Shown in pieces: positions 1 to 49,845 of a DNA stretch of 49,845 bases. The DNA is from Basidiobolus ranarum (lineage: Eukaryota). The stretch covers positions 1 through 49,845 of the forward strand of contig JASJQH010000018.1 in NCBI GenBank assembly GCA_040143965.1, read 5' to 3'. A program made the position numbers and the translations under genes. The notes beneath the pieces were generated by a model that searched no databases, was not told where the DNA came from, and saw only the letters and a list, made by a program, of their open reading frames with translations. Numbering within the stretch: the stretch's first letter is position 1; the number at the start of each line of letters is the position of its first letter.

Positions 1-245
1 GTATCTTTGAGACGTAGACTAGTTAAGAATTGTAAGATTGTGACCGTGACATCCCAGTGAAAGAGGTCGACAAGAGGATGTACTTTTTTAGATGGATCTA
101 ACAGGGGATCAGCGAGTTTCGTGCCAAACGCCGTGCCACCCATGACATTCAATGCATTCTCCCAGTAAACACGAGTCATGTCAAATGCCTCCCTACTCAT
201 GCTCTCCAGATACCAACAAGCTATATATACTCTTGTCCTATCCAT
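1..245 (-). CDS. Possible exon/partial ORF of unknown protein running off the left edge
   Basis: Stop-free minus frame from ATG at 245 to the window edge, 81 codons (MDRTRVYIACWYLESMSREAFDMTRVYWENALNVMGGTAFGTKLADPLLDPSKKVHPLVDLFHWD...). No family recognised. Confidence 0.25.
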   Translation of the reverse strand, partial: MDRTRVYIACWYLESMSREAFDMTRVYWENALNVMGGTAFGTKLADPLLDPSKKVHPLVDLFHWDVTVTILQFLTSLRLKD

Positions 246-1216
246 TGATCGTTAAACCTTACCTACTTAAATCCTTGTCAACCATATCTCAACTCAGTTT
301 GCTAAAAGCAATACTTCTATTTATCGTGACTACTTATGTAAACATTGATAATCGTTCTAACATCTAAAGAGGCGCGACATCAGGAACAAAGTCTAGAGAA
401 AAGTGGACCACCAACGCTGTAAACATGCCCCGATTAGCATGGATTTAACAATATACCACTGTAGGATATACCTGAATAGTACGGATCCCTGGAGTGTAAA
501 TATATAAAATCTTCCTGTAGAGACAAGCTCCCTAAGAAAACACTTGGCAATGCAAATCTAATTTTTACACCTTTCTGCACATCTTCATGTGCATATTCAA
601 TCCTATCTGATAATTGTCCAAATCATCACAGATTTAACATGGTAGTTCACCAGGTATTTCTCTCAAAGAGTTAAGCTGAACTTCCTTAACCTTGCACATT
701 AATATGACCTCGATATACGGATTGCAAGTTTTACTTGCATCGAGTGCCAACAAACTCTATGCGTATTTGAGTATTCAAGTAGTCTTAGGTTTAGGCTATA
801 TCAATTAACAGTTTGTATTTTGTACAACAAATGATTGACTCGATAAGTGTATTATAGAACACTAACTTAAGTGCTCAATGCAATCACAGGAACCAAGCTT
901 ATTTTATTTATGTGAGTGTACTTCCAATACATAATTTATTCATTTTGTCATCGAGTATTCTAATCGATAACAAGCAACAAAAACGAAGGAATTTATATTA
1001 CCACCTCATAAATTGACATGCATTATTGTACCAATTTCGGAACCAATATCGGAACCAATTTTGTTGCTGAATAAATATACCCCAATTTTTTGAATATTTA
1101 TTCATTACGTGAGGAAAATTAGGAATTCAAAATTATAGTTAACATTTACTTATTTATTGATTTTATACAATTCATAAAAAGATGAGGAATTTAATTACTA
1201 TGTACAAGTGAGAAGC

Positions 1217-1828
1217 TTACCAGGCAGGGCAGTTGCAACACCTGCAGTCATCACCACAACAGCACTTGCCCTTCTTAGCATCGCATGATTCACACTTGCA
1301 ATCTTTGCCACAGCAACATTTGCTTTCTTTGGCTTGTTCACACTGGCAGTCATCTCCGCATTCACACTTATCACCACAGGTGCAGTTGGTTTTCTTGGCT
1401 TGTTCGCATTTGCAGTCAGCTCCACAGTTACACTTGTCCTTCTTCACCTGCTCACATTTGCAGTCAGTTTCACATTCACACTTGTCGCCACAGGTACACT
1501 TGTTCTTCTTTTCTTGCTCACATTTGCATTCAGCTCCACATTTACACTTGTCGCCACAGGTGCAGTTGGTTTTCCTGGCCTGTTCGCATTTGCAGTCAAC
1601 TCCACAGGTGCAGTTGGATTGGTTCTTTCCTTGACAGTTGATGCACTTGCAGTCACTTCCGCATTGACAAGCTGGTACTTTAGTGCTCTTGGCACACTCA
1701 CACTTGTCACAAGTGCAGTTATCCTTGCAAGAGCATGATTGTTTCACTTCGACCTTTTGACACTTGCATTGTTCGCACTGGCAGTTCTCGCCACAGCAGC
1801 AGATCTTTACAATTTGTTGAGAAGACAT
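1217..1828 (-). CDS. Long modular metallothionein-like Cys-rich protein (possible extra 10-nt terminal exon at 1139-1148)
   Basis: 203 aa with 57 Cys by manual count (28%), arranged in CxC and CCC motifs. Rich in K/E/D/G, no His, no aromatic residue except the terminal W, no signal peptide. Internal DNA repeats (1370-1427 matches 1550-1607). Confidence 0.85.
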   Translation of the reverse strand: MSSQQIVKICCCGENCQCEQCKCQKVEVKQSCSCKDNCTCDKCECAKSTKVPACQCGSDCKCINCQGKNQSNCTCGVDCKCEQARKTNCTCGDKCKCGAECKCEQEKKNKCTCGDKCECETDCKCEQVKKDKCNCGADCKCEQAKKTNCTCGDKCECGDDCQCEQAKESKCCCGKDCKCESCDAKKGKCCCGDDCRCCNCPAW

Positions 1829-4062
1829 TCTTAAGAGTTAATCGATTGATATGAGAATTGAATGTAGTAGAGTCGTAGTATTTTATAGTAATTTCTATTC
1901 CCCCTCCCATGCTAGATGTTTTTCCGAGATATCTAGAGTTATATCCAATGGCGTAAATGTCTCTCAAATGTACATTAGTAATTATTTTAATTATAATGAT
2001 CATTCATGATATCTCTCAATGTAGCCAATCGCGTAAACATCGCGTGTGTATGCAGCATTGGCCATGTTATTGGATTACTAATTTGGAATGAAACTTAATT
2101 TCTAGAACTTATTTGTATTACCATCGGACCGTCAGATTCTTTCTTCTTCCTCCAATGGCTGAATTAGCTCGCTGTACACAGATTTGGAATCTACAACTAA
2201 CTGTGATGAATTCAGGCTTGATGGTCCAATCCAAGAGTTGAAACGATTTCTCGGCATCTAAACTAAAATAAGTAATGGCTATCATAAATAATGGCTATTT
2301 CCCTCCCCTGTATTTGTAATGCATAAACTCGATTACTATAACCGTTCTAGGTAACTGACATTTGAAGCAAGTAGAATGTGTTGGTCAGAAGTATCTAACA
2401 CCTCTCAACCGGAAAGCACTATGAGTTGAAGGCCAGTGTCTATAACCTATAAATACCCTATAAATAAACCCATTTACCCAATGAAAGGTTACAAAAGAGT
2501 AAATAGGATAAAACTTACTCTATAAAAGTTGGCGGATATTTAAGATAATAGATGCCTGTAAAGCAGGTAGGAGAGAACATGTTTTCTTTTAAATGCTCCT
2601 CAACAGACAAGTAACGCAATCAGTATTCAATATTGTGCCGAATATCTCCTAAATATTAAACGAATATTTTTTTGTATTTTAATGACTGAAGGGATGTTTT
2701 GGTAAGTAACAGGAAAGGTCGATCCATGACTTCAAAAACGATCAGATGTAGATTATAGTCATTGGGATATGTTTCATGCTGCAACAGCTTGCCACGCTGT
2801 AGTACTTTGCTAGAAAGCTCTGGCTAGCTAGTGATACATATGGCATATTAGGTCGGTAGTAATAAGTTACATTTAACAGATATGAAAGTCAAATTGACAT
2901 ATTCTTTGTCTACCAAGTTCACTTTAATTTAGCATCAACTGGTACTAAGGTTTCGTTAAAGGCTGGTATGATCATAGTGTGGAGTTCCCTTGGTTTTGGT
3001 CAGATTACACTTGCTGCGATAAGGATTATTTGAATTTCATAATATTTTATTCTCAACCTCGGCTTATTATCAAAGGGTATATATTATATATATACTTATA
3101 TGGTATGTCTCACATTTAATAAAACGTGGCTTTGTAGTTGAAAACAAGCCACAAGTGATGTGATATTACAATTGATTCTCTCTTTTAAAAAAGCCTATGT
3201 ATAGGCCAATAACAATGACGCTTAGAACATAGAAGTAACACAAAAACTGTTAATTTTACTGCAATGAACGTGTATAGTGCGAACAATCATCTTCTGTCTC
3301 TTGTAACATTTTCTAGTAACAATACTAATCAATTAGATATTCTCCCATGGAGTAATATTCGATTTATTCCCTTATTTCTTTACCGAATATTTCTTGTGGT
3401 TTGATAGTGTTTTGTTACCCTAACTGCCTTACAATTTAGTCGATTTTAAGTACACTCCATGATACTATTCCGGAGGTTTACCCAACCATAAATGTCAACT
3501 TTCCACTCAATACATCAAGAGGTGAAATCAACAAACTCTTCTAACTCTTCAAACCATTTCCAATAACTTCCAAAATCATTGTTATTATTACAATTGACTT
3601 GTTTATTTATTTATGTTACTTGAGTTTATAAATAAATATTGCACCTTCTGTTGCTTTTTATTCCCCCTGTTTATCATCTTTTCCCCTACATATTATTCTT
3701 ACACCCACAGAACTTGAATACACTAGTAGTAGTGTCAAGTATGAATATGATCCTATCCTGTTACAATATATTAGGACACTTACGTCCAAACTGTCACTAT
3801 AATACGAAAGGCTGTTATTTGGGCTCCAATCTAGCTATGTGGCAAATATCAAGGGAATATAAGTAGTAAATGTAGAGATACTGTTGTTGCCAAGATACAT
3901 GCGAAAAAAGTAAACCAGTTCGGAACGCTAATATGTGTTTACCTATACTTGAATCCCTATACAACTTGACATCTTGATGCAATGTTCTCTAGCTGTATAA
4001 CGCAATGAATAAAGTTTCCAATATCAGTCTCATTGTAATGTCTTCGTTTAAATGACCTGCTT

Positions 4063-4420
4063 GCTGCTAAGCCACCTAGATTTGCTTAAGTCTTGGCTGA
4101 AAATCTTGCTCTTGTCATACATACTGTTTGTAATGATCCAGTTTACATAACTCGTTTCCTGATAGGTTGTCTAGACTTACCTGAATCTCCACTGTATATT
4201 TCTTATCTTGTCTTACATACTGTTTGTACTCATCTGGCTTTCGTGACTCGTTTCTTGATAAGACGCCAAGATGTACTTGAATCTTCATTGCATATTTCGA
4301 TCTTGTCTTAGATACTGTTTGCACTCATCCGGTTTACATGACTCGTTTCCTGCCAAACCACCTAGATATGCTCGAATCTTCACTGTATATCTCAATCTTA
4401 TATTACATACTATTTCTACT
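4063..4420. repeat. Degenerate tandem repeat, 95-96 bp unit, ~3.7 copies
   Basis: Units start at 4111, 4207, 4302 and 4397 (CTTGTCWTASATACTGTTTG...ACTCGTTTC...GAATCTYCAYTG.ATAT). A partial unit lies at 4063-4110 (CCACCTAGAT). Confidence 0.9.
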
Positions 4421-5727
4421 AATCTTCTTTGCAAAACAAGGTATACTCTCTGAATGAGCTTACGTTAGTGGTATGATTTGAATTCTGATGCAAGCAGAGT
4501 GTACACGCTATAAAAACTTGAAGAATTGGCGAGATAGGCTACATAGACACACTATGCCTATCACCAACGAGAATCTGATTGATTTTGTCTGCTATATATA
4601 AACTTCCCTACAGGTACTTGGTATGATAATTACACCATAGCAGTATATTCTCTACATTCTTGTGATATGTACAATATGCACAATCAATACTCACCCGTCA
4701 CGTACTTGCAATGGCTAATAAGAGCTCTAGACCCAACCCTAGCGTGTAACACCCGATCAATTAGATAGCAGTTGTGCAAGCCTTTCGATCAACCCTTTCG
4801 TTTCCATCAACCCTTTCCATCTGAAATTAAAGACTCTATCATAAGAAGTCGTGTGATCATTGGACTTTGTGGACATGATCGCGAATATAAAGGTAGAATG
4901 GATCAGGAACGGATGATAAGAACTTGGGCTGATTATCTAACACTAACCCAAAGCAGCCTTCACGTCACGGGTTTTCAGCATTATCTTTTAGATAGTAGCC
5001 ATATCTTACTGTTTAATCGTATTGAGGTAACATTCATACGCACACTCTTACACCTTCTTAGTTAAATCTCCGTCTTGTTACAAACTATCTCGATATATGA
5101 AACAGGTATAACATCGCGGATACCGGTTTTCATTGAGTCGCGATATAACTTCTGACTAGAACCTAGGTAGTGACGAGACATACGAGTAACGAACTGGAAT
5201 GTCTCTCTCGGGAGGCTATACTGTTGCCTCAGAAGGCTGGGTAGGTTGAGTGAAATATTCTCTCATTACTCACAAATTTATTGGAGAATCATGGATTAAT
5301 TATGTTTTGATACCTTGCTTTTCAGTCCCGCTTTGTGGAAGACACTTATGTGAAGTATGGAAACGTTGCCACAGACTTGATTACCAAGGCTGGTTACGCC
5401 CATATTAACGAAATTGGCAATATCGCCAAGAATTTCGTTGGACATTATCTTCACAACTTCTAATAGTGGAATGACGCCATACACTTAGCATTAGAGAGGT
5501 AGATTCACAAACTTTCTGTGACCGTGTGATTTATTAATCAGAAACAGCAAAAGTAAGAATGGAAAAAGTTGAGGTACGGAATGTGGAGCAGCCTACCGCT
5601 GGATATTTTCTAAACGCCATCACCTCTTTCTATCCAATTGGATCAAATTCCCTTCGAATGGTGCTTAAAGAAGCCGTTCTCTGTCGCAGGCTTTAAATAA
5701 ATCGAGGAAAATACGCAAAGTATGCTA

Positions 5728-7368
5728 GACCCATTCCACGGTATAAGTGGGATTATCGCAAAGGAACTGGCAGTGACTAGTAGATACTGAGGTATATTGT
5801 GATGGGAATTGTGGCGGAAGATTTTCAGTTGTTTTGTGGTTGATTTCTAGGGCCAACAGATGCTATCATCCAGGCTGTGGAGATGGTCATTAAAGACAAA
5901 ATGGATATTATCAATTTATCGCTAGGTTTCAATACCCCATTTGCAGATGATTTGAAGGCCAGGATTTTAAACCATGCCACTAGTCTGGGAATAATATTTG
6001 TATCAGCCGCTGGAAACGAAGGTGAACAGGGTCTATGGACCATCAACAGTCCATCCACAGCTTCAAATGTCATCAGCGTTGCATCCTTCGAGAGTCCATC
6101 CTACCTGAGTGGAAAAGTGGCATTAGATCAGTTTCCAAACCAAGAAATCATTATTATTCATGATGCCAGGTGGAAACTCCCATTTTCCAAAACCTTAATG
6201 ATTTCCATTGAAAACATTAGTGAACACTCTAAAATCAAGGGGAACATTGTCTTTTTGAACTTGAATACGACCATCGACCCCACTCAATATGCGATTTTAA
6301 CAGAAGCCGGAGCAGTAGGAATTATTGCCGCTTCCAATACTACTGAGCCAGATGTTCCAGATTCAACTACCGTACAAGTACCACTCATGAGTGTTGACGC
6401 GAAGAGCTCCTCTTATATTCTCTCAAAGATCTCCTAAAGTAAACGCATAACTATTTCAATCCTGGGTGAGAATCATCTACATCCCAATCCATACGCCAAT
6501 AAGCCATCTTCCTTTAGCTCGTGGGAGCCAGATTTTGAACTGAATGTAAAGCCAGATATTGGTGCTCCAGGAGGAAATATCTACTCTACCTATCTGCTGG
6601 CCTCAGGAGGATATGTATATATGAGAGGAACCTCCATGGCCACTCCGTATTTGGCTGGATCCAGTGCTCTTATTCTAAAGGCGCGTAGAGATGCTCAAAT
6701 CAACACTAGTGTAGATATTGTTCGTGTGGTTGCACATCCACTGGCTATAACTTTACTCACAATCCAGCATTATCTGTGAATGGTTATTACAAAGATCATC
6801 CATGGCTGGCACAGCATTTTTTATCGTCAAAAGAATATGCCCAGGTTAGCTTCAATCCCCAACAAGTCACTATCGAACCAGGGAAGTCAACTGAAGTTAC
6901 GTTACGATTCGTACCACCTACTTTCAAAAGCACCTCGCCATGGATATATAGTGGATATATATTTGTATCTAGCTCTGATGGCATTCCTCCAAAGGCGATT
7001 CCATATATTGGGGTGTAGGTGATATGGATACACGTAAAGCAATCGATACATCCGGACCCAATGTACCTACTTTAGCTCATGATGGCATCTTGTTGCTCAA
7101 TCCAACCAAACGTCTGACTGTTTATGTTACCGACGAGCAGAATGATAAGGTTGGTCGGCTCAGAACACAGCCAAATATTGGTCGCTCCCTTACTGAGCTG
7201 GAAACGTTGAACTTTACTGGAAGTGTTATACTTGATGAAGAGGAAACTGAACAGGTTGTCAATGTCCCTGATGGAAAGTACCACATCGTTGTCGAAACAC
7301 TGAAATGGTTCAATAGCACTGAGTCCGATAAATGGGTATCACCCTTATTGGAAGTAATCAATTCCTAA
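5728..7368 (+). pseudogene. Subtilisin-family S8 serine protease pseudogene (S8 + PA insertion + Fn3-like domain)
   Basis: Truncated His motif DPFHGISGIIA (5728-5760), MDIINLSLG, oxyanion motif SAAGNEG and PA domain. In-frame TAA at 6435-6437, then SSFSSW..KPDIGAPGGNIYST..GTSMATP (Ser codon 6633-6635). Deletion/frameshift near 6730; frameshift near 7016 (IPYIGV/GDM). Confidence 0.85.
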
Positions 7369-9088
7369 AAATCGTGCACATGAGTTTGTACGTGCTCTTT
7401 ACCTTTAGAAATAAGTAGAGACGTTGCAACTGTTCTTTATCTAACTTAGTTACATTTAATATCTCGACATATGTCTCCATTCAGCAAGGCGAGTGAAGAG
7501 TTCATAGAATCCAGTAACTAGAAGTTCCCATTGTAACAGTCCTGAAAGTATAATAGGATTTGCATTGCTTTTACTGAGGCTATTGGTATTGTACGTAGTG
7601 ATTATAGTAAAGCAGTAAGTGTATATTCTTTTTGTAGCTCAAATTTTGATGGATTTCACCTTTTGCACTAAATCTGTAAAAACTTGTCGTTTCTTGGTAC
7701 TAGTTTCTTTACTTTGAAATCCTTTCATATGTCTTGCAATACCCACTCTCAGAAAGGTATAATTAGTAAGAGATCTGACGTATTTTATAATATTGTATAT
7801 TTATAGAGAGATGGTGAAAATTACATCTATCTCGAAGACAAAGATATTGACACTATGCTAGGCACTCAAGCACAATCTAGACTCCAGAAGAGAAAGTCCA
7901 ATGAATACTCAAAGAGACAGTGCATGGATTACAGTATGTTAAGCAATATCATCTTTGCCGCTCCTAATAGATAATCAGGTTTAATCGTGTTTAACTCCTC
8001 AATGGTCCGTGCGCACTCTGTTACACACTAGATAGAAAATCATGCTTACGATTATGTAGACAGTTCCAAATGCTGTAGGCTCACAATCGTTCTCTTCGAT
8101 CAGTTCTGTACTAGCTATAAGAGTAGTAAGGAATATTTCATTCTATCCTAATCAATTTGATCAAGCTAGAGTATTATTTCAACTCAACCGATGAAGAAAT
8201 ACTACAGATACAGTCGCTACAATCTCTAGCTCAAATTCCAGAAATTATTGCATTACTCAGACGCTTAAATACAAACAGGATTATTCAGCAAGATTGGCAT
8301 AAGATAAAATGGCCAACGTCACAAAGAAAAATCTTACAACATGGCCATCAATACACTTATGTCCAATAAAAGTTTAAAAATGACTCGGCCTACGATTACT
8401 CAAGTATAGACTTGACACGTGCACACAGGAATGGCACAACTTGACGTAGATATTCTCTTCATTGTCAATTCTAGGGGTATTGATGGATATATATTTACGG
8501 TAAATCTCCAATATTTTTAAATTATGGGATTCATTGATTTAAAGGTATTTGTAATCAATTTTGTCAAATGCTACTTGAAACGATTATGCTAGTTGAGACA
8601 CTTACAAACTGGAAATGCTCAATCGCTAGTACTATTATTTGGCGATACAAATATGAAACGAAGAAAGAAATGAAAGTAACCTTCACATGTTTCAGATAAC
8701 CTAGAAAATTCCATTTTACGCTCAAGTGGATCTACATAATTAGGCTTGTCTATTCCTGGTGAACTACATATCTGGACTATGATAACAGAGTACAGATTCT
8801 CAACAAATGATCCATCAACATGTACCTTCTACAAAATTTTCTATACTGAGAACTAGAGTTACGAATATCTTTATTATGGATACATGCCACATACCGGAGC
8901 AGTATATTTGAGAAGGAACCAATGTAGAAGAGCTTGAATCATTAAAAATTAAAGTGGGCCTCAAGTGCAATCAAAAACTACAATCCATAATATACCAGAC
9001 CGTGACAAGATTAAAGCCAGTCGGTCAATCTTCATGGATGCTTTATAAAACATATGGTTCCGTAGTATTTTTTCATAAGCTTAGCTAT

Positions 9089-11691
9089 TTATCTACTCGC
9101 TGCCTCTACACGAACCAACCCTGCGGTTCCTCCGGAAGCGATCCATGCCGGGGATTGTGGATTAGGACACCACGAAACCTGGAAATAAAATATGGTTTAG
9201 AGAACCAATTGAGTATAGCAGTCATTAACAGGGCACAACATAGGTATATACATACTCTTTGAATGGCCACCTCTGGCGGGAAAAACATAGTGAAGAGATT
9301 GTCAGGCGTATGATTATGAGCAACCAATGGCTAAATCAAAAATTTGTTTAAGAAAAGAAATGAAACAGAAGGCATTTTAGTATTAAGAGTAAAACCTCAA
9401 ATGCAATTTCGTCATCGTATACGAATTGGCCATTTACAGAATCTTTTTTCAAAGTGTACAAGGTCATCTTTAAAAAACAAATTAACGCGTGTTCTTATTA
9501 CAATAGGAATTGAATCGCTTACCTGATTTCTAGCCCTTAAATGGCGCAAATTGGTCGACCTCACCGATCCATCGGATGCTCCACTGGCAACAAAGGGATG
9601 TAAGGAGGAGCAATCTACATACTGTTAAAGATGAGTACGATACTCCCAAAACACATTAATTATCGTAAACCATCAAGAGACTCACCCAAATACAGCCTTT
9701 GTGTGTGATAATTCCAACTGATTTTTTTATGTCATCTTTTTCAGTCAGTCTCACACCATTCTCCGCATCTGTGAATACAATGCTATATGAGGATTCGAAT
9801 TTCACCCAAGACGCGGCCATTAAAAAGGCTAAATATAAATATTAGTGCATTAGTCCGCAGATTACGAGATGGTAAGTCACATACCTCGAATACGATGTGT
9901 CAACATTCCGGTATAAGGATCTCTGGTATCGCAAACAAGTAAACGGCCATCGTGGCCACAGCTTACGATGTAATTAGTATCTTCTGTATTTCTCCAAGAG
10001 ACTCTTCTTACACATGAGTCATGGGCAGGCAAGTAGTGTGCCATATAATCTAGAAATTGGATTACCATTAGGCCAGTCTACAATATGACTAGTGGCAATT
10101 TAGAAATGAACTTACCATTCGGTGATAGCAATGGGAAGTTAGTGTTCTTTTTGGAGATTGCATTTTCAGCATCCCAAACCGCAATATTCCCTAATTAGAA
10201 ATGTTTTAGAAAGAATCCCTCAATATCGTGATTATGAGTTAGTACATACCATTGGTGCAGCCAGTAGATATCCACTTATGTCCACCCCAGCTCAAGTTCC
10301 AGAGCGAAGTATCGGGCAAATGTGCCTCAAATAATGCGTCATCCAGTTGCACTTTGAACACACAAATTGGAATCTACTTTAACGTTAAAAGATCTGATAG
10401 ATGAGTTCATGATTAAACTTACGAAATATTGTCTTATTTGAAGGATAGGAATGCCCTTCGCTTTCAAGCTTCTTCCGAAGTATTGCTGGGTTCGGGACAC
10501 TGAAAATCTTCATAGTACCATCGCCGAAACAAGCTGCAATGATGCCAATCTTTGGTATATCGTCTTCCCCACTCCACTCTTCCTTAATCGTTAGAAATCA
10601 GCAATGGATTGTATTTAGTAGGAATATTGAGAACGCCTCATAATATTAGGATCACTCATACCGAAGAATCATATGCTCCGTACGGACACCATTTAAGATC
10701 CCAAACGCAACCATTGGAATGCAAAAAACATATATCTACCCAAGGCCGGAAATTAGATTCATTACTGCGTTTTACCACAACGTCTGAATTAGTATTCATA
10801 ATTTATATTTACGATTTTTCCGGTAAGATATCGACTTACATGATATCATTAGAAATGACTCCCAAGTTCCAAATCTCTATATAGCCGGTAGTGTTGATTT
10901 CGCGTTCACCGATTATATGATGTTCATCTGTCGTTCCTTTGTAGCCAGCAATAGCAAGGAATTGATTCTCTAAAGTATTTCCAAACTAATCAATAATAGA
11001 ACAACAAGTATCGGTTGAAATGAACTAAACATACCTTCAGCTTTCACCTCAGGACACCAGTCCAAACCCCATACTGAACCGCCACTATTTAGAAGATATC
11101 CACGGCGATTCGCTGCAAAAATTACTAATGAGTTAACTAAAAAAGTTCGAAAATTAACGACTACATTTCTTCACCTACGCAAAATGTGTGCTGTCAACGG
11201 CCGACTCATTAATGGGGTTTCTGAAGGATGATGGTCGAAAGAAATCTGTGAGATTACGTCTATGTTGGGAAGGTAATCTTTTGCGATACTAGCAAGAACA
11301 GGGTAAGTATTAATATTTTCAAAGACATTCTCGAGCTAACGGAGTAACTACACACTATTTACCTTTCATTTATTATTTGATACTGTTGAAATTTTGGCTT
11401 GATATTACTATATTCACAAGGTCGAGGCTCTTCACACTTGAGCTTATAAATTGGTTTATCACTTGGTGGTACATATGTTGCGTGATTCCAATCCATCGAT
11501 CTATCTTTCTTGACATATTTATATGCAGGTTTCTTCCCACTTCCTCCATCTTTGGGACGTCTACCACGCTTTTTAGGGGTACGTGCTGGCGTGGGAGTAG
11601 GTGGTGTTGAATCATTCACCTCCAAAGGCATTTCTACGTCCGACTTTGGTGTATCAACATTGATTGCTATGGATTTTGGTGTTTCTGACAT
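9089..11691 (-). CDS. TFC6: TFIIIC WD40 subunit (Tfc6/Sfc6/GTF3C2-like), multi-exon
   Basis: N-terminal AT-hook-like KKRGRRPK. Exons encode GYLLNSGGSVWGLDWCP, HSNGCVWDLKWCP, IAACFGDG, VSCGHDG, HPFVASGASDG and the terminal VSWCPN..WIASGGTAGLVRVE. Stop at 9089-9091; GT-AG introns. Confidence 0.8.
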
Positions 11692-11733
11692 GAAAGCAAA
11701 AATATACGTTGTTGCTTTCTACGCAGTAAAAGG

Positions 11734-11749
11734 AAATTTTCACGCGAAA
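11734..11749. promoter_or_regulatory. RRPE-like element (AAATTTTCA) overlapping CACGCGAAA upstream of the Tfc6-like gene
   Basis: AAATTTTCACGCGAAA about 45 nt upstream of the ATG. Motif match only. Confidence 0.35.
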
Positions 11750-12666
11750 TAGCTCTATTCAAATAAGTAATTTGGATTAAATTTAATCAAAACATCAATT
11801 TTTGTTGTGTATATGCTAACAACTAATCATTATCAATATATGAAAAATCATTTCCAGATCGTAAACTATGTTGATTTACAAATCAAATAGTGTAAATTTG
11901 CACATAAATGATCTATATTACAGAAAAGGCAAAAGGAAGTATTGTTTGATGCATGACAACATATCAGTCAATCTCTGTTCAGCTTTGACAGATATAAAGG
12001 GTTAGGGCTCAATACGGAGTAAAACAATGCCGTTATTCACATTTTTGCCAGGAACATGGATGGGCGGATTGGTAAACAGATTGTTCACAATGAGGAGCGG
12101 GTGTGTAACATTGGTAATATGCTCAATAAAAATATGGAAGAAGGTCACGAATTTCCCCGACGACGGAACTGGGGGATTTTAATGAATGCTAAAGTAAATT
12201 TACCGTCGATGAAGGAAAAGCACGCGGGAATTGCTCCTAAGTTGGAAATTCTGAGATCCGAAAGTAATGTGATACCCGAATCATTACTAATAAGTAAGAA
12301 CTGGGTTAACGTTCAGCTCAAAGGCAGATAATTTGACCATGACATCACGCCAAGAAGAAATTCATATATATAGAAAGTTCTCTAATGTTGTTTCCATCAG
12401 ATTTCCCATTTGGTGTCTAGGCATAGGCAATCAGGTAATTATTCTTTTTATTTGACCCTGGTGTTCTTATAATCAAAACACCTTGCATGTCTAACCTATG
12501 TGACTTGACTGTTCAATTTCCTAGAAACTCTTTTGTGTTCCCTTTTCACTGTTGTTTTGAGCTCTGAATATTTACCTTACTAAACCAAGTGAGTGTTAAT
12601 ACCATCTTTTTCAGTTACCTGCTTCTCCACTTTTACCACCTTATCTTCTTTTTATTATTACACAAT

Positions 12667-15490
12667 ATGGAAGATCCTCTCATTTATTCTCCCCCACGAA
12701 CTCCATGTAAAGCCAATACTAAAGAAAACCATAGGTCGTTTTCCAGCTCTACACTAATACGGTCCTGTCCCACAAAGACCACAGAGCCCGTTACTTCCCC
12801 CCTCAATTCCACCCAACATACCAGTCAAGCACCAAACACTCTTACAAAGCATTCGCTCACACCTTCATCGTCGAATCTTGTACGTGCAAGGTCTGAAAGA
12901 AAGTTCATCCCTGTCGAGCAATACTCTCCCCTATCAGCGGTAACCCTTAGATCTATTAGCAGCCCAACTAGATTTGTTACGTGTATGTTCAATGCCGCAA
13001 CAAGCGCTGCATCTACTTTGACAACACCTACAGCAAACAAGCCAATAACTATTGAGACAACCCCACTTTCCTCAAGTATTGATACTGTAAAAGATCAAGA
13101 AGAACCACGACGAAATTCAACACCCCGTTTTCCACAAGTCCAAACACCAACAATGGCGACAGCAACTACAGATTTATCTACCGCTTCGGCAGTAACTGCT
13201 AGTCCTCCAGCACTCACTTTAGGACATTTAGAGCAATTTAGCAATGGTTTCCAGAATAATCAGACTGTCACTCCGCATAGATCTAGTACATATTCTCACA
13301 GTACTTCAGAACAGGTAGTTAAGAACTTAAGTAGATCTATGAGTGCGCGTATACCGAATCGTAATAGACGCAGAAGTGATACTACCGCCAGTATAGATGA
13401 TACATTCGACGCGGAAGGATCGAACTTAAATATCACTGCAAAAAAGAAAAATTCAGACTTCCATAATCTTTTCAAAGACGTTCCAATAAGTGAAATTCTC
13501 ATCCAAGGTATGCAGAAATGATTGAAAATCAGAATAGTGAACATCTCTTCTCCAACACTATTGCTTACGCTGCTTTCATAGATTACTCCTGTGCGATACA
13601 AAAGGATATTCTCATCCACGGACGAATGTATGTTACGGAGAATTACATTTGTTTCTACGCTAGTATATTTGGATTCGTATCCAGCGTAAGTTCTATTTTT
13701 CATTCATTTTGTCAATCTGGTAAAATAACACTACTCGACTGAATTAGATTGTTGTCGAATTTAAAGACGTTGTTGCCATTGAAAGAAGAAATATGGCTTT
13801 CTTTGTTCCCAATGCAATCCTCATATCCACACTTCAACAAAAGGTATGTCTGAATCTTCGTTTAAATTTAAGATTAATTTATTAAATATCCTATTGTAGT
13901 ATCTTTTTGCTTCTTTTATGACTAGAGAGGCAGCCTTTAATCGATTGGTTGAGTTCTGGAGAAAAAACCACCCTTCTTTGGTAGAAAATTTGGGATATTG
14001 TAATTCCGAAAGTAATCTCGAATCTCCATATAACGTCAGCAACCAGGTAGACTCTACAAGCGATTCTGAAGGTTCCAACTCTGATGCGTCTTCTGAAGCT
14101 AGTGATGAAACCCAAGAAGTGCAAGATGCAATAGAGCCTAGCAATATGAGGCATCCAGTGGTGAATAGAGGCGGAATATCCTCATTATCATATGTCACGT
14201 CTATTACGCCAACTCCAGTGAGTAAAAAGAGAACAATAAGCACCGGCTTCCAAATTCAAGGAGACACTCATAAGAAGCCAACACTTTGTGATTGTTACGA
14301 AACTGGCCATTTCAAAACACTTTTATTGGATACAGTTATTCCCGCACCTATCGAAAAGATCTTCGAGCTCCTTTATGGGGATAATGCTCAATGGATAGAA
14401 AACTTCTTAACTGAACACAAAAACAAAGGTATTCAGTTAGTTCCTTTCCTTTCATAGACAAATTATTAATGGTTCGTTTTAAAGATGTATCATCCACTCC
14501 TTGGGATGGTAACAAGAGAATGTTACACTATATAATGCCCATCAATGTACCCATCGGTATAGACATCTTCTCTTCTCTACAAACAAACAATCCTTTACTT
14601 ACAATCTAACTAGGTCCGAAGCACACAAAATGTACGATCACAGAAGAAATTGATCACAAGGACTTTGACAAGTATGTATGATAGCACAGAGAGTAGTTCC
14701 AAGTGTGATACTAATGCCTATATTCATATCAGATATACATCAGTCATTGCCACTATTTCTACTCCCGATGTCCCCAATGGAACCTATTTCAATCCTGCCA
14801 CTCGTACCTGCTTGATGCATGCTGGCAATGGAGAAACTCGTATGATTGTAACTTGTGCTATCACTTGGCATAAGTCCTCGTGGCTGAGAGGTATTTTCAT
14901 CTATAATAGGAATACACATAGAACAATACTAAACATTCATCCAAATATTAGGGCAAATTGAACGTAGTACGATGGACGGAAGTAAGATAGTAGCTAAGAA
15001 TACTGAGAATGCTATTAGACGAGAATTGGTTGATAATTCATCAAGTGTCACTTCGTCCGAGCCATTTGAAGAGAAGAAAGTTAAGAAAACTAAGAAACGA
15101 GTTCGCCAACAGGGTAAATCCGAGAAGCCTGAAGTCTCGCACACAGTGCTTAATGAAGCACGTACGACTTTAGGATCGTTACACAATATGGAGAAACTCA
15201 GTCCTTCCACCATGATTTTGTTACTTGTGCTGATCATATTATCAATCTCCAATATTGTCAGTTGGTATCATATTCATACCATCTCCCAACGGGTCCAATT
15301 CACCGAATCTCATATCAATGGCCCGGTAAATTTCAAGCCCGAATCCGAATCCGAACCCGAACCGAAGCAAATCGCACATACTATGAGTCAGTCAGATAAG
15401 CAGTTGATAGGAGATCAACTCCGAAGTGTCGAGGAACTACTTAGAAATATAGATCAGAAGATGATGAATGGGATAGAATCAACTCCCTAG
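12667..15490 (+). CDS. GRAM + VASt (StARkin) ER sterol-transfer protein, Lam/Ltc/GRAMD1 family, multi-exon
   Basis: S/T-rich N-terminus. GRAM domain (NSDFHNLFKDVP..DYSCAIQKDILIHGRMYVTENYICFYASIFGF). VASt motifs (TPDVPNGTYFN..TRTCL..WHKSSWLRGQIE). C-terminal TM helix (MILLLVLIILSISNIVSW) followed by a coiled coil. Confidence 0.88.
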
Positions 15491-15662
15491 GAGAGTATGT
15501 ACACACGCCCATTCCGTAACATACTTTCCATGTACCTAAACTGTGACCAACATAAGATCTATGATTCACCTTTCATCCAATTATCCTCCAATTATCCGTT
15601 ACCCATGTAAAGTCAAGAATATTTTTCATCCCTTTCTTGCATATATTTTAAATTCTATTTTT

Positions 15663-15706
15663 CCTCGTAAATTGAGCCAGTACCCCTCGTAAATTGAGCC
15701 AGTACC
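15663..15706. repeat. Perfect 22-bp tandem duplication
   Basis: CCTCGTAAATTGAGCCAGTACC x2, between the convergent 3' ends of the GRAM gene and RPC1. Confidence 0.95.
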
Positions 15707-16030
15707 GTAGCAAAGAATAAACGAAGTATTTGGTCACCAACCCACTGCACCCTACCCATAGTCATTATAGATAACAGTTTTATTAGATTCAATTGGAAGG
15801 GAATGCATGCTGCCAGGAACTAATTTTACAAGATTTTTTCTTCTCTCGCTTTGTCTCTTTTATTTGGTAATTAACGAAAAAAAACCCTCGAGATTAACAT
15901 TTTTAGTATAAATTCTAAATAAAAATGCAAGAAATTAAAGAGTAGGAAACTAAAGACACCGGAATGAATGTAAATGAAGGGATTGGAGAAAGATGTAGAT
16001 TATATAGAGGAGCACTGGTTGTATGAAATT

Positions 16031-19000
16031 TTAGCACACGTGAAATTCGGGATTATCGAAGAGCAACGTGCGTGGCTTGGGCAATGCCTCTTGCTCAGAT
16101 TTATGGATAAGTTTAAACAAACCAGTACCGATAGGCATAGGGATACCCATAATGATACACTCACTCACTCCCTCAATAGAATCCCGTTTAGCATACATGG
16201 CTGCATCAAACAGATGGTCCGTAGTTTTTTCGAAGGATGCCAACATTAGAACACTATCTTTCATCTTGGCAATACCGAAACGTGTGATACCCAGTACTTC
16301 TCCCTTGTATGTCATGATATCTCCAAGAAGCATTACGTGACGTGGATCGATGGTCATACCGTGCTTGCTCATAGTATATTGAATTTCGTGACAAATGGTA
16401 TTTCTAGCTGCCTCGATACCGAGTACCTTTTGGATCTCCATAACATGATTCGAAGTGGTCTCAGTACCAACGATACCTTCGGTAGTCATAACTTCACGTA
16501 ATCCATAACCTTCTACCAAAAGTTGCACTTTGCTGCCGGTGACTTCACTAATGACTGCACGATTGACAGAATGAATCCCCTTGATTATAACTTGGGGTAG
16601 AGCTCTCTTTAAGGCTTGGAGATTATAATACAATGTAGACGTATCTTTTTGTGGTACATAAACACGGACGCGGTCTGGCTTATGAACTTGAACGTTGCTT
16701 GCGGAAATCTTCAGTTTAGGTGCGGCAACGATAGCGTTGGCGATTTGGTACAAGTCAGTTTCTAATTGAAGTTTTTGAATAGCCTCAAGATCAAACTTGA
16801 TGCCAATGTAACATTCTTCTGGTCTATAAACTTCTTCGATAAATTCAGCAATATCTCCCAACAATGTCTTCTCAATACGGCCCTTGATGATTCTAGCCGA
16901 TTGAATACTATCATCACAAACAAGCTTGCTGGTGATAATGGGTGTGCTAATTACTTTAGCTGCGTTGATGATTTCTTTGATACGAGGTACACCAAGAGTT
17001 ACATTCATACTAGCGACACCGGCAAAATGGAAAGTCTTGAGAGTCATCTGAGTACCGGGCTCACCAATACTTTGCGCACCAAGAGCACCAACAGCAGACC
17101 CAGGCTCAATCTTAGCCTTCATATATTTCAATAAACAAACATCCAGGAAAGCTTTGAGTTGAGGCTCGGTGACAGTAAGTTTGTTATTGATCATCTTTCT
17201 GATAGATGGATCAATATTCTTATCAATATCGGCTTTGGATGATTTGGGTTCATCCAGAGCTTCTTTCATTCCGTTCTTTCTTCTAACCTCAGCTAGTTTT
17301 TCCACAATATACTCGCGAATAAAAGTCTCAACTGACTCAAGGAAAGCGCTATTGCATACCTTGGTGAATGCTGGCTTCTTCAGTTCCTCGCGTGCTATTT
17401 TGGTAATCTGATATGGAAGAAGTGGTCGGTCTTTTCCTACTGGTGTAACTCCTCTCACATGCATAAGATTACGATTGAATTCCACAGGTTGACCATCTCC
17501 TTCTAAAGTAGCTGGATCAAGACCGTCATCTCCGTAGCAGAATTGAACAACGCCACCGGATGAGCTACGAACAGAAAGATCGTAATGCGTAGTCAAATCT
17601 TCAAGTGCCTTCATTAATCTTCTTTGCATATAACCAGTTTCAGCAGTCTTGACAGCTGTATCTACAAGACCTTCACGGCCGGACACAGCATGGAAGAAGA
17701 ACTCGGTAGGAGTAAGGCCACTATAGAAACTGTTTCTCACGAAACCTTTGGCTGGTGGAGTCTTGGAATTGATCAAGAAATGTGGTAGAGAACGATCAAC
17801 AAAGCCATCAGGGATACGACTACCACTGATAATTTGTTGACCGACACAAGCTACCATCTGACAGACGTTAATCTTTGAACCTTTAGAACCACAAATGGAC
17901 ATGATCAGAGGAGCGTTGTATTTGTTAAGCTCAGTCAAACAAATTTGACCAGCGTCGTCACGAATTTTACTTAAAACCCCAGAGATATGAGACTCGAGTG
18001 TTTGATCTTCATCACAACCTGGCTGATTCTCAAGTTCGCCATTTTTACTCTTGGAAATTAACTCATCGCATTGTTTGTAAGCAACTTCAACAAGAGCATC
18101 CTTCTTGGTACGAAGAACATAACCGGGCTGGACGTCACTGATACCAATGGAGAAACCTTGGTCGGCCAACCAACGAGCACATAGTTTTGCAAGTCTATTC
18201 ATGCGAATAGCAGCTTCATCGGCTCCATAATCTCTCAAAACAACATAAAACAACGAGAATTTGTTACCATCACCAACAATGGACTTGTCCATAACACCGC
18301 ACAAGAGCTCACTATTCTGAATTACAAGATAACCGTCATTAGGACAAAGGTCAGGAGCGCGACCTTCTTTTTTCTCAAAAGATCTACATTTTGTCTCCAA
18401 ATTCACCAAGACTTGCGATTGCTTGTTAGGTCTCATCAAAACATTGAAAACTTGCTTTCCGGTCCAGAGCATAACTGGCTTCAAAATAGCCGGTGGTGGT
18501 ATATCGATATGAATATTTGCATCCTGCATATATGAGCAAATTTGAACAAATTGGCTTCTATTGTAAAAACGCTCTTTGCTGGAGAGCAAATAAGATGCGG
18601 TGATGAAATCTTGTGTGGCAGCAATCAGAGGCTCACCATTACGTGGGGTAACCAAGTTGTTCTTCACCTAAATCAAAACGAAGAGTTAGCTCAAGAATCA
18701 ATGCAAATATAGAAAGACAGAGATTCCTTACTCCCATAAGTTCAATGGCTTCCATTCTAGCTTCTTCGGTTTGAGGCACGTGCAAATTCATTTCATCTCC
18801 ATCAAAATCAGCGTTGTATGGACTGCATACACATTCGTTGAAACGGAAAGTACGCCAGGGCTTCACAGTAACCTATATATAGAACATGTTTAGTGGCTAC
18901 TTGGGGGCAAGGGCTTCTCCTAGAATCCTTACATAATGGGCCATAATACTGAGTTTATGAAGGGAAGGTTGGCGATTGAAAAGAGCAACATCACCGTCTG

Positions 19001-20768
19001 ATAAATGTCTCTCAACCACATCACCAATTCTAAGATCAGAGGCAATTTGCTCTCTTTTTGCGTATTTAAGGAATTTTTTGAAACCATTTCCTTGAACAAT
19101 AAAATTGGCACCTGGATGAATATCGGGGCCATTGAGGACGTTTTTGCGGAGGCGTTCAATATTATGCTCAAAAACGCGTTCGGGGAAGGTAAGTACCTTG
19201 GCAACGTATTCGGGAACCGCAACCTAGTGATACCAAAGTAAGTTTCCATTGTTTTAAAATACTATAGCCGTATACCAAATATTCACCTGATCAATTCGTA
19301 AGTTAGGATCTGGAGAAATGACAGTTCTACTCGAGAAATCGACACGCTTTCCGGAGAGATTTCCACGGAAGCGACCTTGTTTACCCTTGAGTCTTTGACA
19401 AAAACCACGAATGGGCTTACCACCCATGTTATTGGCTAGACCGGGTATATCACTATTGATATACATTCCTACAGAGAGCTGTAAAAATTCCCATTGTTCC
19501 ATTAGATTCATAATAGAGCCGCCTTTTTCCAACCCAGCTTTAATAAGTGCATTGGTAAAAATGATTTCTGTCAGCTTTACGGTCAGATCATCTTCAGTAC
19601 TAGCTCCGTCTTGAGCAACTGATGGTCTAATACAGACGGGGGGTACAGGAAGTGCTCTCCAAATATAAGATTCGGGTCGTCCCTCTTCTGGATCTAAGCC
19701 CAAAAGTTCACAATCCTGGTAAATGCTAAAGTAAGTATCTAAGACATTGGCATTCAAGAGTAACTAATCAATACCTCTGCAATAATTTTTTCAAAAAGCT
19801 GCATTACTCTAAGAGGATTCATGTCTTCTTGAGCCTTTCCAACGTGAGACTTCAATTCAGGAGCAAACGCGATAGCATTTTCAAACGTTTGCTTGAAACT
19901 CTCTTGTTCGGAGGCGGTTCTCTTCGCACGAAACTTCTCGTGAGTGATTTTTAGTGGACCCACTTTTTTGACGACGCCTAGAAATTATCACGGTGTTACA
20001 ATAGGTCATAAACGCTTGAGTAACAATAAATCATACCATTGGTAGCTCCACAATAGGTACAATAAACGACCTTCTTGCATTTATCGTTAACAGCTTTGAC
20101 AATGTTACGTCTTTGTAGATTTTCTAAGCGAGGTGCACGGAATCTCTTCAAATAGATTCGTCTGTCATTCTCGTCGAGCAAAACCCTACTACAGGTCTAT
20201 CGAATTGTTAATATTTTGTGGAATTTTAGACATAGTGCTCCTTTGATATTGATATAGGACAGGTAATTGAAATCTTAGTCTATATCTATATACGTACTTT
20301 GCAGATGTTTTGTAAGATAGTAATAATGGATCTAAAATAACCGATATGAAACACAGGAAGGCAAAGCTTGACATAACCATAGTGACCCACACAATCTGCC
20401 ATTTTCAAGCCGCAAGTATCGCATAACGCTGATTTATCTGAGGTACCCTGTTAATCAACAAGAAGGACAGCGTCAATAAGTGCCGATCGGAATGTATATA
20501 ATTTATATTTGAACCCACCAGCCTCATATCTAACACACCATGCTTGACAGGAGTTCTATCAGGGATGTTGTAAAGATCGCGTTGGGTGACCTCAAACTCG
20601 GCGAGCTTCATCATTTGTTGAGGAGAGAGCACTCCGAATTGGATGTGCTTACTAATTTAATGAGAAGAGAGGTTGTTAGCTGATTTGAATTCTTAACTAG
20701 TTTGAAGAACAAGCAGAAGATGGTTATTACATTCTCTTAGGTGCACTCTCCACGACGTGTTCCTTCAT
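16031..20768 (-). CDS. RPC1: RNA polymerase III largest subunit, multi-exon
   Basis: NADFDGD active site, Zn motif [57 protein letters not shown], no CTD heptads. Start MKEHVVE at 20768. Confidence 0.96.
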
Positions 20769-21398
20769 ATTCAACGCTCAATAGTCCAATGTGGAATTAA
20801 GTAATGGTACACACTTGTACTTTGAGAAAAGAGGCGCTGTTTTAGAAAGTGTGGGCTTCGGCCTCAGGGAATGGTCGAAAAGAAAAAATACGTCGAATGA
20901 ATAATTTGTGTATATGCTTGGTTGCAATGGCCATGATTTTTCCATCACTAGACCTTTTTTTTTCTTGCCTTCACGTATTTTTTACCTAAAACTTTTTCAT
21001 CTTATAAATTTAGTTTGCCAAAGCAACTAGTCAGAGTATTCCAGAATATATCTTTCACTCGAATATACCAGTATATCTTTATGGCATTTGTAGATCGGCA
21101 TTTGGAGTGCAATATATCTAACCTGTTTATACTACCATGTGGGGGAAGCTCAGTTTCTAACCGTCTTAGGTAACTTTAATAATCAAGCAGAGTACTGGAG
21201 TAAATGTACCTTTGAGCACCCTGATTGAAAGACTCAGAGGGATAGAGATACTAATTAATACACGAGTTGGACTGGTCATGGGAAGTGGGGATAGACAATT
21301 GTTTGATGCAATGTAGAGATGTTTATTGAAGAAAAGAGCAAAACCTAAGTGATTGCTAAGTTTATGTATTGGAAGTGAACGGAAATATAGAGTTCCAA

Positions 21399-22135
21399 TT
21401 AATGGCTGTGAGCGTTCTTTGTTTTCTTATCATATTTAACAAAGTACATATTTGGTGGGAACTGAGCCTTGTTTTTCTCGAACCACTCAGCAACAGGATG
21501 AACAGATTTGAAAGGTGTATCCTCGTGCAAGTAGAATTGGAGGAGGTCTTGAGTACCTTGCATATTGTTCAAATTGACATTTGGAATCTCACGTTGGCAC
21601 TCGACCATGCATCTTTGCAAAAGCTGAAAGCGTAAAATAAGAGTCAGAATCCATACCAATATTTCTATCAAATTCATCAGCGCAGTAAACTATATAATAC
21701 CTCAAATTTAGCAGTTTTATCGTCAAATTTGACTTTGCGCCAAGTGGAATCATCAGCTTTGGTGTATTCCATCACAATCTTTTTAATTGTGTTTTCAAGC
21801 TCTTCAGGTGTTAGCTGTCCTTTTCTAATAATAGCGAGATATTACAATCAAACTAAATATAGGCTTAAAGTCATGCTGTAGCAAGGGTCATACCTTCTTT
21901 TTGGAACTGAGGATTCAGCTGATTCATTAGATTCAACAGCAGAGGTTGTTTGGGTTTCAGCCACTTCTGTCACCTCTTCCTTGGTTGTGTCCTTTTTGAA
22001 GAAACCAAAAAGACCATCTTTGGCGCAAACAGTAGACCGATGGTGGAAGAAAGCAACACTCTGCAGGGAAGTGTGACGAATATAATTTCCACGGACTGTA
22101 CTGTTAACAACTCTGATAGCGTTTGGGAATACCAT
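21399..22135 (-). CDS. Mitochondrial ribosomal protein mL50-like, 3 exons
   Basis: Arg/Ser-rich presequence. Spliced W.KVKFDDKTAKFE/LLQRC..QREIPNVNLNNM..TQDLLQFY and FPPNMYF resemble the Ribosomal_L50 family. Confidence 0.7.
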
Positions 22136-22187
22136 GTTAAAACCTATAAATGCTGACCACAAGTTCAGAGCCAAGTAAGTATAAGTA

Positions 22188-22280
22188 GCGCGAATTTTTT
22201 CACCTAACAAGCCTTCAATAAAATTTTCGACCTTTTTCACTTTATGGTTTTATGGATCCTGGAATCCATGAAAAATTTCG
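22188..22280. promoter_or_regulatory. Bidirectional promoter (mL50 / NOC4) with RRPE-like elements
   Basis: AATTTTTTCA at 22193-22202, AAAATTTTC at 22220-22228 and TGAAAAATTT at 22269-22278, within a 321-bp divergent gap. Confidence 0.45.
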
Positions 22281-22456
22281 AGCTTTCCTTTTATGCAAAC
22301 TTTTATTTATGTATATAACTTGGTTACTTAATTACAGTATCACTTAAGTTAACCACATTTCAATGTTTGAGATTTTTTTCTTTTTTTTAAAATATTACAA
22401 AACTCCATAACTTGACCATGAAGGTAGCAATTGACATTGGACGGATATAACCACAA

Positions 22457-24235
22457 ATGGCACCCCTCCGTAAGAAGAAGAGAACCGAGTCCAAGCCTAA
22501 GGTTAGTTTAGATTGTTCCTGTAGAGTTTGGCCACCAGTTTTTTAATATGCTTTTTGATCACGAAGGCTGAGAAGAAAGAGATTGAGGAGGTCGTTGCCC
22601 AAATCAGGTCACTTGAGAAGGGCGTTCAAGATAGTAAGAAAAATCTCAACGATATAGTCAAAATCATTGAATTCTGCGAGGTACTTTATTATTTGACATT
22701 CATAGCAAAACTCGAACTTTCCACTCACTAAACTTCTTTCACCTCTAGAGCAAGCATGCAGAAATCATTTATTCCGCTATACATTCACTTCAACGAATTT
22801 TCGTGGACTTTTTGAAGAAAGGCGAGCTTCAAAAAATTAAAGAAAATGCGCTTGCCGAGGGGGCAGAAAAAGCAAAGCTTGTTGTATCGACCTGGTTACG
22901 TGACCATTATATCAAATACTTCAACCATCTTTTGAAGCTTCTTTGCCATGAAGAACCTAGTTTGCAGGTATGTCACATAGCCAAGATTCATTTGTAAACA
23001 GACCCTAATGCACAACAATTCTTTAGGTGACCGCGCTCAACTTGCTGTTGGATTTTATCGCCAAAGAAACATCTATAACCGGAGTTTTCCCTAATTTTCT
23101 GTATTATAAAATTGTTGAAGCCCTTGCCTATAACCAGAATTTCAACGGTGGGTTACAGTCCGCTCTCATGGAGAAGTATATCAACTACTATGATGATCTG
23201 AGATATTATTTCCTCAAGGACTTGGCCAAAGTATTTAGTATCGAGCTCACCAAACCATCCAACGCCAACAAAGCCACACTTGTCGCCAACGGATTTGCAA
23301 TGTTGGAGCAGTTGAGAACGATGCCCACAGAGGAGAGCGAGATTGATGAATTTTGGACTGAAGAGCCAAAGTCTGAAGAACACGACTCCGAGAAAAAACC
23401 AATTCTCCTCCAATTGCAGGCGCATCGTAAGGTGTTCAGTGACGGTTGGATCGCTTTACTCAGACTCCCCCTCACCACAGATATATACAAAAAAGTACTA
23501 GTGCTAATGCATAAGAAAATCATCATCCACATGCCTCAGCCCACGCTTCTAATGGATTTCTTGACCGACTCTTACAACGCTGGTGGTGCGATCAGTCTAC
23601 TTGCTTTAAATGGACTTTTTACCCTTATTAATGAGCATAACTTGGACTATCCTGACTTTTACAAGAAACTGTACGCCTTGTTAGATCGAAACGTCTTGCA
23701 CGTCAAATACAGATCCCGGTTCTTCCGTTTGTTGGATCTATTTTTGAGCTCCACCCATCTTTCATCTAGCCTTGTAGCTGCTTTTGTCAAGCGCCTTGCC
23801 CGTCTCTCGCTTTCCGCCCCTCCAGCTGGTATTATTATTATTGTTCCTATGATCTATAATCTTCTTAAGCGCCATCCCTCCACTATGGTACTCATCCACC
23901 GAGCTGATGATCAGATGGACTCTGCTGAAGTTGATCCTTACCGTTTCTCCGAGGCTGACCCCCTAGAATCACAGGCCATGAGCAGCTCACTCTGGGAAAT
24001 CGAGACTTTGAAGGACCATTATTTCCCTAATGTTTCATCCCTGGCTAAAATCTTTTCCGATAAATTTAACAAGCCTTCCTATAACTCGGAGGATTTCCTG
24101 GATCACACTTACACGACCCTTATTGCCGCTGAGCTCGGAAGAAAGATGAAGAAGGCCCCCGCACTAGCCATCGAAGGTAGTGGTGCGTTGTTTAGCGAGG
24201 AGGATGTATATTCTCCATTGTGGACAATGGCATAG
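22457..24235 (+). CDS. NOC4: Nucleolar complex protein 4 (CBF/Mak21 domain), 4 exons
   Basis: LMDFLTDSYNAGGAISLLALNGLF, LDYPDFYKKLYALLD, RSRFFRLLDLFLSSTHL..LVAAFVKRLARL, SSLWEI..L..HY.PNVS.LA, EDFLDHTY. Confidence 0.93.
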
Positions 24236-24514
24236 CTTTCGTCCATTTCTTTTTCTCTTCACTTCTTCCATTCAGTTACTGGCAATGGGCCGTTCTAAAT
24301 TATAGATAGACTGACAGAGTGTAGACAATCACTTTGTTTTAATAATCTGAGTCTTCATAGCATGTATACTAGCTTCAACTAGTGTCGAGATGGTGAAAAT
24401 CGTTTTGTGTAAGATGCCATGTCTAAATAAATTATAGTAAAGATCATGTGATTCCTAATCGATGATATACCCTTATCCACACTGTTCGATAGTAAAGCAG
24501 TTGAATAACTAGTC

Positions 24515-25609
24515 ATGAATTTTACCCAAATATCTTTGGCATGCTCTCGCAATCTATATTTTGCAAGAGTCCTCAAGCGCAGCTCTTGTAGATTGTTTCA
24601 TACCAGCTCTCCTTGCAATGGGTCTCGTGTACAGTTAGTGTGCGACCGTTACGAAGCTGCTGGAGTAACAATGGAGCGAGCAAATACTCCCTTATTGATT
24701 CTTCATGGACTTTTTGGTTCTAAACAAAACTGGAAGACGCTTGCCAAAAGTTATGCCACTGGCCTTAATGCCGATGTGTATGCTTTAGATTTGCGAAATC
24801 ATGGTGAAAGTCCCCATATAGAGCCCTTAAACTACGAGGCCTTAGCTGGAGACGTGTCTGAGTTTTTGAAAGAGAAAAACCTTAGAAAAGTGAATATCTT
24901 AGGGCACTCAATGTGAGTAGAACTTTACTCTGCATCTTTACTATATTTATAATTAAATTCGTCTACAAGGGGTGGGAAAGTAGCTATGACCCTGAGCCTG
25001 ACTGAGCCAGCCCAGTTTGAAAAGTTGGTGGTGGTTGATATGTCCCCAGTTACTCTGAAGCTCTCCAATGATATGTATAGTTATATCGACTCTATGAAAA
25101 AGGTTGAGGAAGGCAGACATACAAAACAGAGTGCGGTTGACATGGAGTTGAAGCGTTATATACCCGTGAGTAAGGTAGTTTGAAAGCTCAAATTCATGCA
25201 TCTTACAATTTTGATATTTTTGAAGGATGTTGGAGTTCGTATGTTTTTAATGACAAACTTAAAGATGGATGACAACGGAGTCTATCGCTGGCGCATTCCA
25301 TTGGATATTATAAAAAACCACCTTGAGGATCTTGGTGATTTTCCAGTAAAGGAAGGCTCGAAACAGTTCTCCAAGCCTACATTATTCGTATCGGGTAGCA
25401 AGTCACATTATGTACAACAGAAATACCACTCCACTATCCAAAGCTTCTTTCCAAACGTGCAGTTTACTGAGCTTGATGCCGGTCACTGGGGTAATTATAC
25501 TGAATCCTCTATTTGCGTTGCACATCTAACAATTATGCGTTTCTTTATAGTGCACGCAGAAAAGCCAAAAGAATTTCTCGACCTTACTATGAGGTTTCTG
25601 AAGCAGTAG
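24515..25609 (+). CDS. Mitochondrial alpha/beta hydrolase, ABHD11/YbfF-like, 4 exons
   Basis: Presequence, LHGLFGSKQNW, DLRNHGES, nucleophile motif GHSM/GGK split by an intron, VVDMSP, AGHW/VHAEKP. Confidence 0.9.
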
Positions 25610-26397
25610 ATTCACGCTTGTATGTTTATTCATTTCAACTTCAAATTCGCAACAATAAACAGTTGATATTTAACTACCGTTATCTCTTATTTTGAATTGG
25701 TTCTTTGTGTCCCTAACTATTGTCTAGCAAGTCGTTATGACAACGTGGATGTTTGTGTCTAGAAAAATCGGCCTGAAGTTCTCATCGCCAAATATTATTG
25801 TACAGATCTGTTGATCAATCTCGGCTCAGCTCACAACTCTCCCAAACTCTAACCCAATCAGTCATGTTGTAACTAGAGCGCATTTAGGTTTGTTGTATTG
25901 GACCATTGCTATTAGTTAGTGTTGATCCTAAGTTGGCAGATCCATGTACCCTCAGATCAGACAATGCCAACCAGAAAAGTGTAGGTGATCTTTTCGGATT
26001 TTTCTGCGCACTCGAAGTTACTTTTAATCTTAATTGTGTAGGTTAAGTGAGGAAATAATCAATATATGCTCTGGATAAAGAGCAGTCCGTTGTTGAATTA
26101 GCCATAGAACCCCGTGATCAATATATATTTTTTCCCAAGTTTTCCTCAACACGGCCTCATAGTTTGGTAAACACCCAGACGCCCTCTTCGTTTCTTCTTA
26201 GGCGAACTTCAAGCCAAGCTCTATAATAATTTTTGAGCTTGTTTTTTCTTTATTCAAGTATAGTTTGTCTAATCAATACTAGTTCTTCTTTTCCTTAATA
26301 ATCCCTTAATTCACCATCTTTCAAGCATACAACACCTTTTTTTTAATCACGAAGAAAATATCATATCTCCCCTTATTCACAAAAAACCTTTGTTCAC

Positions 26398-28245
26398 ATG
26401 ACGTTAGAGATTGCCTCCTCAATCAACTCCAAAAATGAAACCGATTCTACAGCAAACTTGTCTAACTCGTTTTCCAGTAGCATTTCTTCTGATGTATCAC
26501 TTTCTACTCTAGCTTGTGTACAAGAACAGAAAGGTTTTGAGCATAGTGCTGTTCTATCTTCCGAAATCCCCTCCGACAAACTGACCCAAATCAAAAGCCA
26601 AGAAGGAGAAAAACAGTGTACTCCCCAAGTGACAGTACCGGATCCCCCAACCGAGAGCAAAGATAACTCACCTCCCCCGTCACCGTCACCCTCTCATTTA
26701 TCTTCACCCACCTCAGAAAAGCAGACTGTTTCAGATGTATCAGAGCACTCGGAACCCAAGGATCCTCCGACTGTTGTCGACGCAACTGTTGAAGACGATT
26801 TAGCCTCTGTTGCTACTCAGGAAGATGATCAAGGTCAGTATAGATATATATTCCAATACAAATCCCAAGTTATCAATTTCTTACTAAATGCCTATTTACT
26901 TCGCCACTAATCTATAGATACCAAAGACCAACATCACGAAGCTTTAGATTCGTTACGTGAGATTGAAGCCGAATTTGCCAAACTTCGAGACAGGTACGAA
27001 CTACATATTTTATGCCTCTAATGATGAAAACTATGGTTCTAATCAATCATGAAGAATTTATCGTGAGCGAATAGAAGAGCTGGAAAAGGAGATAGTAATG
27101 GTGGAAGAGGGTAAATATTACATTTCTGTATAATTGCACTAGTTACAGTCAATAGTTTAACTTGACTTTATATATAGATACCCATCCAGAGTTAATGCCA
27201 CTATTAGATGAGATCGAAAGTAAAAAAAGGTCGTTGGTCAACACAGCTAACGCATTCCGAAATGCGCAAATGTTTACCATTAATAATGTAAATTATGGAG
27301 CCGAATATCAAATTCATTGCGATTACGAGGTAAATAATTACGCATCAACCGTTCACAATCTTCATTCTCTCACAACGATAGCAATTTAGAACTCTAGGAA
27401 ATGCCTAAAAGCAAATCTTTCACAAGAGGTTACGAGCAAAAAGCAACGCCTTAAAAAAGAGTATGAAAAGCTAGACGAGGAATATTGTAAGCATCAGTCG
27501 AATACTATATCCACCATCCAAATGTGTTCTAATTGATCGAAATCTAGACGCCGGGTCAATCAGTCGGAAAACTCCCCGCATTTACGACACAAACCTCACA
27601 ACCGCCCGCTCGATGATACCAGAGTTGAATATCCTTTTTTTTCCTACTTACCATTTGCATATACGAACCTGATCAAATATCCTTAACCAAGCTGTATTAC
27701 ATATGGTATCTAGTTTAGATCAAACCGAGATCAACGAAGATCTAGCGCTTATACAGGTATGCTTTCTTATAGATTCCGCATCAAGCGGTCTTTTAGTATA
27801 TTCACTAACTCTTTTGTATCAACCAACGTAATAGCTTGCTACAGGTACACACATTCTCTTTCTATCATATCCAGCAACATACAGAGTGCCAAATATCTGA
27901 TACTTATATGTATAATAGCACAGGCCAAAGTAAGTCGCCTTCCTTTCGAAAATAGTGTCATTCGTGTCTACGCAGAGTCTGGGAAGCTGTCATATTATGG
28001 GCAATGGCTTAAAAAGGGAGACGCTATCATGGTAAATGATTTCAAGTCTGATAAATACAACGCCAAATTCCTCACTGCGAACAAAGAAACGGTAAACGAA
28101 CCTGTAGTCTGCTAGCCATAGCTCAAATAGCTGTATTAATCAGATGTTCCTGTAGATTACTGTGCAACGACCTGACGGATCAAAAGAGCAAATCTCACTG
28201 GACTTAACTAGACAGGGCAAGTACGAGTTGCAGCTCAAAGTATAA
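26398..28245 (+). CDS. Sds3-like family (Dep1/BRMS1L-like) Sin3-HDAC subunit, multi-exon, containing an AT-AC intron
   Basis: Spliced coiled coil EALDSLREIEAEFAKLRDRIYRERIEELEKE..THPE, LDQTEINEDL, and C-terminal ESGKLSYYGQW..RPDGSK..GKY. Stop at 28243-28245. Confidence 0.82.
27629..27700 (+). other. U12-type (minor spliceosome) AT-AC intron, 72 nt, phase 1
   Basis: 5' splice site ATATCCTTTT (27629-27638), branch site TCCTTAAC (27680-27687), 3' AC at 27699-27700. Removal joins GAG TTG A|AT ATG GTA TCT AGT TTA GAT in frame; retention gives an in-frame TGA. Confidence 0.9.
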
Positions 28246-29055
28246 ACTCAGAAAGAACCATACTTCAAGCAGTACATTGTCAAACATCGATACTCCGCCA
28301 AAAAAGAATGAACGTTGCTCTGTGAGGAACTTTTTGCATTAAGGATATAATCTGTCATTAGATTCTGCGGCTTCTTCTTTACTATAGATATTACGTTAAT
28401 AATTTTCTTGTGTTTTCTCATTTATATGTACATTCTTCTTTGCATCATTTCTTGTCTTTACATTCAGTGACTTTGGTTCATTTGGTTTGCCAGCTATTAG
28501 AAGTAGGCTCAGTTGTATAACTTCGAAAATCAGTTTGGCTATTCTCTACCTACTACTTCTTCCCGTCTTTGGGGTTGGCTATATTTAGTCACCTCATCTA
28601 TTGAAACAGGCTATTTAGTAGCGATTGATCAATAAAGTTTTCTCGAATATCCAATCAAGTTAAGGAAGAACGATCTATCAAAAGCAAAAGCAACCACGCG
28701 AGTAGGAAAGACACGGTAAAATAAAGGGTTGGACTCAGTGGTACAGACTGACAAAATTGGAGAGCAGCATGTCCTCGTATTCCGCTGTATTATCCAACTT
28801 TGGCACACTTATTCAACTGAGGTTTCTATTGGATTGGAATGCCGGATCAATAGAGAAACAATCTTGATACAAGTGATTGAATTGAGTACAGATTTGTTTA
28901 AAAATCAGGATAAATTTTAATTCGATAATAAATATGGAGCACCGAGATAGCCAATCTTTCCGTTGCGGTAACATAGAAAACATTGGGGATTCACTTGGAT
29001 CTTTAAAAGAACAAGAGTGCTCCAAACCCACATAGCAAGGGAGGCTTTCGAGACA

Positions 29056-30172
29056 ATGAGTATCCGTATGATACCCAAGAATAGTGGTTTATGGAACCTC
29101 GGAAGTAGCTTGGTTATGACAAGTGTGGGTTTACTTGGTAAATTATTGATCAAAGCCACAACAACCACCGAAGTACACAACCTCGAGCCTTTCCTCAAGT
29201 TACTTACTGATCCTAATAGAGATAGACCCATTATAACAAGTAGGTTATTACTCTGCTTTCAACAGACATAGAGCGGCCATTTAACAAAGTTTTATATTTT
29301 GCCATCCCGGGTAAAACGCAGTTGCCAACCACACTTCTATGTAAGTACCATAGAACGAATGCATAGAGCCCAACTTTACGAAACGATTTTAATCCCTATC
29401 TACCTACCAACATCTATTTCCAAAAAAAGTCTTGACGATCCGTTGCTATTTCATATATTTCCCTTGAAAACCTTTTGGAAGAGAGAGCACATGAGATGGT
29501 GCTTAGCCGCAAGAGAGATTTGCTTTACCAACGAGTAAGTTCAAGATAATATCCAAGTTTGCAGAAATCGATTTTGATAATTTGGATATTAGGGCCTTTT
29601 CCTTGTTTTTCTATCTTGGCCAAACCATCCCCATTGTTCGAGGGGATGGGATTTATCAGCCTGCAGTGGATTTTGCTATTGACAAAATGAATGATGGAAA
29701 ATGGGTGAAGTAGAAACACTCTCTCAAATGCTTATTGAGAATACTAACTGAGGAATGCATTTCAGATTCATATATTCCCTGAGGCGAAGGTAAATCAAAC
29801 TGGCCAATTGATCCGTTTCAAATGGGGAGTGGGGCGGATCATCATGGAGTCCAAGAAGCTTCCAATTATTGTACCCTTCTGGCACAAAGGTAAGTTCCTT
29901 CTCACTCCTCTTCCCTCCCCCGATGCTCATCATAGATTTATTTTACGTCAGGAATGTCCGATATCATGCCAGAAGGTAGAAAAATCCCGATTCCTAAGGC
30001 TGGTAAATCTCTGAAGATTGTCTTTGGTGATCCAATTGACTTCACTACTTTGCTGGAAGAATCCAAAACCAACAAGTGGGAACACACAGAAACCAGAATC
30101 AAGATTTGTGACGCCCTGTTCAATGCTATGAACACACTACAAAATCATAAAGTTTCCCCTCCGTTTAAATAA
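29056..30172 (+). CDS. TAZ1: Tafazzin (cardiolipin transacylase), 6 exons
   Basis: Spliced RPIIT/IANHTS/ILDDP (HxxxxD), MRWCLAAREICFTN, RGDGIYQPAVDF, W/IHIFPEAKVNQ, RFKWGVGRII. Confidence 0.92.
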
Positions 30173-30422
30173 TAGATTACTTTAAACCCACTATTCTTAG
30201 TAAACCATTCTTCAAACCACTAATTCCATCGACTCAATACGCCTTTATATATAAAATATTCAGGAATCAACATAACAATATGACGAAAGGTAAAGGGAGA
30301 GTGAAACAGAATATACAAGGAAAGAAAAGTGCAACAAAACTGAAGTGGAAGAAAGGGTTTTTGGTGAGTCAAGAGAGGGCATTAGATGTAGGAAGCAGCT
30401 AGAGATATTGAAGGCCACAGAT

Positions 30423-33068
30423 CTATGGCGAAGCGGGTTCTTCGTCAGGCGAGGATTCTGGCTCAGATTGCTTCGTTTCTTGTTCTTGAAGGGTATCCCA
30501 TGCTGACTGAACCGAGGTCTCTAATCGCTTCAGCGCGTTGCGGGAGACTGCATCTATTACTGGGTTACTTTCCTTGAATTCTTCTATGCTATCCAGTAAC
30601 TTCTGTAGACGCTCCTCGCCTGCGGTTTCGTCTACTCTAAACTTGGTGAGAATTTGGAGTAGGGTTCTCCTCGAGCTGACGGCTTCACCTTCGGTCATCT
30701 CCAGAAGCTTTTGCACCAAATCTGCGTGAATACCATGATCAATATCCTCGTGTCGAGGAAATTGTGACCTGTGTTTAAGATTGAATTTTAGAGAATGAAA
30801 AATGAAAATCACAAGTATGTATTGTTACCTGACAAGCTTGTGCGAGTCGGTCCAATCGGCAATTTGCTGAGCGATCTGTAAGGGAGAAACCATCTCTTCA
30901 TCTGATGTTAGATCCTTGTGCACCTGGATCAAATCACAAATCACTTGAGGGGTGATCTTTGTCATGGCTTGCTGATTCTTGTGTGAGGAATGGCAGAAGA
31001 CTGGCAAGAAGTAACTCAGGCACTGACGAAGACGCTGGTTGTCTGCAGTTCTGGGGTGGAAATAACCAGTAACCAAGTAGGGAAGATACTCATCAGTATT
31101 GGTTAGTGCTTTGCAAATAAACAACTTGGAAACTCCTTCGATGGCGATGGCCAGAATTTCTGCCACATCGCAGTCCATGCATTCCTGAAGTAGCTGGTCC
31201 AAAATAGTGGGATCATCAAGCTTAGAGGTGAGAGTACCGATGCCGAATAGCATAATCAAGTCGAAAATAATCATCAATGCCTGCTCCTGCAGTTCAATAT
31301 GACCTTCCAGTACACAGTGAATGAACACTTGGAAGTTTTCTGCGGCCAAGGTCTTATCTAAAAGGCAGCAGAGACCTAGACAGCGAATGGCCGTTTCTTT
31401 TAGGATGTCCTCGGAGCTTTGTGTGGATGGAATGATCAACTCCTTGAGCAAGCCATACATGGATGAGTTTTCGCGCAGATTCTCGCTACTACGTTCCAGC
31501 ATATTTTTAGCAATGTTTAGGCACTTTAATATAGCCAGTGCCTCGAGAATTCTTTTTTCCATCTCTTCATCTTCATCCAGGCTAACGTCCTCATATTTTT
31601 CCTTAAGAGCCTCGTCGGTACTTTCTCGTATATCAATAATAATCTCAATGATAAGTCTGGTGAAGTCCTTTTCACTAACAGAAATCTTCTTTAAGATCTC
31701 GATGACACTTGGCAAATGCTTGTCTGGCACATCGGTATAGATGAGAGTTTCTTTCAATAAAGTGAACATGTGTCGACGACCTATTTCATCAGCGAAATCC
31801 AAATGTCCCGCCATCAGCAACAGCTGGTTTACTATGAATTCCAATTCAGTTTTGGCATCGTCTCCTTCTTCAGTACTGAGCATAAGCTGACTGTACTCTT
31901 GAAGATAGACAGCATGTTGCGTAACATTCGGAAGAGTTGCTTCTAGCTTCTCTTCGTTATTTTTCTTGCAAAAATCACAAAACACTCTCACTAAAAATGC
32001 ACTCTCGGGTGTAAGATTTTCCCAAAATTGATCATTGAATGAAAAGCTGTCGCATACTTCTGGGTTAGCTTCGAAGAAAGAGCTGAGGGCACTTTCAGCG
32101 GCATCACTGCAGGTCACGTCAAGTCGTTCAAGAAATTCCAGAAGATTATTATCGGCTTGATTAATCCAATGTTCAGACAGCATCTTGCTACAGGCTTTCT
32201 TGACGTTGGCGTCACGATCAGACAACCCCCACTTCAAGAGTTTCTCACGATCTTCGATGGACAGTACTCTGAAGTCGCCAATTTCAATCATTGATCTCAA
32301 GTATATACATTTACGGTTGGTAGCATCCACGTCGCGTGCTCTTTCTAAGATGTACGGAAGTAGAGCCTCATTCAGTTCGATATTATAGAATACTGCTCGT
32401 CTTACCTCAGCGCTGGGATCGTTTCTCAACATCTCAATGAGTTTTTCGGTTACGGCCCCGATCTCATCATCCGTATCCTGAAGTCGTGAAAGAGCAATAG
32501 CTACTTGAACACGAACACCGGCCTCTTTGTCTCTAGCACAATCAAGTAGCTTGGATTTGAGTTCATTATACAGATCTTCATCTATTTCACCTAAAGAGTT
32601 GATGGTGAGAGCGATTAACTGGCATACTCTTAATCGCACCGGCTTCTCCCTTGCATTGACTCCCTTCAACAGATACTTCATGAGATATTCAACGAAACGA
32701 GAAGATAAAGTCTCCTCCGATGCCTCTGGATCCTCTGCGGCTTGAGCTTCATTGTCAGCAGCTTTGTCCTTTTCTTGACTGTATTGTATAAACGTTTGTA
32801 CGAACTTGATGACCCTATCTATAGCAGGCTCTCTCTTTTTGACCGGCAAAATCTTGCTCAAGTTGCGAGTGAATTCCAAGTTGAAACTTTGTTCTCCAGA
32901 CAAATATTGGTTATCGAGTTTGCGTTTTCCTATTTTGGAGGCTTTTTCTTGAAGTTTACGTAGAACATTGGCAAGTTTGCGATGATTCGCGACGGTTTTC
33001 TGTACCTCCTGAAAAACCTTCGGTATACTCTCCGCCAACGCAGAAGCGATGTCGTTGTTTGAGCTCAT
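30423..33068 (-). CDS. YCG1: Condensin non-SMC HEAT subunit Ycg1/Cnd3/CAP-G, 2 exons
   Basis: KPVRLRVCQLI, DKEAGVRVQVAIALSRLQ, DPSAEVRRA, ERARDVD, WGLSDRD, DFADEIGRR, LRQCLSYFLPVF. Confidence 0.93.
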
Positions 33069-33159
33069 TAACGTTGGTATACTATCACGGTGAAGGATAA
33101 AGGGTTATAGACGTTCAAGATTGATAAAATATCGTTCATGATTACCTATGGTGAACTAT

Positions 33160-33209
33160 GTAAACAAATCCTAGCAAAACAATAAACAAATCTATTTTTG
33201 GCCAATCAG
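33160..33209. promoter_or_regulatory. Tandem forkhead-type sites plus CCAAT box upstream of YCG1
   Basis: GTAAACAAA at 33160-33168, ATAAACAAA at 33182-33190, GGCCAATCAG at 33200-33209. Confidence 0.45.
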
Positions 33210-33856
33210 TATAGCAAAAGTACCACAAAACTATTCAGATTACCTGGGTTACTTAGGAATTTAGATAGGGGTCAAAGTTAAATGAAGCTAGAATTAAGCA
33301 TCGAGTATTGGGAATATGGTTAGAGCAATTTATCTAAGGGTTTTTGATGATTTCAGTAAACCCAAGCTTCAAAACTGTTAGTACACGAGGCCAAATTAAT
33401 GGTCTATATGATCGTCATTATTGAGATTTGCCTATTTGTTCAGCCCCAGTTTCCCTCTATTAACTATCGAATTGTTTCTCATTTAGCGATAATTTCCTTT
33501 CCTAGGAATCTATGAGCTCACTCTCTGCCACTTCATTCAATGCGTTTCTTCCCAAATTATTAGAATCCATTTTTAGCACTATACTTACCAACTAGTGCTT
33601 GCTGGAGTACTCTTCCTATTATACGTTCAAAAGTCAATATATATATACATCTTTATTTTCCGTATAATCTTTACTCAACTCTCACTTTTACTTTGTTTTA
33701 TACTCATTTGGCGTGAAGAGAAATTCATCCGTTCAATTTTATTTTATTTTAACTTTGCCCATTTTATTCAACTTGGATATCTTCGTTAGATACCTATACC
33801 ATTTTCATTACATTTTTTGTGAGTTCTCTTGACCATCACAAATCCTCCTATCTCCA

Positions 33857-35917
33857 ATGGCGTTTTTTTCACATTTACTCGCCTTTTTATTAGGTGGTGT
33901 CATTATAGCTCCTATGGTATTTCTGACACTGATGGTACTACTGTTTTTATGGTTGAATGGAATACCAACAATGCCCAAGCCCTCACCTAAGTGTGAATTT
34001 GAGGAGATAGAGAAACCTTTACTAGTAGACAAAGATGTTCTGCAAGACAGTCGTGTAGGTTGGTTACGAATCACCAGCACCTACAACTTAACTCCACGAA
34101 ATGCACCAATCGATCTCTCTACACTCTTGGCTTCAGGGGTAAATAGCCTGCTGGAAGGAAAATTCGGAACTGTCAAAGCGATTTACTATGTCATTTTAAG
34201 CCGTGACACTATGTGGCTATATACAGATGAGAGCCTACTTAAATGTCTAGGCATAATAGACTTGACTAAATATGAGGTCTCCATCTTCCCTGCCTCTTTG
34301 CCTGATAATGAAGTATTCCACAAGGATCTACCGATACAGCTTAAAAAACGAAGACTTACCAATGAAAATGAAAATATACTCCCTCGTTCTGAATATTACA
34401 TTTTCTCTAAAACACCAGTCGAGAAGGAGGATTGGTATCTTGGGCTTCTCAAAGCCTCTCGCATTAAAAAGAATCCAAGTGAACCTGGAATAGAAAGAAA
34501 CACCACCGACTTTGATCACGCTGCTATTTACCAGCTAATCCGTACAGTTCACTCAGATGAACATCATCTCCAGACGCAGTGGTTAAATGCTTTTCTTGGT
34601 CGAATCTTTTTGAGTATTTACAAAACTCAATCCATAAAGGATTATTTTATTCGTAAGATAGTTCTCAAGAGCTCCAAGGTAAAGAAACCCTCGTTTCTAG
34701 GGGATATTGCTGTACGTGATCTCCATGTTGGCGATAGTATGCCAACGATTACTAATCCAAAACTCCTCGACTTACAACCTAATGGGGAAATGACTGCTGA
34801 GTTTTGCATCAACTATGTTGGAGGATTTAGTGTTGAAGTGGAGACTGAGGCCATCATCTCAGTTACTGCACGATTAAAGCCACTCAAAGTTAACCTTGTA
34901 TTAGCTGTCACTCTCAAGAATCTTTCAGGCAGAATGCACTTGAAAGTCAAGCCTCCACCAACCAATCGTTTTTGGCTAGGGTTCTGCGAAGATCCGGTCA
35001 TGTCCCTTAATATTGAGCCAATTGTGTCAGACAAGCAACTCAAATTCGGTATGGTTATCCAAGCTATTGAACGACGTATACATGACATGATCCATGAGGC
35101 CTTGGTTCTACCCAACATGGATGACTATCCATTCTTTCCTTCTCATGGCACAGGTGGAATCTTTGATGATGCCGCCGAACCTAAAGAATCTGAGCAGGAG
35201 TTGAAGAATCCGATTGCCGAGACAGTAATCACACCGGCCCCTAAAGAAGACAAGCCGACAAATCATAGTGTGGAGAATATATCTTTAGGTCGAGAAGAAC
35301 TTACAACTCCCACTGAGATGTTCGAGGAGAAGGACGATGCGAAAAGTATAGCATCTTTAAATGAAAATGAAACACTTGAAACTGCTTCCAACATCACTCC
35401 GAGCGAACAAAATAATGGTGACCTTTTATTGTCACCACCACCACAAGCTCACCTTCATCCCGACAAAGAAAAGGAGAGAGACCATCTTCTTCCTCGCACC
35501 ACCTCTATTTCGAAGCTCGCTGACAAAGGACTCAAGAATGTAACCAACGTCACTAGGAACTACGCCAGCTCACAAAACACTGAGTTAAAGGATAAACGAG
35601 AATGGCTAGGAAAGAAGAAATCCGGACACACTAGCCCCGTGCTTAACCCAGTAGATAAACTTGAAAATCCTATTGACAAACCACCAAAAAAAAAATTACT
35701 ACCCAACCTATTTCCTAGTTCGCAGACTTACACCAACTCTGATCCGACAAGTCCAAAATCTAATGAACTGCAAGCAGATAATCCATTGGCGTCTAAGGAT
35801 ATCAACCATCAAGATTCAGATGATGAAAACAAACGATCTTTGAACCACTCTCTTGACTCAACTCCATCATTGATATCCGTCAAAGCTAGTCAGGACTCAG
35901 ATACGAGATCGCTTTGA
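33857..35917 (+). CDS. TM-PH-SMP membrane-contact-site lipid transfer protein (Nvj2/TEX2-like), intronless
   Basis: N-terminal TM segment, PH-like domain ending EKEDWYLGL, SMP domain (QWLNAFLGRIFL..KPSFLGDI..KPPPTNRFWLGF..LVLPNMDD), disordered tail. Confidence 0.87.
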   Translation: MAFFSHLLAFLLGGVIIAPMVFLTLMVLLFLWLNGIPTMPKPSPKCEFEEIEKPLLVDKDVLQDSRVGWLRITSTYNLTPRNAPIDLSTLLASGVNSLLEGKFGTVKAIYYVILSRDTMWLYTDESLLKCLGIIDLTKYEVSIFPASLPDNEVFHKDLPIQLKKRRLTNENENILPRSEYYIFSKTPVEKEDWYLGLLKASRIKKNPSEPGIERNTTDFDHAAIYQLIRTVHSDEHHLQTQWLNAFLGRIFLSIYKTQSIKDYFIRKIVLKSSKVKKPSFLGDIAVRDLHVGDSMPTITNPKLLDLQPNGEMTAEFCINYVGGFSVEVETEAIISVTARLKPLKVNLVLAVTLKNLSGRMHLKVKPPPTNRFWLGFCEDPVMSLNIEPIVSDKQLKFGMVIQAIERRIHDMIHEALVLPNMDDYPFFPSHGTGGIFDDAAEPKESEQELKNPIAETVITPAPKEDKPTNHSVENISLGREELTTPTEMFEEKDDAKSIASLNENETLETASNITPSEQNNGDLLLSPPPQAHLHPDKEKERDHLLPRTTSISKLADKGLKNVTNVTRNYASSQNTELKDKREWLGKKKSGHTSPVLNPVDKLENPIDKPPKKKLLPNLFPSSQTYTNSDPTSPKSNELQADNPLASKDINHQDSDDENKRSLNHSLDSTPSLISVKASQDSDTRSL

Positions 35918-36306
35918 TTTATTTGTCCTTTCTAGAGGATAGGGATTGCTATACAAGCTGTCATATATTAAACCACATACATTTCTCAAGAAAATATATA
36001 TACCACACTAGCTATCAATCAGCATCATAGACTCCCATCAATATATTCAATTACACAATTAACTCTGTTGATCCAAGTCGGTCCATAATATGCAATGTCT
36101 TACTCGAGTGTATAACCTACCTGTCAATAGTTAGTTCAGGCAAGTAGCTTAATCCAAGAGACAATAGTTCAAAACCACCAAATAATGCATAAAATGTGCG
36201 ATTTTATTGTTGATTGTAGTAAGTGAAGTTCGGTGATGCTAGACTTATATAACTCACCATAACAAAAGATAAGAAGATGCAAAATGAGTTCCTAAATCAA
36301 CCGATT

Positions 36307-38222
36307 TTAAACGAAAGATTTAACGAATTCAGGAATAACTGAACGAAGCTTCTTCTCAGTAGCATCAGTGATTTGACCTTCAGTCTTGATAGCCTCAAGG
36401 ATATCAGAGTGGTTGGAGGTCATGTGAGGAAGGAAAGCTCCTTCGAATTCGACAATACGCTTAACATCGACCTTATCCAAGAAACCGTTAACACCAGCGA
36501 AGATGATGGCAACTTGTTGTTCAACTGGAAGAGGTCTGTATTGAGGTTGCTTCAACAATTCGGTGAGACGAGCACCACGGTTTAATAAGAATTGAGTGGA
36601 GGCATCCAAATCGGAACCGAACTGAGCGAAAGCAGCGACTTCACGATATTGAGCCAAGAAAAGTTTGAGGGAACCAGCAACTTGTTTCATGGCCTTGGTT
36701 TGAGCAGCAGATCCGACACGGGATACGGAAATACCGACGTTAATGGCGGGACGAATACCCTTGAAGAATAATTCAGCTTCCAAGAAAATTTGTCCATCGG
36801 TAATAGAAATGACATTGGTAGGAATGTAAGCAGACACATCACCACCTTGGGTCTCAATAATAGGAAGAGCGGTCAAGGAACCGGAACCGAAGTCCTTGTT
36901 CATCTTGGCAGCACGTTCTAAAAGTCTAGAGTGAAGGTAGAAAACATCACCAGGATAAGCTTCACGACCAGGAGGACGACGAAGTAAGAGAGACATTTGA
37001 CGATAAGCAACAGCTTGCTTGGAAAGATCATCGAAGACAATGAGGGCGTGCTTGCCGTTGTCACGGAAGAACTCTCCCATGGCACATCCAGAGTAAGGAG
37101 CCAAGAATTGAAGAGGAGCGGCTTCAGAGGCAGTAGCGGCAACAACAATAGAGTATTTCATGGCATCGTTCTCTTCCAAAGTCTTAACGAATTGGGCAAC
37201 GGTAGATCTCTTTTGACCAATGGCAACATAAACACAGTACAACTTCTTGGATTCATCGGTACCATCGTTCCACTTCTTTTGGTTAAGAATGGTATCGAGG
37301 GCAACAGCGGTCTTACCGGTTTGACGATCACCAATAATCAACTCACGCTGACCACGACCAATAGGAAGCATAGAGTCAATAGACTTCATACCAGTTTGCA
37401 TAGGTTCGTGGACGGATTGACGGGGGATAATACCAGGAGCCTTAACTTGGACACGTTGACGGATAGCATTGGGGATGGGACCCTTACCATCAATGGGGTT
37501 ACCTAAAGCGTCAACAACACGACCAAGTAATCCTTCACCGGTAGGAACATCGACAATGTTACCGGTACGTTTGACAGTATCACCTTCCTTAATCAAACGA
37601 TCGTTACCGAAAATAACGATACCGACGTTGTCGGGCTCCAAGTTAAGAGCCATACCCTGGACACCGGAAGAGAATTCCACCATCTCATCGGCTTGGACAT
37701 TTTGGAGACCATAAACACGGGCAATACCATCACCAACGGAGAGGACGCGACCAGTTTCGTTAATATCGGCAGCATCAGAGAGACCTAAGATACGCTCCTC
37801 AAGGATGGAGGAAACTTCGGAAGTGGCTATACAAATATTGGAATATAAATAATATGAAGGTATAATGAGAGGGGGAAAAAATCTTACAAGGCTTGGCACC
37901 GGCAGAAACGATGGATGAAGAAGTGAAAAATCTAGAAGCCATGGAAAGAGCTCCAACATTGTGGCGAGCCTAAAAATTATTGTTAGTTATTGAACATATT
38001 TCAGGAATAGAGTAAATGAGTGTCAATCTCTCCACAACATTTATATAGACAAAAGTAGTGACAAGAAAAAAGTGGGAAGTATGGGAGTAATTGCGGTATA
38101 TACATATTTCGAGTTGTATCAAGAAGGAAACTATTGTGCTTGAGGAAGTAACTTACGATAGAAGCGGCGCTGCGACCAAGGGTTTGACGAGCAGCCACGC
38201 GAAGGGCGGTATTTCTAAGCAT
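36307..38222 (-). CDS. ATP1: Mitochondrial ATP synthase F1 subunit alpha, 3 exons
   Basis: Presequence exons at 38222-38157 and ~37969-37888. [17 protein letters not shown] (P-loop), [24 protein letters not shown]. Confidence 0.98.
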
Positions 38223-39489
38223 TTTACCTAACCAAGACAGAACAAAGCAAGACGGTTGACTATCAGATTCGGTTAAGTGATGGAACTGTTACTATGGCTT
38301 GGGGCAGAATTTTCTTAGCAACCCTGGTCTACTCCACCAATTCCCCATCCACGCCTAATCGCCACCCATGAGGAAAGCAGAACAGCATCAATTTCCCCAT
38401 AATTGGTCTTCATTTCCCCACCACTCTGATTTCCCTGTGGGGTAACCTTGGATGAGAACGAGGATAACTTTAACTAAGAAATGAAACAATTTGATTTGTC
38501 ACATGTGTTACAATACTGGAATATTCTGCTCTGTTTTGATTCTGTATTCTCTTTTATCTGGCATAACTTCATTATAATGGATTTTACTTGGTTACTCTAG
38601 CAGCGTTGGCCCACATTATGGCTCAGTGCACTGCGTAAAATGTTAGTGTTCATGACACCGATATAGCTTCTCGTAGGTCAAACCTTTTGAAGCTTAGGGT
38701 GTTGGCATCAAGTGACATCAAGATTCCTATTAATTGGTACACATGGCACACCTAGCACACCGACATGTACATGTACATCTCCAGCGTGATCATGCACTAG
38801 TTACTATTCGACTGATCGATTTATCAAGCCACTTCGTTTGAAAAGTCAAGCTGATATCAACACACGAATAAAGAAAGCGCCATGAAAAATTGGGGTTATT
38901 TTAGTCTCAATAATCTCCTTTCACGGAACAACCAGGGAAAGAAATCAATGGGACAAGGGGTGAATTTTTTTATTTTCCGTTGAAGTTTTTTCCATATTAA
39001 TCGGGAAAAACATCGTAAATATAATATCTATATTGTCCGAATAATTGCCATGGACGCAATACAGATATTATTCCGATCAGAGGTCTTGGCTAGCAACTCG
39101 AAGAGATTGAATAACTAACACAAAATATTATCCAAAGCAATTAGGTTAACCCTAGATGAGCCCGGGTTTAGGTAAGGCTCGCTTAAAACGCTTAACGATA
39201 GTGGTTCAAGATGTGGTCACCGGGGATAAAGATCTGATTGAAAGTGGGGACCAATCAGAAAGTTACTGAAATTGAATAGCATGTTACTAGACAAAACAGA
39301 TGCATCCCAAGGTTATTCACTTTGAAAACGGTATTATAATCCTTTATTCTTCTCCTGAATTTCGTGTTTTCTAGCATCACTTCTTTTGGTTACAGTTAAT
39401 CTTAGAAAGATTGCTAAAAAGTCTACAAAATTACTCTTCGTCTGTGTGGTTAGCTTCCAGTTTGACCGAGTTCAACCAAATCTACGCAC

Positions 39490-42400
39490 ATGGATACTCC
39501 CGACAGTAACCTCCCAAACACTCCGAAGGATGGGGTTGTGATTAAACTAGAAAATAATTCCCTTCAAGTTCCCTCCAGCGATCCATCCCCACCACAAAGT
39601 ATCGTACCTCATCAAGACTTAGTGAAGAATGTAGAGACTAGTAACGGCATCGGCCAGACTTGTTCAAAATGTACTGAGCCGATGACAGGTCAATTTGTAC
39701 GGGCACTAAACGGAACATATCATCTGTCTTGCTTCCGTTGTTTGGTAAGGAATATAATGCTTAAACCACTTTGGTATTATGATTGTGTGTTTTTTATTTC
39801 GTGACCAAGATTTATTCTTTCACATTTTACCAATTTTGACACAGATGGACTTATGATTTTTTTCACAAATCATATACTAGTGTTGAAAATCTGCATTTTT
39901 TATTTTTGTTACCTACTCCTTTTGAGCAACTGATTAAACATAATCACTTATTCCTTACGTTAGGATTGCGATCAAAGTGTAGCAGCTAAATTCTTTCCAG
40001 TTGTAGGACAAGATGGAAAGCAATACCCTATATGCGAGAAAGATTACTACCGTAGATTAAACCTGGTATGTGAAGCCTGTGGAGGAATATTGTATGGTTC
40101 ATATATCACGGCTTTGGATAAACGATATCATGTAGAGCACTTCACTTGCTCTGTATGCCCCACAGTATTCGGTCCTCAAGATTCGTACTATGAGAATGAA
40201 GGAAAAGTATATTGTCACTATCATTATTCTGTTTTGTTCGCTGTCCGTTGTTGTGGTTGTCAAACTGCAATTTTGAAGCAATTTGTGGAATTGAATCGTA
40301 ATGGCTTTAATGAACATTGGCATCCTGAATGTTACATGATTCACAAGGTAAGCTTACATATGTTCAACTCTTTATTCTTGGAAGTTCTGCGTCTAATAGG
40401 ATTTACTATAAGTTTTGGAACGTCAAGCTTGCTTCAAGTAATACTATCACTGATGATGAGCACGACGAAGCTTGTAAGTGATGATTGATATTTTCATTGA
40501 CGCATGCTTTGATTTGCGTACTAATGGAGGTCAATTTATACCCTAGTCGATTCCAAATCACATACTACAGAGCAGCTTAAATATGACCAGCGGAGAATGG
40601 AGGATAAAGTTTACCAAATATGGACCATTCTCTCTGCTTTTGAGGAGTCTTCCGCTGCTTGTATATCTGATATGTTGTTACACGTATCCAATGGTGAATA
40701 TCTAGAAGGTGTCAAAATGGCAGAAAACTTTATTAATCATGTGGAGATCTTATTTTCTGCTGTGGACGACCTGGAAGAGCAGTTGGCTCGCTACGATGAT
40801 CACACAGGTTAGTAAGATGTTCGTAGATCCTCTTCGAAATACACTCGTCTAATTCAACATCTGGTTTGGTAGAAATGGAACACTCAAAGGAACCTAAACT
40901 TTTATGTAAAAAAATCGTGAGTTTCTTCTCGTTACTCTCGCATACCCAAGAGTCAGGTGTGCGAAGGATGGGTATCACGCAAGAGCTTTTAACCTTGGTT
41001 GCTGGATTGGCACATTACCTTAAGGTTCTTATCAGAATCGCACTAACCGCCGCTCTAAAGCTGGTATGTAACTATTCTACGTTGTAATTTTATAGCGACA
41101 CACCAATTAACACTATCCTTCTAGGAAAACCGTTACGGTAGTGCCACAGCCATTTACGCCTTTCTTAATAAACTGGTTGAGTTTGGGGAAAACGATACTG
41201 CTACAAGAAGACCATACATTCGTGTTAGTGAAATCACATCGGATCTTTGTTTTGGATGTCGCACAACAATAGAGGGGGAATGTATTCAATATGAAACCTA
41301 CCGTTGGCATACCGAATGCTTCAAGTGTAATCGATGCTCCATTCCACTACATCAACGATTTTACGAAGCAACATTCGATGAGAAGCATTCTTTAATATAT
41401 TGTCCAAACTGCTCCAAAAAGAGTGCACGTGCACATGGTTTTCGTTATGTCACTCAGTTGGAGCAATATGCTTTTCTACTTCGTGTCGCTCTCAAACGAC
41501 TTTATACTCTACTTAATGTTAATGGTAATGTAATCTGCGGTGACTATCTTTTTGGATATTGACTAACGCTCTAAATTTAGAAAATGCTCTCAACGCTTCA
41601 TCTACCGTTTCTGATAGAAGACTGAACCAATCTGACACTTCTGATGACCAGGACGAGCCATCTAGTCCGAAGAATGATGATAACGAAACTGTCAAGCAGA
41701 TACCTAGTCGTAAAGTGGATCGCAAACTGACAGAGTCTATGACACATGCTCGAAGACAAACAGTTGTAGAGCATCATCAGCATACTAGTTCCATTCATTC
41801 ACTTGTCAACCTCTTTATCGACAAGGACAACGAAATCAAAGTGGTTCAGTCACCCAAACTGGAACAAAATATCGCTGGAGAATATCCAGTACTAACCGAG
41901 CCTCATATCAAATGCGGTACTGTGATCGATAGACCTCTACCAGGAGTTCACACTAAGCCACTTGTTTCTCACCCACCACCTTCGGTTGGTGACCGTAAAC
42001 GGTATCTTTCTGAGCTCTCTGAGCTGGAAACCTTTATCGTCAAGCATTTGGCGGTAGTTAATTTATCTCCACTCCTGGAAAAGTACATCAGTTTTGATGA
42101 GCTACTTAGCTTAGTGGATACTAGAAAGGTAACAATATGGGATCGATTCAAGACTGGTTTAAAAACAAACAAGAAACAAGGAAAAGTCAAAGGTAATTGA
42201 AGGTACCTTCACTCCCCGATCTTACAAATCTATTAAGTAATTTCTCGTTTCTGTAGTGGACGGTACGTTCGGACTTAGTCTTGATCAGATGGTAGAAAAG
42301 CATGGCATTGATTCCGATCTTGGTGTTATCCCTGGGCGCATTAGAATTCCAGTATTTATCGAGAAGAGCATCAGAGCACTTAGTGAAATGGGTAAATATT

Positions 42401-43260
42401 ATTGCACTTCTTAAAAATGGCTTCTTTTTGTGTAACACATACTTGGTTCTAGATATGACTGTCGAGGGTATTTTCAGAAAGAACGGAAATATCAGACGAC
42501 TTCGTGAGCTCACCGAAGCGATAGATAAAGGACCTTCGGACGTTGATTTAACTAAAGACAATGCCATTCAAATTGCCGCGTTGTTGAAGAAGTACCTTCG
42601 TGAATTACCGGATCCTTTACTTACCTTTAAATTACAAAAAGTCTTCGTGTCAGCACAAAGTAAGGGAATCTCTATTACTGTATCAATATAATTAGGTTCT
42701 AATGATAATACCCCATCGTTAGAACTACCCAACGAACAAGACAGAAGAAAAGTTATTCATTTAGCCTGTTGCCTGATGCCAAAACCTCATCGTGACACTA
42801 TGGAAGCACTCTTTATTTTCCTGAGATGGGTCTCCAACTTCTCCCATGTGGGTGAGGATGCTGGTAGCAAAATGGATTTGGCTAATTTGGCTACAGTGGT
42901 GGCTCCAAACATTCTGTATACCAACTCCAAGGATCCAGTTAAAGACGAATCTTTCTTATCCATCGAAACAGTGTATGCTCTATTGAAGTATCAAGACGAA
43001 ATGTGGCAGGTATGAAGCAGAACAGTCGACATAACATTCATTCAAAAGAATTCTAATTAATTTTGTAATCCCAGATTCCTCCAAATGTTGCTGATATATT
43101 GCAAGAACAAGGCCTGATCGAGGGCAGTAGTGGCCTTTCTTCAAAAGATCTCCTCAAACGGTGTGAAAACTATGTGAAATTAAGAAAACCAAGCTTGCAT
43201 AGTTTGGCGTTGGACCGTGCTTTCTCCAACTCCTCTGGTCCAGCCACGCCGACATCCTAG
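39490..43260 (+). CDS. LRG1: LIM-domain RhoGAP (Lrg1/Rga1-type), multi-exon
   Basis: LIM domains (CSKC..GQFVRALNGTYHLSCF; YHVEHFTCSVCPTVFGPQDSYYE; WHPECYMIHK), TILSAFEESSAACISDMLLHVS, and RhoGAP with arginine finger VEGIFRKNG. Stop at 43258-43260. Confidence 0.9.
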
Positions 43261-44050
43261 ACCACGGAAGAGATATGAGAAGTGGAAGTGCCACGTTACT
43301 GTTGGGCAATATTCTACCATTCTCGCTATATTACCCTAGGATTCTATCTTTCTTTTGCTCTTCGTATCTCTTTAATATATTTCGACAGTTCTACGTATAC
43401 AGCTACCGTAAGCACATTCCCTACCGATCAACTCTGGCAGTGTGTACCACGGAGGGGAAGCACTCATTACTATTATTAATAGCTTGTTTTAGGGGCCTTA
43501 TTTTTCTTTACTGTTTCGTCATCCTTTGACTTCTATTCCTTAGTTTTTCATTCTGATTGTTTCTTCGTTTTCTCTTTAATACTCATTTCCGTTCCATACG
43601 TCGCCACTCCGCCATCCCTCAACCATGTAATTTTTCTTTTCCAGCCAATATTTACATGACTTTTTGGCCCTAGTTTAAGGGCTAATATCTCGAAAAAGAG
43701 CAAGAACACAATGATATTCAACACTTTCTATCGAAACTTCTATTGATTACTTAGTTTAATAGATAATGTGATTTAATATAAAGTTGGATCTATTTTTGAA
43801 TATATTTGCATGGCATTTTTACTGGAGCTCTCATATCATTTCTGACACGGTTGAACTTAGGGTAACCCTGAAGTCAAATTCACCAGTAGTTCTCGAAATT
43901 GAATTCAAGATTGAGTAATCGTGATTTTACTTGCACAGCATATGGACTGACTTTTTTTCCACTAGATGGATCAAGCTTTTATTTATAATTTATAACGGAT
44001 GATTGCTCGCCTAACATCAAATTCAGTGGCTCACACTTCACTTGGTTAAA

Positions 44051-46018
44051 ATGTCTGACGGAATCGATCTTGATAACTTGGGTAATTTCAAGTCCAAAAG
44101 CAACTTTTCTTCACATTCCTAATAGTAACACTTCATATTATACCAGTTGAGGATCACAACTATGACTTTTCAGAATCGTCCCTGAGGGCGCGTGAAGAGC
44201 ACCAAATGATTCTCGATGAATTTGAGAGAAAACGTCGAGCTCGTTCTCTTGCAGTACCAACCGATGACGGTCGCGTTCGTGCCAAACTCAGAGAATTAGG
44301 GGAACCACAATGTCTGTTCGCTGAAGGGGTACTTATCAACCTTGATTTCAATCCTTCTTTTTCAAAATCATTAAGCATTATATTGTTCAATCTTTAGCCT
44401 GCAGAACGTCGTGATAGATTACGAGTATTACTCTCTAAATTAGATAGAGCTGAGGCGGGTTCAGATAAGGCACAAAGCGACAGTGATTCTGATTCTGATA
44501 AGGAAGAAGAATTTTTCACTGAGGGAACTTCGGAATTACTGGAAGCCAGGCGTGCTGTTGCCTATTATTCTCTACCAAGGTATAGATTTTTGAAAGAGTT
44601 CAATTAGTACATACCTGTTATACCAACGCAAATTAATCATTAGGGCGAAGAAACGTCTTGAGCGACAACGTGAAGAGCATGAAATTCCTTTGGCACAGAT
44701 TAAAGCTGCGCGCAAAGATTTATATACAAACATTCAGGTATGGAGGCCTATACTTTCTTTCATGCTTGCATTTCTGACCTGGTATCTTTTGAAAATCAGG
44801 GTTATGCAAACTATAGTTCTCAAATTGGCGATGATCGACCAGTGTCAATCGGTCGGTTCTCCCCTGACGCGAAGACATTTGCTACAGGTTCGTGGACGGG
44901 CATGATCAAACTCTGGAATGTTCCTAGCTGCGCGAATACTTTGAATCTGCGAGGTTGGTGTCTCTTCATTGTTTGTAATTTGTCCCAGGCTAAGAGATAT
45001 TGATAATACACAGGCCATACCGATCGTATTGGTGGTCTGGCATTCCATCCTCAGTCTACTATATCATTGGATCGTGGTGCCGTTAACTTGGCCTCCGGTG
45101 GAGCTGATGGCAATATTCACCTGTGGTCCTTGGAGAGTGAAACCCCTGTGTCCTCTTTACTAGGGCATACTCAACGTGTTTCTCGTATTGGTTTCCATCC
45201 TTCTGGAAACTATATTGGTTCAGCAAGGTTAGATAGCACCCTTCCCTCGTAAATGGCCCATTTTTAATGAAACATTCTGTACATTTAGTTTCGATGGTAC
45301 TTGGAGACTTTGGAATGTTGAAACCACACAAGAGCTATTGCTCCAAGAGGGCCATGCTCGCGAAGTCTATGCAATCGCATTCCAAAATGATGGTGCGTTA
45401 GCTGCCACTGGGTATGTTGAAAGATAGTTATCTTATCTTTGTGTAGAAAATAACCATCTTTTGTTTTCTTTGACGTATACAGCGGTCTTGATGCAATTGG
45501 TAGAATTTGGGATCTTCGTACTGGAAGAAGTGCTATGGTACTGGAAGGCCACGTTAAAGACATTTTGGGTATTGACTTTTCACCCAATGGATACCAAGTG
45601 GCCACTGCCAGCGAGGACAACACGGTGAAGCTTTTCGATCTTCGAACTATGCGTACTCTGTATACGATCCCAGCACATAACTCTCTTGTCTCTGATGTCC
45701 GATTCTTCCATGCTTCGGAAGCCTACGAAGCTAACCGAATGGAAGGAACACCTAATGAATCTGGACTCTATCTTGCCAGTTCATCATATGATGGCACCGT
45801 CAAGATATGGTCGGCAGATACATGGAAATTGATCAAGACGCTCTCAGGTCATGAAGGGAAGGTCATGAGTGTTGATGTAGCTTCAGGTATAGGTCTCCAA
45901 TAATTCTAAGTGTGATAAGTCTTTGTATTCTAATATCTTTTCAGACGGCAACTTCATTGCTTCTACAGGTTTTGATCGCACATTCAAGCTGTGGGCTAAC
46001 GAGAACTCCCCCTTTTAA
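44051..46018 (+). CDS. PRP4: U4/U6 snRNP WD40 protein Prp4 (PRPF4), multi-exon
   Basis: SFM motif [55 protein letters not shown], and WD40 repeats ([15 protein letters not shown]). Confidence 0.93.
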
Positions 46019-46706
46019 TTTTAAATCTCTCTTCATTCGCAAGCACGTCCAACGCAATATTTCTTTTCCTTGTAAGATTTTTTCATAAACTCATCAATAT
46101 GTCATTTGATATCAGTTTAATGGTAATTTATCTGTGTGCTATATATATACTAGTACAGATTGCCCCTTTGTTACATAAGCAAAGTGCGTTGTCTTCAAAG
46201 GGATTAGAGTGTAGGAATTAGGAATTTGATTGTCATGAATATCTGAATAACCTTCTGAATAACCATTTAAACTCATTAACGATACCGAATCATTCCGGTA
46301 TGCACGGAATCCTAAATAAATTCCTCTCTTATATAAGAGCTGACCAATAATGACGCTAGTATTAATTAAGAGATTTCAAACAATTCCAGTAGTTCCTCGA
46401 AATTGTAGAACTAATTCATTTTTTACTACTAAATTTATCCCAGATCTTCACAGGGTCGTTTCTTGGTTGTTTGCTACCACACTGAAATAAGTAATAACAG
46501 AAAGGTGTCTAACCTTGTTCTGATATTTGGAGTAATTAAAGTCAGCAAACCTGTAGTGTATCGTTTGCCAAACCTTCGCCTTCTCTTCTGATTCTTCGTT
46601 AAAGCAGTCACCACATAGTTATCCCTTGGAAATTTTTTACCTTGCGACGAGTGAATTGATAGTATATTACATTTAATTTTGTATTACAAACGTCAGATCT
46701 ATAGAA

Positions 46707-48392
46707 ATGGAGTACGTGACAAATTGGGGAGTAAAAGAAGTATGTAAATGGCTAAATTCAATAGGTTACGAAGCGTACGAAAAACCATTTCGAGGTGGCT
46801 TACTTCAAGTTGAATCTTTCTTATTTCCTCCACCTTTAACCTTCCTTGCCTTGAATTTCTATGCACATTTCACAAAATAGACAACGTAATCACTGGCTCC
46901 ATTCTTTTGCACCTCGACCATGTTGCCTTAAAAGAGCTAACTATACGGTCAGTAGGAAAACGACTAAGATTGCTGAGGGCCATATATCAACTAAAGACAG
47001 AGCATCAAATTCCCATCGAACCTGACGATTACATACCTCCTTGTAAGTTTCTTAACCCTAACATCTAACTTTAACATATTTATCTTAAATCAAAGTCGAT
47101 TCTTTTCGCCTTTTCTATTTGCTACTTCTAACGCAAACTTATTTCTTCTTTCGTATAATGGTATGCTATCAATGAAGCCGTAGAATATGATATGGTAAGT
47201 TCACGTGGTTGTTTCTTTAAACTTTTACTTGTTTATGGAGATTTAACTGTTGCTTAAATCACACTAAAATCTAATTTTAATAACTAAAGAATGATGGCGA
47301 AGGTGGAAATTACTCGGAAGAGTATCGTAAATTTCATGCCGCACTTAAAGATCGAGGTAGGTATAACGATTGAGCTAAACAGGTTCTTATCTCCCACATG
47401 GAAACTTTCTAGTAACCCAATTATATATATACATATATGTAGATTCGTTAATTCAAAGTTTACAGCAAGAGATTGGTCGACTAACAAGTGATTTGGCCAC
47501 TTTGAGAGAGGAGTTAAGGCCAGTATGGAAGCTGGTCCAATTGGACAAGGTATCCATCGCTTTTTAAGTCTCTCTTGTTCCTTTATCTACGGTTTGATTT
47601 ACTCACAATTTATTTGCGTTAGGAGGAAAGTACATCACAAAGACGACCAGCTCCAATCATTACAAAGTTCTTGGGCGGTTCCAATCACAAAGCCGGCAAC
47701 GTTTCGCCCGGATTATCTATGTCTAAGCACGTTCAGAGATCCCATTTAGAATCTTCACATACCCCACCCTCACCATCATCTCCTTGTGAAAGTCATTCAT
47801 CGGGCAGCCATGTAGGATACCCTCAATCTCGGCCATCGTTTAGCGATAATGGTTCAGTGGTGAGTGACCTTTATTCGTAAAAATTCACTTTCACAATACT
47901 AGGTACTAATTCATGCTACTTCAACCCCAGCACAACTTGTATCCGCCTGGAAACAGCCCTCACAATATGGAGAGTGCAGGAGAGGGGGCCATTCGAGTAT
48001 ATAGTGACAAGATGTTAGACCGTGCGAACGAGGCCTACAAGAGCTTCCGAATTTCTCTGGACGACCCATGTCGAAAAGTCATCGCAGGAGCACTAAAGAA
48101 ATATAAAATTCACGATGATTGGAAAAACTATTGTCTTGTGGTTTGCTTCGGGAATACTGGTAAATATCCATGTGATTACGTCGCTTTTTGAAAGTTGCTT
48201 AATGAATTATTGTTTCTAGAGAGAGCGCTTACACCGGAAGAAAAACCGCTACAACTGTACCAGCAGCTCAAAGAAACCACCGGTTCTCCTGTTAGTTTTG
48301 TCCTGAAGCATGTCAAACAGGTGAAACACTTTGGTATTAAACCTGATGAAAAAGCCGCGTTAAATTTAGAAAATCTCAAATTGAGTGAATAA
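46707..48392 (+). CDS. STE50: Ste50-like SAM + Ras-association MAPK adaptor, multi-exon
   Basis: SAM domain (W.VKEVCKWL..IGY..Y..FR/DNVITGSILLHLDHVALKEL..SVGKRLRLLRAIY..DDYIPPS), coiled coil, and RA domain (YKSFRISLDDPCRKVI..ALKKYKIHDDW..ERAL..EEKPL). Confidence 0.85.
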
Positions 48393-48834
48393 TCAGTCTG
48401 TTTCTCAATACAAGCACATTCATTCTTTGATTACCTTGCGTTCATTGTTGTATTCATCCTAATTCTAATTGTCATGATTGAAAAATAATTTGAAAACGTC
48501 TCGAGCCGATCTTTCGACTTTCCCACTGCATTTCTCAGTATCTAGATGCACTTGCCATTGCCCCACCTCCGTATCTTAATAAAACGAACCTCTAATCATG
48601 TGATCCTGAGATATTCAATTTCATGAGATATTTACAAACTCAGCCTTAGGGCATATATGCATTCAGCCATTTTACAATCTCATATATCTGAATTATCCAC
48701 AGATAATTTAGATTAATTAACTCGAAGAACTACAAGACGTAAGTTAGGTTGGTTCGAATACTCATAATTACTCCTTTTCTTGAATAAACACTTTCGGTCT
48801 ACAGTCCACGTCCAGTGCATAGTGTTCTATTATA

Positions 48835-49845
48835 ATGTGGAGCTCTTCACTAATAAAAGCACCTTGCGATTTGATTGCTACACTGACGTTTACTCTACCA
48901 CAAGCACAACCGACCATCCAGAATAATAACGAAGATAATGAAGAAACCAACTCCTTGGTCCTACAACAAGTCCCCACAAAGTATAATTTAGTTTTGGTAC
49001 AAGGTCAACTTGTTCTGGATGTGGTGAGAAAGTTCATGAAAGAACATAATTTACCGGTTTACCTTGAACATCATATACTATCAACGGTCATGTCTTTACT
49101 TAAACTCAAAGCGGAGAGTCACTCCGAAGATATTACCAAACCCGGTAGGTATTCTATTTCGTACTGAGTTTTTTTTGAGAGAGAAGGGAGAGGAGTCTAT
49201 TCGAAATCTGTTAGAGTTATTTATTTGTCACCTGTTTAACAAGTACCTAATGTATATTAACGTGACAAAATTAGATTCCGAAGTGACGCCGGAAAAGCTG
49301 GTCCATTCGTACGAAAACTATACGTTTAATTTTGCGAAAAATCGTGAGGAGGTACGCGCTATAGCATAGGTCTTTAACGTGAAGCATTCCATAAATCCGT
49401 TGATAATTAATGTTCATCAATATATATCCATTCACTCCATAGGATACTTTTCCAAAGGCCTATCAAGCATTGGTACTCTCACCCTTTCCTTCGATATACA
49501 CATATTTATTGGAATTGGAAAAGAAATATGCAGGAAAAATGCGTGAAATTCATAAGAAAATGGAAAAGAATCTAGTAGAAATTCAAGATAGGTAGATACC
49601 GAAAGAATTAATTATATTCGGTTACCATTCGCTTTCTTTCTTACACTTTCCACAGACATGCTATTCGGATGGAGCGCGCAGTGGAACGTGGTAATTACGA
49701 GCAAGATTTCACAAATTTAGTATCCAGACACGTTGAGGTAGGCTCCCAGATAATTTGTCGATAATTCTAGAGGATGCTAGGCTACGAAGCTAACTATTTT
49801 CACTAATTGATAATCTATCGACGATCTCCTTGTAGGAAATGGAAG
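48835..49845 (+). CDS. C12orf4/FERRY3 (DUF2362)-like protein, 5' part, truncated by the window edge
   Basis: Spliced exons give HNLPVYLE, then EE/DTFPKAYQALVLSP..LLELEKKYA..EIQD/RHAIRME, which resembles C12orf4 as I recall it. Consistent GT-AG introns; start codon uncertain. Confidence 0.62.

Follow-up and report, generated by a model that had tools for sequence, protein, structure and literature searches.

A U12-type, minor-spliceosome AT-AC intron very probably interrupts a gene of the Sds3/Dep1/BRMS1 family in Basidiobolus ranarum, at positions 27629-27700 of the window, by which we mean the whole 49,845-nt contig analysed here. A first-pass annotation of this DNA had read the element in the same way. 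That reading was strengthened by our analysis, in which all defining sequence features of the class were present and alignments preferred the AT-AC junction. Introns of this class are already known in the genus Basidiobolus; what is new is this instance, together with the split of a gene in GenBank that it exposes.

Gene model and GenBank annotation

We assembled the gene from coordinates as a model of 10 exons, with the minor intron as the sixth of nine introns. The parts of the model are as follows.

26398..28245, plus strand: whole Sds3-family gene, 10 exons and 9 introns, 408 codons followed by TAA, no internal stop
26398-26833, 26918-26993, 27055-27110, 27178-27329 and 27390-27486, plus strand: exons 1-5 of the coordinate-built model
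27548..27628, plus strand: exon 6, immediately 5' of the minor intron; its last base is the first base of an AAT (Asn) codon
27701..27756, plus strand: exon 7, encoding the conserved segment after the junction and containing the ATG at 27703
27835..27844, plus strand: exon 8, a 10-nt micro-exon between two GT-AG introns, whose residues are present in K7432_000923 and in the Basidiobolus meristosporus protein
27919-28091 and 28156-28245, plus strand: exons 9 and 10, separated by the intron 28092-28155 and encoding the conserved C-terminal domain, a predicted capped Tudor domain

The remaining eight introns of the gene were all of the GT-AG type and 60-84 nt long, with A at donor position +3 in seven and C in one.

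GenBank places two genes at this locus, K7432_000922 (313 aa; P0001) and K7432_000923 (108 aa; P0166). The former, described as a "hypothetical protein", was found with a 50-residue exon translation to which it was 100% identical. Its last 13 residues are translated intron, after which it ends at TGA. K7432_000923, which begins with the ATG at 27703, three bases past the intron's AC, was retrieved with a downstream exon in a search that also gave the B. meristosporus protein. Indeed, our 408-residue model corresponds exactly to residues 1-300 of K7432_000922 followed by the entire K7432_000923. Our model thus makes K7432_000922 and K7432_000923 one gene, mis-split by a public annotation that missed the intron. 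A gene predictor blind to AT-AC introns would have read into the intron, splitting the gene and leaving K7432_000922 truncated with a 13-residue read-through tail.

Family membership, which the first-pass annotation had assigned without database searches, was borne out by the Pfam Sds3 profile (PF08598). K7432_000922 scored 69.2 bits against a cut-off of 25.4 (E 6.8e-19), covering profile positions 1-117 of 217, and the orthologue from B. meristosporus (P0167) scored 64.5 bits. Pfam searches with single exon translations gave nothing meaningful, the exons being too short. For structural comparison, a family profile (A3) of 20 family members, with P0167 as first row, was searched against the PDB. 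It matched yeast Dep1 (8i03_E, E 5.3e-29; 8ga8_G, E 1.4e-21), Schizosaccharomyces pombe Sds3 (8i03_G, E 1.2e-10) and the Sds3 coiled coil (4zqa_A, E 3e-6), while its C-terminal positions matched the Sds3 capped Tudor domain (7sxi_A, E 3.7e-5). K7432_000923 on its own found nothing in the PDB and did not reach 7sxi, and Pfam likewise gave no capped Tudor match. The Basidiobolus protein resembles yeast Dep1 and Sds3 of the Rpd3L/Sin3 complex (PDB 8i03, 8ga8, 9v2v) and mouse Sds3 (7sxi) in its family profile matches, but differs from them in that a PDB search with the protein as a single sequence returned Dep1 only; it could be orthologous to either paralogue.

The capped Tudor domain is C-terminal in Sds3 and BRMS1L, as described in PMC8800102. 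At the Basidiobolus locus, the GenBank split parts the coiled-coil portion of the protein from its predicted capped Tudor domain. Treating K7432_000922 and K7432_000923 as one gene corrects the public annotation, in which the truncated model is without this predicted domain.

Sequence features of the intron

The signals of the intron, together with the other positions that bear on its interpretation, are given below.

27629..27700, plus strand: U12-type AT-AC intron, 72 nt, phase 1, sixth of nine introns
27629..27638, plus strand: 5' splice site ATATCCTTTT, matching the U12-type donor consensus [A/G]TATCCTT in full
27680..27687, plus strand: branch-point sequence TCCTTAAC, an exact consensus match
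27688..27700, plus strand: stretch CAAGCTGTATTAC from branch to 3' end, 13 nt, ending in AC (27699-27700)
27670..27672, plus strand: in-frame TGA reached if the intron is retained, closing the ORF 27475..27672 and identical with the stop of the GenBank model K7432_000922
27624..27713, plus strand: rival in-frame GT-AG intron, 90 nt, donor GTTGAA, judged unlikely

Direct reading of the sequence showed the coordinates and the donor, branch and AC motifs of the first-pass annotation to be correct throughout. Its two predictions about the reading frame also held: splicing restores the frame, giving the 10-exon model without an internal stop, and retention leads to the TGA at 27670-27672, where both the ORF and the GenBank protein K7432_000922 end. 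With 27628 joined to 27701, a phase-1 junction, the frame is kept; exon 6 supplies the first base of an AAT (Asn) codon and exon 7 the other two. Minor introns tend to avoid phase 0 (PMC10639083), and the phase found here agrees with this.

[quoted passage not shown] Such introns have no pyrimidine tract, work best with 11-13 nt between branch and 3' splice site, and can use either A of the branch motif (PMC3584512). We called the donor a full match against the general U12 consensus and the description in that source. At the B. ranarum site, the terminal dinucleotides matched as AT (27629-27630) and AC (27699-27700). The branch motif is followed by 13 nt, and the two candidate branch adenosines, 27685 and 27686, lie 15 and 14 nt before the intron's final base, which places them at or just beyond the 11-13 nt optimum of PMC3584512. 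Within CAAGCTGTATTAC, 7 of the 13 bases are pyrimidines, in runs of at most 2, and no distinct polypyrimidine tract is present.

In the established mechanism of U12 splicing, U11 and U6atac pair with the donor and U12 pairs with the branch site. By this mechanism we infer that U11, and later U6atac, would pair with the ATATCCTTT 5' splice site. U12 would pair with TCCTTAAC and leave one of the motif's two adenosines bulged for branching. The 3' splice site would then be the AC 14-15 nt beyond the branch A, a polypyrimidine tract being unneeded, and excision would join codon 300 (A/AT) in phase 1.

In its 5' site, branch sequence, short branch-to-3' distance, lack of a pyrimidine tract and AT-AC termini, the intron resembles the canonical AT-AC U12-type introns described in PMC3584512. 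Unlike these, it is very short (72 nt), similar to the neighbouring U2-type introns of 60-84 nt. A further difference from the canonical form is that its branch motif (27680-27687) is overlapped by a second donor octamer, a second copy of ATATCCTT at 27677-27684.

Neither motif was enriched alone. RTATCCTT had 6 matches in the window against 4.32 expected, with 6 or more in 22 of 100 shuffles, and TCCTTAAC had 3 matches against 1.83 expected, with 3 or more in 28 of 100. We also searched for the ordered triple of ATATCCTT, TCCTTAAC 30-500 nt further on, and AC 8-18 nt beyond that. It occurred a single time in the window, at 27629-27700. Among 1000 simulations of the window under a first-order Markov model, 14 contained the same triple, with both strands counted and neither frame nor placement in a conserved gene required.

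None of the other five ATATCCTT sites combined a branch motif and a 3' end in a coding context, or else the site lay within or antisense to coding sequence. For example, a minus-strand site at 13609, with TTCTTAAC and AC 309 nt downstream, was antisense to a plus-strand coding ORF and was assigned to chance. Scans of the window with relaxed donor and branch patterns revealed no further credible minor intron. Around the site itself, GT-AG, GC-AG and AT-AC pairs were enumerated; 37 were in frame and stop-free, and consensus motifs were found only in 27629-27700.

Comparison of junctions

Of the alternatives, the one that survives best has the major spliceosome removing the GT-AG intron 27624-27713, the U12-like motifs inside it being coincidental. 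This intron has GT and AG termini and keeps the frame, yielding a 402-residue product without an internal stop, and CTTAAC at 27682-27687 is a possible U2-type branch site 26 nt before the AG. However, its donor GTTGAA carries T at +3, a base found there in none of the gene's eight GT donors. It also needs a perfect U12 donor, branch and AC to have fallen in frame by chance, when the triple arose in only 14 of 1000 simulated windows before frame was considered. We regard removal of this GT-AG intron as highly unlikely, and protein comparisons across the junction argue in the same direction.

The single Sds3-like protein of B. meristosporus, K493DRAFT_311424 (P0167), is 408 aa long. Aligned with it, the AT-AC model had 296 identities and 2 gap columns, none of them at the junction. 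The GT-AG model had 293 identities and 8 gap columns, six of which formed a deletion at the junction where it drops six residues present in P0167. B. meristosporus was compared here as a protein, and its gene may be without an intron at the site.

Alignment of the junction and construction of an HMM were extended to 27 homologues from the 150 best representatives. The six columns deleted by the GT-AG form were all filled in 24 of the 27, while five were filled in two homologues and two in one. This last homologue, P0058, is gapped at the junction and so counts in favour of the GT-AG form. Against the HMM of the 27 homologues, the AT-AC form scored 238.0 bits and the GT-AG form 226.0 bits, 12 bits lower. 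An AT-AC candidate without the motifs, 27653-27700, scored above both at 243.3 bits because it keeps extra residues, and the HMM alone is thus not decisive. A protein search with the C-terminal half of P0167 returned only P0167 itself. Overall, alignment with the orthologue and with the other homologues speaks for the AT-AC junction rather than the GT-AG one.

The same comparisons bear on the possibility that GenBank is right, the TGA being the true end of K7432_000922 and ATG 27703 the true start of K7432_000923, two separate genes with no splicing between them. Both models do stand in GenBank and an ATG is present at 27703, but the gap from stop to ATG is just 30 nt, and the orthologue is one protein of 408 aa. 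K7432_000923 aligned with residues 301-408 of P0167 without a gap and with 98 of 108 positions identical. At the position of its start Met, P0167 has Leu, so this Met is not a conserved start. The intron-read tail of K7432_000922 is absent from P0167, which goes on instead with the residues encoded downstream. Fungal homologues are likewise continuous across the junction. In BLASTP of the model against the representatives, homology reached the C-termini of full-length fungal homologues (model 137-408 aligned to 305-597 of 597 in P0043, and 147-407 to 448-766 of 767 in P0016). As these homologues align to their own C-termini, the gene continues past the TGA. We therefore consider two unspliced genes extremely improbable and retain the single gene with an AT-AC intron.

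Minor introns in Basidiobolus and in animal members of the family

That 27629-27700 is instead a U2-type AT-AC intron, excised by the major spliceosome, is scarcely credible: AT-AC termini are not exclusive to U12-type introns, a divergent AT-AC subclass needs the major snRNAs (PMC3584512) and 85 major AT-AC or related introns are recorded in human (PMC8280824), but the donor and branch have the full U12 consensus, the branch-to-3' distance is short, no pyrimidine tract is present, and the congener B. meristosporus has hundreds of minor introns as well as minor snRNA genes (PMC10639083, PMC11347168).

The minor-spliceosome reading is in keeping with published catalogues for this congener. Larue & Roy (2023; PMC10639083) report 249 minor introns in B. 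meristosporus, making up 0.554% of all introns of the species, a density above any other known in fungi. Olthof et al. (2024; PMC11347168) report 237 and place the species among the basal fungi with several minor snRNA genes. In the latter source, U11, U12 and U6atac are named for species of mucoromycotes and zoopagomycotes, and B. meristosporus is given a putative, divergent U4atac. By analogy with this literature, B. ranarum would be expected to have a working minor spliceosome. Rfam searches of the 49,845-nt contig, at the gathering score and at E up to 1, found none of U11, U12, U4atac and U6atac. No spliceosomal RNA of any kind turned up on the contig, which gave only two weak Rfam matches, both to bacterial families.

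The catalogued introns of B. meristosporus belong to the same genus and class as the intron described here, and the orthologous K493DRAFT_311424 encodes a collinear protein of 408 aa. Compared with that catalogue, the B. ranarum case concerns another species, for which GenBank overlooks the intron and shows the gene in two pieces. In the article texts searched, no fungal U12 intron list that names the Sds3 family was found. The intron is one more well-supported entry in the minor-intron set of Basidiobolus, the fungal genus richest in such introns, and leaves the known distribution of the minor spliceosome unchanged. Elsewhere in the B. ranarum annotation, AT-AC introns have probably led to split or truncated gene models as well. 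Should the species be similar to B. meristosporus, with its ~240-250 minor introns of both subtypes, many genes could be affected.

Animal members of the family also host minor introns. Human SUDS3 and BRMS1L, for whose vertebrate forms the first-pass annotation had proposed an AT-AC intron, appear in the literature as minor-intron hosts: SUDS3 intron 7 is U12-type (PMC8280824; PMC11039992), and BRMS1L is treated as a minor-intron gene (PMC3728624). The presentation of SUDS3 intron 7 as a CENATAC-sensitive example does no more than suggest that it is A-type. No published position, phase or subtype for the human SUDS3 and BRMS1L minor introns was found in the article texts searched. In BRMS1, introns have kept their positions from sponges to human, and the gene is an ancient paralogue of SDS3 (PMC13173789). 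This source leaves the orthology between fungal and animal paralogues unsettled, and its text makes no mention of minor introns. The B. ranarum gene resembles human SUDS3, with its intron 7, and BRMS1L in belonging to the same family, in its Sds3-like and predicted capped Tudor domains, and in probably hosting a minor intron (PMC8280824, PMC11039992, PMC3728624).

We infer, at slightly better than even probability, that the B. ranarum intron is the same ancestral AT-AC minor intron as that of SUDS3 intron 7 and BRMS1L, and that it predates the split of fungi and animals. Such a shared intron would have stayed at a single codon, in the segment that directly precedes the predicted capped Tudor domain. 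The number of genes in Basidiobolus is assumed to be of the order of ten thousand or more. With ~250 minor introns per genome spread over at least ~10,000 genes, the independent appearance of a minor intron in the same small family would be unlikely, and shared descent is therefore mildly favoured. If descent is shared, the slow splicing of the intron would be a conserved means of controlling a core Sin3-HDAC subunit. Whether fungi and animals have a minor intron of a Sin3-HDAC subunit in common could be examined at this locus in a simple way.

Metagenome sequences were scanned with a smaller family alignment (A2), which gave 29 Sds3 loci. In none of the 29 did a U12 donor and a branch motif occur as a pair within the protein-matched region. 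Both flanking protein patterns were found in 14 of the loci, all 14 being continuous DNA with no intron at the homologous site; in the other 15 the pair of flanking patterns was not matched. Two AT-rich loci, read by translation, were also continuous. The metagenome loci probably come from lineages without minor introns, and they consequently speak neither for nor against an ancient origin. The sole donor-branch pairing among them, at locus L002, was located ~1.4 kb upstream of the protein-matched region.

Micro-exon and the ends of homologous models

The Sds3-family gene contains a 10-nt micro-exon flanked by two GT-AG introns:

27757-27834, + strand, GT-AG intron
27835-27844, + strand, 10-nt micro-exon
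27845-27918, + strand, GT-AG intron

Residues encoded by the micro-exon were found both in the GenBank model K7432_000923 (P0166), which covers the downstream part of the gene as split by annotation, and in the B. meristosporus orthologue (P0167, K493DRAFT_311424). Annotated homologous models from Cunninghamella (P0004), Sporodiniella (P0006), and Rhizopus (P0022), together with a B. meristosporus paralogue (P0003) and the homologue P0008, end just past the conserved acidic-Asp-Leu segment. This is the place occupied by the intron and the micro-exon in the B. ranarum gene. As these positions coincide, our comparison suggests that all five models are systematically truncated. In a glomeromycete model from Racocetra persica (P0058), the alignment gap coincides exactly with the junction of the minor intron (U12-type AT-AC, 27629-27700); a minor intron might have been mis-modelled there with a GT-AG pair.

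Intron position in metagenome loci

Metagenome fungal Sds3 loci were also compared (L008, L011-L014, L017, L020-L022, L025, L028, and L029). In many of these, the reading frame stops directly behind the conserved Asp-Leu-x-x-Met/Leu segment, and the codon there frequently begins with GT. This position corresponds to that of the B. ranarum GT-AG intron at 27757. Because the frames end at this same place, the position of the major intron at 27757 may be widely conserved, while that of the minor intron is not.

Additional minor-intron-like motifs

Within the minor intron, the donor octamer ATATCCTT occurs a second time and shares bases with the branch motif, the combined sequence reading ATATCCTTAAC (27677-27687). 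Since neither a branch site nor a 3' end was found downstream of this copy, it is probably a coincidence arising from the TCCTT core common to both motifs. A stretch of the minus strand (13301-13609) resembles an AT-AC intron: it has ATATCCTTTT and, 309 nt further on, TTCTTAAC and AC. This pairing was judged to be chance, as the opposite (plus) strand carries coding ORFs there (12568-13521 and 13494-13742). A metagenome contig of 26% G+C (L002, 102-160) has ATATCCTTTT and, 36 nt further on, TTCTTAAT, approximately 1.4 kb upstream of the contig's Sds3-like match. The pair may represent a minor-type intron of another eukaryote.

C-terminal domain

The domain encoded by the last two exons (27919-28245) had no Pfam match. 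Within the family profile, the same region matched PDB 7sxi, the capped Tudor domain of Sds3, at E 3.7e-5. Its identity between B. ranarum and B. meristosporus is 91%; that of the whole protein is ~72%.
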